From a virus, in IMG/VR virus record IMGVR_UViG_3300032298_001038, positions 32,001 through 96,000 of that record: DNA of 64,000 bases, one strand, 5' to 3'. Shown here piece after piece: positions 1 to 64,000 of the stretch. The position numbers and the translations under genes are program-made. The notes under the pieces are model-generated. The model was not told the DNA's origin, made no database searches, and saw only the letters and a list, made by a program, of their open reading frames with translations. Positions within the stretch are counted from its first letter, which is position 1, and each line of letters starts with the position of its first letter.

Positions 1-248
1 ACGAGAATAACCTGCGACGCGCCGAGCAGGGCAGTGACGGCCTTCGTTACGTTTTCAACTTGCGAGTGGTCCAGCCAGCCAACCAGCGCCAGCACGGCAA
101 TCAGGTTACTCGCGGCTGTAATAGCCATGGTCCAGAACTCGGGCGTCAGCCACTTATCAAGACCTTCCAACGCCGTGCCCTCGACCGCTTCGCCAAACGT
201 GCGCAACTCTTCGCGCACCGTGTTTACACTCTTTTTCGGTGTCGACAT
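1..248 (-). CDS. Partial membrane protein, holin-like (runs off window start)
   Basis: Not in ORF track. GGAGG-N4-ATG at 248, MSTPKKSV...LTPEFWTMAITAASNLIAVLALVGWL...; the xxEFW + TM helix pattern recalls small phage holins. Confidence 0.5.
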   Translation of the reverse strand, partial: MSTPKKSVNTVREELRTFGEAVEGTALEGLDKWLTPEFWTMAITAASNLIAVLALVGWLDHSQVENVTKAVTALLGASQVIL

Positions 249-258
249 AAAGCCTCCT

Positions 259-1587
259 TTAACGATTACCAAACATTGAAGGTACGATAGCATGCATCAT
301 TCCGCCCCACAACCCCATGTCTTGTAACTTTTCCTGTCCGGCAGGTGTTAAACCGGCTAGCGCAGATAAAGCCCGGCCAGCCATGTTTGCCGTGGCTAAA
401 CCGACACCGGCAGATGCGATACCGCGGATTACGTCTACAGGGCGAATAATCGGGGAGTTATGCGCAGTGCTGATGCCGGTCATTAAACCTGTCGTGGCAG
501 CAGCAAACTGGGGCGGCGTGTAGTTCTGAAAGTTATTGGTATACATGCCGCGCTGTACGTCGCCCCACGCAGCCTGATTAAACTGCGGCACGTTTACGAC
601 AGGCGCAAACAGGCTGGGCTGCCGTAACTGCGACGGAAACTGCTGGAAACTTTGTTTTACTTGTTCGGCGCTGCTTTTCTTAACCGCCGCCGGAAGAGGG
701 TCATAGCCCGGGATACCTACGGCGGGATCGGCTTCGCCCATACCGACCCAGTGCTGACGAACCCGGTCAACGTGCTCGCGCTGCGCCGGTAACAACTCTT
801 GCGGCCGATTAAAATTTGCGACTTGAATACCGCCAAGGAGCGTTTGATCGTCTGTCATCACGCCGTTGGTAAATGCTTTGCGGTCGCCTTTTGACAGGTT
901 ATCGACATCAAACATCGGCGCGTTGGGTCTGTTCGCTGGCGCGGTGAACATGCCGTTAAGCGGCTGGCCTTTCGCAGCAAGACGCGCGGCGGGCGTGTAT
1001 TTCGAGACGTCGGCGTCGTTGCGGGTGATAAGCCCCGACCAGAAACCCTTGCCAGTGCGCCGGCCGTTGGCGTAAGCGTTCATAGCGCCTAAACCAGCGC
1101 CGGCACCAAGGCCGAGCAGGCCGAGATTCTTGCGCAACTTGCCGCGAGAGACGTACCGCTCTGGAAACAGGTTTTCAGCCAGCGTGCCCGCACCGTAGCC
1201 GAGGCCGCCGAGCATCAGGCCGGACACAATCGCGTTCGAGAGCGGTGTTGGGCCGAGCAGGGCTTTGTTCGAAAAGTCCCACACATGGCTAAGGCCCGGA
1301 ATCGCGGCTTTCTTGATGATGATTTCTTTTTCAAGATCGGGCTTCTCGTTGATGTCGCGCAACCGAAAGCACTGCCCGTTATCGAGGTGGCCTAATTTGA
1401 CGGTGCGCGTGACGTTCGGGCGATAGCAGACCAGAACGTCTTCGTCGACTAGCCATGTAGCCGTGCTGCCGGCTAAATCACCGGTCATAGCCGCGATCTT
1501 GGTGTAGGCGTGAGCAATCTCCATCGCGCGCGGTAAAAGTTCTGCTACGCGCGCAGGAACGGCTTGCCATACAGAGATGTCGATCAT
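259..1587 (-). CDS. Putative virion protein with Gly-zipper segments and K-x-A motifs
   Basis: 442-aa ORF; GLMLGGLGYGAG and LGLLGLGAGAGLG segments; IIKKAA, AVKKSS motifs. Confidence 0.75.
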   Translation of the reverse strand: MIDISVWQAVPARVAELLPRAMEIAHAYTKIAAMTGDLAGSTATWLVDEDVLVCYRPNVTRTVKLGHLDNGQCFRLRDINEKPDLEKEIIIKKAAIPGLSHVWDFSNKALLGPTPLSNAIVSGLMLGGLGYGAGTLAENLFPERYVSRGKLRKNLGLLGLGAGAGLGAMNAYANGRRTGKGFWSGLITRNDADVSKYTPAARLAAKGQPLNGMFTAPANRPNAPMFDVDNLSKGDRKAFTNGVMTDDQTLLGGIQVANFNRPQELLPAQREHVDRVRQHWVGMGEADPAVGIPGYDPLPAAVKKSSAEQVKQSFQQFPSQLRQPSLFAPVVNVPQFNQAAWGDVQRGMYTNNFQNYTPPQFAAATTGLMTGISTAHNSPIIRPVDVIRGIASAGVGLATANMAGRALSALAGLTPAGQEKLQDMGLWGGMMHAIVPSMFGNR

Positions 1588-1602
1588 TATCCCGTATCCT
1601 CG

Positions 1603-1872
1603 CTATTTCGACCGGAAGCCGAATATGCCTTTAATAAACCGCACAGTGCCGCGCAGCAAAAGATACAGCCACGCGATAAAGCCGCTGATAGCAAAAAAAA
1701 CAATTGCCGGGACGCTCACGAATACCGGCCAGAGTTCCTTTAAGTTTACCTGACGCAGCGTTAACCACACACGCATCCACGGCGTACGATTCGGACTATC
1801 ATCGGGAATTGGCGGGATTACAGGCTGCGGGTCGGTCTTTTTGGGTTTTAACCAGCCGTCAATCCAACTCAT
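1603..1872 (-). CDS. Small membrane protein
   Basis: 89-aa ORF with one long hydrophobic segment; ATGA overlap with upstream gene. Confidence 0.65.
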   Translation of the reverse strand: MSWIDGWLKPKKTDPQPVIPPIPDDSPNRTPWMRVWLTLRQVNLKELWPVFVSVPAIVFFAISGFIAWLYLLLRGTVRFIKGIFGFRSK

Positions 1873-3836
1873 TTCGGCCTCCCAAACACTGTGTTCATGA
1901 AACTATCGCCGTAGCGTCCAATGACTTGGTCGACCATCGGCTCTTCTTCCATTTCATTGTTCATGGCTTTCATGGCCAGTTGATACCGGTAGTTGGGATC
2001 AAGTGTCGCCATGTAGCGCTGCTGGTTGATTTTGGCGTTGCGCATGAAGTCGCCGCGCTGTTTCACCTGCATTAACTGCTCTTGGATGTTTTCGGCCACT
2101 GTTTTGTCGTAGTTGTATGTCAGCGGCCGGTTTAACCCGTAAGAGTTGTATAGCGCGGTGGCATATGCGCTCCGGGGCTGACGATATGCGGCTTTGACAG
2201 ACTCAGGGATCGCGGTTGGCTCGACGTGGAACCGGAACTTCGTCGGCTTGTGCGTAATTCCCTTGTGGTACGGCTTCGGGTCGTCTACGTGCCAGTCTTT
2301 AGGCGCTTTAGCCATGAGCCGCCGCAAGATTTCAGTTTTGTGCGCGTACCTTTTGTTATCTGAATGGTCTTTAGCCGCGCGGAGTTCGTCGAGAATGCGC
2401 GCTTGGGATTCCGCCTGCTTCTTTTGCTCTTCTTGCTCGTCTGGCTGCTGGGGGTTCGGTAACTGCTGCCCTGACGGCGGAAGTGCGGGCGGAGGAACAA
2501 CACCGAAAGCCACGTCGTTTGTTACCGGCGGAGGCATTTCGGGCGGCGCAGTCAGGTCTTCGGCTAGTTCTGGCGGCTTTGGCGGTTTGGGAACTGGCGG
2601 AAGTGCAGGATTGTTGGCTGCTTTTTCAATCGCTTCTACTTTTTTGTAGTAGGACGCGTCTTCTTGCAGATGATCTTTGGCAATTTCTTTGGCGACTTGA
2701 CCATTGTTTGTGTGTTCGTGCTCATGCTGCGCTCCTGCGGCTAATGCTTTCTGAGAAATTTCCCGATCGGGAACATTGTCGGCTTTTCCACCCGGTAACA
2801 GGTCTTTTTGTCCCGAGCGGGAAAGTTTTGTTCCCGTACGGGCAAATTTTGCGGCTTTCTTTAACGCCGGCGCCAATAATGCTTTAATGTCTGGCCCCAT
2901 ATAGTCGGCGCCTTCGGGCAGTCCATGCGAAAGCGTGACCACAGCGTCAGAACCAACACTAGCGTTAAAGTTTCCGGGTTTGAGTTTGTGCTTGGGCAGT
3001 TCCAGATAATGCTCGTGCTGCCATCCTTCGCGCGGATCGTTACCTAAAGCGCGGAAAGCGGTTGGTTTGATTTTCACGCCGAGTTCTTCGAATAACTCAC
3101 GCGCAGCAGCCTGTTCTGGTGTTTCGCCCGTTTCGATACCGCCACCGATAAATCGCCGTTTGCCGATGTTTTCCGGCCACTTCGAGTTATTGAGCGTTTC
3201 CATCAAATACTGGTCTTTGTACGGCACGACGACGCGCACACGGGGCTGCGGGCTTTTAGCGGCGGCGGCTTTGCGCACACTATTGGCCTGCAACACGCTT
3301 TTCCGGCGCACGGCAACAGTAATGTGGAACGGGTGGCCATTTACGAACGGCTGCAACCCGTAACTCTTGCGAATAGCCGACAACATGGGCGACGAGACTT
3401 GCAGCGCCCATAACTTGCTGACGCCGTCGACATTCCGGGGGGTGATCTCTTTCAGGTGGCCGAGGGAGTAGCCAACCATGTGCCCGCGTTCGTTGATATT
3501 CTCCGGGCCGATCTTTTTGACTTCATCGGCAGTCATGACGGAGATATGCGCGTTCAAGACGTCGCTGGCTACGTTGGGCACGTTCATGGTGCCTGCCAGC
3601 GGAAGTTCGGCCCCGGGGGCAGTCATCGCGTCGTAGATGCCCCGGACAAGCGCGTTCGGGACGGAGAGAAGAAGCCAGCCGCTTTTGGCGACATACAGCC
3701 GGCCGGCGAGGGCGTGGCTGGTGGCGGCTTGTTTTTCATTACGCGCAAGCCAGCCGACAGCGTTGCCGATGCTGTATTCGCGTTGGGAGTTCAGCGGCTC
3801 GCGCCATGAACCGTCAAGAATAGAAAAGCCGTCCAT
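1869..3836 (-). CDS. Multidomain protein: 2H phosphoesterase + NUDIX hydrolase + DUF5661-like
   Basis: Two HxS/T motifs (NAHISV, PFHITV); canonical Nudix box GGGIETGETPEQAAARELFEELG; EHEHT...AKEIAKDHLQEDASYY resembles DUF5661 (from memory). Confidence 0.85.
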   Translation of the reverse strand: MDGFSILDGSWREPLNSQREYSIGNAVGWLARNEKQAATSHALAGRLYVAKSGWLLLSVPNALVRGIYDAMTAPGAELPLAGTMNVPNVASDVLNAHISVMTADEVKKIGPENINERGHMVGYSLGHLKEITPRNVDGVSKLWALQVSSPMLSAIRKSYGLQPFVNGHPFHITVAVRRKSVLQANSVRKAAAAKSPQPRVRVVVPYKDQYLMETLNNSKWPENIGKRRFIGGGIETGETPEQAAARELFEELGVKIKPTAFRALGNDPREGWQHEHYLELPKHKLKPGNFNASVGSDAVVTLSHGLPEGADYMGPDIKALLAPALKKAAKFARTGTKLSRSGQKDLLPGGKADNVPDREISQKALAAGAQHEHEHTNNGQVAKEIAKDHLQEDASYYKKVEAIEKAANNPALPPVPKPPKPPELAEDLTAPPEMPPPVTNDVAFGVVPPPALPPSGQQLPNPQQPDEQEEQKKQAESQARILDELRAAKDHSDNKRYAHKTEILRRLMAKAPKDWHVDDPKPYHKGITHKPTKFRFHVEPTAIPESVKAAYRQPRSAYATALYNSYGLNRPLTYNYDKTVAENIQEQLMQVKQRGDFMRNAKINQQRYMATLDPNYRYQLAMKAMNNEMEEEPMVDQVIGRYGDSFMNTVFGRPK

Positions 3837-3852
3837 GGCAAACCCGTAACGA

Positions 3853-4053
3853 TTACTGACGGGTCATGACGGCTGTGGCGGCAGTTTTTTCAATACTCTG
3901 CCGGGTGTGTTCTGCGCCGTGAACATGGGCTGACAAAAACATCACCCAGCCGCATAGAAAAGTCATCACCCACGCCATGAGGCTCATCTGATTACGAATG
4001 TGTTGGTCGATCATCGTTGTTGGCATTGTCGTGAGGGCAGTGGAGTTCATCAC
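3853..4053 (-). CDS. Small membrane protein
   Basis: 66-aa ORF with one hydrophobic segment; true start uncertain (overlaps upstream gene). Confidence 0.45.
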   Translation of the reverse strand: MMNSTALTTMPTTMIDQHIRNQMSLMAWVMTFLCGWVMFLSAHVHGAEHTRQSIEKTAATAVMTRQ

Positions 4054-4372
4054 GGTCCCTTTCGTGATTGATGATGACTTTAATACCAGCGCCGGCCAGA
4101 AGCGAGATCAAAACGTCTGTGATCGTTGACCCGCCCATGCCTGCCAGCACGCAAATTCCTATTAATCCGTGAACGTTGGCGGCTTCTCGGTAGTTTTGAT
4201 ACCAAATCAGCGAAATGGCGAGGCCCAGAAAGCCCGAATTAAGCATAGCGCTGACAATGGCTAGTTTAGAAAGTTTGCGGCTAAAACGCAAAAGCGTCGC
4301 CAAGCCGGCAAACGCTGATACGCCAAAAGCCGCGGCAAATACGGATAAAGACACAATAGTCTCGTCGAACAT
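3992..4372 (-). CDS. Multi-pass membrane protein (possible holin)
   Basis: 126 aa, three to four hydrophobic helices, charged C-terminus. Confidence 0.6.
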   Translation of the reverse strand: MFDETIVSLSVFAAAFGVSAFAGLATLLRFSRKLSKLAIVSAMLNSGFLGLAISLIWYQNYREAANVHGLIGICVLAGMGGSTITDVLISLLAGAGIKVIINHERDRDELHCPHDNANNDDRPTHS

Positions 4373-4414
4373 GTTTTTAACTAATGTGCGTAGGCCGACT
4401 TACGTGTGAAATAT

Positions 4415-4646
4415 GGTGTGTACCGCAAGCCCCCGCGATCCCCTTTCCGCGGGTCCGACCCTGACCGAAATCAGGGCTTCACGGCAACTTTCGAGGGCAA
4501 GAAATTTCGCCCTGTGTGGTATTTGCCGCGCCTCCGATCGTGTTCACGACTAAACCTGACCACGAAACCATGTTGCGCTCGCTGCATCCCTGCATTGGCC
4601 GCAACCCTAACCGACCGACCACCACGGCCAACTTACGGTACACACC
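4415..4646 (-). ncRNA. Candidate ~232-nt structured ncRNA of unknown family
   Basis: 16-bp terminal stem GGTGTGTACCGTAAGT/GCTTGCGGTACACACC (two G-U pairs only on minus strand) enclosing at least five hairpins; fills a 357-bp gap between convincing genes. Confidence 0.6.
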
Positions 4647-4655
4647 AATTTTACA

Positions 4656-4692
4656 AAATCGCAGTGCGGCGACGGAAATGCCGCTGCGATTT
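4656..4692 (-). terminator. Hairpin, possible terminator or processing site upstream of the candidate ncRNA
   Basis: AAATCGCAG/CTGCGATTT 9-bp stem plus inner CGGC/GCCG; only a short T run follows. Confidence 0.4.
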
Positions 4693-4729
4693 CCGCCATA
4701 ATTTGCCAAAGAACAAAAAACTGCGGCTA

Positions 4730-5185
4730 TTAGATATAGCGTCGCGGTTCGTCGCTGCATAGGCCGGCTGGTTCGGCGCTGGCGAGCCAGTCCGGCGGCG
4801 CGGTTTCAGGCAGCATCGCAATGGACCGGTCGATAAGTTCGTGCGGCGGCAACGTCCAGATAAATTGCGCGCTGGTCAGCGACATAAAACTATCGCTATT
4901 CAGAAAACAATGCGCATTAATGTTGCAGAGCGCGTCGATCGTTTCGGCGTTGTGGGCGCGGCACCAAATGCGCTGTTTAGACAGCATTGCCGGCGGAGCC
5001 ACGTTATACCCGCCGTCAAACGGTAGTAAAAAACTACCTTTGTGGAATATCACATCAATGCAGACGTGCCAGCCTTCTTTCAGGGCTTTTTGAACATACG
5101 CGAGCGTATTTTCAAGTTCAGGCTGGCGGCCGTCGGTGTTCCCCAGATGCGAAATAATAATGCCACTAAAAGCCTGCTTACGCAT
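4730..5185 (-). CDS. Degenerate GDPD/PLC-like phosphodiesterase-fold protein
   Basis: SHLGNTDG..PELENT.AYV..AL..GWHVCIDV aligns with the HRGN..ENxPxYI..AL..GxDVEIDV pattern, with substitutions at catalytic positions. Confidence 0.65.
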   Translation of the reverse strand: MRKQAFSGIIISHLGNTDGRQPELENTLAYVQKALKEGWHVCIDVIFHKGSFLLPFDGGYNVAPPAMLSKQRIWCRAHNAETIDALCNINAHCFLNSDSFMSLTSAQFIWTLPPHELIDRSIAMLPETAPPDWLASAEPAGLCSDEPRRYI

Positions 5186-5284
5186 TGCGACATCCCTGTC
5201 TTAACAGTCAACGCAAGATGTATAAATGGAAACGCCCATCGTACCACTGGCAGATGGGCGCGTCCACGCGGTTAGAAAATTTTG

Positions 5285-6319
5285 TCAGAGCACTTTCGCA
5301 GCGATCAGACAGCCGCGCGCAACCGCGTGAAGCGGGTCACTCGCGTGGCGAACTTCCTTGATCGGCAACGGGAAACCGTTCTCGACAATTTTTTGCTCGA
5401 ACATCTTGACGAACCCTTGCGCCTGCGTCGTGCCGCCGGCGAGGGCGATGAGCAGCGGATTCTTGAACTTGGGCAGCAGTTTGTGCCCGCGCAGTGCGTT
5501 CGCGAGTTGCTTCGTCGTATAGTCGATGAGCCGTTCGTAGTACGCACTCACCGCCGCGAGCACAGGATTGTCGTTCTGCTCGCCAATCACAAACTCGCCG
5601 TTCTCTTTCTCGGCCTGCACAACGCTGTCAGGCTCGCCGGTGGCGATGCCCGCCATGCGATCGATCCAGTCGCCGGACTTGGTGGTGGAGAACGTGACAG
5701 TCGGCTCGCCGTTGAGCATGACGCAGCAGTTCACCATACCAGCGCCCCACGAGAGCGCGACACCGGTGTAGTCGTCGTTCTCCAACTCCGAGTAGCACAG
5801 CGCTTCAGCCTCGTTGATGGCGCGGGCGCTGTAGCCTTGGCCATGAAGCACGGTCTTCACCACGTCTTCGTGATAGCCAACGTCAAACTCGTCGTCTTCT
5901 TGATCGACGGGCTGCGCGGGGATGCAGAACACCAGTTTCTCGTCAGGCTCGCTGGCGGTGCCGCACACCTGCTGAAGAATGTACGCCAGCACGCGCTTGG
6001 CTTCTTTTTCCTTGGGGCTAACTACGCCGCGGTACATCGGGCGCTTGGCAGAGTCATTGCGCTCGATCGCCTTCTCGATGGCGTCTTGGCCGAGAATGAT
6101 GAACGCGCCGTCGGCGTCCTTGACAAAAACTTTGCCTTGCAACCCCTTTTCGATCATCTTCGTCGCGACCGGAGTCGTGGGCTTGATAACAAAAAAAGCG
6201 TCACGGAAGTCTGTGTACTTCACGTAGCCAAACTTGTCGTCGCTCGTGTAACTCATCGGGGCTTCACCGTCGGAAGCCAAGACGATAAACGATGTACCGA
6301 CGTCTAAACCTTTCGCCAT
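5285..6319 (-). CDS. Actin-fold ATPase (MreB/ParM/Hsp70-like superfamily)
   Basis: GLDVGTS (phosphate-1), INEAEA (connect-1), SWGAGMVN (phosphate-2), LAGGTT (adenosine) motifs; 344 aa. Confidence 0.85.
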   Translation of the reverse strand: MAKGLDVGTSFIVLASDGEAPMSYTSDDKFGYVKYTDFRDAFFVIKPTTPVATKMIEKGLQGKVFVKDADGAFIILGQDAIEKAIERNDSAKRPMYRGVVSPKEKEAKRVLAYILQQVCGTASEPDEKLVFCIPAQPVDQEDDEFDVGYHEDVVKTVLHGQGYSARAINEAEALCYSELENDDYTGVALSWGAGMVNCCVMLNGEPTVTFSTTKSGDWIDRMAGIATGEPDSVVQAEKENGEFVIGEQNDNPVLAAVSAYYERLIDYTTKQLANALRGHKLLPKFKNPLLIALAGGTTQAQGFVKMFEQKIVENGFPLPIKEVRHASDPLHAVARGCLIAAKVL

Positions 6320-6328
6320 ATTCTTCTC

Positions 6329-6472
6329 CTATTTCGTGTTCCACATGAGCGCGACGTTGGCGCAGCAATAACTAGCCCAGATAAAAAACCCGGGCGTGTT
6401 GCCTTTGTATCCCTGCTCGACTGCGACATACGCGTAAATAATCGCGACAAAGAACAGTAACGGGACGCTCAT
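6329..6472 (-). CDS. 47-aa membrane protein
   Basis: Not in track; MSVPLLFFVAIIYAYVAVEQGYKGNTPGFFIWASYCCANVALMWNTK*, ATGA-coupled to upstream ORF. Confidence 0.65.
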   Translation of the reverse strand: MSVPLLFFVAIIYAYVAVEQGYKGNTPGFFIWASYCCANVALMWNTK

Positions 6473-6579
6473 TTCTGCTTCAGTTTCTTTTCAAGTTTCT
6501 GAATGTACTTTGCCTGCTCTTTGAGTTTGCGACAGGCTTTTTTGACTTTCTTTTTCGACCATTTGTCCCAGAAACTCAT
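6469..6579 (-). CDS. 36-aa basic peptide
   Basis: Not in track; MSFWDKWSKKKVKKACRKLKEQAKYIQKLEKKLKQK*, TGATG and ATGA overlaps with neighbours. Confidence 0.55.
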   Translation of the reverse strand: MSFWDKWSKKKVKKACRKLKEQAKYIQKLEKKLKQK

Positions 6580-6953
6580 CACTTCCCCTTGAGTTGTGCC
6601 AGCCGAGAAACCGACTCGTTAATTTTGTCTTGTTTCGCGGTCGTCGTGCCGAGTTCTACTTCGGAGCCTTTTTGGATGTCTTTCGTGCTGATTTCTGTGA
6701 CGACCGTGCGCGTGTCGATGTCGATTTTTTCGGCGACGGCTTGCGCTTGGGTTTCGCTGGCGGGGCGCTTGGCGGTTCGTTCCATTCTTTGCGCGAAAAA
6801 TCCAGTGGCTTGGGGGAGTTGACTTGCTCCTTCGTGCCACTCTCGGAGCCGAACGTAAATATAGTCAAGGCGCGCACATAGATAACCAGCAAAAACGCCA
6901 GCGATAATGCCACCAATAAAGAATGCATACGTAGTCATAACTCCTCCGCGCAA
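6579..6953 (-). CDS. Hypothetical protein with N-terminal TM helix
   Basis: 124-aa ORF in a tightly packed operon. Confidence 0.7.
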   Translation of the reverse strand: MRGGVMTTYAFFIGGIIAGVFAGYLCARLDYIYVRLREWHEGASQLPQATGFFAQRMERTAKRPASETQAQAVAEKIDIDTRTVVTEISTKDIQKGSEVELGTTTAKQDKINESVSRLAQLKGK

Positions 6954-6967
6954 AACTAAAGTATACC

Positions 6968-7228
6968 TTAAGTTTCGTGCGTTTTAAGTCGCTCTTGCTG
7001 TTGTTCGTCGTACCGCAGAATTTCTTGCGCATCAAATACGTCTGGCGCGCACTGGGCCGCGGCATAGATATCATAAGGCCGCGGATAGTGTTTTAACAAC
7101 CACAGCGCCTCACGCCGGACAGCCTTGGGAATGCGCTTGATGCCGTTTTCGTTGTACGGGCTGATTAACCGCACCAGAAAGTCGTGCACGCTGACGACTG
7201 CGCGCGTGCGTTCATTGGGAAGTGTCAT
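6968..7228 (-). CDS. Conserved small phage protein (BPSL0761-like)
   Basis: MTLPNERTRAV...VRREA..LLKHYP pattern (from memory). Confidence 0.65.
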   Translation of the reverse strand: MTLPNERTRAVVSVHDFLVRLISPYNENGIKRIPKAVRREALWLLKHYPRPYDIYAAAQCAPDVFDAQEILRYDEQQQERLKTHET

Positions 7229-7237
7229 GAGCGTGGC

Positions 7238-7723
7238 CTAAAATTCGATGGTGCCGCCGTTGAAGGTATAAGACACGCCAAGGCGCTCGTCTAGTAATTC
7301 GATCTGCACGCCGGATTCGCGCAGCATCTGGTCTGCCGCAGCAATAGACTCAGCCCAGCGTCCATTGGCTTGCGACCGCGGGACCGTGTGGCCAACAACG
7401 CGAGTAATGCCCGCCAGAATAATCGCGCGAGCACAGTCGGCGCAGGCAAACCACGGGCAGTACAGCGTGGCGTTGTGCGTCCTGATTCCTGCCTTGGCGG
7501 CAGCAAAGATTGCGCCCCGTTCTGCGTGCTCAACGAACTGGTACTTCGCCGGGCGTGCCAGTCGGGCTTCGCTGACAACCACTTCGGGTGGCAGGCGGTT
7601 CGCGGCCACAACGATTTCACCAGACGCGGCCCGAAGAAGCGCGCCATTTTGCGTGTGCGGGTCTTGGCTCTCCATCTGCCCAACTTTGCAGGCTTCGCGG
7701 AGGTAGATAGCGTCGTGCGTCAT
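7238..7723 (-). CDS. dCMP deaminase (ComEB/T4 cd family)
   Basis: HAERGAI...PWFACADCARAII Zn-deaminase motifs. Confidence 0.9.
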   Translation of the reverse strand: MTHDAIYLREACKVGQMESQDPHTQNGALLRAASGEIVVAANRLPPEVVVSEARLARPAKYQFVEHAERGAIFAAAKAGIRTHNATLYCPWFACADCARAIILAGITRVVGHTVPRSQANGRWAESIAAADQMLRESGVQIELLDERLGVSYTFNGGTIEF

Positions 7724-7980
7724 GCGTGCCAGTTGCCCATGTACTTAACAGCGATATACGTCCCGATAAACGCGCCGCAGGCCAACGGGATCAAGTACCA
7801 TGGGTTGTGCAGGTAACTCATCACGCCGTACGCGCCCAGACTGTACAGCGCGGCGCTGATGGCGCTGGCACGCCACGCTTGCTGCCGGCTGACACACAGC
7901 ACGTACAACGCATAGAGAATGTCAAAAAAGACATAGACGACAAATACCGTCGCCGCTGTGGACCAGTTAAATTCTTCCAT
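7720..7980 (-). CDS. Small multi-pass membrane protein
   Basis: 86 aa, three hydrophobic helices, ATGA overlap. Confidence 0.7.
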   Translation of the reverse strand: MEEFNWSTAATVFVVYVFFDILYALYVLCVSRQQAWRASAISAALYSLGAYGVMSYLHNPWYLIPLACGAFIGTYIAVKYMGNWHA

Positions 7981-7982
7981 GA

Positions 7983-8459
7983 CTACAACTGCTCCTCTGC
8001 GTCAAAGTGTGTGTTCAAAGCGTCAGCGAATCGGTCGGAAATCTCCCATATCTCATCACCTTCCGCCTCTTCGCCAACTTCGACTTTGTTGCGCCGCACG
8101 ACGACTTCGTACGCACAGAAGTATGGGTAGACGTCGACGTAAAGCCGCTGGCACCCGTTGGCTTCGGTCAACATGCTCGGCTCTTCTTCAATCTCTTCCC
8201 ACGTCATATCGTCCGGCGGAAGCATAAAAGAAAATTGCACGTGCCATGGCGTGGCGTTGTCGGTGTCGACGTACACGGGCGTCAAACCCACCTCTTCGGT
8301 CAGCACGTCGAGCCAGCCGAACAAATCCTGCATAAAGCAGTCATGCGAACTTTCGTACCACGGTAAACCGGCGCGGTTACCTGTGTCGCCGTTCACGTCG
8401 GCGTACTGCACGGACTCAATCGTCTGCCAGATGTGTTCCATCAAACGCGCGTACGCCAC
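7983..8459 (-). CDS. Acidic hypothetical protein
   Basis: 158-aa ORF, GGAGG RBS. Confidence 0.7.
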   Translation of the reverse strand: MAYARLMEHIWQTIESVQYADVNGDTGNRAGLPWYESSHDCFMQDLFGWLDVLTEEVGLTPVYVDTDNATPWHVQFSFMLPPDDMTWEEIEEEPSMLTEANGCQRLYVDVYPYFCAYEVVVRRNKVEVGEEAEGDEIWEISDRFADALNTHFDAEEQL

Positions 8460-8474
8460 AGTTGTCCTCCCTAT

Positions 8475-8792
8475 TTAATTATCCCGGTCATGTTCAAAGA
8501 TTTTGCCGCCAGTGGCGAGTAACGCCATTGCCAGCAAACCGCCAAGAACAGCGCCAACGTAACCGACTACATGCGCGACTAGCCACAGCGCGTACTGAGT
8601 CTTCGGCCACATTGCAGGATTAAGAAAATAGGGCCAGATGTGCCACGCGGTAAAACCACCAAACCACAGCACACCGATGTGTATCCATAGCCGCGACCAT
8701 TCCGCGCTAACGCGCTGCTGCTCCTGCTCGTCGAGCATAGCCAGCCGGGCACGTTCTTCTGTTTCCAGTTCGCGGGACGTTTGCGGCATCAT
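8475..8792 (-). CDS. Membrane protein
   Basis: 105 aa, two TM helices. Confidence 0.7.
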   Translation of the reverse strand: MMPQTSRELETEERARLAMLDEQEQQRVSAEWSRLWIHIGVLWFGGFTAWHIWPYFLNPAMWPKTQYALWLVAHVVGYVGAVLGGLLAMALLATGGKIFEHDRDN

Positions 8793-8797
8793 GCCAC

Positions 8798-9103
8798 CTA
8801 GACAATCGCGCCGGCTTGGATCATGCCGGAAAAGATATCAAAAGCCTTCTTGCAGCGCAGGTCGTGCAGTTCGCGCAGGCCGATCAGGGCGTTTGCCACG
8901 CGCTCACGATCCGTAGATTCGTCGGTCAAGGCGTCCAGCACGATATCGAGATCGTCGACGACGTTGCCGCAGGCAATAATCGCTTGTTCAAGGTCAAAGC
9001 GGTCCATCGTAGTGCTCCTGTCGATTTCGGTGAGAACTTGGGCTAATTCAGCCAATTCGCGTTGCATAGCAAGCCCCGTCGTCGCGGCGGATTGAGTAAC
9101 CAC
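8798..9103 (-). CDS. Helical hypothetical protein
   Basis: 101-aa ORF; start may be ATG at 9067. Confidence 0.65.
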   Translation of the reverse strand: MVTQSAATTGLAMQRELAELAQVLTEIDRSTTMDRFDLEQAIIACGNVVDDLDIVLDALTDESTDRERVANALIGLRELHDLRCKKAFDIFSGMIQAGAIV

Positions 9104-9590
9104 AGTGTTGTAATCGTTGCATTAAGGCTTGCGCGTCCGGCAGCGGGACGAGGCCGTTATTCTCAAAAAATATCTCACGCGGCCGTTGTGCGCAAGTGTC
9201 TAAAAAGTCGTTCAAAATAATCGCGTCGTGGCCTTCGGTGTCAATCTTTAAATAGTCGATCTCGCCGATGCCGTGCTTGTCGAGCAGCGCTTTAATCCTG
9301 ACGACCGGTACGGTATCCGCGCGCAGAATCTCAGCGGGCAAACCGGCATGATGCTTGTGCGGTTTGCCCACAGAATTACAGCCGCGCAGCCACGTGTCGA
9401 GTTTGCGCGGCGCAATCTCGTCGGGGTCGACGTAATAGATATCGACCGTGCCCGTGTAGTTCGACACGGCCACGTTTTCCTTCCGGCACGGAGGCAGCCG
9501 GTCGAAATAATACTTCAGCGGTTCGATAAACAAACCGTCGGCTAGGCCGGCGGACGTCTCGAAGTCGCAGGTGCCGATTTCAACAATCAT
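9048..9590 (-). CDS. FkbM-family methyltransferase
   Basis: IVEIGTCD, FIEP, ENVAVS, IDYLKIDTEGHD motifs. Confidence 0.85.
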   Translation of the reverse strand: MIVEIGTCDFETSAGLADGLFIEPLKYYFDRLPPCRKENVAVSNYTGTVDIYYVDPDEIAPRKLDTWLRGCNSVGKPHKHHAGLPAEILRADTVPVVRIKALLDKHGIGEIDYLKIDTEGHDAIILNDFLDTCAQRPREIFFENNGLVPLPDAQALMQRLQHCGYSIRRDDGACYATRIG

Positions 9591-9596
9591 CGTAAA

Positions 9597-9668
9597 CTGC
9601 CCGGGTAAGACTCGAACTTACAACCCCAGCATTAACAGTGCCGTGCACTACCATTGTGCTACCGGGCA
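9597..9668 (-). tRNA. trnN: tRNA-Asn(GTT)
   Basis: TGCCCGG-TA-GCAC AATGGTA GTGC-A-CGGCA CTGTTAA TGCTG-GGGTT-GTAAG TTCGAGT CTTAC-CCGGGCA-G. Confidence 0.92.
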
Positions 9669-9806
9669 TCATCTTGGCCCCGTGTCTGTCGTATTGCCGC
9701 TGTCACTCGTGAGCAGGTGCAGCATCAACACGGCCGCGACACACCACAGTATCTCCGTCATGACTTTACTTTCGTAGCGCAAAATATACCGACGGTATAT
9801 TCTCGA

Positions 9807-10343
9807 TCACTTTCCTAAAAATTTGAACGGATCGTGACGCGTGTTCCGCAGCATTTGCCGCAGGTCGTTCGCCATGATGCGGCGCATGCGCTCGGCGTCT
9901 TCGTAACTGTCTTTGAGTTGGTCTTCATAGAACACGGTGAGGTAGCGCGCCGTCACCGGGAACGCGGCAGACAACTGATCGAGTTGTTGCAGCCGCTTCG
10001 TGTAGTTCTCGACAACGTGCATCTCCAGTTCGATCGCGTGCGTGATCGCGTCTTCGGCGTTACTAAACGTCGAAAACGACGCCGATGACTGCGTCGGGTT
10101 GGGGTAGTTCAGCCCGTATAGCCGGTCCAGAAACGCCTGCACATGCAGCATCTCGCCTTTCGCTGCGTCCGTAAAAAATTCGCGGTATTCTGTGGCGTGC
10201 ATGCCGGTAATCGCCGCCGAGTGGTACAAGTAAAACTTGAGATGGGTCCACTCGTTCTGGAGATCGTTGTTTATCAACTCCAGAAATGCCGGCAACGTTA
10301 AACCGGGTTCACCGACCGGGCCGGGATCGCCTGCGTGACTCAT
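9807..10343 (-). CDS. Ferritin-like (bacterioferritin-like) protein
   Basis: DLQNEW..LKFY, EMLHV, AIELEMH diiron-type four-helix motifs. Confidence 0.75.
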   Translation of the reverse strand: MSHAGDPGPVGEPGLTLPAFLELINNDLQNEWTHLKFYLYHSAAITGMHATEYREFFTDAAKGEMLHVQAFLDRLYGLNYPNPTQSSASFSTFSNAEDAITHAIELEMHVVENYTKRLQQLDQLSAAFPVTARYLTVFYEDQLKDSYEDAERMRRIMANDLRQMLRNTRHDPFKFLGK

Positions 10344-10984
10344 GACTGAAACTCCTTTTCGTCATCTCGGGTTATCACATCCGGCGTAAAGTCCGGATGC
10401 AGCGCCGGGCGGTAATCATAATGGTCAAAGTCTGCGGTGACTAGGGGGGCTGACAGCAGATCGTCGATGCGGAGATTGAAACAATCCCACTTGAACCGCC
10501 AGCCACCAAAACCAGCCGGGTCGATGTCGCCGCGCTTGTAAAACAACGCCTGCGCAAAAAACGCTTCTTTGGGCATTAAACCCAGCAGCCACGCCTTCGA
10601 GAAATCTTTGAGAACACGCACGAACGCGTAGTAATCGCACTGCTGCTCGGCGTTGCTGGCGGCAATCGAACAGTTGTAGTGCTGCTGCGGCGCGGAGGTG
10701 CAGCGTTTAGTTTTTACTTCGATGCGCCCCAGTATTTCCGGGTCCAGCAGGTCGTAGTGAAAGATCGATTCGCCTTGAGAGCGCAGAAACCCGTAATAGT
10801 CGCGGAACAACTCTTCGCCCACCAGTCCCGCGAGCATGCCTTCGCCTTCGGTGATCGAGTTGTTTAAGTGCGCCCGGCCGTAGCGCGCCGCGAACAACTT
10901 TGTCATTTCTTTTTCACGGGCGCGGGCATTGGCTATTTGACGCTTGGCCGGCACAATCTCCAACAATTTGAACTTGGTGGGCAT
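10340..10984 (-). CDS. PD-(D/E)xK nuclease-like protein
   Basis: GEELF...YDL...IEVKTK motif arrangement. Confidence 0.6.
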   Translation of the reverse strand: MPTKFKLLEIVPAKRQIANARAREKEMTKLFAARYGRAHLNNSITEGEGMLAGLVGEELFRDYYGFLRSQGESIFHYDLLDPEILGRIEVKTKRCTSAPQQHYNCSIAASNAEQQCDYYAFVRVLKDFSKAWLLGLMPKEAFFAQALFYKRGDIDPAGFGGWRFKWDCFNLRIDDLLSAPLVTADFDHYDYRPALHPDFTPDVITRDDEKEFQS

Positions 10985-11023
10985 GCGAATCCTTTCGCGT
11001 TCGTGCGTCCGTGCACGATTGCG

Positions 11024-11923
11024 TCAGCCAGCGCGTTGGAGTTCTTGAATCCACGCGCGCTTGATGACTGACCAATCGAATGTCTTGCCGACCTCCAAGG
11101 CGGCCTGACACATATGAGCGTACAACTCCGGCTCGTTTTGTAAAGTCCGAATTGTATTGCTAGCGCTAGCAATGAAAGCATCTTCTTCCATCGGTAACAT
11201 AATGCCGGCGCCTGAGTTGGCTATTTCAGGAAAGATACCGACGGGCGTGCCCAGTGTTGGTATCCCAGCCGCGGCGGCTTCAATGGCCACGTACGGGTTG
11301 CCTTCGACTAGCGAGCAAAACATGACAAGATCGACTTCGTGATACAGCCGATCAGCCACGAAAAAAGGCACGTTTTCGCGGTTCCAGAGCGTTAAGCCGG
11401 TGTTCTCGGCGACGCTCTTCGCCAGATATCCGCGCTTGATATCGAACTCGCCGTCCTTGCGGTGCCAGCGGCCGAAGTAGCCCAGTTTAGATATTTGAGT
11501 GGGCCGCTCGCGCTGGTAATTTGCGCAATTGACGCCGACGCGTAAAAACGTCGGGACGCGTTTGATCCCGTGCGAAAACGATACAGCCCTCAGCGGCTCG
11601 GAGACGACGGCGTATCCCCGCAGTCGTTCGAAATAGCCCGCTGGAAATCGACGGAGTGCGTCCACGATGTCGAAGTCGAGGTGGACATGGCCGTAGCATT
11701 TTTCAAGTGGGATGCCGTATGTGTCGTGAAGGAAGAAACATCCCACGGGTGTGGAGAAGAATAGATCGTACTTCTGCTGCATCCGGTCTGTGTTTTCGCG
11801 TTCTTGGACTTTCCCCCAGTCGAATATGTCACAATCCACCTCCGGATACAGGTTCTTTGCCAGTTCGTTGAATATCTTGCCGAAGACCCAGTTGTTCTCG
11901 ATAAAAAACAAGACCCGCTTCAA
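11024..11923 (-). CDS. Glycosyltransferase, GT-B/GT4-like
   Basis: VDLVMFCSLVEGNPYVAIEAAAAGIPTLGTPVG (Ex7E motif). Confidence 0.88.
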   Translation of the reverse strand: MKRVLFFIENNWVFGKIFNELAKNLYPEVDCDIFDWGKVQERENTDRMQQKYDLFFSTPVGCFFLHDTYGIPLEKCYGHVHLDFDIVDALRRFPAGYFERLRGYAVVSEPLRAVSFSHGIKRVPTFLRVGVNCANYQRERPTQISKLGYFGRWHRKDGEFDIKRGYLAKSVAENTGLTLWNRENVPFFVADRLYHEVDLVMFCSLVEGNPYVAIEAAAAGIPTLGTPVGIFPEIANSGAGIMLPMEEDAFIASASNTIRTLQNEPELYAHMCQAALEVGKTFDWSVIKRAWIQELQRAG

Positions 11924-12016
11924 GTGATGACTCCTGTCGGGGAGCCACTACTTTAGCGGGTCTTTCCGCACCTGTAAACGGCACTTGAGTGCTTTTCGGT
12001 TGGGGCCGAACGGGTG

Positions 12017-14092
12017 CTAGTTGTGCGATACTTTAAGTTCGGCTTTGTTACCTCGGCGGGTGTTAACCCAGCGACCTTTTTGGCCGCGGGCGCGATACTT
12101 TTTCAGCCATTCGTCGGCGACTTCTTCAGCCGTCTTCTCGGTCTTCTTTTTTTTCTTCTTGCTGCCAATCGGGCGGCACGAGTTTTCGCTGTACGGCGCT
12201 TTGCCCGGCGCGGGTTCATAGCCCTTCCAGCAGCGGGCTTCTTTCGCCCACTGGTGTGCAAGATTGTAGCCGTGCTCGACCGACGTTTTTTGTCGCATAC
12301 CTAACAACCCGGAACCCATTTCTTTAGCCCAATTAGTCCATGTCGGTTTTGAATACTCTTCACCCGTTCGCAGGTGCTGGTTAAGCGCGCTATCTTGGTC
12401 GGCGTATTGCGAACTCAATGTGCCAACGTTCTTTGCGGCCAGTTGCGCTTCTTCGGGGGACAAACCCATATTCTCCAGCATCCGCGGCGTCATACCGCCC
12501 ATGCTATTCAACATTTGAATTTGACCAAGTTGCTCTCTGCCCGCTGCAACTTGCTTGGCCGCACCTTCGCGCGACGGCACCGTCGCCCACCCGCCGCCGC
12601 CTTTAATTTGCGCAACCGGGTCTTTTGCTAGCAAAATTTGCTTCTGCTGGTCTGTCAGTTTTTCAGGCACCATGCCCATCGACTTGCCGATGCCACTTAC
12701 AGCGTCAGCCATGAAGTTCTGCGCGCCCTGACCAAACATACCGCCACCAGCGCCAGCCAGACCTGCGGCGCCAAGGCCCAGCAAGCCAAGCATTCCCATT
12801 CCCCCGCCACCACCGAACATACTGCCGAGTATGCCCAGAAGACCGCCACCCAAGCCAATCCCCATCATCCACTTCATCGGCTCGGGCATGTTTTGATAAC
12901 CCTGCATGACACTCTGCAACATGCCGCCCTGCTCTTGCGGGCCAGCGCCGGGATTCTGCTGCCGCAACTTCGCAAACTCTTCACGGATGTAGGCGTTGCC
13001 GGCCTTGTCCACCTCGGCCTGAAAAGCCTTGGCCTGCGGCGTGTCTTTGCCGGCATGTAAGTCAGCCATGCCTTGTTTCATTTCCGGATTGCTGTCCATC
13101 ATCTGTTGCACATGCTGCTGCGCCAGTTGCTTTTTCTCGGCGTCCGGCATGTCGCTATTCAACTTGGCCATGACGTCCGTGTTCGCCTGCTGCTTCTGGT
13201 CCGGCGTCATCGGCGTCGCGGGTTTGGCGGCGCCGTCGGTCGGCGTGTTTTGTGTTGGCTGCGCGCCCGGCTGTTGCTGCGTGGCGGCCGTTTGTTGCGG
13301 CGCGCCTTGCTCGGGAGCGGGCGTCGGTGCGGTCTCTGTCCCGCCAGATAATTGTCGTACACCTTCGAGTGCCGCGGGCAATGCGGCCTCGGTGCCAAGC
13401 GTGGCTGCGGTACCGCCAGCAGTCATCGCGCCACCGCCGGCCGCTGTTAATCCAGCCGCGGCGGCGACAGGAACAGCCGCTGCCGTCGCAGTCGCGCCGC
13501 CAGCAATACCCATTGCCGTTTGCCCCCAGCCCTTAAGGCTTTCTTCGCCGCGCTCTGTGCTCGTCTGCGTCGTCCACGGGTTGTACCACCGATCAAGCAC
13601 GTCAACGTACGACCCGTAGCCTGTGTGACTTTTCGGCCCCGGCGTTGTCTGACTTTGTTGCGCGCGCATCTGCGCGAATGTTTGCGGGTCGACTTGTTGC
13701 CGGTTTGTCGCCAGTGCGGGTTGCGCCGGCTGACCTGATTGCGCAGCAGCCACAGACGCGGCATTTTGCTGTGCACGAAGTTGCGCCGTGGTTGGCTGCG
13801 CAGCGGGGGCCGCGGGCGTTTGCCGCGAAAAAATAGAATTGTTGCCAGCCGGTGCCGCGCCAATCGAAGCAGACGCTAACCCAGTGGGTTTAGGCTGCGG
13901 GGGCATCAACGGCTTCGCGCCGCCGCCCGGCTTGTTAAACGAGAACGATTGCGCCTGTTCAGTCAGGCCTTTCGGCATCGGCGCGGCCGGTTTCGGCGCC
14001 GTTACGCTTTTCGGTAATCCGGCGCCCGTTGGGTTGTCTGTGAGAAACGCATATTTGCGCAACGCCGATTGTACGTGCTTCGGAAGTGCCAT
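12017..14092 (-). CDS. Large Gln/Pro/Gly-rich putative virion protein
   Basis: 691 aa; Gly-zipper segments; K-x-A motifs (RKYAF, AKEAR, EKTAE); CWKGYEP module. Confidence 0.75.
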   Translation of the reverse strand: MALPKHVQSALRKYAFLTDNPTGAGLPKSVTAPKPAAPMPKGLTEQAQSFSFNKPGGGAKPLMPPQPKPTGLASASIGAAPAGNNSIFSRQTPAAPAAQPTTAQLRAQQNAASVAAAQSGQPAQPALATNRQQVDPQTFAQMRAQQSQTTPGPKSHTGYGSYVDVLDRWYNPWTTQTSTERGEESLKGWGQTAMGIAGGATATAAAVPVAAAAGLTAAGGGAMTAGGTAATLGTEAALPAALEGVRQLSGGTETAPTPAPEQGAPQQTAATQQQPGAQPTQNTPTDGAAKPATPMTPDQKQQANTDVMAKLNSDMPDAEKKQLAQQHVQQMMDSNPEMKQGMADLHAGKDTPQAKAFQAEVDKAGNAYIREEFAKLRQQNPGAGPQEQGGMLQSVMQGYQNMPEPMKWMMGIGLGGGLLGILGSMFGGGGGMGMLGLLGLGAAGLAGAGGGMFGQGAQNFMADAVSGIGKSMGMVPEKLTDQQKQILLAKDPVAQIKGGGGWATVPSREGAAKQVAAGREQLGQIQMLNSMGGMTPRMLENMGLSPEEAQLAAKNVGTLSSQYADQDSALNQHLRTGEEYSKPTWTNWAKEMGSGLLGMRQKTSVEHGYNLAHQWAKEARCWKGYEPAPGKAPYSENSCRPIGSKKKKKKTEKTAEEVADEWLKKYRARGQKGRWVNTRRGNKAELKVSHN

Positions 14093-14101
14093 AAATATCC
14101 C

Positions 14102-14620
14102 TTACTCACTGCACCGAAAAACCATCGAGTACCGTAATGCGCTGACGGGTTTGATTTCGTGCTGCCACTCGTAGCGAATCTCGTTCCGCATCTGCACCAG
14201 ACTGCGCGGCGGCAACTCCACTACGATGTCGGCTTCGTCCTGTTTTGTAAATACCATTGTGGCCGGGGATGCCAGACTCAGCACCGTGATCACAGGACCA
14301 GCCTGCATCGGATCAATGTGCGGGCGAATGACTTGCCCCGGATAATACTCGTTTATTGTAATCGAATCGGGCTTTACATGCGTATGCTGGGCCTGCGCTA
14401 ATTTCACGCACAGCCAGTCGAGGTGCGCGGGAATTTTCCCGTCCAGCACGTCTTTAAACGGCTTGGGAGACCCGAAGCGCACGATCGCGTTTCGGTCCCG
14501 CACGCCAGTTCTGGGCCGGTCGGGCATGTACACCCGAATGTGCAACAGCAGTTCGGCTTCTTCCGACGGCGTAATAAACTCCGGATACAGCACAAGGCCA
14601 AGCGCGACGTGGTTTTTCAT
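14102..14620 (-). CDS. AlkB-like 2OG-Fe(II) dioxygenase
   Basis: INEYYPGQVIRPHID (HxD), WQHEI, RYSMVFR; start refined to MKNHV. Confidence 0.88.
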   Translation of the reverse strand: MKNHVALGLVLYPEFITPSEEAELLLHIRVYMPDRPRTGVRDRNAIVRFGSPKPFKDVLDGKIPAHLDWLCVKLAQAQHTHVKPDSITINEYYPGQVIRPHIDPMQAGPVITVLSLASPATMVFTKQDEADIVVELPPRSLVQMRNEIRYEWQHEIKPVSALRYSMVFRCSE

Positions 14621-14624
14621 AGCA

Positions 14625-15251
14625 TTATCGCCGGGGAATGGGCGGCAATAACTGCGAGTTGGGTACGGCACCCTTGGCCAGATTCGTGTTCGCCACTGGA
14701 ACGCGATTACCCTGATCGTTCATGATGGTGGGATTGTTGGGGTTCGCCGCGTTGGCCGGCGGGACGGGCGCAGGCCGCGGCTGTTGGGGTTTCGGCACAG
14801 GCGGAGCCGCGGGCGGCTGCGGCGCTGCGGGCGCTTGTGGCGCGCCAGCCTGCTGCTGCGGCAAGCCTTGCACCGACGACAGCGGCGGTTTGTAGCCCGG
14901 CTTACCCTGCTGCGCAAACACGGGGTTATAGCGCTTCCCCGTATTCGTCGCGAACGTGCGCATGTTGTTAAATGTCCGCACATGCTGCGCCATCGGGCCG
15001 CGCATCGGGCGAGCCTGCGGCGCCTTGGCGAACTGCTGATTGATATGCCAGATGTCACGCGCGCTGGCACCTTGCAACTGCTCAGCGGACATATGCGGCA
15101 ACCCAGCGTGCTGCCACGCTTCGGCCGGCAAGTTTAACTTCGCATAGCGCTGCCGGAGCGCGTTGTAATCAGGGTCGCCGGGCGCGCCAGTGTCGGGCAC
15201 GCTCGCGGCGATCTTCTGGCGCAACAGCAAGCCAAACTTAAAAGCATTCAT
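14625..15251 (-). CDS. Pro/Gln-rich putative virion protein
   Basis: Starts MNAFKFGLLLRQKIAA (shared motif). Confidence 0.65.
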   Translation of the reverse strand: MNAFKFGLLLRQKIAASVPDTGAPGDPDYNALRQRYAKLNLPAEAWQHAGLPHMSAEQLQGASARDIWHINQQFAKAPQARPMRGPMAQHVRTFNNMRTFATNTGKRYNPVFAQQGKPGYKPPLSSVQGLPQQQAGAPQAPAAPQPPAAPPVPKPQQPRPAPVPPANAANPNNPTIMNDQGNRVPVANTNLAKGAVPNSQLLPPIPRR

Positions 15252-15531
15252 CGTCGCTCTCTGTATAGTTCGGGGACTTCTCGTGGTCTTGTTCGGGGCG
15301 GCAATGCCCGCCGTCGCAGCAGGTCTCGTTGATCGTCCGGCAGCGGGAGCAGACCATTTTGCCGCGCATGTCCATCAGATCGCCGCCGCAGACATAGCAG
15401 GTAATCATTGTAACATACTCCTTACTGCCGCGGACGTGGCGGGGAAGATACGGGCAGTTCACGCATTTGTTTCCGCAGCAGACTCCGTGTTGTAAAAGCA
15501 CCTGCCGGGAAAGCGGAGCGGGCCGCGTCAA
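15238..15531 (-). CDS. Cys-rich Zn-finger protein (DUF5522-like N-terminus)
   Basis: LLQHGVCCGNKCVNCPY; CYVC...CSRC...CC. Confidence 0.65.
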   Translation of the reverse strand: MTRPAPLSRQVLLQHGVCCGNKCVNCPYLPRHVRGSKEYVTMITCYVCGGDLMDMRGKMVCSRCRTINETCCDGGHCRPEQDHEKSPNYTESDDECF

Positions 15532-15875
15532 ATGTGCGCGGTGGTGAATCGCTGCTCGTAGGCTGCATAAATTTCAGCGTACGCCACGCCCCACGCCGCG
15601 TCGTGAGCGAGTTTATTAAAAGCCTCGTCCGTGGCGGCGTTGTCCAGCCGGTGATTCCACGCCCGGGCATGTGCCCACTCATGGATCAATACATCCATGG
15701 CGCGGCTCTCGTCCAGACCCTTGTCGATCTGGATGTGAAACTTTTTCCCCTGTTTCCAGCAGCGCCCTTCAAGTTTTGTTAACTTGACGCGGCGCACACT
15801 GACGGGGAACGCTGCGGCGCACTCATCCTTGAGCATCCGCAGGAGAGACTGGTATTGTTTAAATCGAGCCGCCAT
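15528..15875 (-). CDS. HExxH zincin-like (SprT-like) protein
   Basis: VLIHEWAHA followed by H..AW..AY. Confidence 0.7.
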   Translation of the reverse strand: MAARFKQYQSLLRMLKDECAAAFPVSVRRVKLTKLEGRCWKQGKKFHIQIDKGLDESRAMDVLIHEWAHARAWNHRLDNAATDEAFNKLAHDAAWGVAYAEIYAAYEQRFTTAHI

Positions 15876-15949
15876 GCTCCGTCTCCTGTAGGCATCCTTG
15901 CCACAGGGACGATTGTATCAGGCTGAGAAAGCCGCGACGAACGCTATTT

Positions 15950-18319
15950 TTACAGGCCAAATTGCGCCCGCAACCACGCATTTGCAACGGGATTTTGGGC
16001 TGTTTCTTCCGGCTCCGCGTCCAAAATACTTGATATCTTTACGCTCGGACCCTCGGGCGGAGGAGCGCCACCTTCTTCACGGAGAATGCGCCGGAACGCC
16101 TCGTTGATCTCTTCTTTCTCCGCGGTGAGTCGTTCCAGTACTTCGTCGCCGGTGCGCTGGCGTTTGGCGCCGAATAAATACTTCCCGATCAGGCCCGGCT
16201 CAGTCGATTCGGTGAGGTACCGCCGGACAAGCACGTTGCGCAGGTCTTCAGGCAGTCCCGCGTGGCTGTCAAAGCGCAGACCACGGCCGCGGGCTTGTTG
16301 GCTGCGGGCTTCGTTCCAGTGCGGGTCCAGAAGTTGAATTAAACTCGTGCCCTTCGTGCTAATCCCTTCCGCCGCGGCCGGCCCGAGAAGCAGGGCTTTG
16401 CTGCGCCCTTCGTTGTAGTCTTTCAGGGCTTTCTGCCGGTCTTTCAAGGGGATGCCGCCATGAAACACGCCATACGGAATCTTGTCCCGTTCAAGGGCCG
16501 CAGCATAGGGGTTCACGCCCGAATCAATGAAGTTCGAGTAGATGATGGCTTTCTTGCGCGGGTCTGATTTAATCGTCTCTTGAAAGTCCTGATACGCCTT
16601 TTGCATCTTGCTGGACTGCTCGAACGCCTTGATCGGATTCTTGTCTTTGCGGAACGCCTGCGTGGACAAACTCACTTGGCGCAGGCCGTTCAAGAACGAG
16701 TTCATCTTGGCCAGTTCTTCGCGCGACAGTGGGAACTCTTGGTCTAACTTCCACAAGAAGCCGGGCGGAATGCGCGTGCGAATGGCGTTCTGAATCTTCT
16801 GCTGTGCGTCGGACATCGGCACGCGCACGATCTCTTCATTAACGTTCACGCCTTCAGGAGTCTTGCTGGGGTGATAGTCCACTTTGCCCTTGAGCAGTTC
16901 ACGCAGTTCGTCTTCGTTCTTGACGTAGGCTTTCTCGCCCGGCTTTGCGCCCCTGAACCAACCCAACCAGCCCGGGCCGACTTTCTTGTAGCCCACGTAC
17001 TTCTCTTCGAACTGCTCCGGAGAAATCTTCTGGTTGTTCAGCATCGAGAGCAGGCTGGCCAAGTCGGTCGGCGCATTGGTGATCGGCGTGCCCGTGAGCA
17101 AGAGTAAACGCTTGGCTTGGCGCGCGGCCTCTGTAGCCGCGCGGGTGCTGGCGGCGTCGGGATTACGTAACCGGGCAGCCTCGTCCATGATCAGCGTGTC
17201 GGGCGGCTTCTTGAACTGCTTGCCCAAACCCAACCCGGTGTAACTCATGATCTCAGGCTTGGACCCGGTCGTGAACTTGTCGATCTCTTTCTGGAAGTTC
17301 GCGCGCAGACTCGCCGGGACCACGACGCCGTAGTCTTCTTGATATTTTTGTTTGGCGGCTTCGGCAGCAGCAATAGCCGAGAGAGACTTGCCGGACCCTA
17401 GGCCGTGATAGACCAGTAAGCGCGGGTCGTCGCCGGTGAGTTTGTCGGCAATGCGCTGTTGGTGCTCTTGGAGTTGGACTTCTGGTAATAAGTCGGCTTG
17501 CTTTTCCGGTTGTTCGTGTTGAATGTACTTAGCCGGAATTTTCTGCGTAGTGTACTGGTCGGTCATGAGCATATTGAGCGGCCACGGAAACAACGGCTGC
17601 ACAGCAAAGTCATCAGGGAGTTCTACTTTCAAGCGCGCGTCGCCGTACCCAGAGTTCAACTGCGGATGTGTGGCTAGAAACACCCGACGTTCGTAACCCG
17701 GAATGTCGGTCGGGACGCCGGAGTCAGCCCCAGTACCAGCAAATTCCGGGTCAAGACCGCGCTCCAAAATAGACTTGAGGTTTTTGCTGGCGGTGCCGTG
17801 ATAAAACGTTTTTGCAGCCTGCTTCTGCTGCGCCAGATGCCGCTGCGTGGCTTTGGTCTTGTACGCGTCCAGCATCTCGGCAACGCGCTGCTGCTCTTCA
17901 GGCGACACGAGCGTCGTCGGGTCAATTGCCCAGTTGCGCAGCGCCCAGCCGCGTCGGGGTGTGGGGTTCTTGGCAAACGGACCGCCATGGCGGGCTTTGA
18001 AACTCAGCCAGCGCTTGATCTGCCGGGTGTCTTCGTCCGGGATTCTGCGGCCACTGGTGTAACGCTTGTACCACTGCGCCCAGCCCTTGGGATCGTGCTC
18101 GCTGACCCATTCAGGCTTCCACTCGCCAAGACTGGCTAACCGCGGGCCTTGGCCGCGGTACAGCGCGTCGTACACGCCAAGGTTCTCCAGTTGCTCCGGG
18201 GTGTAGTCCGGCGCAAACGCGGCGTCGAGAGCCTGCAACTTCTCCGTGGCTGTCTTCAAGATAGCAGCCGGAAGATAGTCCGCGTCCAAGATAGATTTGC
18301 TGGGCTGCCTACTTGTCAT
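15950..18319 (-). CDS. SNF2/SF2 helicase fused to an ART-like domain and an uncharacterised N-terminal domain
   Basis: HGLGSGKS (Walker A), LIMDEAA, LLTGTPI, HWNEARSQQARGRGLR; upstream FYHGT..NLKSILERGL ART-fold motif. Confidence 0.85.
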   Translation of the reverse strand: MTSRQPSKSILDADYLPAAILKTATEKLQALDAAFAPDYTPEQLENLGVYDALYRGQGPRLASLGEWKPEWVSEHDPKGWAQWYKRYTSGRRIPDEDTRQIKRWLSFKARHGGPFAKNPTPRRGWALRNWAIDPTTLVSPEEQQRVAEMLDAYKTKATQRHLAQQKQAAKTFYHGTASKNLKSILERGLDPEFAGTGADSGVPTDIPGYERRVFLATHPQLNSGYGDARLKVELPDDFAVQPLFPWPLNMLMTDQYTTQKIPAKYIQHEQPEKQADLLPEVQLQEHQQRIADKLTGDDPRLLVYHGLGSGKSLSAIAAAEAAKQKYQEDYGVVVPASLRANFQKEIDKFTTGSKPEIMSYTGLGLGKQFKKPPDTLIMDEAARLRNPDAASTRAATEAARQAKRLLLLTGTPITNAPTDLASLLSMLNNQKISPEQFEEKYVGYKKVGPGWLGWFRGAKPGEKAYVKNEDELRELLKGKVDYHPSKTPEGVNVNEEIVRVPMSDAQQKIQNAIRTRIPPGFLWKLDQEFPLSREELAKMNSFLNGLRQVSLSTQAFRKDKNPIKAFEQSSKMQKAYQDFQETIKSDPRKKAIIYSNFIDSGVNPYAAALERDKIPYGVFHGGIPLKDRQKALKDYNEGRSKALLLGPAAAEGISTKGTSLIQLLDPHWNEARSQQARGRGLRFDSHAGLPEDLRNVLVRRYLTESTEPGLIGKYLFGAKRQRTGDEVLERLTAEKEEINEAFRRILREEGGAPPPEGPSVKISSILDAEPEETAQNPVANAWLRAQFGL

Positions 18320-18554
18320 AAAAGTTATCCGTGACTTTCAGCAGCGCCAGCAACCCCAGAATAGCCGAGAGCAGGCCGAGATATTTAGCCCATGTGAAGA
18401 TCGTGGCGAACCAGTAGATACCCAACCAAATCGCCATCCCCGCAACGAGAATGGCCAAGATATTAAAATGCCGCCACGCCAATACGTACGCGATCGGCCC
18501 GCAAAGAAAGACGGCGCAGAACAGGCCGAAGACTAACAGCGCCAGACTCTCCAT
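18309..18554 (-). CDS. Membrane protein (three TM)
   Basis: MESLALLVFGLFC...; start refined from track ORF 18309..18584. Confidence 0.65.
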   Translation of the reverse strand: MESLALLVFGLFCAVFLCGPIAYVLAWRHFNILAILVAGMAIWLGIYWFATIFTWAKYLGLLSAILGLLALLKVTDNFYDK

Positions 18555-18556
18555 GA

Positions 18557-18652
18557 CTAGCCTCGCAGATACAGCAGAAACCACGTCAACGTTCCGGCCA
18601 TGGTTGCCGCCAGCGTTGCCATCGTGAACAGGAATGTGTTTAAGTGCTTCAT
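18557..18652 (-). CDS. 31-aa hydrophobic peptide
   Basis: Not in track; GGAGG RBS; MKHLNTFLFTMATLAATMAGTLTWFLLYLRG*. Confidence 0.55.
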   Translation of the reverse strand: MKHLNTFLFTMATLAATMAGTLTWFLLYLRG

Positions 18653-18664
18653 GGTCGCCTCCAG

Positions 18665-19531
18665 TTATTTGGGGTCATCGGGCAGTTTGAACTCGACTAC
18701 TTCGAAGTCCAAGGCTGCTCCCGTTGTCGCCCGTGCGGCCAGCGCCAGTTCGTACTTCTCGATCTGCGATTCTACCCAATTGGCGTATAAACTGACACGG
18801 GTAAATGCACTTTCGTCGCCATACGTGCCGTCGGGTTTCTTATCAACCGCCATGAGAAAAGAGTTAATACCGGCGAGTTCATTGCCGATAAACATCCCGC
18901 CGCCCGAGTCGCCCGGCGAGATCATAAACTCCAGCGGAAACCGCCCAGCACCCGTGGTGGGCTTGCAGACTAATACCCCACGCTCCGTGCCTTCGACAGC
19001 GTTATGCCCAGCCCGTTTCTTGCCGTCAGAGAGCGTGCAGCCGGTGTGAAACGTGCCCGTCAGGCCGTAGCCGGCAATGGTGATCGCCTTGCCCAGTTCG
19101 TCCTGCTTTTTGTACAGCGCCGGGTAAAAGTCCAGTTTAAAATCCTTGGGCGAGTAGCACAGCGCCAGATCGTAAAAGCCGATGTTATCGCCATTAAATT
19201 CCTTGGGTACGATGACGTCGTTGAGCACGTACACGTCGTCGTTGTCTTTGATCACCGCATGAACCGTGGCGCCTTCGACCACGTGGGCGGCGGTGAGCAC
19301 CCAATTGGGCCTAATGATTACGGCCGACCCGTACTGGACGGCCGGCCGTGTCTTGCCCGTGTCTGTGTCAGGAATCTCGCTAATCGCCCGGTAGCGGACG
19401 ACCGACGGAAACTGCTTGCCAAAATCTTGGTACTTGCTGTCGGGCGTGTTCGGGTCGCGGGTTCCGGCGTGTAGCCCGTCAAGTGCCGACAGAAAAAATA
19501 ACAACGTTGTCAGTAGTGCGCGAATAAACAT
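18665..19531 (-). CDS. Secreted trypsin-like (S1) serine protease
   Basis: Signal peptide; LTAAHV, YDLAL, GDSGGG catalytic triad. Confidence 0.92.
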   Translation of the reverse strand: MFIRALLTTLLFFLSALDGLHAGTRDPNTPDSKYQDFGKQFPSVVRYRAISEIPDTDTGKTRPAVQYGSAVIIRPNWVLTAAHVVEGATVHAVIKDNDDVYVLNDVIVPKEFNGDNIGFYDLALCYSPKDFKLDFYPALYKKQDELGKAITIAGYGLTGTFHTGCTLSDGKKRAGHNAVEGTERGVLVCKPTTGAGRFPLEFMISPGDSGGGMFIGNELAGINSFLMAVDKKPDGTYGDESAFTRVSLYANWVESQIEKYELALAARATTGAALDFEVVEFKLPDDPK

Positions 19532-19607
19532 GCGGCACCTCCATGTGATAGAAAGCCATGGGTCCCGTTGTTTATTTTACTTTCCGCACTCCGCAAATTG
19601 TTAACTT

Positions 19608-20339
19608 TTACAGCCGCCGCAGAATTTGCGCGACCAACGGGTGTCGCACGACGTCTCCGGGGGCGAATTCGTGGACGCCAATGCCCCTGACGCCGCGCAA
19701 CTTATTGACGACTTCGAGCAGGGCCACGCCGTCCGGACGATGGCCGCCGGGAAGATCACTCTGCTGCGGGTCGCCTGTGACGATGACCTTGGTATTGACT
19801 CCGACGCGCGTCAGAAAGAGTTTCAGTTGCGTGTAGTGCGCGTTCTGGGCCTCGTCGAAAATACAGATAGCATTGTTGAACGTCCGGCCGCGCATGTAGC
19901 ACAGCGGCGCGAGCACGACCGCCTTGTTGATCGCCTCGCGGGCCGCTGACTGCTTGCCCAGCATCTCGTCCATCGCGTCGTACAGCGGCTGCATGTACGG
20001 GTTGACTTTCTCGCCGAACGAGCCGGGCAGAAAGCCCAACTTCTCGCCCGCTTCGACGATCGGCCGGGTGAGCACGATCTTCTCGCACTGCTTGGCGAGC
20101 ACCGCTTTGATCGCGTGCGCCATGGCCAGAAACGTCTTGCCCGAACCAGCCGAGCCGAGCAAGAACGTGATGTCGTTTTCTTCGACGAGTTTAACTGCGG
20201 CTTCTTGTGATTTCGTGCGCCAAACAATCTCAACCGACGAAGAAACATTTTGCTCTTGCTTGGTTCTCCGCGTCTGTTTCCGTTGTTCTCGCCGCGCGGC
20301 CTTGTTGGCTTTGCTGGCGACACGTTTGGCCATGGTCAC
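19608..20339 (-). CDS. phoH: PhoH-like ATPase
   Basis: GSAGSGKT, LTRP.VEAGEKLGFLPG, YMRGRT, DEAQN, GD..QSD, VVRHPLV. Confidence 0.95.
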   Translation of the reverse strand: MTMAKRVASKANKAARREQRKQTRRTKQEQNVSSSVEIVWRTKSQEAAVKLVEENDITFLLGSAGSGKTFLAMAHAIKAVLAKQCEKIVLTRPIVEAGEKLGFLPGSFGEKVNPYMQPLYDAMDEMLGKQSAAREAINKAVVLAPLCYMRGRTFNNAICIFDEAQNAHYTQLKLFLTRVGVNTKVIVTGDPQQSDLPGGHRPDGVALLEVVNKLRGVRGIGVHEFAPGDVVRHPLVAQILRRL

Positions 20340-20368
20340 GCCATCCGGGTTGTAAAACTAGTAGCAAA

Positions 20369-21163
20369 TCAGTGCTGCGTGCGTTGCGCCAGTTGGGCGC
20401 CAAAATCCTGTGCGGCCGACATCTTGCCGAAGTGGTCCATGGCTGCGCCGCCCAGACCACCAGCAATGCCGCCCATGCCAGCGCCGCGAAGAGCGCCAGA
20501 CAGCATGCCTCGGCTGCGCTTGCGGACGTTGCCGTCCTCGTCTTCGTACTCTTCTTCGCCGGGCATCATCGCGCCAGCCAGACCACCAAGGCCGGCACCG
20601 AGCAAACCGCCACCAACAGCGCTGCCAAAGCCCTGTGCGGTCTGCGGGTTCATGCCGACAGCCCCGCCCAGCGCGCCGCCAAGACGTTGTAACCCGCCAC
20701 CGATGTACGGCAGTGCGCCGCCAGCAACACCTGCCGCGCTGGTCGCCAGTCCGACCGGGTGCATCATGTACGAGCCAACGCCTTTTTGGCCCACGAGCAT
20801 ACGCGGCACTAAGTTCTTCCATGTCTTCGTCGCGTTGTTGGCGACGCTGGGCAGAATACCTGTAGTCGCGACGGCCTTGGTGCCCTGCCAGAGTTTGTTG
20901 GCGTTGCTTACTAACGACTTGCCGCCGAGACGCCACAGGCCACGGGCAAGCGCACCGTACGCTTCTTTTTCAAGACCATTATCTTCTGCGTGCACACGAG
21001 CAACCATGGCAACTTTACGCTGAAACTCGTCTTGGCTGAGCCGCTTGTGCGCCGTCGAGATCATCTTCGGCTTGATGTCGCTCGTACCCTCGCCAGCGTC
21101 GTGGACTTGCATCTTCGGCGCAGTGGTTTCGGGCGGGCAGCAGTTCTTTGTTTCGTTGCTCAT
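20369..21163 (-). CDS. Gly-zipper putative virion protein
   Basis: 264 aa; LEKEAY, GKMSA motifs; Gly-rich helices. Confidence 0.75.
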   Translation of the reverse strand: MSNETKNCCPPETTAPKMQVHDAGEGTSDIKPKMISTAHKRLSQDEFQRKVAMVARVHAEDNGLEKEAYGALARGLWRLGGKSLVSNANKLWQGTKAVATTGILPSVANNATKTWKNLVPRMLVGQKGVGSYMMHPVGLATSAAGVAGGALPYIGGGLQRLGGALGGAVGMNPQTAQGFGSAVGGGLLGAGLGGLAGAMMPGEEEYEDEDGNVRKRSRGMLSGALRGAGMGGIAGGLGGAAMDHFGKMSAAQDFGAQLAQRTQH

Positions 21164-21198
21164 GGTCGTTCCTTTTGATAGTTAAATGCGCCCGTGAT

Positions 21199-23904
21199 TT
21201 ACATCACGCGGGCGCCCATTGTGGAGTTGAAGTTCGTGGGGCCTTGGCTCAGTCCGGCCGCGGGAGACGCCGACGGCATCGGCCCGGGCGCCGGAGACTG
21301 GACCGGCATCGAGTTCTGTAATGCAGGCGCCGGAGGGACACTGGCGCCCATTGTCGCGCTGGCATCCGCCGGGCCTTGCGGAATTACCGGCGATTGCGGT
21401 GCAGGATTCTTCGCGGCTTCAGCCTTGGCGGCCTCGACCAAGTCAGGCTGCATTGTCGCGTCGGTTGAAATACCCTTTTCAGGAGACCCGGCGCCTTGCT
21501 GTTTCGAGGCCAGATGCGCCTCTAACAGCGCACGAATCTTATCGCCGCCGAAGTAGCCAGCCGCACCGCCAGCCGCCCCGCCGACGGCCGCGCCACCAGC
21601 CAAGCCACGCAGCGCGCCCATCAAACGAGACCGACGCTTACGCCGGCCAGTCATCGGGTCTGTTTCGTGTCCCGGAGCCAGCGCGCCAAACAACGCACCG
21701 CCAGCGCCGAGCGCGGCGGCACCCGCACCTGCACCAAGGCCAGCGTCGCCCAAGTTGGCTGTCTTTACTTCAGGCTTTTTCTTCTTGGCGTCGTTCTTGC
21801 CAGCACGGCTTCCCAGATACGCGGCGCCACCAAGGAGACCTGCTGTTCCCAGACCAGCCGCAGCATACGGCGTGTACTTCGAGTTCATGATCTGCTGGAG
21901 CATTCCCGGCTCATCGCGCAGCGCCATATTTCCCAGCGCGCCAAACAACGCACCGCCAGCACCAGCAGCGCCTACGCCGCCTGTGATCTTGGCCCATTGC
22001 GGCAGCGCGTTCAGGCCTTCAGCAGCCCGACCGGCGTAACCCTTCGCGGCGTCTAACCCAGTGGTTGCAGCGCCAGAAGCGTTACGCCCCAGCCGTTGCA
22101 GCCGCGCCATCATGCGGAGATACGTGCTGATGGCCTGCTTTTCCATCGGATTGTTCGTGGCCTTCGTCAACGCGTACCAGTTCATACTTGCAGCCTTGGG
22201 CATCTCGTAGTCTCCTTCGTCTTCTTCACGTTGCGGGCGCTTCTTTTTCTTGTTACGGCGCGATAAATAATCAGCCAACGCAATGGCACCCAAACCACCG
22301 GCGCCAATCGCCGCATAGGGAGCGTAGGGCTTAAGTTGGTCGAGCATGGACGGCGGCGGGGGAGCGTCGGGCTTGAGCCACTTGAGCAAGTTACTGCCCG
22401 CGCCCATGCCAGCCCCCACAGCGTCCTGACCCTTCTGGCCAATGAAACTCAGCGCACTGCCGATGCCCTTACCGGCACCGATGCCCATGCGCTTGGCGGT
22501 ATCGAGGTTCTTGTTGAAGTACTCCCAATACACCTTGTCGTTCAGTTTTTCTTCCGCCGAACGGGGCCGAGAGACAGCCCCAGTGCCAGACGACGCCGAC
22601 ATGTCGGGGATCATCGCCGGCGGACGCCACTTGCCGCCGCCACTTGCAGCCGGAGCACCAGCAGGAGCCGGCGCATCAGCCATGTTGATTGGCAGGCCAG
22701 TCGTGGGCGAGATCGGCATGCTGGCGCTCGACGGGTCAAAGCCCGGAGGCGCGCTCATGGCCAGACCGGGCGAGGGCGGAATGCTTGCGCCCATCGTGGC
22801 ACTGGTGTTCAAGTCAGCATGCTTCTTGAGCAGTTCAGCGTAAGCCGCCATCTTCTCGGCCAGCGTCAGCGTTGTGTTATTTAAAAGCGCGTGGGCTTCC
22901 TTCTTTTTCGTCGCAGGAATGTTACCGTCTTCGTCTTCTGCCGGACCCACAAGCGCGTCGGCTAACGCTTTGCCGCCAGCGTGACCAGCCATGCCGCCGA
23001 ACGTGCCACCCACGCCGGCGCCCAGCGTCGCAGCATTACCGACGTTCGACAAACCTTGGTAACTCTTCGGCGCGCCGGTCAGGCCGATGACGGCGCCGCC
23101 ACCAAGACCAGCACCCACGGGAAGTCCGGCGCCAATGCCGAGTCCAGTTCCGGCGCCCATGAGCATTCCGCGGGCCATGCCGCGCAGTTTGTTCTTGGAG
23201 GTAACCGCGCCAGCAGCACCACCCACTGCGCTCCCGAGAACGCCAGTGCGCAAAAGGTAATTCAGCAGCAATTGGGTTTCGGGTTTCATCGCCTGCTTCT
23301 CGTTCTCGCTCATGGAAACATCCTTGTTAATACTCGATGATTTGTGTCGTTCATTATAGCGGGCACGTGCATCCGCCATATCAGAAGTTCGCTTACTAAA
23401 ACGTTCCGTGGGCCTGTAATATCTGGCCCGCGCGGTGGCTACGATCTTGTTGTTATCCCAGCCCAGAAAGTCGGCTTGGTACTGCGGGTCGGCTTCTAAG
23501 TCTCGCTTCGCGGCGCCCTCGGGCATTCTCCGCATGAGTTCTTCTAAACCTTCGTTCTTGGCTTCTCGGTCCATGCCGGCTGCAATGGCGGCCAAGCCAC
23601 CGGCGCCCAAGCCGCCGATCAGCGCGCCCATTCCCGAGTAACCTTTGCCGTCTGAACCGTGTGCAGTACCACCGATTGCGCTGCCGATTCCAGCCCCAAG
23701 TAACCCCGCCGGCACGCCAAAGATCAGGCCAGTCTTCAGGGGGCTGGCCATGAGGTCGGGAATCGGCGTCCCGTAACTCTGGAAGATGCGCGGCAGCCAG
23801 CGTTTCTTGCCGGCTTCCAGTGCGTCCTCCTCGTGGGGCGCTAACGTTCGGTGCGCCGAGATGTCAGGAATACCGCTCTCGGCACGTTTAATTTTCTCAC
23901 TCAT
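21199..23904 (-). CDS. Large Gly-zipper putative virion polyprotein
   Basis: 901 aa; repeated Gly-zipper modules separated by EKQAM, KKEAH, EKMAA, KKHAD, PKAAS, EKQAI, VKTAN. Confidence 0.78.
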   Translation of the reverse strand: MSEKIKRAESGIPDISAHRTLAPHEEDALEAGKKRWLPRIFQSYGTPIPDLMASPLKTGLIFGVPAGLLGAGIGSAIGGTAHGSDGKGYSGMGALIGGLGAGGLAAIAAGMDREAKNEGLEELMRRMPEGAAKRDLEADPQYQADFLGWDNNKIVATARARYYRPTERFSKRTSDMADARARYNERHKSSSINKDVSMSENEKQAMKPETQLLLNYLLRTGVLGSAVGGAAGAVTSKNKLRGMARGMLMGAGTGLGIGAGLPVGAGLGGGAVIGLTGAPKSYQGLSNVGNAATLGAGVGGTFGGMAGHAGGKALADALVGPAEDEDGNIPATKKKEAHALLNNTTLTLAEKMAAYAELLKKHADLNTSATMGASIPPSPGLAMSAPPGFDPSSASMPISPTTGLPINMADAPAPAGAPAASGGGKWRPPAMIPDMSASSGTGAVSRPRSAEEKLNDKVYWEYFNKNLDTAKRMGIGAGKGIGSALSFIGQKGQDAVGAGMGAGSNLLKWLKPDAPPPPSMLDQLKPYAPYAAIGAGGLGAIALADYLSRRNKKKKRPQREEDEGDYEMPKAASMNWYALTKATNNPMEKQAISTYLRMMARLQRLGRNASGAATTGLDAAKGYAGRAAEGLNALPQWAKITGGVGAAGAGGALFGALGNMALRDEPGMLQQIMNSKYTPYAAAGLGTAGLLGGAAYLGSRAGKNDAKKKKPEVKTANLGDAGLGAGAGAAALGAGGALFGALAPGHETDPMTGRRKRRSRLMGALRGLAGGAAVGGAAGGAAGYFGGDKIRALLEAHLASKQQGAGSPEKGISTDATMQPDLVEAAKAEAAKNPAPQSPVIPQGPADASATMGASVPPAPALQNSMPVQSPAPGPMPSASPAAGLSQGPTNFNSTMGARVM

Positions 23905-23952
23905 GTGTGCGCCGTCCGTGGCTGCAAGACCGAAGAAAGTCCGGCGGGAAGA

Positions 23953-24348
23953 CTAGCCCTTGCCGAACAAGAATTTATCGATCTCTGGATTATAACGCGA
24001 GACCACTTGGCCCGCATAGTTCGCTAAAGCACCCGTGCCGGCGCCAATACTTCCCTGCTGGAGCGCCCCAAGCCACGGTTTAATTTTCTTCTTGGAGATC
24101 ACGCGGCCTTCGTCGTCCAAGGTCTCGTTATACCCGGGAAACATGTAGCCCTTCACGCTGCCGATTGTGCCGCCCACGCCCGCCGCAATCAGGGCTTGGC
24201 GGAGAGATTTATAGTCCGCGGGAAGCCGGGCCGCGCCTTCGTTATCGAACAAGCCGGCCAAGATGCGCGGCGCGTCAAACGGTGACAGGCTGGCGACCTT
24301 TTCGCCGAACAACCGGGCCGCATTTTTTTTGCTATCAGAAGCCAGCAT
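23953..24348 (-). CDS. Gly-zipper putative virion protein
   Basis: 131 aa; KKNAARLFGEKVAS. Confidence 0.72.
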   Translation of the reverse strand: MLASDSKKNAARLFGEKVASLSPFDAPRILAGLFDNEGAARLPADYKSLRQALIAAGVGGTIGSVKGYMFPGYNETLDDEGRVISKKKIKPWLGALQQGSIGAGTGALANYAGQVVSRYNPEIDKFLFGKG

Positions 24349-24353
24349 AGTGA

Positions 24354-24986
24354 TTACATTCCGGCCGCGCGGCGAAGGGCGTCAAACTGGTCCCACGAAT
24401 CAGTCAGGCCCTTCCACTCGGCGGGGTTTAAGTCGCTGAACCCCACGGGCTTGACGCGCGGGACTTTCAATGTGCCCTCGGCCATGCGTTGGGCGCCGAT
24501 CGAGTTCGTAACAAGTTCTTTAATCTTGTTGCCTTGCTGGCCAAAAAACTTGCTCACGTCACCGAAAGATTCGGGGTTTATAGTCCGTGCGGCCGTGTCG
24601 CCGATCGTCCGCAGGCTATTGCGCGTATGGTTGGCGACGTAGCGCGCAGCATCAGCGCCAGCGCCGGTAGCGTTCTGGAAGCCGCCATGGACAGCCTGCA
24701 CAGCCTCGTCGGCTTGGCTTCCAATCTGGCCCAGATACTTCGTGGCAAGGTCTTTGATCTTGGACTGGTTTACGGCCTTCGCAGCCGCGGTCATGCTAAA
24801 CGGCACAGGCATTGGAGGTGGCGGCCTGCGCATCATCTTCGCAACACCGCCGAATGCTTTCCCCAGCGCCGGAGCAGCCCGAGCAGCCATCGCCAACGGA
24901 TTCGCCTGCTTCTCGGTCGTACTCACAGTGTTAGCCACATACTCGCCGAACATGTGGGCCGCGGTTTTGTTATCAAAGGCCATCAC
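24354..24986 (-). CDS. Putative virion protein
   Basis: 210 aa; NKTAAHMFGEYVA, EKQAN. Confidence 0.72.
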   Translation of the reverse strand: MMAFDNKTAAHMFGEYVANTVSTTEKQANPLAMAARAAPALGKAFGGVAKMMRRPPPPMPVPFSMTAAAKAVNQSKIKDLATKYLGQIGSQADEAVQAVHGGFQNATGAGADAARYVANHTRNSLRTIGDTAARTINPESFGDVSKFFGQQGNKIKELVTNSIGAQRMAEGTLKVPRVKPVGFSDLNPAEWKGLTDSWDQFDALRRAAGM

Positions 24987-25009
24987 TTGAATTCCTTGAA
25001 GTTGACGTG

Positions 25010-25052
25010 CTGCCTAATTGGCATCTGGCTTTGCTTTGTGCCAATTAGGCAG
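25010..25052. promoter_or_regulatory. Perfect 14-bp intergenic inverted repeat
   Basis: CTGCCTAATTGGCA-N15-TGCCAATTAGGCAG between two genes; no U-tract. Confidence 0.5.
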
Positions 25053-25063
25053 ATGAGATTTAG

Positions 25064-26803
25064 TTATTTGGGGCCGGGAAAAAGGGACTGCCCAACAGCG
25101 CCACGAGTGCCGCCAAGCAGGGCTGAACGCACAGTGGGCGCGCCGCCACCAGCAGCCGGCGTCACATTAGTTTGGCCGCGGCCCATGAGTTGGTTCATCG
25201 CTGTCGTGCCTCGTTGCACGCGCTGCTGGTACGCCTGTGTCTGCTGCGGGCCGACGAGGTTCCCTAACTGCACGCGCGGGTCATTGGGGTTGGTAGTCGG
25301 CCCCAGAGCAAACGGCGCCGCGGCCAACTTCAGGCCGAACTCCATCGCGCTGGAGCACTTGCAGTTCCACTTGCGCAGGGACTTGTTAATCCGCGAATCA
25401 GGGTCGGACTTCGTCTTGGCGCCGGTGTTCACGCGCTTCATGCCGCACATGCGTGAGCAGAACGAATTCTGGCGCTTCTTCGCCTCGCCCTTGGGGTTCT
25501 TCTGGGTCACAGGAGCCTTGAGATTCCCACCGTGCTCGCGCTCGTAACTCTTGCGCCCCTTCTCGTTCAGGCCGCCTGCTTCGTTCTTGCCCTCACTTCT
25601 TTGCCATGCCGGCGTGCCTGCTTCCTTCTCGCTCTTGCTCTCGTCTTTCTTCTTCTTCTTTTTGCCGCTTCCTACGGGCCGGCAGGAGTCTTCGCTAAAG
25701 GGTTTCTTGCCCGGCACCGGCTCGTATCCAGCCCAGCAACGCGCGATCTTCATGACATATTCAGCGCTGTACTTTTCCATCACGGCGACTTTCTTTTCAG
25801 AGGGTTTGTAGCACGACCCGCCCGGCTTTCGGCACGAGCAGGACTGGGAGCATTTGCAGGTCTGGACCGTATCGCCGCAGCCACACGAGCAGGGCATATG
25901 CTTGTCAGTTTTGCTATCAGAACTCGCGGCTTTACGCCCGGCAAGTTCTTCTTCAAACTCTTCGCTGTAATAGTCTACATCCAGCGGGTCGACAGTGTTA
26001 AGGTCCATGAGTTTGGTCAGGGCTTCGCTGCGGGTGGCGTGTTTTATTACTTCAGCCGTCTTGGAACTGTCGGGGCTATTCTTGGCGCCGAACGCTGCAT
26101 TCCCGTTGATTACCCCTGTCGTCGAGAGCGCGCCGAACGCATTAATCGGGTTGAATTGTGGATGCGACCCGCCACCGACAGGTCGCGTGGGATACTGGTT
26201 ATTGGGCTGAGATTGCTGGGATTGCGCCGGTGCTTGGGCCAGTCCCATCGGCGGGAGAATATTAACACCCCCGACAGGGTATTGTTTAATTCCGCGGTTT
26301 CGGCCAATTCTGCGCGCCACACGTCCCTCGCGCTCAGCCCTCATGTTCTCCAGCGTTTGTTCAATATGCGGCGACAGGACCACAGAAAGTTTCGTCAGCA
26401 AATCATTTATAGCGTTTTTGGGTTTATCCCCACACCCTTCGCCCACGTTCATGCCTGTAGGAATCTCGCTTGAAATCTGTCCTTTTGCGCGCTCTTCCCC
26501 TGCATAAACCGGCTTGGAACTGTGGGGGATGTCTACGCGTTCTTGCTTGGAATCAGCGGTCTTATCAGTTTTGCTCATGGTAGTATTAGCAATATCGATA
26601 CGGCTAGACTTACAATTATTCACATATCTGTTAACAAAAGTTAAAGCAGCCGTATATGCGCTTTTCTCCGTAGTATCGTCTTTGGCTTTATTTGCGTACA
26701 TCGGGAGTTTCTTTTTGGTGGGATACTCGTGTGCCCAGCGCTTGGCTATCTCAGGATGTTCGGCCCAGAGAAACCGGCGTTGTTTTTCTGACTTAAAGGG
26801 CAT
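25064..26803 (-). CDS. Mosaic basic protein of small K-x-A-delimited modules (putative internal head protein)
   Basis: Start refined to MPFKSEKQRRFLW; Cys-rich CSCGCG module, CWAGYEP module, GTPAWQRSEGK...SFCSRM...RKWNC (DUF6321-like, from memory). Confidence 0.78.
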   Translation of the reverse strand: MPFKSEKQRRFLWAEHPEIAKRWAHEYPTKKKLPMYANKAKDDTTEKSAYTAALTFVNRYVNNCKSSRIDIANTTMSKTDKTADSKQERVDIPHSSKPVYAGEERAKGQISSEIPTGMNVGEGCGDKPKNAINDLLTKLSVVLSPHIEQTLENMRAEREGRVARRIGRNRGIKQYPVGGVNILPPMGLAQAPAQSQQSQPNNQYPTRPVGGGSHPQFNPINAFGALSTTGVINGNAAFGAKNSPDSSKTAEVIKHATRSEALTKLMDLNTVDPLDVDYYSEEFEEELAGRKAASSDSKTDKHMPCSCGCGDTVQTCKCSQSCSCRKPGGSCYKPSEKKVAVMEKYSAEYVMKIARCWAGYEPVPGKKPFSEDSCRPVGSGKKKKKKDESKSEKEAGTPAWQRSEGKNEAGGLNEKGRKSYEREHGGNLKAPVTQKNPKGEAKKRQNSFCSRMCGMKRVNTGAKTKSDPDSRINKSLRKWNCKCSSAMEFGLKLAAAPFALGPTTNPNDPRVQLGNLVGPQQTQAYQQRVQRGTTAMNQLMGRGQTNVTPAAGGGAPTVRSALLGGTRGAVGQSLFPGPK

Positions 26804-27005
26804 GCGGTTATCCCGTCGTATGTCCACCAGAAATGCAATGTACACCCGGGCAGTGTATATGCGCCAACGAGTGTAGCGTCAGCCGGTAGAGAAATATGCT
26901 GTTTTTCCCAAGCATGGATGTATCGGGTATTTTCGCAAAAGTGGGCTGAGAGGTAAAGGGCTTTGTTATTTATGTCGGGAACAGGGGATATGCGCTCTGA
27001 TATCT

Positions 27006-27105
27006 AAAAGAAACACGCGGTGGTCCGGGTGATTAGGCCCGGACTACCTGTGTTCCTTTTAAAGGTACGCTGGTCAGGCCTAAAGCCCGACCGCGTACCT
27101 TTTTT
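27006..27105. terminator. Two tandem hairpins with flanking T/A tracts at the cassette-region boundary
   Basis: GGTGGTCCGGG/CCCGGACTACC (27019-27048) and AAAGGTACGC/GCGTACCTTT (27061-27102). Confidence 0.65.
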
Positions 27106-27106
27106 G

Positions 27107-27742
27107 TTACAGCCCGACGAGGAAGCCCTGAGCGGCAGCCAGCAGGGGTTCGTGGGAAATCTCGTCCAGATGGTGCATTGCCTGAATCTGCATTTGCACT
27201 CCCATCTGCCGGAAGAACGAATGCCAGAAGCCGCCCGTGATGGGGTTCTTCGGCATGGCTTTCCCGACCGTCTCAATGAACAGGCCGGCGAGTTTGACCC
27301 TCACCGCCTGCTCGTCCATCGACAGGTCGTTCCAGCCCGTCATGTTCCCGATAGCATTGGCGAACTTGATGTGCGCCAAGTCGCCGTCGCCACTGTCCTG
27401 TTCTTCAGCCTCCATCAACGGCGCACGGTTGATGGTGGTGTGGGTCTCAGCCGCGGGAGCCTTGTTCGCCCACGCAGTCGCAATCACTGAGACAGCGACG
27501 GCGAGTAGCACGAACGGCACGAAACCCTTCACGCGGTCCGGGGCCGAGCGGCAGACGGCACACCCGGCCATCCACAGAAAGCACGCCGCACCGAACGCGC
27601 CGAGCGCCATGACCACGTAGGACACGGCGACTTGTGCCGGAGTGCTCGCCGTCAGAAAGCACTCCTGATAAAACCCCACCACGCCATACCCGAGCATGAA
27701 GCCTCCGAGGGTACGCATGGCGGCAACAATCGTGTTCTTCAT
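27107..27742 (-). CDS. Cassette gene: membrane protein
   Basis: 211 aa, three N-terminal TM helices, GGAG RBS. Confidence 0.75.
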   Translation of the reverse strand: MKNTIVAAMRTLGGFMLGYGVVGFYQECFLTASTPAQVAVSYVVMALGAFGAACFLWMAGCAVCRSAPDRVKGFVPFVLLAVAVSVIATAWANKAPAAETHTTINRAPLMEAEEQDSGDGDLAHIKFANAIGNMTGWNDLSMDEQAVRVKLAGLFIETVGKAMPKNPITGGFWHSFFRQMGVQMQIQAMHHLDEISHEPLLAAAQGFLVGL

Positions 27743-27836
27743 GATAGAACTCCATTGTTAGGGAAGCGTACGAACCCCAACACGACTACCCCACCCTTAT
27801 TAACCCTGTGTTAACAAGAGACGGTACGCTTATTAG

Positions 27837-27864
27837 ATATGCCCGTATATGCGCAAATATTAAG
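27837..27864 (-). promoter_or_regulatory. Phage promoter CTTAAT-N16-GCATAT
   Basis: One-mismatch copy of a motif found nine times with a 16-nt spacer. Confidence 0.7.
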
Positions 27865-27936
27865 TCGGGCTTTGATATCTAAAAACAAGCGCCCAACCCC
27901 GGGGGCGCTTGTGGCCCCCGGGGACAGACACCACGA

Positions 27937-28356
27937 CTACTCGTCGACGGGGCGCAGGTGCGAGTCCTGCGTCCGGGCGTAGTTCCACACGGCGTAGATC
28001 ACGTCGCGCACGGCGACGGTGCCCATCGCCACGCCCTTGAGGCGGTCGCGGCCGAGGAAGCGCGTGAGGCGCTTCGAAAAGGCCTCACCGCCCACCTGCA
28101 TGTCGCAGGCGAGGAGCAGTTCGAGGTCGGCCCGCGCCGCCTTCTCGGCGAGCAGGTCCCTGCACTGCTCGTCCGACATCGGCCCGTGCTCAGCGCGCAA
28201 GGCGTTGAAGCGCTCCTGCTCAGCCTTGAGGGCGAGCAGGCGAGCGGCGTGGTCCTGCTCGTTCTTGCGCTTCTTCTCAATCTGCGCGGCGGTCTTCGGC
28301 CGCTTGGTCTTGGTCGCCGTCGTGCCGTCCTTCTTGCCCTTGGTGTCCTTGGACAT
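27937..28356 (-). CDS. Cassette gene: hypothetical protein
   Basis: Start refined to MSKDTKG (GGAG RBS); strongly G/C-ending codons. Confidence 0.75.
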   Translation of the reverse strand: MSKDTKGKKDGTTATKTKRPKTAAQIEKKRKNEQDHAARLLALKAEQERFNALRAEHGPMSDEQCRDLLAEKAARADLELLLACDMQVGGEAFSKRLTRFLGRDRLKGVAMGTVAVRDVIYAVWNYARTQDSHLRPVDE

Positions 28357-28457
28357 GATCACGTCTCCTACCCCGTCGGTGCAAGCGTACGAATCACCGA
28401 TGACAACCAACCCACTGTTATTAACCCTGTGTTAACAACAATCGGTACGCTTAATTA

Positions 28458-28485
28458 ATATGCCCGCATACGCGCAGATATTTAG
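28458..28485 (-). promoter_or_regulatory. Phage promoter CTAAAT-N16-GCATAT
   Basis: Exact motif, 16-nt spacer. Confidence 0.75.
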
Positions 28486-28596
28486 TTGGGCTTTGATATC
28501 TAAAAAGCAGGCACAGCGGGCGGGCTTGCGCCCGCCACACCATGCCTGCTTCGTCGCGGGGTAGGGCGCACGATCGACGCGCCCTACCCCGCTCAC

Positions 28597-29178
28597 TCAC
28601 AGCGTGAGCGCGGCAGCCGGGGTGCGGCTGGCCGGCGCCTCGCGCAGGCCGACGTAGGCCAGCGTGAACGCGAGCGCCGCGATGACCGCGATCCACAGCA
28701 TGCCGACCACGCTGGCGCTGCCCGGCGCACCGGTGCAGACCCAAGCGCCGCCGCCGATGCTCACGTACTCGTTGCCACTGAGCGTGGCGGTCGAGTACAG
28801 GAACCCGGGCTGCACGTCAGCACCCACGGTGCGAACGATCACCGCGTCGCTGGTGGCGCCGAGGACACCACCGTCACGGCTGTCCCACGCCACGTTGGAC
28901 GTGGTGAACTCCGAGGCCGGCGGGGCGACGACCGCCACCACACCAGCCAGCGCCACGAAGGCAACGACCGGGGTGACGATGGACGCCACGATCCGAGGGC
29001 TGCGCTTCGGGGTGCTGCGGAGCGTGTTCGCCGCGGCGTCGCCCGCCGTGTTGAACACCTTGACGACCTGCTCCTTGGTCGTACCCGCCTTGACGACGTT
29101 CTCGACCTTGTTGAACAGGTGCGAGACGCCGTACAGGATAACCGCGGCGGTGGCGGCGAGGGCAATGTAACTGATCAT
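28597..29178 (-). CDS. Cassette gene: membrane protein
   Basis: 193 aa, three hydrophobic segments, AAGGAG RBS. Confidence 0.75.
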   Translation of the reverse strand: MISYIALAATAAVILYGVSHLFNKVENVVKAGTTKEQVVKVFNTAGDAAANTLRSTPKRSPRIVASIVTPVVAFVALAGVVAVVAPPASEFTTSNVAWDSRDGGVLGATSDAVIVRTVGADVQPGFLYSTATLSGNEYVSIGGGAWVCTGAPGSASVVGMLWIAVIAALAFTLAYVGLREAPASRTPAAALTL

Positions 29179-29186
29179 AGAACTGA

Positions 29187-29350
29187 CTCCTTCGAAGGAG
29201 GACTACCAACCAGCCACAGAAACGGTGTGGCGCCGTCGCCCCGCGACAGGGCAAGTCTGTTCCTCACGAGTTGAACGTGAGACCACCGGAGATGTGGGGT
29301 GGTGGTTGCCGCCTACGGCAGAACAGATGCTGGTTTCACTGCTAACCAGC
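29187..29350 (-). promoter_or_regulatory. Highly structured 5' leader with a perfect four-way junction and an SD-sequestering hairpin
   Basis: Four abutting helices 29256-29327 plus three further hairpins; palindrome CTCCTTCGAAGGAG contains the SD. Confidence 0.55.
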
Positions 29351-29360
29351 GGAACACTAG

Positions 29361-29388
29361 ATATGCCCTGTTTTGACCCGGTATTTAG
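29361..29388 (-). promoter_or_regulatory. Phage promoter CTAAAT-N16-GCATAT
   Basis: Exact motif, 16-nt spacer. Confidence 0.75.
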
Positions 29389-29412
29389 CCGGCAGGGCAT
29401 ATCGGGCGTATA

Positions 29413-29577
29413 TCACAGGCCCGAGAGGCCCATGTACACGCCGTAGGCAAAGCAGGCGCAGATGTAAGCGCCCACCGCAACCATCACACACAATGCGATG
29501 TTGCGGACCGTCCGAGTGACGAAGCGGACGGGGAGAACAAGGCCGTAGTAGAGAGCGGCGCAGAAAGCATAGGTCAT
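29413..29577 (-). CDS. Cassette gene: 54-aa membrane protein
   Basis: Not in track; MTYAFCAALYYGLVLPVRFVTRTVRNIALCVMVAVGAYICACFAYGVYMGLSGL*. Confidence 0.65.
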   Translation of the reverse strand: MTYAFCAALYYGLVLPVRFVTRTVRNIALCVMVAVGAYICACFAYGVYMGLSGL

Positions 29578-29677
29578 GGCTTCACCCTTTCAAGGTGACT
29601 ATCTGTGTGTCCCGCATGCAAAGTGCGCACTTTGCTGGTGCCCGGTACGCCCACAGATAACTAGACGCCCGTACTTA

Positions 29678-29705
29678 ATATGCGTGTAAATGCGGGAGTA
29701 TTTAG
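29678..29705 (-). promoter_or_regulatory. Phage promoter CTAAAT-N16-GCATAT
   Basis: Exact motif, 16-nt spacer. Confidence 0.75.
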
Positions 29706-29780
29706 CCTTGATATCTAAACGAACGTGTGGGTGCCCGGGGCGTTAACCCCGGGCATGGCTTCCACACGTCGTTGTTGCGA

Positions 29781-30227
29781 TCACCAGTCGCCGCCGTAGG
29801 CTTTTTCGCTGGCGGCGTACTCGTCGTCGCTCTCGTCGCTCTCGTCGCTCTCGTCGTCGACGAACTCCGCCATCGCAGCGCGGTGTGAGTCGCGGTCGTA
29901 CTCGATGGACTTGTTCCACCGAGCAGAGGACTGCGCCGCGTGATCGCGTGCTGTGCTTTGCACCCGATATACGAGACCCGACAACTCCGGCAGCGCAGCG
30001 TCGAAGAACGCCTGCACGCCGCTGGAGAGCCGGGTCAGGACGTAAACCGGCACGACGACGACCGCGAAGGCGGCCGACATCCAACAGAACTGGAAGGCGT
30101 TGTGGAGCCGGCGGCCGAGCCGCTTCCAGTCCTTTGTCCTCACCATCATGAGGGCCGTCCACACGACACACATGATGACGCCGGTGACAGCGGCGATACC
30201 GTAGAAGAACATTTGCTCAGTGGTCAT
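29781..30227 (-). CDS. Cassette gene: membrane protein with acidic tail
   Basis: Start refined to MTTEQMFF (AAGGAG RBS; the track start lies just inside the transcript leader). Confidence 0.72.
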   Translation of the reverse strand: MTTEQMFFYGIAAVTGVIMCVVWTALMMVRTKDWKRLGRRLHNAFQFCWMSAAFAVVVVPVYVLTRLSSGVQAFFDAALPELSGLVYRVQSTARDHAAQSSARWNKSIEYDRDSHRAAMAEFVDDESDESDESDDEYAASEKAYGGDW

Positions 30228-30323
30228 CTCTCTGCTCCTTACCCCGTGTTGCTGGTGGCTGAAGTTAGCCGCGGCGTACGTTCCGCACAGTCCAACGCGC
30301 AACAGATAATTGGACTGCATTAG

Positions 30324-30351
30324 ATATGCCGCAGAACACGGGAGTATTTAG
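30324..30351 (-). promoter_or_regulatory. Phage promoter CTAAAT-N16-GCATAT
   Basis: Exact motif, 16-nt spacer. Confidence 0.75.
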
Positions 30352-30418
30352 CCCTGATATCTAAACGTGACGTGCACAACCCGGGTGTGACCCCGGGCTA
30401 TACACGTACACGTTGTGA

Positions 30419-30727
30419 TCAGTCGCGGAACAGCGCCTCCGGCGGGAGGTGCTTGCCCGTGACGTTATAGATCACGCCCTCAATGGCGCACTCCAACGCC
30501 GACGCACTGCGGGCGGCGAGGGAGTTGGGTTCCAGTTTCTTGTTAATCAAGAACTGCAACAGTCGCGCCGCCGCGACGATGTCGCGCGGCTGAGTGCCGG
30601 ACCAGTCGCTTTGATGCACGAACGCTTTAATGGCCGAACGCAGACGCTTGAGCGCCGCGTCGCCACCACCGAACAAGTCGTCGGCGCTCCCGAACAGCGA
30701 ATCATCGTTGTCAAACAGGTTAGCCAT
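30419..30727 (-). CDS. Cassette gene: hypothetical protein
   Basis: 102 aa, AAGGAG RBS. Confidence 0.75.
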   Translation of the reverse strand: MANLFDNDDSLFGSADDLFGGGDAALKRLRSAIKAFVHQSDWSGTQPRDIVAAARLLQFLINKKLEPNSLAARSASALECAIEGVIYNVTGKHLPPEALFRD

Positions 30728-30800
30728 GGCTAACTCCTTATCGCGCTACCCCGGACATGGCGTTGTGTTGCTGCGCGAATAACAACACGTGCCTTATTGC

Positions 30801-30828
30801 ATATGCGTGTAAATACCGCGCTATTTAG
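30801..30828 (-). promoter_or_regulatory. Phage promoter CTAAAT-N16-GCATAT
   Basis: Exact motif, 16-nt spacer. Confidence 0.75.
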
Positions 30829-30895
30829 TTGTGATATCTAAACGAGGCGCGAACAGCCGGGGCGTTACCCCCGGCGTCGCGACACCCGTTTACTT

Positions 30896-31003
30896 TCACT
30901 CGCGGTCCTCCGTCTGAGCGGTGAGCATCGCGTCCTCGCACTTCTCACAGCGCTCCTCGTCGATCTCCACCGTCTCCCAACCGCAGCATTCGCAACGGGG
31001 CAT
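30896..31003 (-). CDS. Cassette gene: 35-aa Cys-rich (Zn-binding?) peptide
   Basis: Not in track; GAGGT RBS; MPRCECCGWETVEIDEERCEKCEDAMLTAQTEDRE*. Confidence 0.6.
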   Translation of the reverse strand: MPRCECCGWETVEIDEERCEKCEDAMLTAQTEDRE

Positions 31004-31104
31004 GACACACCTCTTGTGTTTTCGTGCTTCCTCCGGGCACGGCCGGGACTAATGCAAAAGCAGGGAGTCACCCGGGCCGCCAATACGTATCGGCGACTTA
31101 ATAG

Positions 31105-31132
31105 ATATGCCAGAGAAGCCGGCAGAATTTAG
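31105..31132 (-). promoter_or_regulatory. Phage promoter CTAAAT-N16-GCATAT
   Basis: Exact motif; the -35 overlaps the stop codon of the upstream gene. Confidence 0.75.
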
Positions 31133-31779
31133 TCCCACAGCCCTTCGAAGTACTTACCGAAGAGCGTCAACCCGCGCGTTTTTCTGTTTTGCCACGCGGT
31201 ATATCCGTCCTTGTCAAACTTGCCCCGGCGCATGGACTCGTCAAACGAAATGCCGGGTTCGCCGCGGGGTTTATCCGGATTCAAATCAGTGTGAAACTGG
31301 CTTTCGGCTTCGTCGTCCACAATCTGCTCGAACGCCCAGATCATTTCGCCCATCACCCAGTCCCAGCGTTTGTGGGTATTGTTATCTGTATACCCCATGT
31401 TGACCTGCGCGTCGGTCAGGGGTTCGGCGTTGGTGCTTTTGAGTTCGTCTGGCACGTCGTCATCGTCTACCAGAGCCGAACCGTGCTTGGTTTCTTTTAA
31501 CTGCTTGAGCAAGGGCAGGATGATGGGCGCGAGCGTGGAATCCATACCCCACGTGTCGTAATAATCGACGCGGATTCGAACCTTGCGCTTGTACCGTGCG
31601 TCAACCCATTCTTCGATCGCGCGCAGCCAACTAAACCGACGGCGAGCGATACGGTTGACGCGGTCGTACTCGTCGAGGTTAACGCGCTTTTCATTCAAAC
31701 CGTACCGCCAACGCAACAGTTTTTTAACCCAGCGGTAGGGTTGAAACCAGTGGTGGTACGGCCCGATGTAGACTTTCAT
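31129..31779 (-). CDS. Conserved hypothetical phage protein
   Basis: 216 aa; DTWGMDSTLAPIILPLLKQLKETKHG...EMIWAFE...GLTLFGKYFEGLWD pattern familiar from large myoviruses. Confidence 0.75.
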   Translation of the reverse strand: MKVYIGPYHHWFQPYRWVKKLLRWRYGLNEKRVNLDEYDRVNRIARRRFSWLRAIEEWVDARYKRKVRIRVDYYDTWGMDSTLAPIILPLLKQLKETKHGSALVDDDDVPDELKSTNAEPLTDAQVNMGYTDNNTHKRWDWVMGEMIWAFEQIVDDEAESQFHTDLNPDKPRGEPGISFDESMRRGKFDKDGYTAWQNRKTRGLTLFGKYFEGLWD

Positions 31780-32102
31780 GCCGTGGTTCTCTTTTTGGGT
31801 TGTGGTTTAAACCTGTACCAACTGTGCTTGCAGTCTGGACACATCCACTCGCTCACGCCGTCGTAATGCTGCGGGTGGTCATACGAGTATTCGACGCCCA
31901 CAAGCCTGCTGAATTTGTAGGGCGGCGCATAACACTCTCGGATAGACGCCCGGAGTTCGTCGTCAGACTTGTCTTTACACCACTCTTGGGGGCGCAGGAC
32001 ATCGAAGATATCACCGGCACTCCAATCCGAACCGCACTCCGGGCAATTTCCGTGGCTGTCGAGCGGGACTTCGGCGTAGGTGGTTTTGTCGTAGGCGTTC
32101 AT
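31776..32102 (-). CDS. Zn-ribbon protein
   Basis: CPECG...WMCPDC; ATGA overlaps. Confidence 0.72.
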   Translation of the reverse strand: MNAYDKTTYAEVPLDSHGNCPECGSDWSAGDIFDVLRPQEWCKDKSDDELRASIRECYAPPYKFSRLVGVEYSYDHPQHYDGVSEWMCPDCKHSWYRFKPQPKKRTTA

Positions 32103-32344
32103 GCAGAAACTACCTCGTCGGGAAGGATTCGAAACTGGTCGTGGTAGGGTAAGATGCTGAGCGACCGGCCGTTATCCCAGCGCACGCTAATCTGGTGAAA
32201 TTCGCGCGGGCCGTTGAGATTTACATACGTGATTGTGCCTTCCAATCCCACAGGCATGCCGTCTTCAACTGGCTTCCACGTGGAATTGTGGTTAGTCATG
32301 GGCGCAGTTAACTTCACTCGCTGGCCGACTGTGTAGAGTTCCAT
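32099..32344 (-). CDS. DUF4314-like SH3-fold protein
   Basis: VGQRVKL..M...GLEGTI..V...ISVRWDNGRSLSI (from memory). Confidence 0.72.
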   Translation of the reverse strand: MELYTVGQRVKLTAPMTNHNSTWKPVEDGMPVGLEGTITYVNLNGPREFHQISVRWDNGRSLSILPYHDQFRILPDEVVSA

Positions 32345-32545
32345 AATTTGCTTCCGGGTGAAACGTTGTAAAGTTCGCAGAACAGGGACGCCAAATCACC
32401 CACGCTCATGCTGGCGTACTGAGACAGGTCTTCAGTGCGCGCGTGGTTGAGCGTGTTATCGCTGACTTGGATATCTAATTCCCGCATGGCCAGAAGTTCC
32501 GCCAACAGGTCTTGGTTGCGTGGATTCAAAACGGCTCCTGTTTTG

Positions 32546-32914
32546 TTAATTGTTTTCGGCGCGGGATTGCAGAAACGACGAATAGACTTTCGCCGCTGCG
32601 GCGAGTTCTTTTCCCATCGCTTTGACTTCGTCGAGGATGTCACACACTTCCTGCGCGTCGTCGTCTGAAAATTCTTCGATTTCGATCTTGGCTTTGACGA
32701 GCCGGATGTGGGCGCGTGAGCGACGGATAGTCTCAAACTGAACGTCCATGTCGATTTTTTCAAGCGCCTCTGCAATAGCCTTGGCGATCGGATTGCTGTC
32801 CTTGCTCTGCTCGACGAGAGATTCAATGTCTCGCTCGATCTGCCGAAGCCGAATCAGCCCTTCATCGATCAAATCCAAAATCTGTGTGCGCTCGTTATCG
32901 GTGAATTGCATCAT
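32546..32914 (-). CDS. Coiled-coil hypothetical protein
   Basis: 122 aa, GGAGG RBS. Confidence 0.72.
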   Translation of the reverse strand: MMQFTDNERTQILDLIDEGLIRLRQIERDIESLVEQSKDSNPIAKAIAEALEKIDMDVQFETIRRSRAHIRLVKAKIEIEEFSDDDAQEVCDILDEVKAMGKELAAAAKVYSSFLQSRAENN

Positions 32915-32935
32915 GCAACCTCCTGAATAGATATG

Positions 32936-32976
32936 AAAAAACCGGGGCGGGTAGATTGTTGCCTACCCGCCCCGGT
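32936..32976 (-). terminator. Rho-independent terminator closing the repeat-array transcript
   Basis: 14-bp stem ACCGGGGCGGGTAG/CTACCCGCCCCGGT followed by a T run on the minus strand. Confidence 0.85.
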
Positions 32977-32979
32977 CGC

Positions 32980-33703
32980 AGTTTGCCAATGCATGCCTCG
33001 CCGGAACAAGCCTCATCAGGCATCGCCCAGCCTGTCCAAGCCTGCCGCGGATAGCCGAACCACTCCCGGCCTCTCCTCGCCCTGCCTAACCCTGCCTGCC
33101 GAACCGAGCCTGACCCTGCCTCGCGGAGTCAAGCCCTGCCGTGCCTGCCGTGTCTATGCCTCTGCCCGCCGGTCCCGGCCACTCCCGGCCAAGCCCAGCC
33201 TCGCCTGCCGTGTCTATCCCGGCCGGGGCGCTCCCGGCCTTGCCATACCTCGCCTGCCGAGCCTATCTGGCCGCGTCGAGACGAGCCGTGCCTAACCATG
33301 CCTGCCATCCCGCGCCCGTCATACCGCGCCTTGCCACGCCTGTCCGAGCCTGCCGTGTCTAAGCGACACCGATCCTCACCAAAGCATGCCGTGCCTTGCT
33401 CTGCCTGCCTCGCCATGTCGCTGCTCGCGCGTCCACGCCGTGCCTTACCCAGCCTGCCGGTCCAAACCGAACCTTGGCTATCCACACCTCACCGCTCGTC
33501 GCCCCGCCTCGCCGTGCCATGCCTGCCCAGCCCTGTCAAGCCGAGCCATGCCTAGGCATGCCGAACCGAACCGCGTCCAGTCCAAGCCTGCCGCGTCGTG
33601 CCTAGCCGAACCTAGCGTTGCCCTACCAAGCCTGCCGTGTCTATGCAGTTGCAAGCCAATTCTTGCCCATCCCGGCCACGCCTAACCCAGCCTGCCGTGT
33701 CTA
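32980..33703 (-). repeat. Non-coding array of 13 units of tandem NN-GGY pentamers delimited by GGCAGGC (candidate guide-RNA array, VIPR-like)
   Basis: GCCTGCC on plus at 33040, 33094, 33143, 33203, 33252, 33300, 33348, 33403, 33452, 33521, 33586, 33630, 33690; five preceded on minus by TAGACAC; 5-nt periodicity within units. Confidence 0.88.
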
Positions 33704-33721
33704 AATGCTCAGGCTCGATGC

Positions 33722-34207
33722 TCAGGCTCGCGCCACGCGCCGATTGCGCCGGCGTGTGGCGTTGCGGGCTACACGATCCAAAGCAGCGAACACAGGCGTC
33801 AACTCGCGCAGCGATTCGTACTTGCGTCGAACTCGCTGCAACTCGTCAATCGCCTGCTGCAACAACTGTGCGCGCATTTCGGCACTGCTCATCACGTCGG
33901 TGAGTGCACGATAGCCACCACCGCCGCTTTTGCGATCCGAAACGAGCGACACGAACATCGGCATACGAACACTGCCGTTCGGCGTGTCGAGTACTTCGAT
34001 GTTCAACCGGATGATCTTCCTCGCCTGCTCCAATCGAAACTGGTGCGCGGCTTCGGTGTCATCCCATTCAAACTCTGCGTGGAGCGCAGTGTTTTCATCA
34101 CGAGCAAACTCCACAACCGCTTCGGGCGGAACGCGGCCGTCGTGCTCGTTGTAAATCTGCGTCAGTTCTTCCTTGATGGAAGAGATTGCTCTACGGCGTC
34201 TCGCCAT
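33722..34207 (-). CDS. Accessory protein of the Cas7-like/pentamer-array locus, function unknown
   Basis: 161 aa, LHAEFEWDDTEAAHQFRLEQARKIIR motif; lies between the RAMP-like gene and the array. Confidence 0.8.
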   Translation of the reverse strand: MARRRRAISSIKEELTQIYNEHDGRVPPEAVVEFARDENTALHAEFEWDDTEAAHQFRLEQARKIIRLNIEVLDTPNGSVRMPMFVSLVSDRKSGGGGYRALTDVMSSAEMRAQLLQQAIDELQRVRRKYESLRELTPVFAALDRVARNATRRRNRRVARA

Positions 34208-34224
34208 AAGAACTCCTTGTTAAA

Positions 34225-35028
34225 TCAACCCTTCACACACTCGAAATGACCCCAGCCCATACCGCACGAGTTGGGCGAGTCAGCGCGGCCTTCGCCGACG
34301 CCGACCTGCATCCCGGCACGCAGCATGAGGTTGGCGATGTCAGCCGGCGTAAACATGTCGGCGTCGAAGCGCACGCGAACCTTGGCCCGCCACGATTCAA
34401 ACATGGCGCGCACACGAATATCAGCGACGCCGGTCGCATTGCGCACCGTGTGCTCGACGTGCTTCGGCTTGGCGTCCACCAACTTGCCCTTGCCATCCGC
34501 GTACAGATGAATCAGCGGCGTACCCTCGACAGCATCGAAGCCGTCGGCCTCGACGAAGATGGCCTTCTTCGCCTTGGTCTTGTGATAACCCACGACCACG
34601 CAGGAGTCAACCAGCGCGTTTCGCAGGGCACTTGCCGGGATGCCACACCAACCCTTGGTCGAGCGGTGCTGGGCTTCCTTGAAGTTCGCCTCGAAGTCCT
34701 TGGCCTCGCGCTTCTTGCCCTTGGAAGCCGTGGAGCCGGCGGCCTGCTTCTCGCGCATCATCTCGCGTGCCTTCTTGCCGAACGCCAACTGCACGTACGG
34801 CGCCGTGCCGCGGATCACGATCTCCACAGTCTTGAAGTTGGGCGCGGTGATCGTCACGCCCAGCCTTTCGGCGACGGCGATATCGATCTTATTACTCGGG
34901 TCAAGGTGAGTTTCAACGATATCTTTTACGCGCTTACGAAACACGCCATCTTCAATCTTGGATGACTTGGATTGCGCGGTCTTAGTCTTGGTCGCCGTTT
35001 TCTTCGAACCCTTGAGCATCGTTGCCAT
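34225..35028 (-). CDS. Stand-alone Cas7/RAMP-like protein (Vipr-like)
   Basis: beta1 TVEIVIRGTAPY, GIPASALRNAL (cf. RAMP IPGSSLKGAL), WRAKVRVRF, C-terminal G-loop LMLRAGMQVGVGEGR...GMGWGHF. Confidence 0.82.
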   Translation of the reverse strand: MATMLKGSKKTATKTKTAQSKSSKIEDGVFRKRVKDIVETHLDPSNKIDIAVAERLGVTITAPNFKTVEIVIRGTAPYVQLAFGKKAREMMREKQAAGSTASKGKKREAKDFEANFKEAQHRSTKGWCGIPASALRNALVDSCVVVGYHKTKAKKAIFVEADGFDAVEGTPLIHLYADGKGKLVDAKPKHVEHTVRNATGVADIRVRAMFESWRAKVRVRFDADMFTPADIANLMLRAGMQVGVGEGRADSPNSCGMGWGHFECVKG

Positions 35029-35042
35029 GTCTATTCCTTGGT

Positions 35043-35077
35043 AAAAGAAAAACCCACGGCGAAAGTGCCGTGGGTTT
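35043..35077 (-). terminator. Rho-independent terminator ending the tRNA/tmRNA cluster
   Basis: 11-bp stem AAACCCACGGC/GCCGTGGGTTT, T-rich tract on the minus strand. Confidence 0.8.
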
Positions 35078-35088
35078 AAATAACAAAA

Positions 35089-35243
35089 GCGTGCCCCGGG
35101 AATTGCACCCGAGTGGTTTTGGTACTCTAGCCTGCCGTATAACCCCGACAGACAACCGCGTACAATTTTTGACGTCGGTTACGCCGACGTACGTACACGT
35201 ATCATAGAGTAGGTTATCCCAACCAGTTCGCTAGAACGCACGC
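35089..35243 (-). ncRNA. Candidate 155-nt tRNA-like ncRNA of unknown family
   Basis: Acceptor-like stem GCGTGC/GCACGC stacked on T-like arm TCGGG-TGCAATT-CCCGG; long central helix and two hairpins; starts 5 nt after the tmRNA 3' end. Confidence 0.65.
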
Positions 35244-35248
35244 ATAAG

Positions 35249-35602
35249 TGGAGCCGGCGGGAATCGAACCCGCGTCCAGAAACGTTTCCAGTAAGAACGT
35301 CTACATGCGTAGCCAGTTATGTGTCACCAACTGGCAATGCTATCCGCACACTTAGCGGAGTCAGGCGGTTTACCGCCATCTCGCCCGATTACTTTGCCGG
35401 ACCGACGCAGGTGGCTTACCACCATCAACCTGATTGGGCAATGAGGCTCAGGTCGCCCCACTCGCGGTCCTGACTAGGTCAGGCAGCGAGGGCCGGAGCA
35501 GAAGCGCCGGTTAGAAACTTAATCGGCTTTTAACGTGGCCAACCGATCAACCACGGCATGCAATCCAAACCTTCTCCGTCCTGTCGATACCAGTACGGCC
35601 CC
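35249..35602 (-). ncRNA. ssrA: tmRNA
   Basis: 5' GGGGCCG..GGTATCGAC, 3' GCGGGTTCGATTCCCGCCGGCTCCA, G3-U70 pair; tag ORF (A)GASAPALAA* at 35508-35479. Confidence 0.93.
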
Positions 35603-35604
35603 AA

Positions 35605-35678
35605 TAGCGCGGGTGGGATTCGAACCCACAACCTATTGATTTTGAGTCAATCGCCTCTGCCAGTTGGGCTACCACGCC
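35605..35678 (-). tRNA. trnL: tRNA-Leu(CAA), short variable arm
   Basis: GGCGTGG...ATTGA CTCAAAA TCAAT AGGTT GTGGG TTCGAAT CCCAC CCGCGCT A. Confidence 0.88.
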
Positions 35679-35690
35679 AAACTATACCAC

Positions 35691-35763
35691 TGACCCCACG
35701 GGGATTCGAACCCCGGTAAACGGAACGAAAATCCGTTGTCCTAGGCCACTAGACGATGGGGCC
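35691..35763 (-). tRNA. trnE: tRNA-Glu(TTC)
   Basis: GGCCCCA...ACGGA TTTTCGT TCCGT...CGGGG TTCGAAT CCCCG TGGGGTC A. Confidence 0.92.
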
Positions 35764-35817
35764 AAACGTATTAGAAAACCGACGCAAAACGTCGAGTTTC
35801 CAATACGAGTTGGGCAG

Positions 35818-36111
35818 TCACTTTTCGGACCAAAACATTTCAGCACGCGCGATAGCGGTTTTGATATTTTTGTGTCCGACCGGATTTGCTGAATGTACCA
35901 CGACTGTCAAGGGCGCCAATGTCTTTTTGTAAGCGGCCTCTTCAATAAATTTGGCAATATCGTAGCCGGTTTTTTCTTCGCCAAGGTCGTGATCGAGTGA
36001 CAGGTGCGTGATGCGGCCAATACGCAGCGCAGTGATTGCGGCGTCTGCGGTTTTTAGCCAGACGTCGAACTCGGGCGGCTTTGGTCGAACATCGTCTACC
36101 CAAACTTTCAT
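35818..36111 (-). CDS. Cyclic-phosphate-processing receiver-domain protein
   Basis: VWVDDVR...LSLDHDLG..TGYD...VHSANPVG. Confidence 0.8.
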   Translation of the reverse strand: MKVWVDDVRPKPPEFDVWLKTADAAITALRIGRITHLSLDHDLGEEKTGYDIAKFIEEAAYKKTLAPLTVVVHSANPVGHKNIKTAIARAEMFWSEK

Positions 36112-36272
36112 TGTTTTTTCTTTCGTTTAGTCGCCTTGCGCGATGTTTTGCCTGTGTCGTGCGAATCCAAATCAGTCACGACGATATCAATGCGCCGGCG
36201 CAGCAAATCCAAATCGCGGCTGATTTTGCTCAGCATAGCGCGCATTTCACTCAGCGACAGTGGTGTCGACAT
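36108..36272 (-). CDS. Small basic coiled-coil protein
   Basis: Start refined to MSTPLSL (AAGGAGG RBS). Confidence 0.6.
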   Translation of the reverse strand: MSTPLSLSEMRAMLSKISRDLDLLRRRIDIVVTDLDSHDTGKTSRKATKRKKKQ

Positions 36273-36693
36273 TTGGTTCCTCCTTGGCGCGCGACATCTG
36301 CGGGAAACCAGTTGCCGCAAGCCACGCAGCAACTTTGTCTGTATCTAACGCAAACTGGACGCCGACGATAAACCTGCCGCCAAGACCAACAATTTTAGCC
36401 GATGGCGGATCAAACTGCTCGTTAGCGATTGCGAGTAGTTCGCCGTGCTCAACGAGGTTTGGCCAATACTCGTTTTGTTCGGTTGTCCAGACGTGAGCAT
36501 CATCGACCACCAATGATGTAATCAGGTCGGTAAGGGAACCGACAGCCGGAGGGCGATCGAGCACGTCAGGCTGCGGGCCAATAAAGTTTCGTAGGTCGAC
36601 GTCATCCTGAAACGTCACGCGCTTGTCGGGATGCACGGTCAGCATCTTGGCGAACTTCTTGACCGTGTACTTGTACTTTTTCTCGTCAGTCAT
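36247..36693 (-). CDS. Hypothetical protein
   Basis: Start refined to MTDEKKY. Confidence 0.65.
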   Translation of the reverse strand: MTDEKKYKYTVKKFAKMLTVHPDKRVTFQDDVDLRNFIGPQPDVLDRPPAVGSLTDLITSLVVDDAHVWTTEQNEYWPNLVEHGELLAIANEQFDPPSAKIVGLGGRFIVGVQFALDTDKVAAWLAATGFPQMSRAKEEPNVDTTVAE

Positions 36694-36700
36694 TGGGTCC

Positions 36701-36973
36701 TCATAGTCTTTCCAGCAAGCCGCGTAGTGCCGCTGCGATCTGCGCGCAATCCTCGTCATCGTCATTATCGGTGTAGGCGTCGCGGGCCTGCTCTAACGCC
36801 GCCCGCTCCTCGTCGGTGAGTGCGGCGTCCATCTGCACAATCACGTTGCCGTCGCAGACCGACAGCGTGGCGTCCTGATCGGCGAGGCGGCGGATGGCTT
36901 CGCGGTGCTTTTCTAATTCTGCCGCAAGAAGTTTATTTGCTGCGCGGAGATTTGTGAGTTCACAGTCCGTCAT
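36701..36973 (-). CDS. Hypothetical protein
   Basis: 90 aa, packed operon. Confidence 0.65.
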   Translation of the reverse strand: MTDCELTNLRAANKLLAAELEKHREAIRRLADQDATLSVCDGNVIVQMDAALTDEERAALEQARDAYTDNDDDEDCAQIAAALRGLLERL

Positions 36974-36975
36974 CG

Positions 36976-37182
36976 TTAACTCCTTGCGCCCATGATGTGG
37001 GCAACGTGGCCGTACATTCTACTCTTGCGCTGCGCGGCCTGCACCTCGTTTTCCATGTCTTGCAAGATTCGAAACAGGCGCTCTTGCGAATCTTCGGGCA
37101 GCAGGGCGATGTCATTCGCCAGTTTCTGGTTCTGCCCGCGCTGCCGTAGGAGCATACTCTGGATGTGCCGTAAAAAACTCAT
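36976..37182 (-). CDS. Hypothetical protein
   Basis: 68 aa, AAGGAG RBS. Confidence 0.6.
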   Translation of the reverse strand: MSFLRHIQSMLLRQRGQNQKLANDIALLPEDSQERLFRILQDMENEVQAAQRKSRMYGHVAHIMGARS

Positions 37183-37576
37183 CGTCTCTCCTTTTCCGCG
37201 ATTCGGCCAGCAGTGTCTGAATGTCTGCGTCTGAATAGACTACGCCGTCTATTTCAAACGAACCGTCGTCGACGCCATTGACGGTTTCAGGGATGTCGTA
37301 CGGCAAGTTGTCTACGTACGAGTCGTCGTGCTGGTGCACGTGTGCGCCGACTTCGACGGTGTTGGCGAATTCCATGATGCACAGCGCTTCCGGCGGCCAT
37401 TCGCCGAAACAGCCGCGAGCGCCGGGGAAGATTAAATCTACCGGCACGAGGCAATTCAAACCCTTCATGGTTTGCCAACGCCGTTTGATATCTTCAAACT
37501 GTCCGGGCGTGTACAACGCCCACCAGTATTGATAGCCGAACTCTTCCTCGATCCGAACCAGAATGTTTTTTTCCAT
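37112..37576 (-). CDS. Hypothetical protein
   Basis: 154 aa, AAGGAG RBS directly after tRNA-Ile. Confidence 0.7.
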   Translation of the reverse strand: MEKNILVRIEEEFGYQYWWALYTPGQFEDIKRRWQTMKGLNCLVPVDLIFPGARGCFGEWPPEALCIMEFANTVEVGAHVHQHDDSYVDNLPYDIPETVNGVDDGSFEIDGVVYSDADIQTLLAESRKRRDDEFFTAHPEYAPTAARAEPETGE

Positions 37577-37589
37577 GTGGCTCCTTTAG

Positions 37590-37665
37590 TAGGGCGGGTT
37601 GGAGTCGAACCAACCTATGGGCACCTTATAAGAGTGCTGGATGCAACCGGCTTACCTTCCGCCCC
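37590..37665 (-). tRNA. trnI: tRNA-Ile(TAT)
   Basis: GGGGCGG...GCACT CTTATAA GGTGC...GTTGG TTCGACT CCAAC CCGCCCT A; atypical A8 and weak D stem. Confidence 0.8.
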
Positions 37666-37714
37666 AAAAGCGGGCGCCGGGGAACTTGGGCGATTCGCCC
37701 GGCGCCCGCCGTGA

Positions 37715-38098
37715 TCAGCGGTAACGCTTACAAGCGTACCACCGACCATTGCGACCGCAGGCTACGCCTTGGTCAACAACGCGCATGCCGCTATTCGAGT
37801 AGCAGCAGTTGTTAAGTGCCTGCTCGGGCGTCGCACCCATGCCAACGCCTTCGTAGCCAGAGTTGCCACCGAAATGCTGGACCACGCCGCGGCTGGCCAT
37901 CATCTCAGCAACACCCTGCGCAGACCCGGTGCCGCCAACAGCGTCGGACTGCGAGGTGTAGGCATAAACACGTTCCTGCGAAACTGGAGCCGTCGTGGCT
38001 GCCGGCGCAGAATACGTGTAGTTACGCCGCCAACGGGGAGCCGCCTCGACCGTGGACGCGGCGAGAACGACAAACAGACACATCAGAATGCGAACCAT
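37715..38098 (-). CDS. Secreted Cys-containing protein
   Basis: Signal peptide; EGVGMGATPEQALNNCCY...WYACKRYR. Confidence 0.75.
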   Translation of the reverse strand: MVRILMCLFVVLAASTVEAAPRWRRNYTYSAPAATTAPVSQERVYAYTSQSDAVGGTGSAQGVAEMMASRGVVQHFGGNSGYEGVGMGATPEQALNNCCYSNSGMRVVDQGVACGRNGRWYACKRYR

Positions 38099-38167
38099 AA
38101 ATCCTCCGTGATTGTGCCGGTGGTGTGCCCGGCTAACGAGAATCCAAACCCCACACCGGGCAAAAAA

Positions 38168-38464
38168 CTAGCGACCGACAGGCTTGGTGAACTTGGTGAG
38201 TTCCTTCACCCTGTCACCGTTCTCGACGTAAAGCCACGTCTTGGGTCGCGGATCGTCGGGCTGATTAAACGCACGGAACTCGTCGAGGTTGTAGCAGTAC
38301 GCCGCAGCCTCGAACGGGCCGTTATCGACTACACACACGACGGCGCCCATGTCCTCCTTGATGAAGAACTCAGCCTCGTCGCGGGTGATTTCGATAGCGT
38401 CCAAGTTTTGCTTGAGCGCCGCAGCCTTGTTCTTGGGCTGCTGCGTTTCGATGTAATAACCCAT
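38168..38464 (-). CDS. Hypothetical protein
   Basis: Start refined to MGYYIET; the track ORF extends into tRNA-Val. Confidence 0.7.
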   Translation of the reverse strand: MGYYIETQQPKNKAAALKQNLDAIEITRDEAEFFIKEDMGAVVCVVDNGPFEAAAYCYNLDEFRAFNQPDDPRPKTWLYVENGDRVKELTKFTKPVGR

Positions 38465-38490
38465 CTGGTTCCTTTCGTTAAAAGGTCCAA

Positions 38491-38564
38491 TAGGCGCAGA
38501 GGGATTCGAACCCCCGACCTTCGGTATGTAAAACCGACGCACTAACCAACTGTGCTATGCGCCT
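38491..38564 (-). tRNA. trnV: tRNA-Val(TAC)
   Basis: AGGCGCA TA GCAC AGTTGGTTA GTGC G TCGGT TTTACAT ACCGA AGGTC GGGGG TTCGAAT CCCTC TGCGCCT A. Confidence 0.93.
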
Positions 38565-38572
38565 ACGCGAGA

Positions 38573-38833
38573 TCAGAGGTCTTCGGCCGTCTCGCGGACG
38601 TCCTTGTCGCCATCATCGGCGTACATCGCGAACATGCTGTCTTCGCGGTAGTACGAGATCAGATCGCAGACCTTGTCGTCAAGATCAGCCACGAGATCGC
38701 CGAGATCGTCGGGCATATCTCCGCCCAGAACCTCGCCCGTCTCCGGGTCGATGTTCATGCCTTCAGCGTCGAACACGTTCTTCTTGACATTGTCCCACGC
38801 AGTAACCAGCAGTTCAATTTCAAGCGGCAGCAT
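38573..38833 (-). CDS. Acidic hypothetical protein
   Basis: 86 aa. Confidence 0.7.
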   Translation of the reverse strand: MLPLEIELLVTAWDNVKKNVFDAEGMNIDPETGEVLGGDMPDDLGDLVADLDDKVCDLISYYREDSMFAMYADDGDKDVRETAEDL

Positions 38834-38853
38834 TGTGCGCTCCTGTACGGGTG

Positions 38854-39186
38854 TTAGTCGGGAATCACGTAATCAGGCGGCAACGGCACCCAACTCTTGG
38901 CGCGCTCCGCGTCGTAAGGCATCCACCACGGCGCGTCGTCCGCGTCGCAAACGCCCCAGTCGTTGTTGATAAACTTGTTGTGATTGATAGCGTTCACAAC
39001 ATGATCCGGCAGGTCGACGATGACTTCCTCGCCGTCTTCGTTTTCGGTCAAACCCTTGGTTTCTACGGTCGGGTCAAATCGACCGATGTGCAGCCCGACA
39101 GGGTGACCGAAGTAATAGACCATTTGGCCTTCTTCCGGCAGCCGATCCGAACACCGAATCCAACCGCGTTCTTCAGCAGATCGCAT
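38854..39186 (-). CDS. DUF551-like protein
   Basis: WIRCSDRLPEEGQ...WWMP..LPP pattern. Confidence 0.7.
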   Translation of the reverse strand: MRSAEERGWIRCSDRLPEEGQMVYYFGHPVGLHIGRFDPTVETKGLTENEDGEEVIVDLPDHVVNAINHNKFINNDWGVCDADDAPWWMPYDAERAKSWVPLPPDYVIPD

Positions 39187-39203
39187 ACGGTTCCTTTTGT
39201 TAT

Positions 39204-39479
39204 TTATTCGTCTTCTTCTTCGCCGCCGAACATTTCATTCCAGCATTTGTCGCAAATGCCAGAAATAAGAAATTCACGCTCGGCTGCGGTGAGATACGAG
39301 AAACAATCCTGCGCGAAACCGCCGTTACGGAAACGTGCCAAATCTTCAATCTTGGCGCGTACCGTCTGCTTTTCGCTGCACGAATAACAAGGCCCCGACA
39401 CCTCCGCGTAGGTGGCGTCAGCATTGTCGACGGCGCAAATGCCGTCACGGAACGCATACTTTTCGATCAGAAAGGACAT
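39204..39479 (-). CDS. Zn-binding hypothetical protein
   Basis: CYSC...EREFLISGICDKCW. Confidence 0.72.
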   Translation of the reverse strand: MSFLIEKYAFRDGICAVDNADATYAEVSGPCYSCSEKQTVRAKIEDLARFRNGGFAQDCFSYLTAAEREFLISGICDKCWNEMFGGEEEDE

Positions 39480-39492
39480 TGAAATCTCCTAA

Positions 39493-39576
39493 TGGGGTCG
39501 GTGGGACTTGAACCCACACGGGATTACTCCCAACGGATTTTAAGTCCGTTGCGGCTGCCGATTACGCCACGACCCC
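39493..39576 (-). tRNA. trnL: tRNA-Leu(TAA), long variable arm
   Basis: GGGGTCG...ACGGA CTTAAAA TCCGT, variable arm GGGA-GTAA-TCCC, GTGGG TTCAAGT CCCAC. Confidence 0.93.
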
Positions 39577-39625
39577 AATGCCGCCAGCCGAGTAGCCCCG
39601 GTTAGAACTGGCGGAAAGGGTCATG

Positions 39626-39925
39626 TCAGGCAAACCGGTCCTGCATACGAGCATTCATCCACTCGTTCATGTTTTCGAGTGAACCCCAGCAAGAGCCGGG
39701 CGCTTCGTTGTAGAACCACTGGACGTAGAGTTTGAGCAGCCCGATGTTCTGCTCGTCGGCGCAACCCACGGCACGCCGCAGGTCGTTGGTGATGACGCCG
39801 GTCAGGAAGTCGCCGGGCTTGATGCCCTGTACGACATAGCGCCGAATGGCTTCCTGCATGTGGGGCGGAATGGTCGCGTAATCGCCCCGAAACTCTACGT
39901 CGAATTCAAACTTGGTTGCGGTCAT
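39626..39925 (-). CDS. Conserved hypothetical phage protein
   Basis: Start refined to MTATKFEF (ATGA overlap); IPPHMQEAIRRYV..GIKPGDFLTGV..NDL..AV. Confidence 0.72.
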   Translation of the reverse strand: MTATKFEFDVEFRGDYATIPPHMQEAIRRYVVQGIKPGDFLTGVITNDLRRAVGCADEQNIGLLKLYVQWFYNEAPGSCWGSLENMNEWMNARMQDRFA

Positions 39926-40167
39926 CTCTGCGTCCAGACGTACCACTGATTGTTTTCGTATTTCCACCACTGCCCGTTGTGGTACATGACACGGGCCTGT
40001 GGTTGCGGCTGCGCTTGCCCCGCGGGCTGCATCATCGGCTGCTGCGCCGGAGATTGCAACTGTTGCGGTTGAACGCCTAATTTCTGCTGCATTTTGTCGG
40101 CACCGATCTGGGCGAGCGGTTGCAAAAACGGCATGAGCAGCGTGAAGAGCAAAACAAACAACTGCAT
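39922..40167 (-). CDS. Small secreted Gln-rich protein
   Basis: GGAGG RBS; signal peptide; YHNGQWWKYENNQWYVW. Confidence 0.7.
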   Translation of the reverse strand: MQLFVLLFTLLMPFLQPLAQIGADKMQQKLGVQPQQLQSPAQQPMMQPAGQAQPQPQARVMYHNGQWWKYENNQWYVWTQR

Positions 40168-40213
40168 GGAAAACCTCCTTGCACAAGAAAGCCAGCGATC
40201 CTCCGCCGGACAA

Positions 40214-40285
40214 TGGGGCCGGTGGGATTCGAACCCACAACCAAAGGATTAAAAGTCCCTTGCGCTACCGTTGCGCCACAGCCCC
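40214..40285 (-). tRNA. trnK: tRNA-Lys(TTT)
   Basis: GGGGCTG...AGGGA CTTTTAA TCCTT...GTGGG TTCGAAT CCCAC CGGCCCC A. Confidence 0.93.
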
Positions 40286-40304
40286 AACCGCCGTTGTTAC
40301 ACGA

Positions 40305-40961
40305 CTACCGAGTCGTTACCCGAATTCGTGGAAACCCGCAATTTCCGTTCGGGCATTGACTGCGCACGTTCACACCGTTCTTGCGATTGATCTCGGCAGC
40401 ATTGGGACCGTGATAGACCCCGTCGTCGGTATAGCCCACGTAGGGCTTCCGCGGCTCCGTCATGACCAACCAAAGTCGCCACTTGCCGCCTTCTTTTTTG
40501 AAAGCCTGAACATACTCCGTCTCTGCTTCGGTCGGCAAGAGTTTAGAGTTTTCACGGTAGAAGGCTTCCTCTTCCGTGGGTTCAGCCGTCGGCTCACCCG
40601 TCGTGGTGCCCTGTACGACACGCGCGACGGCGTACTGTCCTCGCACCTCCAACAGTTCGAAATCGCGGACGCTAATGTACGCGTCGTTGTCTCGAAACAG
40701 CGCGGTAGATTGCTGCGCAAACTCGTCACGCCGCGGGAGCGTGGGAGACAGCGTAGTCATCATGGCCTGAACGTCTTCGCGGTTGTAAGCCTCGAAGTTC
40801 TGATCCAGCGCCGCACGAATCTTGCTTTCTTCCGGGTGATCGGCGCGCGCGAGAGCAGCGTAACCAAGGGCAAAAGCAATCAACGCAACCCACCACCAGA
40901 ACGCCGACAGAAAAACAGAGCGAATGATTTGAAACACTAGTTCTTGCCTCCTCGCATGCAA
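40305..40961 (-). CDS. Secreted NTF2/SnoaL-like fold protein
   Basis: TM/signal segment then IRAALDQNFEAYNREDVQAMM...AFKKEGGKWRL. Confidence 0.65.
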   Translation of the reverse strand: MHARRQELVFQIIRSVFLSAFWWWVALIAFALGYAALARADHPEESKIRAALDQNFEAYNREDVQAMMTTLSPTLPRRDEFAQQSTALFRDNDAYISVRDFELLEVRGQYAVARVVQGTTTGEPTAEPTEEEAFYRENSKLLPTEAETEYVQAFKKEGGKWRLWLVMTEPRKPYVGYTDDGVYHGPNAAEINRKNGVNVRSQCPNGNCGFPRIRVTTR

Positions 40962-41116
40962 AAGTCAGCAAATGCCCCCGCCAGTCCCATGCCAGTAAAA
41001 GCCAACACGACTTGCGTGGTGGATTCAAAACTTTGCCCAGCCGCGTAACCGATGGCTGAGCCGGCAATGACTGCAACGAACAACGTGACTTCGCGAATCA
41101 GACGAAGCGTGGACAT
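40937..41116 (-). CDS. Small two-TM protein
   Basis: Start refined to MSTLRLI; own promoter at 41184-41211. Confidence 0.65.
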   Translation of the reverse strand: MSTLRLIREVTLFVAVIAGSAIGYAAGQSFESTTQVVLAFTGMGLAGAFADFCMRGGKN

Positions 41117-41183
41117 GGGTTCCCTCCCGGTGTCTGGACGCGCACCAAAATCCCGTAATACAAAACCCACGGGGGTGCTAAGA

Positions 41184-41211
41184 ATATGCCCGGTTTTTGG
41201 CAAAAATTTAG
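41184..41211 (-). promoter_or_regulatory. Phage promoter CTAAAT-N16-GCATAT
   Basis: Exact motif; the -35 overlaps the glycosyltransferase stop codon. Confidence 0.7.
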
Positions 41212-42344
41212 CCGGGATTCGAAACGGCCGGGGCTTCGATTTTGCGTTTTTTAAACTTTTCTGGCAGCGTGTACCAGCCGTCAGAATACAGTTCGTGAAT
41301 CTGCGTAAACGCTTTGTCGTACATCGCCCCGCAGGTTTGGAGACTGTACTTATGCCGGGCGTAGGCGGCAACTTTTCTTCTATCTAAATCGTCGACGATT
41401 TCAAGGGCTTCCAACCAATCGCGCAAAGTCTTGCACCGGTAACCACTCAGGCCGGGCACTACGGTCTCTGTAAACGCGCCGTAATCGGTCGAGACGAGCG
41501 GGGTGCCACACAGCATGCCCTCGACACCAGAGCCGCCAAATGGCTCCAGAAAGTTCGTAGGCATGAGCGAGCAGATGGCGTTGCGCATAAATTCGCTGCG
41601 CTGCTGGCCTGTAATCGGCCCCCAGTATTCGATGTTGGGGTGCGCCCACTTAGTGTGGTCGCCTTGCCCGCAAAGAATAATCTTTCTGTCGCCGGTGTAC
41701 TTGGCGATTTCTTTAAGCGTGTCCAGTCCTTTGCAGGAGTCAATACGGCCGAGAAACGCGTAATACTTGCCCGGTTCGTAACTAGGCGCCCAGTGGTCGA
41801 TATCGAAATAGTTCGGAATAACCCACTCGTAGTTTGTGCCCTGCCTGTTTTCTTTGGCGCAATGAAAGTGCCGCCACGCTTCGGATTCAAAAATACGCAT
41901 GGTGCCGGTCATGAGCGTCGGGTAGCCGATGCCGGTTTCAATGTGGATGTTCTTGGGAAACTCCTGCATGACACGGGAATGCGCGTGACCAAACGGGTGG
42001 CAAATCAAGTCTGTCGGCTTGACTCGCTTCCGCATCTCCGAGATTAACTTGGCTTCAAATATCTGATGATGCCGAGTGCCGACAGCCGCGAGATCGCCGT
42101 GGAACGATTTCTTGTCGCGATTGCCGATGTATTCGTCGTACTGCGCCTTCAGCAGCATCGTCACTTTTTCATTGGCTTGGCTTTCGCTGCCTTCGTTGGC
42201 GTACTCGATAATCTCGTAGCCAAACGGGCGCATCATCTGGGAAAAGCGCAGGGCTTTGCCGGTGAACGCACAATGAGAAAACGCCTGATTATGAATGGTG
42301 TGAAAAATACCAATCAGATGCAGCGTGGGCTTGGCCATCGTCAC
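41208..42344 (-). CDS. Glycosyltransferase, GT4-like
   Basis: AFLGRIDSCKG...LEPFGGSGVEGMLCGTPLVSTDYGAFTE. Confidence 0.9.
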   Translation of the reverse strand: MTMAKPTLHLIGIFHTIHNQAFSHCAFTGKALRFSQMMRPFGYEIIEYANEGSESQANEKVTMLLKAQYDEYIGNRDKKSFHGDLAAVGTRHHQIFEAKLISEMRKRVKPTDLICHPFGHAHSRVMQEFPKNIHIETGIGYPTLMTGTMRIFESEAWRHFHCAKENRQGTNYEWVIPNYFDIDHWAPSYEPGKYYAFLGRIDSCKGLDTLKEIAKYTGDRKIILCGQGDHTKWAHPNIEYWGPITGQQRSEFMRNAICSLMPTNFLEPFGGSGVEGMLCGTPLVSTDYGAFTETVVPGLSGYRCKTLRDWLEALEIVDDLDRRKVAAYARHKYSLQTCGAMYDKAFTQIHELYSDGWYTLPEKFKKRKIEAPAVSNPG

Positions 42345-42359
42345 TCCTTTGACAATGAA

Positions 42360-42815
42360 TTACTTGCTCGCGAATGGCAGAAACTTTTGCGCCATGTCCG
42401 TTTCGGCGTTAATGATTTCCAGTTTTTCAGCAGCCGCACGTAATTGGGCAATGATTTTTTTGCGGTCGTGCTTGGTTGTCAGCGGGACTTTGAGCACATA
42501 TTCGTTCTGCGGCCCAAATGTGACTTCTACATTGCCGCCTTCGGTATTGAACGAGATCGGTGAAAAAAGGTCGGTGACTTTACGCAAATACTCGTTTTCG
42601 ATTGCGAGGTCAGCAATACGCTTGGCCAGTTCGTCGATCTTGGTGTTGCCGAATCCAAACTCGCGAAGGATGGTATTAGCGCGCAAACCACCTGCGGCGA
42701 CTTGGAGCAGTTTGCCGACGAGATCGACGCTGATCCCGGACAGCGATTCCAGCAGCATGTCTTTAGGGAGATTCTGTTCTTGTTTGCACCCGGTTTGTTT
42801 GTTGCAACAACCCAT
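42360..42815 (-). CDS. Hypothetical protein
   Basis: Start refined to MGCCNKQ (GGAGG RBS). Confidence 0.7.
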   Translation of the reverse strand: MGCCNKQTGCKQEQNLPKDMLLESLSGISVDLVGKLLQVAAGGLRANTILREFGFGNTKIDELAKRIADLAIENEYLRKVTDLFSPISFNTEGGNVEVTFGPQNEYVLKVPLTTKHDRKKIIAQLRAAAEKLEIINAETDMAQKFLPFASK

Positions 42816-42837
42816 AGAAACCTCCGTGTTTAAATAA

Positions 42838-43179
42838 CTAATACAGCCGCGTGATCTTACGCCGATCACGAATATCGTCATTGCTGACCGGCACCGTAAT
42901 TGGCGACATATCTTGGCGCTGCGTCGTGACGGCTGTACGCGGCGGATTATTGCGCGTTTCGGCCATTGCAAACAGCGCCCGCGAGTACTGCTGTTTAACC
43001 TGCCAACGCCGCTCTCTGAATTCGCTACGCACGCGCCTGATTCGCGCTTCTGTCCGTACGATGAGCGTGACGAGCGCCAGTACGCCGAAGAATAAGAGCG
43101 CGACAAGAACCAGCGCCCATGTTTGCTCAGGCATTGGCTGGGGGATGGCTTCTGCCGGCGGAACGATGTTGGGATTCAT
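42838..43179 (-). CDS. Single-TM hypothetical protein
   Basis: 113 aa. Confidence 0.6.
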   Translation of the reverse strand: MNPNIVPPAEAIPQPMPEQTWALVLVALLFFGVLALVTLIVRTEARIRRVRSEFRERRWQVKQQYSRALFAMAETRNNPPRTAVTTQRQDMSPITVPVSNDDIRDRRKITRLY

Positions 43180-43726
43180 AACAGTCGGCGCAGACAGGTA
43201 AGTACTTTTCTTCGCACCCCAACTCGACGGACGGGCCGGAGAGTGTCGGCTGGCCGTTGAGCAGTTTAAGGTTGAACACGGCTTTTCGCAAGCAGAAGTT
43301 GCATGTGGTTTTGACCTCTTCGATACTGTCGGCCAATTCCATGAGTCGTTGCGCGGCGGGGAAGAGTTGGCGGCGGAAATCGGTGCGTAACCCGTAGCAG
43401 ATCACAGGGACGTTGGGGGCTGTGTGGACGCACCGGTGCAACTCGTCAATATCGTGCGTGGTCAAAAACTGAACTTCGTCAACTAAGACGCAGGCAAAAC
43501 CGACGAGATCAGGCAGCATGAACGGGCCTACTCGCGGCACAAAACAGTCTGCTGGCATTTCTAAGCCGGCGCGTGTCTTAATGATATCTTTGCCGAACCG
43601 CGTATCGAGTTCGGGTTTGACGAGCAGAACTTTTTTACCCTGCTGTCGGTAGTTATGCGCCACGGCCAAAAGATTGAGCGTCTTAGCGCTACCGACCGCG
43701 CCGTACCGAAAATAGAGTTTAGCCAT
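43127..43726 (-). CDS. tdk: Thymidine kinase
   Basis: YGAVGSAKT, LVDEVQF, YGLRTDF, Zn-site C..C / C..C. Confidence 0.95.
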   Translation of the reverse strand: MAKLYFRYGAVGSAKTLNLLAVAHNYRQQGKKVLLVKPELDTRFGKDIIKTRAGLEMPADCFVPRVGPFMLPDLVGFACVLVDEVQFLTTHDIDELHRCVHTAPNVPVICYGLRTDFRRQLFPAAQRLMELADSIEEVKTTCNFCLRKAVFNLKLLNGQPTLSGPSVELGCEEKYLPVCADCYESQHRSAGRSHPPANA

Positions 43727-43729
43727 ACA

Positions 43730-44233
43730 TTATGGGTAATTAAATGGAAAACTCTGTTCAGCGCCCGTACCGTTGGCAGTATACGTGCCGCTAAAAAGAA
43801 CACTATCGACGACAAATTTATCCGCTTCAAAATCAAATTTCCACTTACGCACAGTGACTGTACCGAAATTGCCAAAGCCGTTTTCTTTGGTGATTTTTAT
43901 GCGTAACGTATTTTCGCCTTCTTCAAAATCGTCTTTTTTTACTGATTCTTTTGTCACGTCACCACACGACTCGCCCTCAACCTCGTCGCTTGTGCTCCAA
44001 ACTGTACCTGCAAGTTTCATCTCAGGCGCCTTGTGCGCGCCAATGCTTTTATCGTTTAAATAAACTTCCCAGTCGTCGTCGGTGATTGAGTTAACGTTAC
44101 ACATTTCAATTGTGTACTCAAATTCATTGCAGCAGCACGGGTCGTCCTCGTCGGCGAGCACAAGCGGACCACTGCAACCGACAACGCGCAATCTAGGCCC
44201 GCAACACGCATTGATGACAGTGAGTTTGGCCAC
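43730..44233 (-). CDS. Putative structural (tail/baseplate) protein
   Basis: 167 aa, beta-rich, at the end of the tail-fibre block. Confidence 0.55.
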   Translation of the reverse strand: MAKLTVINACCGPRLRVVGCSGPLVLADEDDPCCCNEFEYTIEMCNVNSITDDDWEVYLNDKSIGAHKAPEMKLAGTVWSTSDEVEGESCGDVTKESVKKDDFEEGENTLRIKITKENGFGNFGTVTVRKWKFDFEADKFVVDSVLFSGTYTANGTGAEQSFPFNYP

Positions 44234-44239
44234 GATTCA

Positions 44240-45397
44240 TCACGCCGGGTCTTCTGACTTTACGCCAAACTGAAACGAATTGATTTCAGCGACCGACCAC
44301 CGATCACTCGTTTCAGGATTGTCCAGTATGTATTCCGGTCCACGTGTTTTATACGTGTTGTCTGACATGACATATTTATCGGACAGATCGTACGTCGTTT
44401 CAGAACCCGATTTTCCGATAATACGGTACGCAGAAGCCAAACTGGCGTTTTTGGCTTTCGTGCTAATGCGCACAGCACCTACAAGCGTTCCGGGCGTCAA
44501 ACTACTGGCGTCAATATTTGCCCAATTGTACAGTTGTATTTGATTAAACGCACTTGTACGAATGCCGCTCGTATCTCCGTCGTTGCTATACAGTCGTTGA
44601 TAATTACCGGTGGAGAACCATTGGTTTGCGGTAACCGCGGCGTCAAAATTATCGCTATCTACCGACACGTTTCGCACAACGGTTTCCGGGCCAAGCCATG
44701 TGTTTTCACGCGTACCAGTGTTGTCGACAAGGTAGAGATCGTCGATATAGCAGCCGCTACTTGTATATTGCCGAATACGCCCGTTAACAAATTCGATTTT
44801 TGCGATATTGCTAATTGTTGTCAGATCAGTCTTTTGCAGCGAATTCGAATTAACCAGCGGCATGCCTGCAATATGCATTGCCAATGTGTTTGTCGCGCTT
44901 TCAATATCTAATTCGAATTCGAAATAAATCCATTCATTTATCGCGACGATTTGGCCATGATATTCGCCGCTCAAACCGGCGGTGTAAGTATCAACAATTG
45001 TGTTCGCTTGCACGACATTAATGTTAACGTCTGTACCGTACTCAACTTGTGAATTGCTACTTGTCGGTGTCGTGTCAAACGTTAACGTCAACACAAGAAC
45101 GTTTGAACTGTTATAGAAACGCAAAAATGGTCGACCGCTCGGGTACAGCGCGGTATCGCTGGTTGTTGTAACGTAATTGTGCAATGCAAAACCCAGATAA
45201 AGCGTTTTTGCGGAATGCGTGCCGATGTTTGTCAACGATAGCCGATAATCCAGCGCTTCGTCCCCGTAAAGGTGCATGGAATTAGGGCCGGAGCCGGAAC
45301 GCACGTTGCTGTTCAAACCCATATTCGTTGTGTTAGTAAGCGTCCAGTGATTTTCGTCCAGATCGCGGTTGAACCCGTCAAAGAAAATAATGGCCAT
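44240..45397 (-). CDS. Putative tail/baseplate protein with beta-sandwich (LamG-like) core
   Basis: MAIIFFDGF...W.YFEFE...YIDDLY; Thr/Ser/Asn-rich. Confidence 0.65.
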   Translation of the reverse strand: MAIIFFDGFNRDLDENHWTLTNTTNMGLNSNVRSGSGPNSMHLYGDEALDYRLSLTNIGTHSAKTLYLGFALHNYVTTTSDTALYPSGRPFLRFYNSSNVLVLTLTFDTTPTSSNSQVEYGTDVNINVVQANTIVDTYTAGLSGEYHGQIVAINEWIYFEFELDIESATNTLAMHIAGMPLVNSNSLQKTDLTTISNIAKIEFVNGRIRQYTSSGCYIDDLYLVDNTGTRENTWLGPETVVRNVSVDSDNFDAAVTANQWFSTGNYQRLYSNDGDTSGIRTSAFNQIQLYNWANIDASSLTPGTLVGAVRISTKAKNASLASAYRIIGKSGSETTYDLSDKYVMSDNTYKTRGPEYILDNPETSDRWSVAEINSFQFGVKSEDPA

Positions 45398-45408
45398 AGC
45401 AACCTCAA

Positions 45409-45741
45409 TTACGGCTTATAGGTCAACATGTCTATTGTAACGTTTGTGATTCGTGATTCGTTTTGCGGCCCGGTATACAGCAGCACGTCATGAACGTATT
45501 GCGTTATTGCGTTTATATTTTTTGTTGGGTCTAGGTAGGTCAACGTATTCACATTGAATTGCGTAATACGCGTCGAATTTTGGTTTTGGTTCTCGTAGAT
45601 TAATCTATCGATGACCAGTTGCGTAATGCGTGCGTGCGGTTTTGTTTGGTCCGTGTAGTCGAGCCTATCCAAACTCAGTTGCGTGAGGCGCGTTTCTAGA
45701 AAAGGCTCACGCGGCGTACGAAAACCTAAATGACCGCGCAT
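45409..45741 (-). CDS. Putative structural protein with RITQ repeats
   Basis: Five repeats of (R/A)(I/L)T(Q/N)xxx(D/N)xLxY. Confidence 0.6.
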   Translation of the reverse strand: MRGHLGFRTPREPFLETRLTQLSLDRLDYTDQTKPHARITQLVIDRLIYENQNQNSTRITQFNVNTLTYLDPTKNINAITQYVHDVLLYTGPQNESRITNVTIDMLTYKP

Positions 45742-47594
45742 TATGGCACCAAATCACCGGTGAGAATCCACTGATTATCTGCGATCATAATTAACGTCGC
45801 TGTACTGTATGTATCGCGTAAGGTTGGCCCGGGTGTAGAGAACAGCGTGCAGCCAGAACCAGCCACACACGTTACAGAACCCGAACCAATGTTAATGATA
45901 TCTATGTTTACGCCCGGCAAAATTGTGGTGTATGGACTCGGGAATGAGTACCGTTGTGGCACGGTGATTGTAATGTTTGACGCCGAGTTGCACAGGAGTA
46001 TTTTTCCCGCGTCACTCGCTACGAAAGTGTAATTAGCGCTGACATTTGTAAAACTTTGAGAAAGCGCAAAATTACCTTGAGGTCCGGCAGCGCCGCTTGG
46101 GCCTGTCGGACCTGTTGCGCCGCCGGGCAAACCCTGCGGGCCGGTCTCGCCCTGTGGGCCTGTTGCGCCTGACGGGCCAGCGGGACCTGTGGCGCCAGTT
46201 ATACCGATACCAGTCGCACCACGCAGCCCGGCTGTACCTTGCGGCCCGGTTGGTCCCAAAGGCCCTGTTGGTCCGGTCGGACCAGAAACACCAGTCGCCC
46301 CTGTCGGTCCGTTTTCGCCTTGAATTCCGTCTTCGCCCTGCGGACCTGTTGGTCCGGACGGGCCGGTGGCGCCAAGCGGACCAATTTCACCTTGCGGCCC
46401 TGTAGGCCCGTCGACACCTGTTGGACCAGTTGAACCGACGACACCAGTAGCGCCTGTTTCGCCGGTTTCTCCTTGATCGCCTGTAAGACCAATTAGACCT
46501 GTAGGTCCGGTTTCGCCTTGTGGTCCCGTCGCGCCTGTTTCTCCAGTTGGACCTGTCGGACCTTCAATGCCCGTTGGTCCTGTCGTGCCCTGCAAACCAG
46601 TTGGACCTGTGGCGCCAGATGGTCCTGTTGCGCCAGTTGGACCGGCAATGCCTTGTGGTCCCTGCTCGCCCTGCGGGCCTTCGCTGCCGTTTGTACCCGG
46701 CAAACCCTGCGCGCCCGTGGCGCCTTGAATGCCCGTTGCCCCAGTCGGCCCGGGAATACCGGTCACACCAGTCGCGCCGGTAGCGCCCTGCTCGCCGGTG
46801 TCGCCCGTCAAACCTGTGGCGCCCGTGGCGCCGTCAACACCTGTTGCGCCTGTCGGACCTTCTATACCCGTTGCGCCGCGAAGGCCAGACGCACCTGTCG
46901 GGCCGACGGGTCCATCAACACCTGTTGCGCCTGTTGCACCAGCGCCGCCTTGTACGCCCGAAGCGCCGGTCGCACCTACCGGGCCGAAAGGACCAACCGC
47001 GCCTGTCGCGCCGATTTGACCCATAGGCCCTGTTGCGCCAGTGGGGCCTGTCGTGCCTCGTGGGCCAGTAGGGCCTGTAGTTCCTTGTGTGCCAGTTACA
47101 CCCGTTGCGCCAATGACGCCTGTTGAGCCGGTTACACCTTGCGGACCCGTCGCGCCTGTAATACCTGCGGCGCCAGTAGACCCTTGAATACCAGTCGCGC
47201 CAGTTGCGCCTGTTAAACCTTTTGTACCTTGCGGCCCAGTCGCGCCGCTGGCGCCCATCGGGCCAACCATGCCAGTAACGCCGACAGCGCCGCTTGGCCC
47301 GACAGCGCCTGTAGCGCCCTGCGGTCCCGTGGCGCCACGTACGCCGGTCGCACCGACGCCGATAATCTCCGCGGGAATCTGCGCGACGGGGACTTTACCG
47401 TCGCTGCCAAGGCTCGCGACGCCATTGGGTTGGCCGCGATCGCCCCACGTCAGCGCGCCTAAAATATCTAAAAGGCGACCAACCGTGGTTTTTTTAGTTA
47501 TCGGCGGTTGTGCCTGTTGATCGACAATCGCCAGTAGGTCATCGCGATTCGGCGAATCTTTCAGCGGCAGATCGGATATGCGTTTTTTGGCCAT
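45741..47594 (-). CDS. Collagen-like tail fibre protein
   Basis: Long (G-x-T-G-x-x) collagen repeat; N-terminal KRISDLP module. Confidence 0.88.
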
Positions 47595-47672
47595 AGGCTA
47601 TTCTCGCAGCAAAGAGTTTCTGCCTCATAAAATAGCATATTTTGAACACTCAATCCACTTGCCTTATTTGTA

Positions 47673-47713
47673 AAAAACAAACGCCTACCCGCCAAATAAA
47701 TGACGGGTAGGCG
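47673..47713 (-). terminator. Probable rho-independent terminator
   Basis: CGCCTACCCG/CGGGTAGGCG stem followed by a T-rich tract on the minus strand. Confidence 0.65.
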
Positions 47714-47751
47714 CTGTAATAAACGATAAAGCCGATTAAACGCTGAAAATA

Positions 47752-48105
47752 TCAGCCGTTGTTGGCCGGCGCCGGTTCGACCGGATCGACAGCCGTCACC
47801 GTGCCGTCGTTGTTGTACGAAAACTCGCCAACAACAGCGGCGCCCGGGGCAATCGCTTCAGCCTTGACCGTAGCCAGCAGCGCGCCGATCTTGCCATGAA
47901 GTTCAAACACTTCCTTGGCGTCGGTGCCGAGGGCGGCAGCGATCTCAGACGGCTTCACGCGGGGGTTCTTCCAAAACTGTTGTGCGCCTTGGTTGAACGC
48001 CTGCACGAGTTGCTGGAACGTCATGCGGGCCTGCTGCTTGAGTTGCTGAGCCACGCGGTCAGCAGCGGCGACTTCGGGAACCTGCGGATTATCAAGAACA
48101 CCCAT
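47752..48105 (-). CDS. Hypothetical protein (tail-fibre associated)
   Basis: 117 aa, GGAG RBS. Confidence 0.7.
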   Translation of the reverse strand: MGVLDNPQVPEVAAADRVAQQLKQQARMTFQQLVQAFNQGAQQFWKNPRVKPSEIAAALGTDAKEVFELHGKIGALLATVKAEAIAPGAAVVGEFSYNNDGTVTAVDPVEPAPANNG

Positions 48106-48159
48106 TGTTTAAATCTCCAGAGAAAAGGGCCACACGTGTGAGAACCAGTATACACAATT

Positions 48160-48963
48160 CTATTTACGCCGCCAGACTTCCGCGTTGCTGTATTTCTGCA
48201 TAAGCGCCGGGCCAAGAATCTCAAGGGCTTTCTTCGGTACGGGCGCGACAGCCGGGCGAATTGTGTGCAAGCCCGGAATACGATGCACGTTGACATCGTC
48301 TTCTTTCGTGACCTGCTCTATGTTGACAAAGTTATGCTCAAACGGAGTCTCGCCCAAAAACTCATACACCCGCCGCATGGTCGGACCGGGGTTTTGCGTC
48401 AGGTCGTCAAACTCGACAAACAGCATGGAGTTGGCATAGCCGCGCGACAAGGCGTCTTTAACGCGGTTATAGGCAAGACCCACCGGCTGCCCTTGGCTAG
48501 CCCAGATATCGCAACGGCCGTCGAGCGTTTGGGCTTTGAAATAGTCGGCCTGCTCAAACGCCCACTGACTTTGCCCGGTAGACTTCCGCCAGAGTTGTTC
48601 GAAACTGGCAAGAATCTCAGCAACATCACGAACAGGGACAATAAACTTAGCCGGACCACCTTTGACGAACTCGACCATCTCGATGAGCGAAAGCCAGCCG
48701 CGGCCTTTGTCGACAATGATATCTTTGTCGGTGTTGTGATAAGAGTCTAGGGCGGCAACCATGACCCGTCGCAGTTGGTCGTAGTTGATACCTTCAGCCT
48801 GATGCTCGATCAATTTGTCCCACTGGTTGCGAATGTTGAATAAAACATCGTGGCAACCGGACGTAGCCGGGGACACATAGAACTTGGGATTCTGCGCTAA
48901 GATATTGCATAGCAGCGTGGACCCGGCGCGAGGCAGGCCGCTGATAAAGTAGTGCGTTTTCAT
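48160..48963 (-). CDS. Sulfotransferase family protein
   Basis: 5'-PSB motif ISGLPRAGSTLL; VRDVAEILASF; start refined to MKTHYF. Confidence 0.88.
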   Translation of the reverse strand: MKTHYFISGLPRAGSTLLCNILAQNPKFYVSPATSGCHDVLFNIRNQWDKLIEHQAEGINYDQLRRVMVAALDSYHNTDKDIIVDKGRGWLSLIEMVEFVKGGPAKFIVPVRDVAEILASFEQLWRKSTGQSQWAFEQADYFKAQTLDGRCDIWASQGQPVGLAYNRVKDALSRGYANSMLFVEFDDLTQNPGPTMRRVYEFLGETPFEHNFVNIEQVTKEDDVNVHRIPGLHTIRPAVAPVPKKALEILGPALMQKYSNAEVWRRK

Positions 48964-48995
48964 GCGGGCAAGCGTACACGACCCGACAAAAACGG

Positions 48996-49253
48996 TCAAC
49001 CCAGTTTTTCGGCGAGGAAATAACTGCCCGATTTGAGTCCGATTGACCCGCCGCCTACAGAACTAAACTTTGGAACGATGTACGTCTGGCTTCCCGAATA
49101 CAACAGGAACTCATGTGCGCCGAACGTGTATGTAGTGCCGCTCTGCATGTTGTACACGACCGTGGCCCCTCCGTCGGCTAACGAGTCCCACGAAACATAC
49201 CCACTGTCGTCGTATGAGTTGAGTCCGCCGCCGATGGCTCCGCGGGCTGCACG
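48996..49253 (-). other. Start-less 85-codon open frame continuing in frame after the TGA of 49254..49736
   Basis: RAARGAIGGGLNSYDDSGYVSW...YFLAEKLG*, tail-protein-like composition; fills the intergenic gap. Confidence 0.55.
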
Positions 49254-49736
49254 TCACGCAAACGCCAGCGTAAACGATATGTTGCAATTCCCACTGCAAT
49301 CATACACCTCTACGGTATAGGTGCCATGCGAGAACACAAGTGTGTGGGTGCCATTGGATATGCCGAGAGGCGTGGCGTAGCGTTCATCGTCGTAGTTGTA
49401 CCCCGCCTGCGACCCATTGAAGGTAAATGGTGCCGAGCCGTAAATAATCATTATAGTGCTGCCGCCGGTCTTGGTAAGCGTCGCGGCGCTCAGCGTTTCT
49501 GCCGTTACGGTGAACGAACTGTATTTGCCGTTTACGCCCGAATATGTGAGCGGGCTGGCGGTAGAGCCTTGTCCGCTGACGGTGCCGCTCGTGCGGAACT
49601 GGTAATTACCAGTAGTGATGACAGGCACAGTGAGGGGAGCGACGGCCGTCCAGACCTCAGTTGTGCCAAGATAGACCTTGCTCGGCGTTGCATTGCCAAG
49701 CCGAAACGAGACTACATTCGTGTTGCCGATCTTCAT
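49254..49736 (-). CDS. Tail-fibre-associated (receptor-binding-like) protein
   Basis: MKIGNTNVVSFRLG...KVYLGTTEVW N-terminal module typical of fibre-tip proteins. Confidence 0.72.
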   Translation of the reverse strand: MKIGNTNVVSFRLGNATPSKVYLGTTEVWTAVAPLTVPVITTGNYQFRTSGTVSGQGSTASPLTYSGVNGKYSSFTVTAETLSAATLTKTGGSTIMIIYGSAPFTFNGSQAGYNYDDERYATPLGISNGTHTLVFSHGTYTVEVYDCSGNCNISFTLAFA

Positions 49737-49747
49737 GCTGGCCTCGG

Positions 49748-52700
49748 TCAGTCGGTGATAACGTAGAACGTGCTGGCGTCCTTGGAAGCGAGCGCGTCGT
49801 ATTCGGCTTGCGTCAGGCTGACGATGTTGGTGATCTGGTCGGCACCGGCGATTCCCGTGGTGACGCTGGTGATCGCGCCGCCCGTGTAGGCTGTGGTCTG
49901 TGTTGTGCCATCGGGGAACGTAAGGCCGCCTGTGCCAGACACACCTACAATCTTGAGGTTGTTAACAAACGTGGTGTCCGCAGCGTCGGCTGTGATGGAA
50001 GAACCGATGATGTGAGCGTTTGATTGACTGTTGGTGTTGTTGCTCTGGCCGCCAAGAACCGAAGAATAGGCGCCGCTAGCGGTGTTGTCTTCGCCGCCAC
50101 TGATGGTGCTGCGGTTGCCGCTGGCGGTGTTGTTATAGCCGCCGACAACGCTGTAATTGCCGTTAGCGGTGTTGCTTCTGCCGCCGCTAACGGCGCTGTA
50201 GGCGCCGCTGGCGGTGTTGCCAAGGCCGCCGACGACGGCGCTGTAGTTGCCGCTAGCGGTGTCGCCGCTGCCGCCGCCGACGACGCTGGCGTAGCCACTG
50301 GCGTTATTTTGATTGCCGCCGACGAGGCTGGCGTAGTTACTGGCGTTGTTCTGTCTGCCGCCGCCCACAGTACCGTAGGTGCTGCTAGCAGTGTTATTAT
50401 TGCCGCCGCCGACGGTGCTGCGGTCGCCGCTGGCGGTGTTGTTATAGCCGCCGCTGACGGTGCTGTAGTTGGCGCTAGCGGTGTTCTGTCTGCCACCGCT
50501 GACGGTGCCGTAGTAGCCGCTGGCGTTGTTGTTCTGGCCGCCGCTGACGGTGCTGGAGGTGCCGCCAGCAGTGTTTTGATAGCCACCGCTCACAACGCTG
50601 TACAGGCCGCTGGCGGTGTTGTTTCTGCCGCCGCTGACGGTGCTGCGGTCGTGCGTGGTGGCGTTGTTCCTGCCGCCGCCGACTACGCTGGCGTAGCCAC
50701 TGGCGGTGTTTTGATAGCCACCGCTCACAACGCTGTAAACGCCGTAAGCCTCGTTATCAGTACCGCCACCAACAGTGCTGCCCACCTCACTGGCGGTGTT
50801 CCTCCCCCCGCTGACGGCGCTGTACAGGCCGCTGGCGGTGTTTCCCCGGCCGCCAAGTACGCCGGAGTATGTTCCGCTGGCGGTGTTTTCCCGGCCGCCG
50901 CTGACGGCGCTTCGAGTGCCGCTGGCGGTGTTGCTTTCGCCGCCGCTGACGGTGCTTCGAATGCCGTTGGCGGTGTTGCCTGTGCCGCCGCTAACGGTGC
51001 TGTAGTAGCCGCTGGCGGTGTTGGCACCGTTGACAGGCACAATGCTGTTTGACCCAGAACCGGTTGTGTACGGGCTGGACCCGCCGCCGGACGAGATTTC
51101 CCAGCGATTAGTCGACGTTGAGTAAGCAAGGGTCGCGCCGTTAGTAGCCGAACCGGCCCAGCCCTCTGAACCATACGGGTCAAGAATCCACGGAGACGTT
51201 GCGGCCGTCCACGACGACCCCATGTTGTCAGACTTCAGTACTTGATTCATGCCGGTCGGACTCGGAACAGAAGCAGAAGAAGGCTGTTCAGCCACCCACT
51301 GGTTCATCATGCTGTCCCAAGTCAGCACGTAACCGTCTGTGATACTACCTGCGGGAAAAACGCTTCCGGCTTCCCAGTTGTTATTTAAAGTATTCCACAC
51401 AAGATGCGGCGACGAACTAGAACCGCTGGGTAGGCTGCCAGAGGCGGCAGTGGTTTGAGTTGTGCCGTCGGGGAACGTGATGCCTCGATTGCTGTCCACG
51501 ATCTTCAGCGCATTGACGAATGTCGTGTTCGCAGCGTCGGCTGTGATACCAGAGCCGATGATGTGGGCGTTAGCGTTGTTGTTCGTACTGTTGTTCTGGC
51601 CGCCAAGTACGCTGGAATAGGCGCCGCTAGCGGTGCTGTTGTAGCCGCCGCTGATAACGCCGAAGACGCCGCTGGCGGTGTTGCCCCAGCCGCCGCTGAC
51701 GGTGCTGTAGTCGGTGTTGGCGGTGTTCTGTCTACCGCCGCCGACGGTGCTGATATACCCGCTGGCGGTGTTGCTAAAGCCGCCGCTGACGGTGCTGTAG
51801 TTGCCAAGTGTATCGTTGTTATCACCGCCGCCAACGAAACTGTAACTGCCGGTCGCGTTGTGCGAAAAACCGCCGCAAATAGTCGCCGCGGGGCCGTCAG
51901 CAAGATTAAATTGCCCACCGCATATCAGCGCGTGCGTACTACCAGTTGCCGAATTGTGACTGCCGCCATGTACGGCCGAGTAATTAACAGAAGCCGTGTT
52001 GTCAAAACCACCCCCGACGACGCTGGCGTAGCCACTGGCGGTGTTTTTATAGCCGCCGCTCACAACGCTGGAAACGCCGCTAGCGGTGTTCTGTCTGCCG
52101 CCGCCCACAGTACCGTAGGCGCCGCTAGCAGTGTTATTAATGCCGCCGCCGACGGTGCTGCGGTCGCCGCTGGCGGTGTTGGTACCGTTGACAGGCTGAA
52201 TGCTGTTTGTGCCAGAACCGGTTGTGTACGGGCTGGACCCGCTAGCCGTAGTCTGCGTTGTGCCGTCTGGGAACGTGATGCCTCGACCGCTGTCCACGAT
52301 CTTCAGCCCATTGACAAAGGTTGTGTCCGCAGCGTCGGCTGTGATACCAGAGCCGATGATGTGGGCGTTAGCGTTGTTGTTCGTACTGTTGTTCTGGCCG
52401 CCAAGTACGCTGGAATAGCCGCCGCTAGCGGTGTTGCCTGTGCCGCCGCTGACGGTGCTGGAGATGCCGCTGGCGGTGTTGTTTACGCCGCCGCCTACGA
52501 CGCCATAGCCGCCGGTTACCGAATTCGACCGGCCGCCCGCAACAACGGTATAGCCAGCCGACGCGCTCGACAAATTATTGGAGCCGCCGCCGACCACGGG
52601 ATACACGCCGCCCGCGGCTGTGTTGTTACGCCCGCCGCCGACAAAAGCACCGGTAGTGCCAGCGCTGTTGAGCGCGCCGCCCACCACAGCAGAAATGGCG

Positions 52701-53932
52701 CCACTAGCGACGTTGCTCTCGCCTTCGAGGTTGCTTTCGTTGATCCAGCCGCCACCGGCAACAACGGCGCCAATGCCGTTGGCGGTGTTTTCCCGGCCGC
52801 CGCTCACAGTAGAATAGGTGCCGCTGGCGGTGTTGCCCAAACCTCCGGCGACCGTTGCCTCAGACATGCCGCTAGCGAAGTTGCCGTTGCCGCCGCCGAC
52901 GGTGTTGGCGTAACCGGCTGCGGTGTTGTTTATGCCGCCCAGCACGCTGGAATAGTTTTGGTTGGCAACGTTGTTCTGGCCGCCAAGTACGCTGGAGTAT
53001 GTTCCGCTGGCGGTGTTGTTCTGGCCGCCAAGTACGCTGGAGTATGTTCCGCTGGCGGTGTTGTCTTCGCCGCCACTGATGGTGCTGCGGTTGCCGCTGG
53101 AGGCGTTGCTTTTGCCCCCGCTGACGGCGCTGCACACGCCGCTGGCGATGTTGCCCCAGCCGCCGCCGACTACGCTGGTGGAGCCGCTGGCGGTGTTGTT
53201 TCTACCGCCGCTGACGATGGTAGCGTTCTCGCTGGAGGTGTTGTTAATTCCGCTGCTGACGGCGCTGTATTGGCTGCTGGCGTTGTTGCCAAAGCCGCCG
53301 CAGACCACGCTGTAGTCGCCGCTGGCGGTGTTGTTAATTCCGCTGCTGACGGCGCTGGTGTAGCCGCTGGAGGTGTTGTTCCTGCCGCCGCTGACGGTGT
53401 TGGCGTAACCGGCTGCGGTGTTGTTCTGGCCGCCAAGTACGCTGGAGTATGTTCCGCTGGCGGTGTTGTTACCGGTGACAGGCACAATGCTGTTTGTGCC
53501 AGAACCGTCCGTATACACGCTACTCCCGGCGGTACCTTGCGCACCTGTTGCGCCTTCCGGTCCTGTGGCGCCGGTAGGACCTTCCGGTCCTGTGGCGCCC
53601 GTGGCGCCGTCTAAACCAGCAACGCCTGTGGCGCCCGTGGCGCCGTCTAAACCAGCAACGCCTGTTGCGCCCGTGACGCCGGCTGGACCAGCAACGCCTG
53701 TTGCGCCCGTGACGCCGGCTGGACCAGCAACGCCTGTGGCGCCCGTGACGCCTGTAACTCCAACGCCACTACCACCGCCGCCAGTAGACCAGTTCGCAAC
53801 ATTACCGTCCGCGTCTAACGCGTAGATTTTCTTATCCGCAAGATTCAGCGCCAACTCGCCGGGGACGAGGTCGCTGGCGGCTGGCTCTAAACCGGGAACG
53901 TCACTGCGCTTGTGGCGAATTTTGTTAGACAT
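49748..53932 (-). CDS. Long tail fibre/adhesin with collagen stalk and 14-aa GGxxNTASGxYSxV repeats
   Basis: 1394 aa; three repeat blocks each ending in AHIIGSxITADAAxTTFVNxLKIV...[10 protein letters not shown]. Confidence 0.88.
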
Positions 53933-53954
53933 TGTGAATTTTCCTGTTTAATAC

Positions 53955-54188
53955 TTACGAGTATGTGCCGCCGTCGATTTCGTCCGGCAGTTGTAGTGAC
54001 GGAAGTTTGCCGTTTGCATCCAAACTGGCTACACCGCCGGCCACACCACGAAACACGGCAATGATGCTTGACAGCATCGTACGTTTCGTGCTAATCGGCG
54101 TGACGCCTGTGTCAACCAGAGGAACCACATCGGTCGGCAACGGTTCGTCTTTTAGCGGAAGTTGAGATATCTTTTTGTTGGTTGCCAT
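53955..54188 (-). CDS. Short tail-fibre adaptor-like protein
   Basis: KKISQLPLKD...GVASLDANGK parallels the N-terminus of 45741..47594. Confidence 0.7.
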   Translation of the reverse strand: MATNKKISQLPLKDEPLPTDVVPLVDTGVTPISTKRTMLSSIIAVFRGVAGGVASLDANGKLPSLQLPDEIDGGTYS

Positions 54189-54523
54189 GAGTCACGCCTG
54201 AGTGATCTAGCCTTGTGCCGTTGCAGCCAGTTTTTCAACTTTTCTGGCCCCTGATACCCGACCTGCCGGGCAACAACAGTAGTGCCCTCTAGTATAAGAA
54301 AAGTGGGCACACTTTTAATATCGTGCAATTTGACAAGTTCTTTTTCGTTGTCGAAGTCAATATAGCCCCACTCGTAATCTTCGACAATTGAGGGGTCGGC
54401 TTTAATGTCTTCTTTGAACTGCCGACAGGGGCCGCACCAAGGGGCTGTAAAAATAAGCAACTCTGCCGCCTCTACGTTAGCCGCGGCCACCAGTAGAAGC
54501 AGGCAGAGCAACAAGTTTTTCAC
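54152..54523 (-). CDS. Secreted thioredoxin-like protein
   Basis: Signal peptide; FTAPWCGPC; VPT cis-Pro motif. Confidence 0.88.
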   Translation of the reverse strand: MKNLLLCLLLLVAAANVEAAELLIFTAPWCGPCRQFKEDIKADPSIVEDYEWGYIDFDNEKELVKLHDIKSVPTFLILEGTTVVARQVGYQGPEKLKNWLQRHKARSLRRDSWQPTKRYLNFR

Positions 54524-54531
54524 GGCGGGCC

Positions 54532-54834
54532 TCAGTATTCGTCGATATCGTCCTGCTCGTAGTGGTGGCGGTGCTTGTTCTTTTTATCAGAATGCTTTAC
54601 GCCATCCAAACTGTCCGCCGCGCGATTGAGCCATTTGGCTAGTTTACGTGCGTCAATTGCTGTCAGAATGGGCGGCTGATTGCCGTAAACATCGAAAACA
54701 ATTCCTGACTCCACGTGATCGTCTACCTGCCAGTCGCCGGCTTGTATGGCCAGCGTCGGCGCGTCCTTGTTACCGGCTACGGAAGAATTTACGAACTGAA
54801 TACTATCCGGGCGATTTTCAACAATCGTGGCCAC
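54532..54834 (-). CDS. Hypothetical protein
   Basis: 100 aa. Confidence 0.7.
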   Translation of the reverse strand: MATIVENRPDSIQFVNSSVAGNKDAPTLAIQAGDWQVDDHVESGIVFDVYGNQPPILTAIDARKLAKWLNRAADSLDGVKHSDKKNKHRHHYEQDDIDEY

Positions 54835-54837
54835 AAT

Positions 54838-55101
54838 CTACTGCTCCGAAAGGTCGTCAAGAATTACCGGGGTGTACGAGCCAGACCAGAGGTTGGCAAA
54901 TTTACCGAAATACTCGTCGGCGTCTTCTTGCGAAAACCCGTCAGAGAAAAGTTTCTCGTAAATCTTTGTCTTGCTGTACACGGCGACCGGATCGTGGTGG
55001 CCAATGTAACCAACCCCCACCAACGCCGAATGCATGTTTTCTAAAAACACGGCTTCGGGGTTGAGGTCGCCAAGCGCGGCGGCAACTCGTTGAGCGTCCA
55101 T
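54838..55101 (-). CDS. Conserved small phage protein
   Basis: ALVGVG....VAVYSKTKI...FSQEDADEYF..N...YTPV pattern. Confidence 0.72.
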   Translation of the reverse strand: MDAQRVAAALGDLNPEAVFLENMHSALVGVGYIGHHDPVAVYSKTKIYEKLFSDGFSQEDADEYFGKFANLWSGSYTPVILDDLSEQ

Positions 55102-55103
55102 GC

Positions 55104-55607
55104 TTACAAGTTTTCGTCAATGTCGTCGAGGAACAGCACGGCGATATCACTGGCGCGCCGGTATCCCTCGCGAATGCCTTTTTGATAGTCGTAGGTGCCG
55201 GGCGCCGCAGGCCGTTCCGTCAGGTCTGCAATTACCGCCAGACATGCCTTTATTTTATTGCGCAACTGTCGGTATTCAAAGGAATTGCGAATTAAATCTA
55301 CACTAACGCCGGCTACTGTCCGGTCAAGCCGGGCGAGAATTTCCGGCTTAAGCCCCATTTCCTGTAACAATTTAATGCAGTGGGCCAGACTGTTGTGGTC
55401 TGTAAAATTAGCGGGAGTATGCGGGACATATTTTTGCGCGAGGTCTAGCAGCAGAAAAGCCACGTTGCGCAGCGCAGAATTAACGGTCTTATTAGCCGGG
55501 CTGATGAGCAACTGGCGCTCGATTTGTTGCACTTCTTTGCGAGCAACAAATAACGAGTAATCACGTTCTTGATTTAATTGATCGTGATCTTGAGCGAGCA
55601 CGGGCAT
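55104..55607 (-). CDS. Helical hypothetical protein
   Basis: Start refined to MPVLAQ. Confidence 0.65.
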   Translation of the reverse strand: MPVLAQDHDQLNQERDYSLFVARKEVQQIERQLLISPANKTVNSALRNVAFLLLDLAQKYVPHTPANFTDHNSLAHCIKLLQEMGLKPEILARLDRTVAGVSVDLIRNSFEYRQLRNKIKACLAVIADLTERPAAPGTYDYQKGIREGYRRASDIAVLFLDDIDENL

Positions 55608-56238
55608 TTTTAGACTCCCTTCGGGGTTTGATACCGCGATCCTCCAGTGCAGATTCAACAATGGTGTAAATCTGGCGGTGCGTTACGTCCGGCGGCTGCG
55701 ACGCGTCAATGACTTCGGTCACTTCGGCGGTATACTGTCCGGCAAATTCGAGATAGGCTTCGCGCATGATCTTGCGATCTTCCATGCAGCGCCGCTCATA
55801 ACGATCCCGCGGCTTTCCCATGCGCTTCTTGGCTTTGGCCGGCGCAAGGTCAAGCAAAAAGCAAATGTCAGGAACGATGCAGTTTGAGAGTTCAAAGATA
55901 TCAAAAAGCACGTTTTCGGGCATGTCGTTCATGACGCCCTGATACACCAGCGTCGACAAGAACCAACGGTCGCAGATGATGACGGTTTGCTTTTTGATTT
56001 GTTTGGCTGCGTATGCCGACAACTCTGCGCGACCGGCTGAGAACAAAAGCATCTGCGCGAAGGGGGTAATCGGCCCGTCATTGTCGAGGAGCAACTGCCT
56101 GATAGCCGTGCCGATCTTGGTCGTGCCGGGATCAGCCACGAGTTCGACTTTGTAGCCAGCCGCAGCAAGAGATTGCTGAAGCATACGGGCCTGCGTGCTC
56201 TTGCCGGCACCGTCGATCCCTTCGAAGCAAATAAACAC
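55561..56238 (-). CDS. tmk: Thymidylate (dTMP) kinase
   Basis: FEGIDGAGKSTQ, ICDRW..S.LVYQG, IDASQP. Confidence 0.95.
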   Translation of the reverse strand: MFICFEGIDGAGKSTQARMLQQSLAAAGYKVELVADPGTTKIGTAIRQLLLDNDGPITPFAQMLLFSAGRAELSAYAAKQIKKQTVIICDRWFLSTLVYQGVMNDMPENVLFDIFELSNCIVPDICFLLDLAPAKAKKRMGKPRDRYERRCMEDRKIMREAYLEFAGQYTAEVTEVIDASQPPDVTHRQIYTIVESALEDRGIKPRRESKNARARSRSRSIKSRT

Positions 56239-56258
56239 AGAAAGTGTTCCTGAAGGAT

Positions 56259-56579
56259 TTAGCCAGTGATTCGAATAGAGGTGTCGGCTACCGGGCCAGA
56301 CGCGCGAATGTTTCCGCCCGCGGTTCCAGAAATCGCCATAGCCGGCTGGTTGAAAGTAGGTTCGTTGTTGTACGAAAACAGCAGGCGTTCAGTGCCGTCT
56401 TTGAATCGCAAAGCAATGCCGTTAGCCGTCGGCGACTGTGCAACCCCAATTGCGCCCTTCTCAACGAACCAGTTTTTAGCGTATGCGCAAAAATCTTGCA
56501 ATACTTTGCCCTTCGCCGCTTTGGGGTTTTGGGCAATGTAATCACTCAGCATCTGATCGAATATTTCGTTTTCTTGCAT
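56259..56579 (-). CDS. Hypothetical protein
   Basis: Start refined to MQENEI. Confidence 0.6.
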   Translation of the reverse strand: MQENEIFDQMLSDYIAQNPKAAKGKVLQDFCAYAKNWFVEKGAIGVAQSPTANGIALRFKDGTERLLFSYNNEPTFNQPAMAISGTAGGNIRASGPVADTSIRITG

Positions 56580-57315
56580 AACGCACTTCGGCTTTCTTTT
56601 CTTTAGGCTTAACAGGTTTCGCTTCTTTTTCACGCGCGGCGATAGATTCTTGCACCTTCTTCGTCAACTGCATAGCCGCTTTTTCAGCCTTGGCTTTTTG
56701 CCTGCACGCTTTGATTTTTTGGCTTACGTCAGACAATAGGTTGCGCGCGGCATGCACGTAAAGGCGCAGCATGTAGTACTTGTTCGCGGCGTGCACTGAC
56801 AGCAAGTCGCCGTCTAACTGAGCCAGCATTTTTTTAGATTTGGGCACGACCGCCATGCCAAGCAAATCTAAACCTTTGGCAAGTTCTTTTGCGGTACAGA
56901 TAATGTCAGCCACGGCAACAATCTGAGTTCCAACCGCGCTCTGGCTAAGCCGCCCGCGAAACTCCATATCGCGCTTTGTCTCTACCAAGCGGAAATCGCG
57001 GCTCAAGGCGGCTACCATCGCGGCAATCTGTACGTTGGCGATCTCGGCAATATGCTCGAAGGCGCAGGCGTGGACGTTCAAGACATCATGGAGCACACTA
57101 CAATGCACAATCGCGGCCACCGTGTCTTTGACGTTTTCAGGCACATAGTCCGCGCGCAGGTCTTGATACAGTTTTTGCGCAATGACTTCGGCCTGACTAG
57201 CGACTCGTTTGCAATGGGCTAATACGTCTTCGCCAGAGTTGGTCTGCCGCGCCTCGTAGCATTGTCGGGCAAATATCAATGTTTTTTCTAACGATAAGTC
57301 GTCGGCTTTTTTCAT
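56542..57315 (-). CDS. Degenerate HD-domain protein of the SpoT/Mesh1 (p)ppGpp-hydrolase-like family
   Basis: RQTNSGE.VLAHCKRVA, VLHDVL (ED missing), VAVADI; start refined to MKKADD. Confidence 0.65.
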   Translation of the reverse strand: MKKADDLSLEKTLIFARQCYEARQTNSGEDVLAHCKRVASQAEVIAQKLYQDLRADYVPENVKDTVAAIVHCSVLHDVLNVHACAFEHIAEIANVQIAAMVAALSRDFRLVETKRDMEFRGRLSQSAVGTQIVAVADIICTAKELAKGLDLLGMAVVPKSKKMLAQLDGDLLSVHAANKYYMLRLYVHAARNLLSDVSQKIKACRQKAKAEKAAMQLTKKVQESIAAREKEAKPVKPKEKKAEVRYARKRNIRSDAE

Positions 57316-57337
57316 GGGTGCCTCCGTGCACCGGATT

Positions 57338-58381
57338 TCATACAAGCCGCAAAACCGATTGCCAGCCCAGTTCAAACGATTTGCGGCGCGAGTTTAAGTT
57401 GTAATTGATTTTTTTGTTCATTGCGTCGATGTGTCGCGGTTCGGCGACAAGGGCTTGCAATGTTTCACCAAACAAGTCGTAATCAGCATTGGCGTGCGGA
57501 ACGCCGTTTTCGTCGTAGTCTATTTTTGTTTTTACTAGTACGCCATTTGCGTCTGGATACACAAAGTCTGTTTGCGGCGAAACTGCGAGCGTGACAACCG
57601 GCGTACCGCAGCAGATAGATGTCAGGCTACAAACACCGTAGTTATCGCACTCGGCCGGGAAGACAGTTAAATCGTGAGATGCGTAAAAACCAGCACGAGC
57701 AGGAATTGGAATGTTTCGCTTTAAAACGACGCGGCCGTCAGTTTTACGGCCAAGCCGCTGAAAAAACTTGGCGATAGACGGCGAAAACTTGCTAGACGAG
57801 ATCGCGACCGTGAGGTGAATTTCGTGCATGTGCGTCAGCAAGTATTCCAGTTGATCCAAAAAATAGTTTTGCGAGCAACGCGCGTTTCGATCGAACCACG
57901 GTAAAAATAGTTTTATCTTACGTGGGTTGACCGCCGTATCTTTCTTGGTCGGCGGTAAGCCGGCATCGAACGGAATCAGCGTTACGTTTCGAAACTTGTA
58001 AACGCCATGAAATAGTTCGCGGCACTCTGTCGACATGGCGATTAGGTGGTCTGCCTGTCGGGCCGCTTTGCGGAACGGCGGATTCAGTTCTTGCCACATG
58101 GGGGCAATCACTGTCGTAGCGCCGTGACGTTTCGCGATGTTAATTTGTTCAATCTTGGGAATATGCGTCCACACAACGACGTGATGTTTTTTCACCCAGT
58201 CGCTGTACCGTTGCTTGCTTTTGTAGACGACAACGTTATCGTAAGCGGTCTTGATCTTCGGCGGCTGATTGTCGCTATAAATAGAAAAATCTACGCCCTG
58301 ATTGCGCAGAAAATCAGCCAGACGCACTGCGAGATATGCCTGATCGCATTGTGCGTAATGCGTGTAGATGCCGACGCTCAT
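57338..58381 (-). CDS. Glycosyltransferase-like (GT-B) protein
   Basis: HDLTVFPAECDNYGVCSLTSICCGTPVV...DFVY..NGVLV. Confidence 0.7.
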   Translation of the reverse strand: MSVGIYTHYAQCDQAYLAVRLADFLRNQGVDFSIYSDNQPPKIKTAYDNVVVYKSKQRYSDWVKKHHVVVWTHIPKIEQINIAKRHGATTVIAPMWQELNPPFRKAARQADHLIAMSTECRELFHGVYKFRNVTLIPFDAGLPPTKKDTAVNPRKIKLFLPWFDRNARCSQNYFLDQLEYLLTHMHEIHLTVAISSSKFSPSIAKFFQRLGRKTDGRVVLKRNIPIPARAGFYASHDLTVFPAECDNYGVCSLTSICCGTPVVTLAVSPQTDFVYPDANGVLVKTKIDYDENGVPHANADYDLFGETLQALVAEPRHIDAMNKKINYNLNSRRKSFELGWQSVLRLV

Positions 58382-58383
58382 TG

Positions 58384-60318
58384 TTACCCGCCTGCGGGAG
58401 CCGGCTGTCCATATTGCTGCTGCATAACCATGGCGCCGCCTTGTGACCGGGCCTGCTGCCGGATGTCATCAATAATGCTAGTTACGAGCGCGTGCATGGT
58501 GTTGTCGCCGCGCTTGAGTTTGATAAGTTCCGAATCTTTCTGCGACTCGGGCATAGACAGCAACTGATTCGCGATGAGTTGCGCTTGTTGCTGGAGGTCT
58601 TCCGGTGTACGCGGAATGCTGCCAGAGTTTTGCCGCTGCATGAGGAACTGATCGACGGACGTGGGCTGGCCCGGGGCTGGCATTCCCGGCGGACCCGCCG
58701 GTGCTGCTGGTGCGCCGCCTTGCTGCGGCATACCGGTCGCACCGGCACCGGGCTGCCCTACGCCACCTATCATCTCGGCTTGCTGCGACAGGTCCTTCAT
58801 CTGCTGAGACTGTTCCATCTCCTTCTGCATGCGCTCTTGCTCTTCGGCGTAGATACGCTCTTCTTCCAACATCCGCTTTGTCTCTTCCTCGTAATCCAAG
58901 CCGACCGACTTAAGGCCCGTCGTCTTGCTGATCTGCTGGCCCTGCATGAGTTGTAGTTTCGCCATCTGCCGGTTGAGGTCGTCGGCGTGTGTAACGCGCA
59001 TTAACTTGGCGCCCACAGGCTCCCACGACATGATCTTGGCGATGTTGCCGGCGAGATCAGTCAGGAAGCGATTCATGTTATGCGGCAGATGGCTCCAGTT
59101 GGCTTCAAACAAACGAAGCGCGGCAGGAGCAGCCTGAAGTTGCAGTGTGCCGTTAAACAACTCAACCGGCATGCCAATGCACTTCAGCAGCGTTTCCAAA
59201 CCCTGATCCAAAAGTTCGCGCGGAGCCAATTGGCTGGCGTCACCGCCGAGCGCCTGATAGTTGACCGGAAACGGCAGCACGTTCCAGCGGGCTGGGTCCG
59301 TGCGGCGGGCACGGAGCATGGAGTTCACGCGGGCCGTGAAGTTCGAAAGATTGATCGTGTGGACGGGGTCACTCGATTGTGCGTCACCACCGCGGGGCGC
59401 CGGCGTGATTACGCGGAACGGAATCACGTAGTCGAGCGCGACGGCTTCGTTGTATCGATGCAGAATTTGGTAATACCACGCCTGCCGAAAATTCGTCAGC
59501 ACGCGAGAGATACCCCAACCGCGATTGCGCATGCCTGCCAGCGCGTCTTCCTTGAGATGGTAGATCACGCCTTTGTCGAACATCAGGTTCTGTTCATTCT
59601 TGATCGCTTGGATAACTTCCCAACTCGCGCGCTCAAGGTGATGCAAGTGGCCGTTCTTGATCAGCGTGCGGTAGTCCTGCGGAATCTTCCAAACGTACGA
59701 GCACTCGTTGCTGTAGGGGTCCCATAAGATATCTATTTCGTGCGGACTCCAACGCTTGACGTGCATCTGGTCCGAGTCGCCGCTACGGCGGTCGATGTGC
59801 TTCCATTCGCCGGTTACTTTGCACTTGGGGCACGTGGCGTGAAACTGAAAGTTCTGCCACTTGAAATCACACTGCGGGGAGTTGTGTACTTTGTCGAGCG
59901 GCATTTCGAGGCCGCAGCGCTTGCACGACAGATACCGGCGAAATGGCACCAGCAAACTCGTAAACGAGTTGCCATAGGCCATGTAATCCAAGCCGATGCT
60001 GTGCAGTGTATTTTTGATGCTTAGCGTGTCGTCGAGAAACACGCGGAACTTTTCCTTCTCTTCCCGGCCGGTCGTATTTTCACCAATGTCGTAAACTTCG
60101 ACGTCCGTGATGAAGTACGACACCACCCGGTCGATGGCTTGCCGGTAAGGGCCGTTGGCGTTCATGACGTACTCAGTCCAGCGCAAGGCTGTCTGAATAC
60201 TCTCGGGCATAGACAGGCTGGCAATATCGCAGAACGGGTCCGGGAACCGCTCATCAGCGGCTACGCCTTTGCCAAGCGAGTTGTAACCTAAATCTGCGGT
60301 AGGGGCAGTACTCACCAA
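58384..60318 (-). CDS. Putative portal protein with Zn-ribbon insertion
   Basis: 644 aa; YRQAIDRVVSY, LDYMAYGNSF (cf. portal YGNA), IYHLK, RGWGIS, IGMPVELF; CKRC/CPKC insert; Gln-rich tail. Confidence 0.55.
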   Translation of the reverse strand: MVSTAPTADLGYNSLGKGVAADERFPDPFCDIASLSMPESIQTALRWTEYVMNANGPYRQAIDRVVSYFITDVEVYDIGENTTGREEKEKFRVFLDDTLSIKNTLHSIGLDYMAYGNSFTSLLVPFRRYLSCKRCGLEMPLDKVHNSPQCDFKWQNFQFHATCPKCKVTGEWKHIDRRSGDSDQMHVKRWSPHEIDILWDPYSNECSYVWKIPQDYRTLIKNGHLHHLERASWEVIQAIKNEQNLMFDKGVIYHLKEDALAGMRNRGWGISRVLTNFRQAWYYQILHRYNEAVALDYVIPFRVITPAPRGGDAQSSDPVHTINLSNFTARVNSMLRARRTDPARWNVLPFPVNYQALGGDASQLAPRELLDQGLETLLKCIGMPVELFNGTLQLQAAPAALRLFEANWSHLPHNMNRFLTDLAGNIAKIMSWEPVGAKLMRVTHADDLNRQMAKLQLMQGQQISKTTGLKSVGLDYEEETKRMLEEERIYAEEQERMQKEMEQSQQMKDLSQQAEMIGGVGQPGAGATGMPQQGGAPAAPAGPPGMPAPGQPTSVDQFLMQRQNSGSIPRTPEDLQQQAQLIANQLLSMPESQKDSELIKLKRGDNTMHALVTSIIDDIRQQARSQGGAMVMQQQYGQPAPAGG

Positions 60319-60323
60319 ATCAC

Positions 60324-60485
60324 CTACTTTTGGTTGGTGTTATGTGCTGCTTCAGCCGCCCGCTTGCGAAAGTCATCGTCCAGTTCGGCGGCCGACGGCT
60401 TTTTGTTATTTATTTGAGCCGCCGTCTTTTCAGGCTCGTGTTCGGGCGGGGTAATACCGGCTTTAATAACGCCGTGCTTTTCCAT
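60324..60485 (-). CDS. 53-aa protein upstream of the putative portal
   Basis: Not in track; MEKHGVIKAG...EKTAA...RKRAAE...; fills the gap with 3-5 nt spacing. Confidence 0.7.
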   Translation of the reverse strand: MEKHGVIKAGITPPEHEPEKTAAQINNKKPSAAELDDDFRKRAAEAAHNTNQK

Positions 60486-60488
60486 AAG

Positions 60489-61424
60489 TTACAGCCCTGT
60501 TGACGTCACCGCGCGCTCGACCGTCAAAACACAATATTCGCGGCTGTCATAAACATACTGAAAACCGGTCGTATGCACAAGATAAAGCCGTTTGTCATCG
60601 CTGATTTGTGCGGCCCACGGGCGTTGATACGGATCATTAGCGGGCGGAAACCAGCGCGCAGCATTCTGGTCAAAACGCAAATCGTAAATTAACACAATAA
60701 ACCCGCTTTCTTCCAGCCCGTACTCGTCGGTAGCGGTCAGCGAGACGATAACGTCGTGGAAGAAGGCCGGAACAGTCCCGATACCCTCTTTTTCAAAGTA
60801 CACAAGTTTTTGCGGCGGACCGACACGTTGCGCGTGACCGATAGCGCCCGCAGCGTTTTGCGTCTGCGTCGGCGGTTTCTTTTTCAAGCCAAATGCGGCC
60901 ATCGGGCTGTAGTTGCGGTCAATTTTTTCTAGCGGCGGCCCGGGCGGAACAGGCGGAGGAGTGACGCCGCGAATCTCCTCTTCTAATTCGTTAACAATTT
61001 CAATCTCGTCAAAGTCTTCTTCTACCGGCGGCTGCGCAGGCGAGACGAGCGCGTTTGTTTTCTTCGCCGGTACGCGCTGAACGCCGGATTTTGCCATCTT
61101 TGCCATTTCTTCAAAAACCATTGCGGCACGCTCCCGTATCGAGTCAATATCGTCACCGACTATTATTTCATTGGCTTTCGCCATCGCCACGTTTAAACGA
61201 TCCGACGTAAACTCACTCAGCGCCACATCGCTAGTATTTTTGCCATTTGGGTCCACGATGTTTATACGCACTTTTGACATATCGTGAGGATCGTAGTTCA
61301 CCGGCGTGCCGCCCGCAGTGGCTTTACCGACAACTACGCCGCGCAGACCAGCCGGGCCACGGCGGATGTAGTCCGCCATTGTGCGCCCGTTTTCCATCTG
61401 GATTTCAGAAGGGTCTTTGTACAT
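60489..61424 (-). CDS. Hypothetical protein
   Basis: 311 aa. Confidence 0.75.
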   Translation of the reverse strand: MYKDPSEIQMENGRTMADYIRRGPAGLRGVVVGKATAGGTPVNYDPHDMSKVRINIVDPNGKNTSDVALSEFTSDRLNVAMAKANEIIVGDDIDSIRERAAMVFEEMAKMAKSGVQRVPAKKTNALVSPAQPPVEEDFDEIEIVNELEEEIRGVTPPPVPPGPPLEKIDRNYSPMAAFGLKKKPPTQTQNAAGAIGHAQRVGPPQKLVYFEKEGIGTVPAFFHDVIVSLTATDEYGLEESGFIVLIYDLRFDQNAARWFPPANDPYQRPWAAQISDDKRLYLVHTTGFQYVYDSREYCVLTVERAVTSTGL

Positions 61425-61438
61425 AGTCTCTGATATCT

Positions 61439-61474
61439 AAAAAAAAAGGGGCGCGCTGCGTAGCGCTAACCCCC
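61439..61474 (-). terminator. Possible terminator; T-tract runs into a TTTAGATATCA motif
   Basis: Imperfect GC hairpin followed by nine T on the minus strand. Confidence 0.5.
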
Positions 61475-61747
61475 AAAGTTTTCGGGGCGGAGTCCGTCAC
61501 ACACACTGTATAACAGACTTTTCTGAATCTGAAAATACAACCTGCCGAGTGGCACGCCGGCGCCGCACACTTCAGTGACGCGCTCCGGCGACGTAATTAC
61601 TTCGGCAAAAACTCCGCCAGACAACAGATGCGCTACCACTAAACCCGAATCGTCGTCTTCCGGAAAAACCGGCAAGATACGAGGATTTGCGTCGTAGTCG
61701 AGTAACCACGATAAAATTGGTTTTTCGGGTTTAAGGAAGTAGCGCAT
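61466..61747 (-). CDS. Hypothetical protein
   Basis: 93 aa. Confidence 0.7.
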   Translation of the reverse strand: MRYFLKPEKPILSWLLDYDANPRILPVFPEDDDSGLVVAHLLSGGVFAEVITSPERVTEVCGAGVPLGRLYFQIQKSLLYSVCDGLRPENFGG

Positions 61748-61752
61748 GGTTG

Positions 61753-62817
61753 TTATGCGATCTTGGCCGCAGGGAACGAGGGCTTGGTGTCGGGCGCCAC
61801 TGGCGCAGCAAACGGCCCAGAGTTGTTCGGCGGCGGCGACCAGTCCACGGGCGACAGCACAGTTCCGGCGTAATCTTCCGGCATGTCCTGCACCGTTTCG
61901 AGCGGAAACACCTGTAAGGCAGACAATCGACTGACGCGCACCGGTTGCGAAGGATTCTTCGCTGCCAGCAGCAGGTCATTAAAAGACGCCTCCCACTGAT
62001 ACTTTGGCGGAAGCGCTGCGCGCATCGCCGCTACGGCCGCGTCCGGTACCGCGACGACAGCCTCGTCAAACGGCAACGAAAACGTGCAGTGGTCGCGCTG
62101 GAAGAGCAACGCGTCAACAGCAGTTGCCCATTCAACCTCGACGCCGCCGAACTCCGCGCGGAATTCAGAGACAAGGTTGTCCAGTTCAGCCGTACCAACC
62201 GACATCGGGAACTCGATGCCGTGTCGCGCCAAAATCTTCGCGGCTGGATTGGGCCGTCTGACGGACACCTGACCCAAAGTCGCCGCCGGGTTTTCCAACT
62301 CAAAGCCAAGCACGCCAGAATAGTCTTCAGCGACAATCTTGCCGTGCTCATTGCGAACAACTTCCGGAAACCGAAACACCGACAGATTCTCGTGTACGCC
62401 AAACGACACGCGCTGCCCGTACGCGACAAGATTCGCGAGCAGTTCGTTTGCGCGGCGGGCAAGTACGACGTTGTTCGCCGGTAGCGTACGGCCGCCACCT
62501 CGCGGCGTGTAGGGCATCGTCAGGTCGTAACTAAAGATCGGCGTGTACACAAGCCGGTCGTTCTGCTGTCGGCTGATGGCGCCGGTGAAGTTCAACGACT
62601 CGCCTTCGAGCGTCAGCAGCGGGGGTCGGCGGCCGGTGATACGCCGCACAGGTTTGTCGAACGTCTGGTCGATGCCGGGCAGATACAACCCGGCAACAAC
62701 GCCGTCAAGATAGTGGGAAACGTTCTCCCACCGTTTCAGCAGTCGACGCTGCTGAGCGATTACCGCGGTCACCTTCTGGGCGGTTCCAGTATTCGTATTT
62801 TCTGCTGCAATTGTCAT
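61753..62817 (-). CDS. Hypothetical protein
   Basis: 354 aa. Confidence 0.75.
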   Translation of the reverse strand: MTIAAENTNTGTAQKVTAVIAQQRRLLKRWENVSHYLDGVVAGLYLPGIDQTFDKPVRRITGRRPPLLTLEGESLNFTGAISRQQNDRLVYTPIFSYDLTMPYTPRGGGRTLPANNVVLARRANELLANLVAYGQRVSFGVHENLSVFRFPEVVRNEHGKIVAEDYSGVLGFELENPAATLGQVSVRRPNPAAKILARHGIEFPMSVGTAELDNLVSEFRAEFGGVEVEWATAVDALLFQRDHCTFSLPFDEAVVAVPDAAVAAMRAALPPKYQWEASFNDLLLAAKNPSQPVRVSRLSALQVFPLETVQDMPEDYAGTVLSPVDWSPPPNNSGPFAAPVAPDTKPSFPAAKIA

Positions 62818-62826
62818 GGGCGTCCT

Positions 62827-63066
62827 TTACAGGCTTCGGACTACATCGCGGCGACGTACGCCAGCGTCATAATAAGTGTTCTGTTTTTCTACTTCCCATT
62901 CTTGTGGAGTGACGACAATTGGTGGTCGCGAGTAGAACACCAATAGAATTTTGTCGTCCCCAATCTTTCGCTGGCGCTTGACCGCGCTACCACGAAAAGT
63001 AACAACACGCATGTGACCCTCTTTACTAGCACGCCCTAGAAAATGGGGGTGCTGTAAATATGCCAC
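62827..63066 (-). CDS. Small hypothetical protein
   Basis: 79-aa track ORF; true start probably MRVVTF downstream of the promoter. Confidence 0.6.
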   Translation of the reverse strand: MAYLQHPHFLGRASKEGHMRVVTFRGSAVKRQRKIGDDKILLVFYSRPPIVVTPQEWEVEKQNTYYDAGVRRRDVVRSL

Positions 63067-63085
63067 GTTTTTGCGAAAAATTTAG
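63058..63085 (-). promoter_or_regulatory. Phage promoter CTAAAT-N16-GCATAT
   Basis: Exact motif; the -35 overlaps the upstream stop codon. Confidence 0.68.
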
Positions 63086-63495
63086 TTGTCTGGATCGGGC
63101 AGCGCGCTGTCGAAAATGTTGATCGTTTCGCCGTCTTCGTCGGAGAAAAACTCATCCGGAGAGACACCCGACTTTTGCGGTGACGGGGCGTTCAGTTGCG
63201 GCGGGTCTTCAAGGTGTGTTGGGTCGACGCCGAGGTAGCCGGTGTCGTCTGGTTCGATCTCCTGCGCCGTGTCGAAGAGCGGGATGTTGCCAGTCGGCGT
63301 CATCAGGTGGCGCATCGGGGGTTTTGATATGTTTAACCGCTTACCTTGGTAGCAGGCTACGGATACGTCGTGATTGATGAGCGCTTTCAGGCGGGCGGCA
63401 AGTTCTTCAGCAGTGTTGAACACTTCTGCGGCAAAAGAACCGTCGGCCTGAAGGACGACGACGTGAAACAAGTCTGTGTTGTTTTCTTCAGTCAT
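63082..63495 (-). CDS. Acidic hypothetical protein
   Basis: Start refined to MTEENN. Confidence 0.68.
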   Translation of the reverse strand: MTEENNTDLFHVVVLQADGSFAAEVFNTAEELAARLKALINHDVSVACYQGKRLNISKPPMRHLMTPTGNIPLFDTAQEIEPDDTGYLGVDPTHLEDPPQLNAPSPQKSGVSPDEFFSDEDGETINIFDSALPDPDN

Positions 63496-63496
63496 G

Positions 63497-63919
63497 TTAC
63501 TCGCACACGATGAGGGGGTCGTTGCCGTCAAACGGACTGAGAATTCCGTTTTGCTGCAAGAAGTTTAAAGCGGCTTGTTCGTTCGGTACGGGTACGTGGC
63601 GCACAACTGGCGGGCCGGCCATGCGTTTCTCCAGCATGGCAATGAATCGATTTGAAATGATACCGAACACCTTTACTTGCAGTATCTCGTTAAACCGCGA
63701 CGTGGGGTCCGGAATAGAGATATCGTAAGCAAAGGTGCTCGCGAAATATCCGCTGCGCGATTCAGAAAACGCAATGCCAGATAAAAAGGCAAAGCATTCT
63801 TCTTCGCGCTGCTGGGCGATGCCGTACAACCTCTTGTCCCAGTTCACCGGGCGCTGGCGGCCGGGGAGCGCGTGCTGCCCAAGACCAGAAAAGAACACTT
63901 CGTTAGTGTCAGGTTTCAA
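63497..63919 (-). CDS. Hypothetical protein
   Basis: 140 aa. Confidence 0.68.
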   Translation of the reverse strand: MKPDTNEVFFSGLGQHALPGRQRPVNWDKRLYGIAQQREEECFAFLSGIAFSESRSGYFASTFAYDISIPDPTSRFNEILQVKVFGIISNRFIAMLEKRMAGPPVVRHVPVPNEQAALNFLQQNGILSPFDGNDPLIVCE

Positions 63920-64000
63920 GTCAATGCAGAACGGCCGCAGATCAGCGGACTCGGCCGGGAAGCGCGCGTCGAACTCAATTATGGGGTCTCGATCAAAGCG

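Follow-up and report, generated by a model that had tools for sequence, protein, structure and literature searches.

In the 357-nt gap separating the genes of a 151-aa and a 126-aa protein of a large phage (ORFs at 4730-5185 and 3992-4372, respectively), a highly structured segment raises the question of whether it acts as an RNA and, if so, what that RNA does. The source was a complete virus record of 198,312 bp with direct terminal repeats, and the stretch analyzed here, referred to as the window, comprised 64,000 nt corresponding to bases 32001-96000 of that record; positions below are those of the window unless otherwise noted. In the initial annotation, which was made by inspection of the sequence, the segment had been interpreted as a novel phage RNA of the minus strand, which is the direction of the genes in the region around it, or alternatively as a DNA-level element such as an origin or packaging signal.

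Homologues, strand and covariation

With the proteins of the flanking genes used as anchors, 93 related IMG/VR loci were fetched, and each of them was found to contain a full-length homologue of the RNA in the equivalent position and orientation. Forty-two distinct homologues together with the window constituted alignment A1 (43 sequences), a covariance model (R1) was built, and 57 sequences, consisting of 56 distinct homologues and the window, were realigned as alignment A2. R1 scored the window RNA at 234.8 bits as the sole copy in the genome, and the homologues ranged from 215 to 234 nt in length.

The minus-strand RNA, read from 4646 to 4415, was predicted to fold with a minimum free energy (MFE) of -108.4 kcal/mol (z = -5.0), which was equaled by none of 200 shuffles. 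As the plus strand (-84.5 kcal/mol) also folded better than its shuffles with a similar z value (-5.0), the energy alone could not settle the strand. RNAalifold on A1 yielded 65 pairs, 46 of which showed compensatory changes. When a 70-pair structure was evaluated on A1, 96.8% of the cells were paired, in comparison with 35-43% when the 3' partners were slid, and 49 of the 70 pairs changed on both sides, values that were reached in none of 500 shuffles. In A2, 96.3% of the cells were paired and double changes were seen in 51/70 pairs, in agreement with A1. Furthermore, G-U pairs occupied columns 215:224 of A2 in 56/56 homologues and columns 20:232 in 52/56, and were nearly invariant in columns 146:166. 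Because such pairs are impossible on the other strand, the RNA was assigned to the minus strand, and the strand that had been proposed from two G-U pairs of the terminal stem was thus correct.

About 60 nucleotides were invariant, and these were concentrated in the junctions and the hairpin and internal loops, while the stems covaried. A mutual-information scan for additional tertiary pairs returned, beyond the known helices, only signals that tracked the clades.

Two other readings, namely a small protein-coding gene and an element acting at the level of DNA (origin, packaging signal, recombination site or MITE), could draw support from the better-than-shuffled folding of the plus strand and from the ORFs of 118 and 93 aa that overlap the region. 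These readings were, however, already contradicted by the invariant G-U pairs, which exist only in the minus-strand RNA, by its lower MFE, and by the compensatory changes through which the pairing is maintained. The RNA was present in a single copy in the genome by both BLAST and the covariance model, which led us to reject a MITE or other repeat. The lengths of the homologues fell into all three mod-3 classes without period-3 variation, and the two overlapping ORFs had no Pfam or PHROG match; the coding-type variation of these ORFs, which the initial annotation had named as the observation that would overturn an RNA, was thus absent. We regard a DNA element or a coding sequence as scarcely credible.

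Architecture of the RNA

The elements of the RNA are given below in the 5' to 3' direction of the minus strand.

4415-4646, minus strand: whole structured RNA (about 225-232 nt), in which P1 closes a seven-way junction carrying P2-P7
4630-4646, minus strand: 5' strand of P1; compensatory changes in 14/16 pairs
4613-4629, minus strand: P2 hairpin (5 bp) with a near-invariant 7-nt loop, UGGUGGU; 100% paired, 4/5 pairs covary
4618-4622, minus strand: 5' strand of the pseudoknot, in the P2 loop; partner 4516-4520
4606-4612, minus strand: J2/3, GGUUAGG; GGUUAG invariant and last G near-invariant (43 sequences)
4571-4605, minus strand: P3 stalk of variable length (arms of 13-17 and 18-21 nt), bearing a conserved apical hairpin
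4585-4592, minus strand: L3 apex, CAGGGAUG, of the form CA-N-GGA-N-G; GGA in the loop, hairpin closed by C-G and A-U
4538-4565, minus strand: P4 hairpin with an internal loop and with invariant CG-GGUCAG and CACG; 5/9 pairs invariant, 3 covary
4531-4535, minus strand: J4/5, GG-N-GG; G residues invariant
4481-4529, minus strand: P5 (7 bp), internal loop (GAAU-R-CCACAC opposite GAAAGU) and P5a hairpin
4516-4520, minus strand: 3' strand of the pseudoknot, ACCAC, on the 5' side of the P5 internal loop; partner 4618-4622
4458-4477, minus strand: P6 hairpin of variable sequence, frequently capped by UUCG; 7/8 pairs covary
4432-4453, minus strand: P7 hairpin; 4/7 pairs covary
4439-4446, minus strand: loop L7 with invariant GGGGA (GGGGAUC when the next two bases, which are paired, are included)
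4415-4431, minus strand: 3' strand of P1; about half of the homologues have a U-rich tract 3' of it

The helices all radiate from a single junction, which is formed by the closing stem P1 and six hairpins and is accompanied by a pseudoknot from a hairpin loop to an internal loop. The inner 11 pairs of P1 were almost always formed, while the outer five failed in 9-12 of the 56 homologues of A2. In P5, which was paired in 100% of the sequences, 6/7 pairs covaried, as did 5/6 in P5a. The 5-bp pseudoknot was likewise paired in 100% of 56 sequences, and three of its five pairs covaried (U-A/C-G/U-G, G-C/A-U and C-G/U-A), the change from G-C to A-U being seen in locus L032. In addition to the GGA of L3, a second invariant GGA was located in L7 (4439-4441).

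The terminal stem of the initial annotation (4415-4431 with 4630-4646) proved to be real and to covary, and the same held for four of its five proposed inner helices, namely GCGGCAA/TTGCCGT, AGGGC/GCCCT, CCCTGA/TCAGGG and CCCGCG/CGCGGG. The fifth, TTGGCCG/CGGCCAA, was not a conserved pairing, and GGCCG (4629-4625) instead pairs with CGGUC (4617-4613) to form the 5-bp P2. The P3 hairpin with its invariant apex, the P4 hairpin and the pseudoknot (4622-4618 with 4520-4516) had been missed.

In a sub-clade of eight loci (L137, L103, L081, L131, L179, L069, L161 and L097), an extra small hairpin was inserted in the 5' strand of P1, a TGATAAAT box lay about 20 nt further upstream, and the downstream start region carried GGGAGCC and GGGAUG.

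Relation to known RNA families

Searches of Rfam 15 returned nothing for the window at gathering thresholds, for the region at E<=10, or for nine divergent homologous loci at E<=5; the families covered included RNase P, SRP, 6S, tmRNA, group I/II introns, riboswitches, CsrB/Rsm, ROOL/GOLLD, raiA, HEARO and Y RNA. This result agreed with the initial annotation, in which the conserved cores of RNase P, SRP, 6S, group I introns and small ribozymes could not be recognized.

Individual candidates were also considered on structural grounds. The strings GAAAGU and GGCUU resemble CR-I and CR-V of RNase P, but covariation paired both of them locally, in P5 and P1, and neither a P4-type long-range helix nor a model match was found. 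The order of the helices did not fit a group I intron, and the RNA is intergenic instead of being embedded in a gene. The sole likeness to SRP and 6S RNAs was a shared GGUCAGGU string, with no match to either model. A retron msr/msd was rejected as no RVT_1 match was found in the 198-kb genome, and a bacterial Y RNA as neither a TROVE (Ro/Rsr) match in the genome nor an Rfam Y RNA match was obtained.

A new ribozyme, for example one that cleaves itself to process the 5' end of an operon mRNA, or an RNA of other catalytic activity would be compatible with the size, the pseudoknot and the many invariant unpaired nucleotides, all of which are within the range of catalytic RNAs. Since no known ribozyme model matched, the order of helices and the local pairing of GAAAGU were unlike group I introns and RNase P, and no conserved candidate cleavage site was evident, we consider catalysis very unlikely.

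Within IMG/VR, the family comprised about 95 contigs, all from one clade of uncultured phages of about 200 kb whose genomes also contain csrA and genes for tmRNA, tRNAs and an RNA polymerase of their own. Among cultured phages, neither a DNA match to the RNA nor a homologue of the 126-aa membrane protein encoded downstream was found, and when 185,579 species genomes were searched with a pattern, nhmmer and the covariance model showed each of the 29 matches to be spurious. The segment is virtually certain to be a real RNA from an undescribed family, and of the two interpretations offered initially, the novel minus-strand phage RNA stands, on the strength of the covariation, the lack of any Rfam match and its residence in a phage genome of 198 kb that has direct terminal repeats, and the DNA element is not supported.

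Putative transcription unit and neighboring genes

The following features surround the RNA.

4656-4692, minus strand: upstream hairpin (9 bp perfect, plus inner stem) followed by UUUUGU; likely terminator of the preceding gene
4648-4653, minus strand: -10-like hexamer TAAAAT (TTGTAAAAT in the window); putative promoter
3992-4372, minus strand: 126-aa membrane protein, holin-like; about three hydrophobic segments as judged by eye, C-terminal tail charged
1869-3836, minus strand: 655-aa protein with 2H-SAK phosphoesterase, NUDIX and DUF5661 domains; next large gene after the 126-aa gene

The separate upstream hairpin, which had been noted initially, was indeed present, and a hairpin also occurred at the equivalent place in the relatives. 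Directly after it lies the -10-like box, which in the relatives reads TGnTAAAAT, TTGTATAAT or TGTTAAACT; a TA-N-A-[A/C]-T hexamer was in register in 45 of 53 distinct homologues, the register being defined such that, with a start 7 nt after the hexamer, 10-16 nt of the P1 strand remain (12 nt in 27/45). A start 7 nt past the box of the window would fall at about 4641 and leave a transcribed P1 of about 10-13 bp. In that case, some of the outermost 'pairs' of P1 would be a coincidence between an A-rich promoter and a U-rich tail, and the length of 16 bp originally given for the terminal stem would have to be reduced by the outermost 3-5 pairs, which may be untranscribed on the 5' side. A scan with the sigma-70 consensus found no promoter, nor was a -35 element seen at the usual spacing, and the box was recognized only through the comparison of relatives. 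A conserved CTTTGACAA/CTTTGGCAA box was also observed at 4703-4711 (minus strand) and at the equivalent place in many relatives; the hairpin separates it from the -10-like box, and at 32-45 nt upstream of the latter it is too distant for a normal -35 element.

On the 3' side, at least four U residues within 9 nt after P1 were found in 27/45 homologues. The tract was too inconsistent among the homologues for P1 to be regarded as a terminator, and at this locus, to which the scan was confined, no terminator hairpin was seen between P1 and the start codon.

The gene of the 126-aa membrane protein type started 14-56 nt 3' of the RNA in all of the 174 loci with enough sequence, while the 151-aa gene was the upstream neighbor in only 33 of 55 distinct variants. 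With a constant downstream linkage and a variable upstream neighbor, the RNA belongs with the operon on its 3' side, a relationship that had not been remarked in the initial annotation, and judging from this arrangement it most likely constitutes a 5' leader. The occurrence of the -10-like box at a fixed register directly after a terminator-like hairpin also argues for a leader.

The 126-aa protein matched neither Pfam nor PHROG, its 253 metagenomic homologues carried no useful name, and its likeness to holins came solely from language-model features (score of 0.90). Its gene lacks an AGGAG-type Shine-Dalgarno (SD) sequence, unlike most genes of the window. For the protein encoded by the next large gene, the 2H-SAK and DUF5661 domains were retained in the equivalent gene of 7/7 divergent relatives, DUF5661 being below the threshold in three of the seven (20.7, 25.4 and 26.7 bits against a cut-off of 27). 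As for the middle domain in these seven relatives, none was recognized in four, a NUDIX domain was found in one and a P-loop kinase in one. Such a combination of 2H-SAK and DUF5661 with a variable middle domain, as at L053:3596-5443 and L041:3523-5832, is as expected of a modular RNA-end-healing enzyme.

Upstream, the 151-aa protein (4730-5185, minus strand) corresponded to phrog_34507 and had only distant relatives, with 24-30% identity, in Synechococcus phages. These relatives adjoin HAD hydrolase genes, and one of the relatives of the 151-aa protein was annotated as a glycerophosphoryl diester phosphodiesterase. A 344-aa actin-fold protein was encoded at 5285-6319 (minus strand), with a match to Pfam Volactin (1.5e-58) across its full length.

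The position of the RNA in a 5' UTR and its aptamer-like fold, in which some 60 invariant nucleotides occupy junctions and internal loops, the stems covary and the core is locked by a pseudoknot, are also what a riboswitch-like sensor would display. The core might bind a small molecule, perhaps a nucleotide-derived signal connected with the 2H phosphoesterase/NUDIX enzyme, and its folding may decide the formation of P1 and thereby transcription or translation, possibly with CsrA acting on top. The constant partner operon, with a membrane protein and a nucleotide/RNA-end phosphoesterase, and the U-rich tract after P1 in about half of the members would accord with such a sensor. Nevertheless, typical switching helices do not resemble P1, which is stable and has a length of 10-17 bp; the distance from the RNA to the start codon is not constant, and neither a conserved alternative pairing nor a clear expression platform was found. 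In addition, no ligand could be named and no Rfam riboswitch was similar. A sensor of this kind therefore appears quite unlikely to us.

CsrA-type motif and phage-encoded CsrA

The apical hairpin of P3 read CA[G/U]GGA[U/C/A]G in 57/57 sequences, the variation being restricted to the two N positions of the published RsmE consensus (A/U)CANGGANG(U/A) (PMC6849547). L3 thus displays the features of a CsrA/RsmE motif, with GGA in the loop and C-G and A-U closing pairs, none of which had been described in the initial annotation, where the promoter-like box was absent as well. In some relatives, UACAGGGAUGUA coincided with 11 of the 12 positions of the CsrA SELEX consensus RUACARGGAUGU, in which GGA is also located in a hairpin loop (PMC4347634). 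The invariance of L3 was not circular, because the motif was present in the protein-anchored set, and a search pattern omitting L3 found no member without it, returning only five extra loci, none of which matched the model at full length. GGA was invariant at exactly two positions of the alignment, L3 and L7, both of which are hairpin loops, and the L7 GGA (4439-4441) would provide a second site for the other face of a CsrA dimer. The variable length of the P3 stalk would be easier to reconcile with a loop presented to an external partner than with tertiary docking at a fixed site.

The genome itself contains csrA (PF02599), encoding a 67-aa protein at genome positions 156245-156448 (minus strand), outside the window. 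Its score of 49.6 bits was above the cut-off, and 63-72 bits were obtained in 5/5 complete relatives; the protein could be aligned with CsrA of B. subtilis (1T3O), the N-terminal MLVLSRK being part of the alignment. As all members of the RNA family belong to one phage clade having csrA as a core gene, this co-occurrence has little discriminating power. The csrA gene is closely flanked by other genes, so that no non-coding gap adjoins it, and a homologue was located at L217:1459-1662.

Motifs of the same type were found at other genes, as listed below.

5190-5199, minus strand: ACAGGGAUGU, CsrA-type motif at the ribosome-binding site of the upstream 151-aa gene
5190-5199, 13173-13182, 19537-19546, 23318-23327, 32742-32751 and 42820-42829, minus strand: ACA-N-GGA-N-GU at 4-10 nt before start codons
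genome positions 6584, 7215 and 20910: further ACA-N-GGA-N-GU sites before start codons

The sequence ACANGGANGT was expected 1.4 times in the window and observed 8 times, and of its 18 occurrences in the genome, 14 were on the gene strand and 9 at 4-10 nt before a start codon. Ordinary SD sequences (GGAGG) partly confound this enrichment; the flanking ACA is not explained by them. ACA-N-GGA-N-GU was present at no fewer than nine genes, often within a GAC...GUC hairpin around the SD sequence, and a related CA-R-GGA core recurred upstream of the start of the 151-aa gene in relatives. On the basis of these sites, the genes bearing the motif at their start may form a regulon of the phage CsrA. 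When PHROGs were searched with five genes having ACANGGANGU ribosome-binding sites, a single match was obtained, which was protease-like.

At the gene downstream of the RNA, GGA was present near the start (-16 to +5) in only 17/54 homologues and was not seen in the window; an overlap of a GGA site with the SD sequence or start codon, and with it the usual mechanism of SD occlusion, is therefore not conserved. Folding of 55 loci gave a mean unpaired probability of the ribosome-binding site of 0.40 with the leader and 0.47 without it, and the number of sites below 0.4 was 14/55 without and 30/55 with the leader. The effect was neither clear nor consistent enough to support sequestration of the SD sequence by the leader. 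Furthermore, GGA was not enriched in the RNA, which contains 5, dinucleotide shuffles giving 4.6 +/- 1.5 and the homologues a median of 6, and a CsrB-type sponge, which is characterized by many GGA, was accordingly rejected.

A stand-alone, trans-acting stable RNA, with its transcription start at P1 and freed by leaky termination or processing just past P1, has to be weighed against a leader at this point. Such an RNA could serve as a high-affinity two-site decoy for the CsrA of the phage or the host, or it could be the scaffold or RNA component of a different phage RNP. It would account for the promoter-like box directly after a terminator-like hairpin, for the long closing stem, which protects both ends as in stable RNAs, for the U-rich tract 3' of P1 in the 27/45 homologues, for the two invariant GGA loops, and for a complex conserved core of the kind typically seen in RNAs that are functional by themselves. 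On the other hand, the GGA content is unlike that of CsrB/RsmZ sponges, the U tract is missing in the other half of the homologues, the downstream linkage is absolute (174/174) while the upstream neighbor changes, and the membrane protein is the sole constant neighbor, leaving no other candidate gene for a partner protein. We consider a trans-acting role a doubtful yet reasonable possibility.

The best reading, which we favor tentatively while giving it less than an even chance, is a cis-acting leader that responds to CsrA. An RNA of about 225 nt would be transcribed from its own extended -10-type promoter and co-transcribed as the 5' leader of the small holin-like membrane gene and then the 2H-SAK phosphoesterase of the RNA-end-healing type. 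The pseudoknotted junction scaffold would present two invariant GGA loops, of which L3 is a perfect CsrA/RsmE consensus hairpin, and a dimer of the phage-encoded CsrA would bind the GGA loops of L3 and L7, thereby setting the level or timing of operon expression through mRNA stability, read-through past P1 or translation. Against the involvement of CsrA, it must be noted that short hairpins suffice for this protein, and the conserved core consisting of the seven-way junction, the pseudoknot and the approximately 60 invariant nucleotides is left over without explanation.

Comparison with known regulatory RNAs

CsrA/RsmE-regulated leaders such as those of glgC, hcnA and ColE7 cel (PMC2896534) resemble this RNA in being 5' leaders with a hairpin whose loop GGA fits (A/U)CANGGANG(U/A), in having a second GGA site and a cognate CsrA gene, and possibly in the lysis-related nature of the downstream gene; in the case of ColE7, CsrA represses the lysis gene via a stem-loop and the SD sequence (PMC2896534). 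The known leaders are, however, short and simple with one site over the SD sequence, whereas a 225-nt pseudoknotted seven-way junction is found here and the SD region is mostly devoid of GGA. Also unlike the known cases, the RNA and CsrA are both encoded by the phage. The likeness is one of functional analogy and not of homology. The role of phage-encoded CsrA in infection was described as untested as recently as 2025 (PMC11879866). If the link to CsrA is true, a concrete RNA target would for the first time be available for a CsrA encoded by a phage, and it would suggest that a lysis-type gene and an RNA-repair enzyme are timed post-transcriptionally.

The CsrB/CsrC and RsmX/Y/Z sponges would be comparable if the RNA is independently promoted, as they too carry GGA in hairpin loops and are able to sequester a CsrA dimer. 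They have many GGA and no complex tertiary core, in contrast to the two invariant GGA without enrichment, and without an Rfam match, of the RNA described here.

Lysine and cobalamin riboswitch aptamers are located in 5' UTRs and consist of helices radiating from a junction with invariant nucleotides, which is closed by P1 and supported by a long-range loop contact. The present RNA shares with them the 5' UTR position, the closing P1, the multi-helix junction and the long-range loop contact, but its P1 is much longer, no similarity in sequence or model was detected, and no expression platform or ligand was identified. Few RNAs combine a complex pseudoknotted fold with dozens of invariant unpaired nucleotides, and many of those characterized have turned out to be riboswitches, ribozymes or cores of RNPs. 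In the moaA leader, CsrA acts on a leader that contains a riboswitch. It is conceivable, if unlikely, that the core is a new aptamer or catalytic fold, and that a phage riboswitch or ribozyme sensing a nucleotide-derived signal, together with the phage CsrA, times the lysis-type membrane protein and the RNA-end-healing/NUDIX enzyme. Such a core, if it binds a ligand or catalyzes a reaction, would represent a new class of functional RNA, and its combination with CsrA would be the first complete RNA-plus-CsrA control circuit on a virus. From its constant position ahead of one gene and its CsrA-type hairpin, the RNA is probably a new viral gene-control RNA.

ROOL and GOLLD are ornate phage-associated RNAs of 500-800 nt; both have Rfam entries, and neither is linked to a single downstream gene. 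The present RNA is similar to them in that it is phage-borne, complex in fold, highly conserved and orphan, and resides in a tRNA-rich genome, and differs in its size of about 225 nt, its tie to one downstream gene and its failure to match either model. A tmRNA (tag GASAPALAA) and seven tRNA genes were located in the window at 35246-35602 and 9597-40286 (minus strand), and the tRNA-Ile(UAU) at 37589-37665 was called by ARAGORN and missed by Rfam at the gathering score.

Follow-up and report, generated by a model that had tools for sequence, protein, structure and literature searches.

Why would a phage keep a single Cas7-like gene, a small accessory gene and several hundred nucleotides of five-base repeats together in one unit? 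The question is raised by a locus at 32936..35028 of the 64-kb window, i.e., the whole stretch of 64,000 nucleotides that was analysed, which an earlier note had singled out and had compared with the recently reported VIPR systems.

In VIPR (Viral Interference Programmable Repeat) systems, a Vipr RAMP protein and a vap gene accompany vrRNAs in which GGY alternates with NN; one Vipr protomer occupies each repeat, the NN bases pair non-contiguously with the target, and the Vipr protein of phage SUSP1 has been shown to bind such repeats as RNA (bioRxiv 10.64898/2026.04.26.720920, 10.64898/2026.04.26.720927). The defining features of a VIPR locus also include an adjacent array, on the strand of vipr, of at least 4 tandem YNNGG/GGYNN repeats, a single accessory gene, the lack of cas genes and of a CRISPR array and, usually, a viral setting. 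Reported targets are satellites, prophages, other VIPRs and REP decoy sites (bioRxiv 10.64898/2026.04.26.720920, 10.64898/2026.04.26.720927, 10.64898/2026.10.15.759431). According to these preprints VIPRs do not target their own genomes. It has been proposed that they are the viral source from which the CRISPR RAMP effectors descend and that they embody a new kind of programmable DNA-binding logic. The account of VIPR in the earlier note was correct in that the system has been published as it described. We put the probability at about 0.9 that the locus studied here is a VIPR system of a complete 198-kb phage, made up of vipr, a vap-like gene and a staggered vrRNA array of 13 guides. It is a divergent addition to the systems already published, and part of its value lies in being a well-delimited example in a large and complete phage genome.

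Organisation of the locus

The gene-gene-array-terminator unit that had been described from the sequence was borne out. It lies on the minus strand and is composed of a gene for a 267-aa Cas7-like RAMP protein (vipr, 34225..35028), a gene for a 161-aa protein (the vap-like accessory gene, 33722..34207), a period-5 array of ~714 nt (approximately 32990..33703) and a strong intrinsic terminator that closes the unit (32940..32977). The array begins 19 nt past the stop codon of the 161-aa gene, close to the ~720 bp and ~20 nt first given for it; the terminator had been put at 14 bp, and here the figure had to be corrected, as the stem has 16 pairs, 11 of them G-C, around a 6-nt loop and is followed by six T and CAT (32977..32940). 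The folding energy of the 121-nt 3' end is -62.7 kcal/mol (z = -5.2). The upstream limit of the unit is marked by a terminator-like hairpin on the same strand (35050..35077), which lies ~22 nt before the vipr start, and no sigma-70-type promoter was found in 32800..35300.

The virus record is a complete phage genome of 198 kb with terminal repeats, and the host is probably an uncultured member of the Planctomycetota. The absence of cas1 and of a CRISPR array, which had been noted for the window, holds for the whole genome: neither Cas1 (PF01867) nor a CRISPR-like repeat family was found in its 198 kb, Cas1 being the cas family covered by the genome-wide search. With no Cas1, no CRISPR-like repeats and an empty PADLOC result for both proteins, the locus falls outside class 1 CRISPR-Cas.

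The Vipr homologue

Searches of Pfam, NCBIfam and PADLOC gave no match for the 267-aa protein, which matches phrog_4652. The AF2 model (pLDDT 75) supports a Cas7-like fold with an RRM core, a Gly-rich loop and a thumb-like hairpin. The top Foldseek matches of this model were Cmr4, Csm3, type VII Cas7 and Cas7-11, and all 50 of the 50 rows listed by VIA were Cas7-type RAMPs, with Z of 8.8-7.2 over residues 62-267 and 7-17% identity; the match to full-length Csm3 (Z 8.8, rmsd 3.6) covers 146 aligned residues. The comparison with Cas7, Csm3 and Cmr4 that the earlier note had advised thus returned these proteins as the top matches in both programs. The RAMP/RRM hallmarks that it had picked out in the sequence also fall on predicted elements of the model, i.e., a strand at 65-75, a helix at 132-145 and a Gly-rich loop at 243-260, and all lie in invariant columns. 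The protein core (residues ~62-267) shares its RRM core, Gly-rich loop and thumb-like hairpin with the CRISPR Cas7-family RAMPs (Csm3, Cmr4, type VII Cas7 and Cas7-11), from which it differs in a predicted footprint of 5 nt instead of 6 nt and in a viral context with no repeat-spacer array and no cas partners (Cas1 was searched genome-wide).

The family to which the protein belongs has 2811 members (about 2800 protein clusters), and its motifs are strongly conserved. Invariant columns of the family alignment in the G-loop are G243, G245, E246, G247, R248, G256, G258 and G260, and the hairpin at 189-209 bears an invariant R207 that aligns with the thumb residue R138 of SUSP1. Homology to SUSP1 Vipr was detected by hhalign, both between the two families (96.9%, E 1.4e-10, 174 columns running end to end, residues 65-267 against SUSP1 2-191) and between the family profile and the single SUSP1 sequence (87.5%, E 3.6e-6). 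Furthermore, the PDB entry 36pp_D, 'SUSP1 Vipr protein', ranked 2 of 9 among the sequence matches (E 0.03), with the match at the G-loop.

Sequence identity to SUSP1 Vipr is ~20% (about 19-23%). Three of the five residues with which SUSP1 contacts GGY are kept, R138 as invariant R207, D177 as invariant E246 and R179 as invariant R248, whereas H17 is changed to L81 and W178 to G247; natural variation at such positions could inform engineering. The protein also carries an 8-residue insertion in the G-loop with a second Gly motif (GMGWG), and a 57-residue Lys-rich N-terminal extension (residues 1-~57 in the family alignment, 34858..35028 on the minus strand). That this extension had been added to the core was suspected earlier from its codon usage and is consistent with a GC3 of 0.60 in codons 1-55 compared with 0.83 in the rest of vipr (Fisher p = 7e-4). 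The extension is variable or absent in more distant homologues, homologues at 50-60% identity span only residues ~58-267, and pLDDT is below 50 at residues 1-25.

The accessory protein

The 161-aa protein matches phrog_15946 and had no match in Pfam, PADLOC or NCBIfam, none of which gave a nuclease or helicase signature. It was modelled by AF2 with a pLDDT of 88.9, and the predicted fold has a small alpha/beta core flanked by an N-terminal helix and a C-terminal helical hairpin. Foldseek returned nothing at E <= 0.001, the matches of VIA-wide were confined to the C-terminal helical hairpin (Z <= 7.1), and the fold matches in the PDB were weak and mostly to winged-helix DNA binders. A search of the protein atlas led to unnamed viral clusters only, and comparison with SUSP1 vap1 showed no similarity (BLASTP E 53; hhalign 0.5%). 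We infer that the role of the protein is possibly DNA-binding.

The putative guide array

The array is the sole cluster of its kind in the 198-kb genome, contains 83 units and gives the top period-5 signal in the window, with a lag-5 autocorrelation of 0.44-0.49 compared with ~0.25 at other lags. In-phase GGYNNGG pairs number 62; in 1000 shuffles they averaged 5.7 +/- 2.3 and never exceeded 15. GG opens 90 of the 128 in-phase pentamers. Information content at pentamer positions 1-5 is 2, 2, 0.63, 0.03 and 0.02 bits, respectively. GG is fixed, the third position favours C or T but has A in 17% of units, and NN is close to random, with all 16 dinucleotides in use. Rfam had no match in the array to a ribozyme or to any other family of RNAs; elsewhere in the genome it matched a tmRNA and six tRNAs, and ARAGORN reported seven tRNAs.

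The pentamers are arranged in 13 abutting GGH-NN guide units of 8-13 pentamers each, with no structured 3' tail per guide. Each unit opens with a GGCA/GGC junction, i.e., a 4-nt step that shifts the phase by -1, and these junctions set the unit starts on the minus strand at 33696, 33636, 33592, 33527, 33458, 33409, 33354, 33306, 33258, 33209, 33149, 33100 and 33046. The step fits the staggered vrRNA arrays as described for Fig. S18 of 10.64898/2026.04.26.720920, in which consecutive guides share 1 nt, so that where one guide ends also shows where its successor begins. With 13 guides in this staggered form, the array is unusually long. The -1 phase junction predominates in 100 of 102 related loci and is hence a family-wide feature.

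The synteny that the earlier note had proposed to look for in other phages does recur. A same-strand array adjoins the homologue in 74 of 80 related IMG/VR viral loci, an opposite-strand array of any kind occurs at one of the 80, and a homologue of the partner gene is kept in 71. This locked orientation of the array relative to the RAMP gene points to co-transcription. In some loci arrays persist with no detectable homologue of the partner gene, and the array grammar is conserved across phyla. Some guide units are shared with one relative (L005), and among close relatives entire units are exchanged.

The best point of comparison is the type II VIPR of the Escherichia phage SUSP1 (Vipr YP_009199429, vap1 YP_009199428; PDB 36pp). 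Both systems are phage-borne, show no self-targeting, have a homologous Vipr, carry vipr, an accessory gene and a downstream array in this order on one strand, and use GGY/NN pentamers with hypervariable NN. In contrast to SUSP1, the partner protein here is unrelated to vap1, no vrRNA lies upstream, position 3, from which SUSP1 Vipr is reported to exclude purines (VIPR preprints), can be A, and the ~100-nt vrRNAs with a pseudoknotted tail are replaced by 13 abutting guides without a structured tail. Of the VIPR types I-VII, type II is described in the VIPR preprints as having a vap1 gene and vrRNAs of 9-16 repeats with a conserved structured 3' tail. With a partner unlike vap1 and abutting guides that lack tails, the locus does not fit this type (the SUSP1 / P. 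fulva clade).

Candidate guide targets

Targets were defined by the 1-nt-skip rule, under which every third target base is skipped, typically in frame at the codon wobble position. No self-targets above shuffled controls were found in the phage genome. Apart from U33046 (see below), nine guides had no convincing targets in IMG/VR, in 101-401 Planctomycetota genomes, or in both; IMG/VR held no exact matches for U33209 (20 and 18 specified bases), U33527 (26) or U33100 (18), and U33527 had none at <=3 mismatches in 101 Planctomycetota genomes. Exact matches of U33458 in a DHFR gene and a portal gene, and of U33149 in one HNH-like ORF from one phage species that had been sampled six times, were judged to be at chance level. 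A bulk test showed no codon-frame preference among high-scoring guide matches.

The strongest candidate target belongs to the last guide unit, U33046 (32993..33046, minus strand). With the 1-nt-skip rule applied, its NN string, tt ca tg ga ct ga tt cc ga (at), spells F-H-W-E-L-E-F-P-E. FHWELEFPE is a conserved motif of DISARM DrmMI / type IIG methyltransferases, located just upstream of the NPPF/W/Y catalytic motif. An Eco57I / type IIG / DrmMI-like gene on an IMG/VR contig (L156) contains an exact 20/20 match that is in frame and passes over the wobble base; the match takes in the NN of three degenerate in-phase pentamers, and the chance expectation of a single match of this kind is roughly 0.1-0.2 over the scans made. 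At <=2 mismatches there were 22 matches compared with 0 in the control across 151 Planctomycetota genomes, and nine of the ten loci retrieved lie inside DrmMI / type IIG-like ORFs. No other guide matches were found within 261 kb around DrmMI-like genes or in ~1 Mb of related VIPR loci, and the guides of other loci do not converge on this gene family. U33046 has the same sense as the mRNA, and so could pair only with the DNA template strand and not with that mRNA.

On these sequence matches, at least one guide, U33046, seems to be directed against DISARM DrmMI / type IIG genes at their conserved FHWELEFPE motif. The further step, that one or more VIPR guides serve the phage in counter-defence, with U33046 tuned to DrmMI / type IIG restriction-modification genes, is a tentative proposal that we consider rather doubtful. 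If true, U33046 could silence a defence gene of the host or of another mobile element, and synonymous mutations in the DrmMI / type IIG target would offer no escape from it. The VIPR preprints (10.64898/2026.04.26.720920, 10.64898/2026.04.26.720927, 10.64898/2026.10.15.759431) make no mention of a defence-gene target class of this kind; a real match would widen the role of VIPR from virus-versus-virus conflict to the direct silencing of host defence genes.

A second guide unit, U33209 (33150..33209, minus strand), has an NN string that reads D-W/C-L/F-R-V-R-P-G-D/E. Across 401 Planctomycetota genomes it gave 17 matches at <=2 mismatches, against 1 in the control, mostly in the P1B-ATPase motif GDRLRVRPGEK.

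Proposed mechanism and alternatives

The RNA steps of the VIPR locus, i.e., transcription, processing, RNA binding and DNA silencing, are put forward on the strength of homology to SUSP1, whose system has been characterised. A single minus-strand transcript would cover the whole unit and end at the 32977..32940 terminator, and the array would be cut at the GGCA/GGC junctions into guides of ~45-70 nt. Vipr protomers may then polymerise along the guide, one per pentamer, holding GG-(C/T/A) and exposing the two variable bases. The exposed dinucleotides would pair with double-stranded DNA but pass over each third target base, which is typically at the codon wobble position, and transcription of the bound gene would be blocked. 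The targets are likely to be competitor or host genes.

A rival reading is a VIPR-like ribonucleoprotein that works unlike SUSP1, by RNA targeting, by another spacing rule or through an effector recruited via the 161-aa protein, and not by a plain block of transcription. Against it stand the pentamer period, which is shared with SUSP1, the retention of three of the five GGY-contact residues, the lack of a nuclease or helicase signature in the accessory protein, and the U33046 match, which obeys the 1-nt-skip rule in a sense that excludes pairing with the corresponding mRNA. Such a departure, which we regard as improbable, would be in keeping with nearest solved folds that are the RNA-targeting Csm3 and Cmr4, with the unconserved W178 and H17 and the G-loop insertion, with A at position 3, with an accessory protein unrelated to vap1, and with the majority of guides having no 1-nt-skip target in the sequences searched.

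Could the array instead act as DNA? It is G-rich on one strand (44% G), and it might serve as iteron-like sites for the 161-aa protein, whose weak fold matches are mostly winged-helix DNA binders, or as a G-rich structural element (for example, an origin, packaging signal or G-quadruplex tract), with no functional link to the Cas7-like gene next to it. However, the array keeps the strand of the RAMP gene in 74 of 80 loci, NN is hypervariable and GG fixed with turnover of whole units between close relatives, arrays remain in some loci that have no detectable partner homologue, and the homologous SUSP1 protein binds such repeats as RNA, all of which makes this reading very unlikely. A decayed CRISPR-Cas remnant, in which an orphan Cas7 sits beside non-functional simple-sequence DNA, would account for the Cas7-type fold but is scarcely credible given two intact genes, a family of 2811 members with strongly conserved motifs, an array grammar kept across phyla, and a complete genome with no cas1 and no repeat-spacer structure.

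Relatives in other phages

Read as a VIPR system, the locus represents a very large clade that spans many phyla, including mycobacteriophages and a cyanophage, and is set apart by an accessory protein of its own and an altered G-loop. Arrays also adjoin the homologues, 33-48% identical, in Mycobacterium phage Saal (gp51-gp52, Cheoctovirus) and Cyanophage Cy-LDV1 (g34-g33). As in the phage studied here, a second small gene follows the homologue and the GGYNN arrays are on the same strand; unlike here, the arrays lie upstream of or between the two genes. Both phages are temperate, their modules are located beside the immunity and excision region, and the module genes are annotated as hypothetical proteins only.

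A further VIPR unit and its proteins

VIPR systems were described in 2026 as comprising Vipr, which is a RAMP protein, together with a vap gene and vrRNAs in which GGY alternates with NN, mostly in phages; each repeat is bound by one protomer, DNA is recognised via the NN bases in a way that passes over every third base of the target, and competing elements are transcriptionally silenced (bioRxiv 10.64898/2026.04.26.720920, 10.64898/2026.04.26.720927). Seven types, staggered arrays among them, are given in one report (10.64898/2026.04.26.720920). As far as sequence analysis can test them, all of the VIPR-defining features appear to be present in the window, with an accessory gene and a guide architecture that differ from those of the studied type II systems, and as such the locus is a further member of a kind already published. 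The earlier note had assumed novelty, which the 2026 descriptions pre-empt.

The window covers positions 32001-96000 of a complete IMG/VR virus, which is 198,312 bp long and bounded by direct terminal repeats. On the minus strand the 267-aa vipr ORF (34225..35028) is followed by a 161-aa ORF (33722..34207), which begins 17 nt past the vipr stop and is preceded by an AAGGAG ribosome-binding site, then by a non-coding tract with a period-5 signal (about 33703 to 32990), i.e., the predicted vrRNA array, and lastly by a terminator (32977..32940) whose loop is 6 nt long and is followed, after the stem, by a T run. Every part of the unit proposed in the earlier note was thus located, although the terminator stem, given there as 14 bp, counts 16 pairs, 11 of them G-C. 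No sigma-70-like promoter was found within 32800-35300, and a minus-strand terminator-like hairpin (35050-35077) stops only ~22 nt short of the vipr start; the unit may be transcribed by read-through from the upstream RNA-gene cluster. Directly upstream lie a minus-strand tmRNA (35248-35602; Rfam 125.6 bits, tag GASAPALAA) and two of the seven phage tRNAs (9597, 35604, 35690, 37589, 38490, 39492, 40213).

The 267-aa protein had no match in Pfam, NCBIfam or PADLOC and matched phrog_4652, a family of unknown function; its own family holds 2811 clusters at E <= 0.001, with sharply conserved motifs. The top Foldseek matches of an AF2 model (pLDDT 75, pTM 0.65) were Cmr4, Csm3, type VII Cas7 and Cas7-11, and all 50/50 VIA-align rows were Cas7-type RAMPs (Z 8.8 to 7.2, residues 62-267 against full-length Csm3), which bears out the RAMP identity first read from the sequence. 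A profile search of PDB sequences matched 36pp_D, 'SUSP1 Vipr protein', from the type II system of Escherichia phage SUSP1, at the G-loop (E 0.03, the second of nine weak matches). Profile comparison of the family gave 87.5% (E 3.6e-6) against the single SUSP1 Vipr sequence and 96.9% (E 1.4e-10) against the SUSP1 family, over 174 columns (window 65-267, SUSP1 2-191). The match to VIPR proposed in the earlier note was right.

Five GGY-contact residues are named in the SUSP1 Vipr cryo-EM paper, of which R138, D177 and R179 correspond to R207, E246 and R248 in the window protein, each invariant. W178 is not conserved (G247), and H17 aligns with L81, which adjoins an invariant Q80. An 8-residue insertion brings a second glycine motif, GMGWG, whose W259 is aligned to SUSP1 F182 and might functionally replace W178. 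The first ~57 residues make up a Lys-rich extension of low model confidence that is absent from more distant homologues and has a GC3 of 0.60, against 0.83 elsewhere in the gene (p = 7e-4), in agreement with the added N-terminal extension suspected previously.

The 161-aa protein matches phrog_15946 and no family in Pfam, NCBIfam or PADLOC. Its model (pLDDT 88.9) had no significant structural match by Foldseek or VIA; the weak Foldseek rows were mostly winged-helix DNA binders and the VIA alignment was confined to a C-terminal helical hairpin. A DNA-binding role would be a guess. No relatedness to SUSP1 vap1 was detected, therefore we treat the protein as a vap-type accessory of a different family.

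Distribution of the module

Taking at least 8 GGYNN units adjoining the gene as an array, same-strand arrays were found in 74 of the 80 IMG/VR loci encoding a relative, an opposite-strand array in 1/80 only, and a homologue of the 161-aa gene beside the RAMP gene in 71/80. The gene-gene-array synteny that was to be sought in other phages thus recurs, with the array on either side of the two genes or between them. Cyanophage Cy-LDV1 (L001, g34-g33; homologue 48% identical) and Mycobacterium phage Saal (L002 36589-36834, genes 51-52; 33%, as in some 25 mycobacteriophage records related to it) carry the same module with same-strand arrays. Cy-LDV1 and Saal are both temperate, and their vipr-vap modules, which are unannotated, have repressor/antirepressor genes on one side and the excisionase on the other; these cultured phages could be experimental models for this Vipr clade. 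Relatives are present in genomes from many phyla, the closest being Planctomycetota MAGs (71% and 61% identity), which suggests Planctomycetota as the host lineage.

Structure of the putative guide array

The tract carries the strongest period-5 signal in the window (lag-5 identity 0.44-0.49, about 0.25 at other lags) and is the only GGHNN cluster in the whole genome. Among its 128 in-phase pentamers, 90 start with GG; the third base is C (57), T (17), A (15) or G (1), A being tolerated there. Information content is 0.03 bits at position 4 and 0.02 bits at position 5, and 16/16 dinucleotides are used. In-phase GGYNNGG pairs numbered 62, compared with 5.7 ± 2.3 after shuffling. ORFs listed across the tract were rejected as composition artefacts, since a period of five rules out coding.

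Phase slips of -1 occur at 13 sites, every one reading GGCA and then GGC, and split it up into 13 units that abut one another and are 8-13 pentamers long; in several of them, degenerate pentamers keep the phase. When gaps between perfect runs were surveyed modulo 5 in 142 related loci and the window, a gap of 4 was found at 603 of 891 junctions, and in 100 of 102 loci it dominated among the shifts other than zero. The -1 junction is characteristic of the family, and fits staggered vrRNA arrays as published, where consecutive vrRNAs share a 1-nt overlap (bioRxiv 10.64898/2026.04.26.720920).

Exact TAGACACGGCAGGC copies stand at five junctions (minus-strand starts 33703, 33643, 33361, 33216, 33156) and the same motif, AGACA[CT]GGCAGGC, opens the arrays of L005 and L006, which are the closest relatives; these TAGACAC headers are a second level of punctuation. 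Compared with L005, the nearest relative (Vipr 84% identical), some units are letter-for-letter identical and others different, a cassette-like turnover. Some relatives have very long arrays, e.g., 145 units in L081 (L081:2156-2938), and another locus has a second large array (L071:1332-1962, 85 units) ~2 kb upstream of vipr, separate from the gene-adjacent one.

Candidate targets of the guides

Guide units, named by minus-strand start, were scanned under the 1-nt-skip rule, by which the NN dinucleotides pair while every third target base is left out. U33046 had one exact (20/20) IMG/VR match, on contig L156, inside a 1330-aa Eco57I-family / type IIG / DrmMI-like gene; the match is in frame with the wobble base skipped, spells F-H-W-E-L-E-F-P-E-I directly before a GNPPY motif, and also covers the NN positions of three pentamers that are degenerate but in phase. 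Roughly 0.1-0.2 such matches would be expected by chance over the scans made. At <=2 mismatches the pattern was found 22 times in 151 Planctomycetota genomes, against 0 for the reversed control, although these matches are not independent of the first because the same conserved motif is involved. Most read FHWE[LI]EFPEV; five differ at one base only, within the tenth codon, and this codon may be part of a 3' end and not of the guide proper. Nine of ten matches fetched as loci fall within large ORFs continuing GFDAxxGNPP[FWY], and the three of these ORFs that were scanned match DISARM DrmMI (with up to 1074 bits) or type IIG enzymes. As U33046 has mRNA sense, it could pair solely with the template DNA strand. 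We consider the chance that this gene family is a real target to be slightly better than even (0.5-0.6), i.e., a good lead and not a result.

The other guides did not match the neighbourhoods of DrmMI-like genes, and within the phage genome no guide matched better than shuffled guides, which agrees with the reported lack of self-targeting in VIPRs (VIPR paper). U33209, U33527 and U33100 had zero exact IMG/VR matches, and the single exact matches of U33458 (DHFR gene, portal gene) and that of U33149 (HNH-like ORF) were set aside as chance-level. The NN bases of U33209 decode to D-W/C-L/F-R-V-R-P-G-D/E, which in many Planctomycetota genomes comes within one or two mismatches of the P1B-type ATPase actuator-domain motif GDRLRVRPGEK, and likewise of a PurM motif (17 matches, 1 in the control); the ATPase-motif matches cannot be told apart from chance. 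A bulk test of guide matches at 75% match gave no codon-frame bias. The four independent exact IMG/VR matches (type IIG / DrmMI gene, DHFR gene, portal gene, HNH-like ORF) are 4/4 in frame, with the wobble base skipped.

What the first reader, a model, noticed from the sequence alone, without database searches (positions are those of the whole stretch)
32980..33703. Grammar of the array: 13 units delimited by GGCAGGC, constant GGY with hypervariable NN
Seen on the minus strand: 13 copies of GGCAGGC (a 4-nt step that resets the 5-nt phase), five preceded by TAGACAC. Unit spacings are 60,44,65,69,49,55,48,48,49,60,49,54; six equal exactly 4+5n. Between delimiters the sequence reads NN-GG(C/T/A). 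NN strings of the in-phase units: 33630 TT-AG-AA-TA-TC-TA-AC-GC; 33521 AT-AC-GA-GG-GA-GC-GA-GT-TA-AA-TC-TT-CC; 33452 TG-AA-AC-GT-CG-GA-GC-AT-GA; 33252 GA-AT-AA-CG-GC-CC-CG-TA-AC; 33143 AC-AG-TT-TC-GA-AG-CA-TC-TC; 33094 AG-TA-AG-GA-GA-CG-GT-TC-TA-GC. Every unit has a different string, so this is not simple slippage. NN=CG is followed by GGA in 7 of 8 cases. Inference: each unit is a separate guide, with GGCAGGC/TAGACAC as a processing or filament-start signal. If a target base is skipped after each NN, guides could ignore codon wobble positions.
Basis: partly seen in the sequence, partly recalled or inferred. Interest (0 to 1): 0.88.

Follow-up and report, generated by a model that had tools for sequence, protein, structure and literature searches.

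The report
Phage VIPR guide-RNA array (staggered type)

Summary
On the minus strand, 32978-33703 carries 13 GGCAGGC delimiters, five of them preceded by TAGACAC, at exactly the spacings listed. Between them runs a strong 5-nt GG periodicity (z about 10).

It is the guide array of a VIPR system (bioRxiv 10.64898/2026.04.26.720920). The gene two ORFs upstream (34225-35028, minus) encodes a Vipr protein. Its model has a Cas7-like RAMP fold (Z 10.1), an invariant glycine-rich loop, and detectable homology to the tested phiSUSP1 Vipr. The gene between (33722-34207, minus) is a tightly linked accessory protein.

An IMG/VR scan with the DNA pattern alone returned at least 120 phage contigs; 89 carry this Vipr and 84 the accessory gene. 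Across 807 junctions the unit length is quantised at 4+5n. This fits the "staggered array" architecture of the preprint.

Shared units are 96-100% identical between related phages whose vipr/vap genes are only 79-90% identical. Substitutions avoid the NN positions. Other units are swapped out whole. Each unit therefore behaves as a separate, selected guide.

I could not identify targets: exact 1-nt-skip matches occurred at chance frequency. TAGACAC and the CG-then-GGA rule are local quirks, not family grammar.

This scan already classified a similar array on another genome as VIPR. Verdict: a new member of a known kind.

The parts
34225..35028 (-). vipr gene: 267-aa Vipr protein (minimal Cas7-like RAMP). 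Residues about 62-267 form the core and 1-60 are a lineage-specific N-terminal extension.
   Evidence: AF2 model: pLDDT 78, core mostly above 90. All 32 Foldseek PDB rows shown are CRISPR RAMPs (Csm3, Cmr4, type VII Cas7, Cas7-11), best E 5.5e-6, probability 1.0. VIA-align gives Z 10.1 to 9g9a_D and 6s6b_I, and 38 of the first 38 rows are RAMPs. The G-loop QVG-GEGR...G-G is invariant. An HMM of the homologs hits phiSUSP1 Vipr at E 1.5e-7; BLASTP gives 5e-5. Matches phrog_4652.
33722..34207 (-). vap-like accessory gene: 161-aa protein (phrog_15946). Possibly winged-helix-like plus a C-terminal helical hairpin.
   Evidence: An HMM of its homologs finds it beside the array in 84 of 120 loci retrieved by DNA pattern alone, and in 48 of 52 loci retrieved via Vipr. 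AF2 pLDDT 90.5. Fold matches are only weak, to MarR/MecI/FoxO-type winged helices at E 0.4-2. No detectable homology to phiSUSP1 vap1.
32978..33703 (-). Staggered vrRNA array: 13 units of GGCA + n x GGYNN.
   Evidence: No Rfam family matches. Gene callers leave the same region uncalled on 3 of 4 related contigs.
33637..33696 (-). Unit U1 (60 nt). The 3' end is degenerate and ends in TAGACAC. No counterpart in four relatives.
33593..33636 (-). Unit U2 (44 nt; NN = TT AG AA TA TC TA AC GC). Shared with L197 (42/44) and L009 (40/44).
33528..33592 (-). Unit U3 (65 nt; one extra base after the third pentamer breaks the phase). Partly shared with L009.
33459..33527 (-). Unit U4 (69 nt, 13 pentamers). 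The first 10 NN are conserved in L009 and the last 3 differ.
33410..33458 (-). Unit U5 (49 nt). Identical in L009 (49/49); 44/49 in L194.
33355..33409 (-). Unit U6 (55 nt, ends in TAGACAC). 54/55 in both L009 and L194.
33307..33354 (-). Unit U7 (48 nt). No counterpart in relatives; L009 has a different unit at this position.
33259..33306 (-). Unit U8 (48 nt). 43/48 in L009.
33210..33258 (-). Unit U9 (49 nt; contains the hairpin GGCCGGG-AGCGC-CCCGGCC and ends in TAGACAC). 47-48/49 in L009, L194 and L197.
33150..33209 (-). Unit U10 (60 nt, ends in TAGACAC). 59/60 in L197.
33101..33149 (-). Unit U11 (49 nt). No counterpart in relatives.
33047..33100 (-). Unit U12 (54 nt, 9 canonical pentamers). 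46/54 in L009 and 45/54 in L197.
32978..33046 (-). Unit U13 (last unit; it degenerates towards the terminator). 35/41 in L195.
32940..32977 (-). Intrinsic terminator closing the vipr-vap-array unit (16-bp stem followed by a T run).
   Evidence: sequence
35050..35077 (-). Intrinsic terminator upstream of vipr. It separates the locus from the tmRNA/tRNA cluster.

Best explanation
The region is the guide-RNA (vrRNA) array of a phage-borne VIPR system of the 'staggered array' architecture.

Inferred steps:
- The operon vipr (34225-35028) - vap-like (33722-34207) - array (32978-33703) is transcribed on the minus strand and ends at the terminator at 32940-32977.
- Vipr, a minimal Cas7-like RAMP, polymerises along the RNA with one protomer per GGYNN repeat. 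It buries each GGY and presents each NN. This is by homology to phiSUSP1 Vipr, for which it was shown by cryo-EM (bioRxiv 10.64898/2026.04.26.720927).
- Each stretch between two GGCAGGC junctions is one guide of about 8-14 repeats.
- The 4-nt GGCA step breaks the 5-nt register and so marks where one guide ends and the next begins.
- The NN string pairs with double-stranded DNA while skipping every third target base, the codon wobble position. This silences genes of competing phages, satellites or prophages.

Shown here:
- The anatomy of the array.
- The RAMP fold and glycine-rich loop of Vipr.
- The family-wide linkage of array, vipr and vap.
- The quantised unit length.
- Unit-wise turnover between related phages.
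- Selection on the NN positions.

Not shown here:
- RNA processing.
- The skip rule in this clade.
- The identity of the targets.
For: (1) Literature. VIPR is defined as a Vipr RAMP plus vrRNAs of 9-16 YNNGG repeats, with NN read under a 1-nt skip. Staggered arrays are described as vrRNAs from '1 nt overlapping positions'.
(2) Protein. The 267-aa protein models as a RAMP: Foldseek E 5.5e-6, VIA Z 10.1, with hit lists almost entirely Cas7/Csm3/Cmr4. It aligns to phiSUSP1 Vipr so that R207=R138, E246=D177 and R248=R179, which are residues the structure paper reports as contacting GGY. These positions are invariant in 36 homologs.
(3) Same locus order. I read the phiSUSP1 locus directly (KT454805 27.5-29.5 kb); it has the same order, vipr-vap-array.
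(4) Linkage. The pattern GGCAGGC(NNGGC)x4 alone retrieved at least 120 IMG/VR contigs; 89 carry Vipr, 84 Vap and 77 both. Conversely, of 52 genome loci found through Vipr, 46 have the array and 48 have Vap. Of 115 arrays near vipr, 113 lie on its coding strand.
(5) Grammar. At 807 family junctions, spacing falls at 39/44/49/54/59/64/69/74 nt. G is 0.8-0.9 at positions 1-2, C 0.65-0.8 at position 3, and the NN positions are near-uniform.
(6) Guides are individually selected. Shared units are 96-100% identical to those in relatives whose vipr is 82-90% and vap 79-87% identical, while U1, U7 and U11 have no counterpart. In shared units only 3 of 243 NN positions differ, against 20 of 381 GGY positions (Fisher p 0.0085); 10 of the 20 are at Y.
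(7) No self-target. No match in the phage's own 198-kb genome exceeds shuffled guides, as the preprint reports for VIPR.
(8) Codon-like NN usage. NN usage in 350 family guides correlates best with codon positions 1-2 (r 0.51, against 0.12 and -0.18 for the other registers).
Against: - No target was found. Six guides scanned as exact 1-nt-skip patterns gave 0, 0, 2, 1, 1 and 0 IMG/VR hits, and one gave 1 metagenome hit. That is about what chance gives for 18-20 specified bases. No two guides converge on one contig.
- The window's own array is untidy. Only 6 of 12 spacings are in phase and many pentamers are degenerate, so some units may be decaying.
- The preprint states that staggered arrays, unlike two other architectures, were not confirmed by small-RNA sequencing.
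- W178 of phiSUSP1 Vipr, which stacks on G2, is an invariant Gly here.
- The accessory protein shows no detectable homology to phiSUSP1 vap1.
Confidence: 0.9

Rival explanations
1. The array is a non-guiding scaffold or sponge RNA. It simply nucleates or titrates Vipr (or a host GG-binding protein, as CsrB does for CsrA or the GAG repeats do for TRAP), and the NN positions carry no information.
For: The periodic GG motif with free spacers resembles protein-sponge RNAs. No target was found.
Against: NN positions are the most conserved positions within shared units: 3 of 243 changed, against 20 of 381 in GGY. Whole units are 96-100% identical while the flanking genes are 79-90% identical. The homologous phiSUSP1 system is experimentally programmable through NN.
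Confidence: 0.05
2. The repeat acts at the DNA level, for example as a binding array for the 161-aa winged-helix-like protein (origin, partition or packaging site) or as a G-quadruplex-prone (G2N3)n tract, and not as RNA.
For: Strong G/C strand asymmetry (GC skew -0.24 in this kilobase). The accessory protein has weak resemblance to DNA-binding folds.
Against: 113 of 115 arrays have the G-rich strand on the coding strand of vipr. The unit is bracketed by terminators. The partner protein is an RNA-binding RAMP. vrRNAs of the homologous system are expressed and co-purify with Vipr. A 5-bp period with 4-bp resets fits no B-DNA helical repeat.
Confidence: 0.03
3. The region is translated into a low-complexity Gly/Ala/Arg-rich peptide.
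For: Open frames exist, e.g. 33129-33485 minus, 118 aa. One gene caller called a 120-aa ORF on the related contig L194.
Against: A 5-nt period is incompatible with a reading frame. Relatives differ by whole-unit swaps and by indels that are not multiples of three. Gene callers leave the region empty on L193, L195 and L197. Substitutions follow the GGY/NN pattern, not codon positions.
Confidence: 0.01

Closest known systems
VIPR systems with staggered vrRNA arrays (bioRxiv 10.64898/2026.04.26.720920, fig. S18)
   Same: A Vipr RAMP gene, one accessory gene and flanking GGY/NN pentamer arrays. The units abut one another, with a one-base register shift at each boundary. The system is phage-encoded and has no cas genes or CRISPR repeats.
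   Different: I could read only the figure legend, so the VIPR type number (I-VII) of this clade is not assigned. The window's array is more degenerate than the family norm and carries a local TAGACAC element at 5 junctions.
Type II VIPR of Escherichia phage phiSUSP1 (KT454805; experimentally characterised)
   Same: Gene order vipr-vap-array. Homologous Vipr: HMM E 1.5e-7, shared thumb Arg and G-loop (D/E)-x-R. GGYNN repeats with about 9-16 repeats per guide.
   Different: In phiSUSP1 each vrRNA is a separate unit of about 100 nt, with flanks and a conserved structured 3' tail, and Y is mostly T. Here there is no tail, units are contiguous, and Y is mostly C. Vipr here has a 60-aa N-terminal extension and Gly in place of W178. 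The accessory proteins are not detectably homologous.
Class 1 CRISPR-Cas backbone (Cas7/Csm3/Cmr4 filament on crRNA)
   Same: RAMP fold, glycine-rich loop, one protomer per fixed RNA step, periodic unpaired bases, and arrays of many different guides with unit-wise turnover.
   Different: There are no identical repeats separating spacers, no Cas1/Cas2 or other cas genes, and no Cas6. The step is 5 nt with 3 buried bases, rather than 6 nt with 1 flipped base. The guide information is non-contiguous.
TRAP-binding (G/U)AG-NN repeats and CsrB/RsmZ GGA sponge RNAs
   Same: A short conserved purine motif repeated at about 5-nt spacing with free spacers, read by an oligomeric protein.
   Different: Those RNAs titrate a regulator and their spacers carry no information. 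Here the spacers are the conserved, selected part, and the partner is a RAMP. This is a resemblance in form only.

Membership tests
VIPR system | Vipr protein: a minimal RAMP (RRM core, glycine-rich loop, thumb) outside any CRISPR-cas locus. | tested here: met
   Fold matches to Cas7-family RAMPs (Foldseek E 5.5e-6; VIA Z 10.1 over 152 residues, rmsd 3.4-3.8). Invariant C-terminal G-loop. Profile hit to phiSUSP1 Vipr at E 1.5e-7. The ORFs I screened beside the locus matched no Cas family: nine neighbouring ORFs, with vap, were run against Pfam and PHROGs.
VIPR system | vrRNA: tandem pentamers with conserved GGY and variable NN, about 9-16 repeats per guide. | tested here: met
   Lag-5 z 9.8. 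Third base is C or T in 63 of 80 pentamers. Family logo and unit lengths of 39-74 nt, i.e. 8-15 GG motifs.
VIPR system | Minimal locus: vipr plus one vap gene flanked by non-coding arrays, mostly on phages. | tested here: met
   The order vipr-vap-array lies between two terminators on a complete 198-kb DTR phage record. The linkage recurs in 77 of 120 and 46-48 of 52 independent loci.
VIPR system | GGY-contacting residues of Vipr (phiSUSP1 R138, D177, W178, R179). | tested here: inconclusive
   R207=R138, E246=D177 and R248=R179 are invariant, but W178 corresponds to an invariant Gly247.
VIPR system | vrRNAs are expressed as discrete small RNAs and co-purify with Vipr. | not testable with these tools
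VIPR system | NN strings match natural DNA targets under the 1-nt skip rule, with the skip at codon wobble. | tested here: inconclusive
   Exact-match counts are at chance and there is no convergence. All 5 exact hits do place the skip at the wobble position of the likely gene. NN usage tracks codon positions 1-2.
VIPR system | No self-targeting of the source genome. | tested here: met
   With the array masked, the best own-genome matches equal those of shuffled guides at every skip length.
VIPR staggered-array architecture | Adjacent vrRNAs share a boundary with a one-base register overlap, and there are no tails or ribozymes between units. | tested here: met
   There is a 4-nt GGCA step at every junction. 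Family spacing is 4+5n at the large majority of 807 junctions. There is no Rfam hammerhead or other hit in the array. The architecture is known to me only from a figure legend.
CRISPR array | Identical direct repeats of about 23-50 nt separating unique spacers, with cas1/cas2 nearby. | tested here: not met
   There are no long identical repeats. Ten ORFs around the locus, vipr and vap among them, matched no Cas family in Pfam or PHROGs.

The most novel reading that the evidence does not exclude
In staggered arrays the Vipr filament may itself measure out the guides. On this reading the 4-nt GGCA step is a register break that ends one filament and seeds the next. One long transcript would then be partitioned into 8-14-repeat guides without a dedicated nuclease, tail or ribozyme. 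The uniform GGC scaffold would also let phages exchange whole guides as cassettes by homologous recombination, which would amount to a Cas1-free form of spacer turnover.
Probability: 0.3. Interest if true: 0.6.

Novelty: new member of a known kind. Interest (0 to 1): 0.35.

Why it matters
The finding itself is explained by work published in 2026, so it does not open a new category. Its value is confirmatory and incremental, in four respects.
- A reader with no tools recovered the VIPR code from raw sequence.
- This clade is very common in uncultivated phages: at least 120 IMG/VR contigs and 52 loci in bacterial assemblies, most of them metagenome-assembled bins, across many phyla.
- Comparison of related phages gives evolutionary evidence, independent of the preprint's experiments, that NN is the selected, information-bearing part and that guides turn over as whole units.
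- The same clade sits in cultured Mycobacterium and Gordonia phages. There the staggered architecture, which the preprint did not verify by RNA sequencing, could be tested directly.

Tried and rejected
- Rfam at gathering and permissive thresholds: nothing in the array.
- First role assignment was wrong. I initially took the 161-aa protein for the RNA-binding partner, because it is the array's neighbour. Its fold (helical, weak winged-helix hits) and a direct reading of the phiSUSP1 locus showed that the RAMP is the next gene upstream.
- TRAP-like ring, CsrB-like sponge, G-quadruplex, origin/pac-site and type III toxin-antitoxin RNA were considered before the literature hit. I dropped them for the reasons given under rival explanations.
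- Target search. Exact 1-nt-skip scans of IMG/VR for U4, U12, U5, U9, U6 and U10, and of the metagenome collection for U4, gave 5 hits in all, about the number expected by chance. The hits are on unrelated contigs, and no second guide matches any of them.
- A family-level test (293 guides against 2.4 Mb of local loci, skips 0-3) showed no excess at skip 1. The database is too small to say anything.
- Vipr-Vap complex prediction returned no verdict.
- Apparent Vipr-Vap fusion in Mycobacterium phage Gorge gp54. This proved to be a frameshifted vipr read through into vap, not a fusion.
- No supplementary files of the preprint are held, so the VIPR type number could not be assigned.

Full report
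**Observation**

Read on the minus strand, window 32978-33703 is a non-coding stretch. It lies between the stop codon of a 161-aa ORF (33722) and a strong intrinsic terminator at 32940-32977.

- There are 13 GGCAGGC here, against 18 on the minus strand and 3 on the plus strand of the whole window.
- Five are preceded by TAGACAC.
- The spacings are 60,44,65,69,49,55,48,48,49,60,49,54, and six equal 4+5n.

GG dinucleotides recur at lag 5 with z 9.8, and at lags 10, 15 and 20 with z 8.3 to 6.3. They are depleted at the lags in between. The third base is C or T in 63 of 80 pentamers, and the two following bases are close to uniform. No unit repeats another, and Tandem Repeats Finder finds nothing beyond three short two-copy repeats of 9-14 bases. 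Rfam has no match.

**Context**

The window is part of a complete 198-kb phage record with direct terminal repeats. All neighbouring genes lie on the minus strand. A tmRNA and two tRNAs lie about 1.5 kb upstream.

Two ORFs precede the array:
- 34225-35028: 267 aa, phrog_4652.
- 33722-34207: 161 aa, phrog_15946.

Neither has a Pfam hit. A terminator at 35050-35077 separates them from the RNA-gene cluster. The three parts therefore look like one transcription unit.

**Linkage across phages**

I searched with the 161-aa protein first. All five related IMG/VR loci carried a period-5 GG array next to the gene.

I then searched the other way, with the bare DNA pattern GGCAGGC(NNGGC)x4.
- Profiles of the two proteins then hit 89 (267-aa) and 84 (161-aa) of those 120 loci, and both in 77. 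Most of the rest are cut by contig ends.
- A third search started from the 267-aa protein in bacterial and archaeal assemblies. It gave 52 loci, of which 46 have the array and 48 the 161-aa gene.
- Of 115 arrays within 2.5 kb of the 267-aa gene, 113 have their G-rich strand on its coding strand. Ninety-five lie downstream and 18 upstream.

This is a conserved three-part module whose non-coding part is co-oriented with the genes.

**Identification**

A literature search on the pentanucleotide theme found bioRxiv 10.64898/2026.04.26.720920. It describes VIPR systems as follows:
- A phage-borne minimal RAMP protein, Vipr, works with vrRNAs of 9-16 YNNGG repeats.
- GGY is conserved scaffold and NN is variable.
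- The NN string pairs with double-stranded DNA while skipping one target base per repeat, usually the codon wobble position.
- The system silences competing phages, satellites and prophages.

A companion structure paper shows one Vipr protomer per repeat in a right-handed filament. GGY is buried and NN is presented for pairing. A third paper shows the biology in phiSUSP1.

I read the phiSUSP1 locus directly from KT454805. It has the order vipr (195 aa) - vap1 (146 aa) - GGTNN arrays, the same order as here.

**Membership tests**

*Vipr.* The 267-aa protein, not the array's immediate neighbour, is the Vipr.
- Its AlphaFold model (core pLDDT mostly above 90) matches CRISPR RAMPs almost exclusively.
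- All 32 Foldseek rows shown are Csm3, Cmr4, type VII Cas7 or Cas7-11 chains, best E 5.5e-6.
- An independent all-against-representatives alignment gives Z 10.1 over 152 residues, and the first 38 rows are all RAMPs.
- The C-terminal glycine-rich loop is invariant in 36 homologs.
- A profile of the homologs hits phiSUSP1 Vipr at E 1.5e-7.
- The pairwise alignment places R207, E246 and R248 on R138, D177 and R179, three of the residues reported to hold the GGY bases. W178 corresponds to an invariant glycine here, which is a real difference.

*Accessory protein.* The 161-aa protein folds confidently (pLDDT 90.5). It gives only weak winged-helix-type matches plus a helical hairpin. It has no detectable similarity to phiSUSP1 vap1. 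I treat it as this clade's accessory (vap-like) gene on the strength of its linkage.

**Grammar of the array**

Across 153 arrays and 807 GGCAGGC junctions, the distance between junctions is sharply quantised. The counts are 64, 98, 103, 104, 43, 38, 15 and 12 at 39, 44, 49, 54, 59, 64, 69 and 74 nt. That is GGCA plus 7-14 pentamers.

The logo around junctions is G 0.8-0.9, G 0.8-0.9, C 0.65-0.8, then two near-uniform positions. It continues in one register up to the junction and in a register shifted by one base after it.

[quoted passage not shown] The preprint adds that two other architectures were confirmed by small-RNA sequencing. By implication the staggered one was not.

- TAGACAC occurs in this phage, and as TAGACAY in its close relative L009. 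At other family junctions those positions hold an ordinary GGCNN unit.
- CG followed by GGA reflects a recurring GGCCGGGA 8-mer here. Family-wide, only 8% of CG are followed by GGA.

**Are the units separate, functional guides?**

I compared the array with those of four relatives: L009, L194, L195 and L197.
- Units U2, U5, U6, U9 and U10 recur at 96-100% identity (49/49, 54/55, 48/49, 59/60, 42/44).
- U4, U8, U12 and U13 recur in part.
- U1, U7 and U11 have no counterpart. At the position of U7, L009 carries a different unit on the same scaffold.
- The adjacent vipr and vap genes are only 82-90% and 79-87% identical at the nucleotide level.
- Within shared units, 3 of 243 NN positions differ against 20 of 381 GGY positions (Fisher p 0.0085). 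Half of the scaffold changes are at the Y position. The comparisons are not fully independent, because some changes are shared by two relatives.

So NN is variable between guides but is the best-conserved part within a guide. Guides are gained and lost as whole units. This is what a guide array predicts. Slippage, a sponge RNA or a coding region would not predict it.

**Targets**

This part failed.
- With the array masked, no guide matches the phage's own genome better than shuffled guides at skip 0, 1, 2 or 3. That agrees with the reported absence of self-targeting.
- Exact 1-nt-skip patterns were scanned against IMG/VR. The hit counts were U4 (10 NN) 0, U12 0, U5 2, U9 1, U6 1 and U10 0. U4 gave 1 hit in the metagenome collection. 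By my estimate of collection size, that is what 18-20 specified bases give by chance.
- The hits lie on unrelated contigs, and no other guide scores above shuffles on any of them.
- Two weak hints favour the skip rule. All five hits place the skipped base at the wobble position of the likely gene. NN usage in 350 family guides correlates with codon positions 1-2 (r 0.51), but not with positions 2-3 (0.12) or 3-1 (-0.18). The second hint could itself produce the first, so I count them as one.
- A family-wide test on the 2.4 Mb held locally was uninformative.

**Host and distribution**

The nearest Vipr relatives in assemblies (71% and 61% identity) are on contigs binned to Planctomycetota from lakes. 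Others are binned to Phycisphaerae, Verrucomicrobiota, Bradyrhizobium, cyanobacteria and more. Binning of phage contigs is unreliable, so the host remains a guess.

The same clade is present in cultured actinophages. In those records the array is either unannotated or called as a hypothetical protein.

**Verdict**

The locus is a new member of a known kind.

What goes beyond the preprint text I could read:
- the junction statistics;
- the evolutionary evidence for selection on NN and for cassette-like turnover;
- the tight linkage of the phrog_15946 accessory protein;
- the pointer to cultured carriers.

An earlier follow-up in this scan reached the same classification for a similar array on another phage genome.

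Noticed in passing
L014 (Mycobacterium phage Gorge NC_051664) 1470-1720 and 1709-2926: The annotated gene 53 ('hypothetical protein') lies inside a staggered GGCAGGC/GGCNN array. The annotated 405-aa gp54 is not a single protein: its N-terminus matches Vipr positions 14-137, then the Vipr frame shifts (the C-terminal half is at 2223-2453 in another frame), and the ORF runs on into the vap-like domain. So vipr looks frameshifted in this phage.
   Followed up: partly
L016 (Gordonia phage UmaThurman NC_031249) 2150-2490; L015 (Gordonia phage ODay MW534375) 2300-2480: UmaThurman gene 40 ('hypothetical protein') coincides with a vrRNA array lying between a Vipr homolog (gp39) and a vap-like gene (gp41). 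ODay has the array in the unannotated gap between gp19 (Vipr) and gp20 (vap-like). Both are cultured phages that carry this VIPR clade.
   Followed up: partly
window 35027-35037 (minus strand): The motif TAGACAYGGCA that precedes five array units also spans the vipr start codon (aaggaaTAGACATGGCAacg). In relative L009 three junctions read TAGACATGGCAGGC. This may be coincidence or a shared leader element.
   Followed up: no
window 33705-33730: There are two exact tandem copies of a 13-mer (ATGCTCAGGCTCG on the plus strand). They overlap the vap stop codon and end immediately before the first TAGACAC of the array.
   Followed up: no
L199 14551-14576 (IMGVR_UViG_3300033149_007212): Guide U9 read as codons (GAx ATx AAx CGx GCx CCx CGx TAx ACx) matches exactly, in frame, the ...DEINRAPRYT stretch of an AAA+ ATPase gene on an unrelated viral contig. 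A single hit is within chance expectation. Still, a guide aimed at a conserved motif is what the wobble-skip logic would favour.
   Followed up: partly
window 35246-35763, and 38491, 39493, 40214, 9597: The phage carries a full-length tmRNA (125.6 bits) directly followed by two tRNAs, plus four more tRNAs elsewhere in the window.
   Followed up: no
window 33160-33250 and 33060-33080 (minus strand): The 8-mer GGCCGGGA recurs six times (in U1, U9 twice, U10 twice and U12). U9 contains a 7-bp hairpin, GGCCGGG-AGCGC-CCCGGCC.
   Followed up: yes
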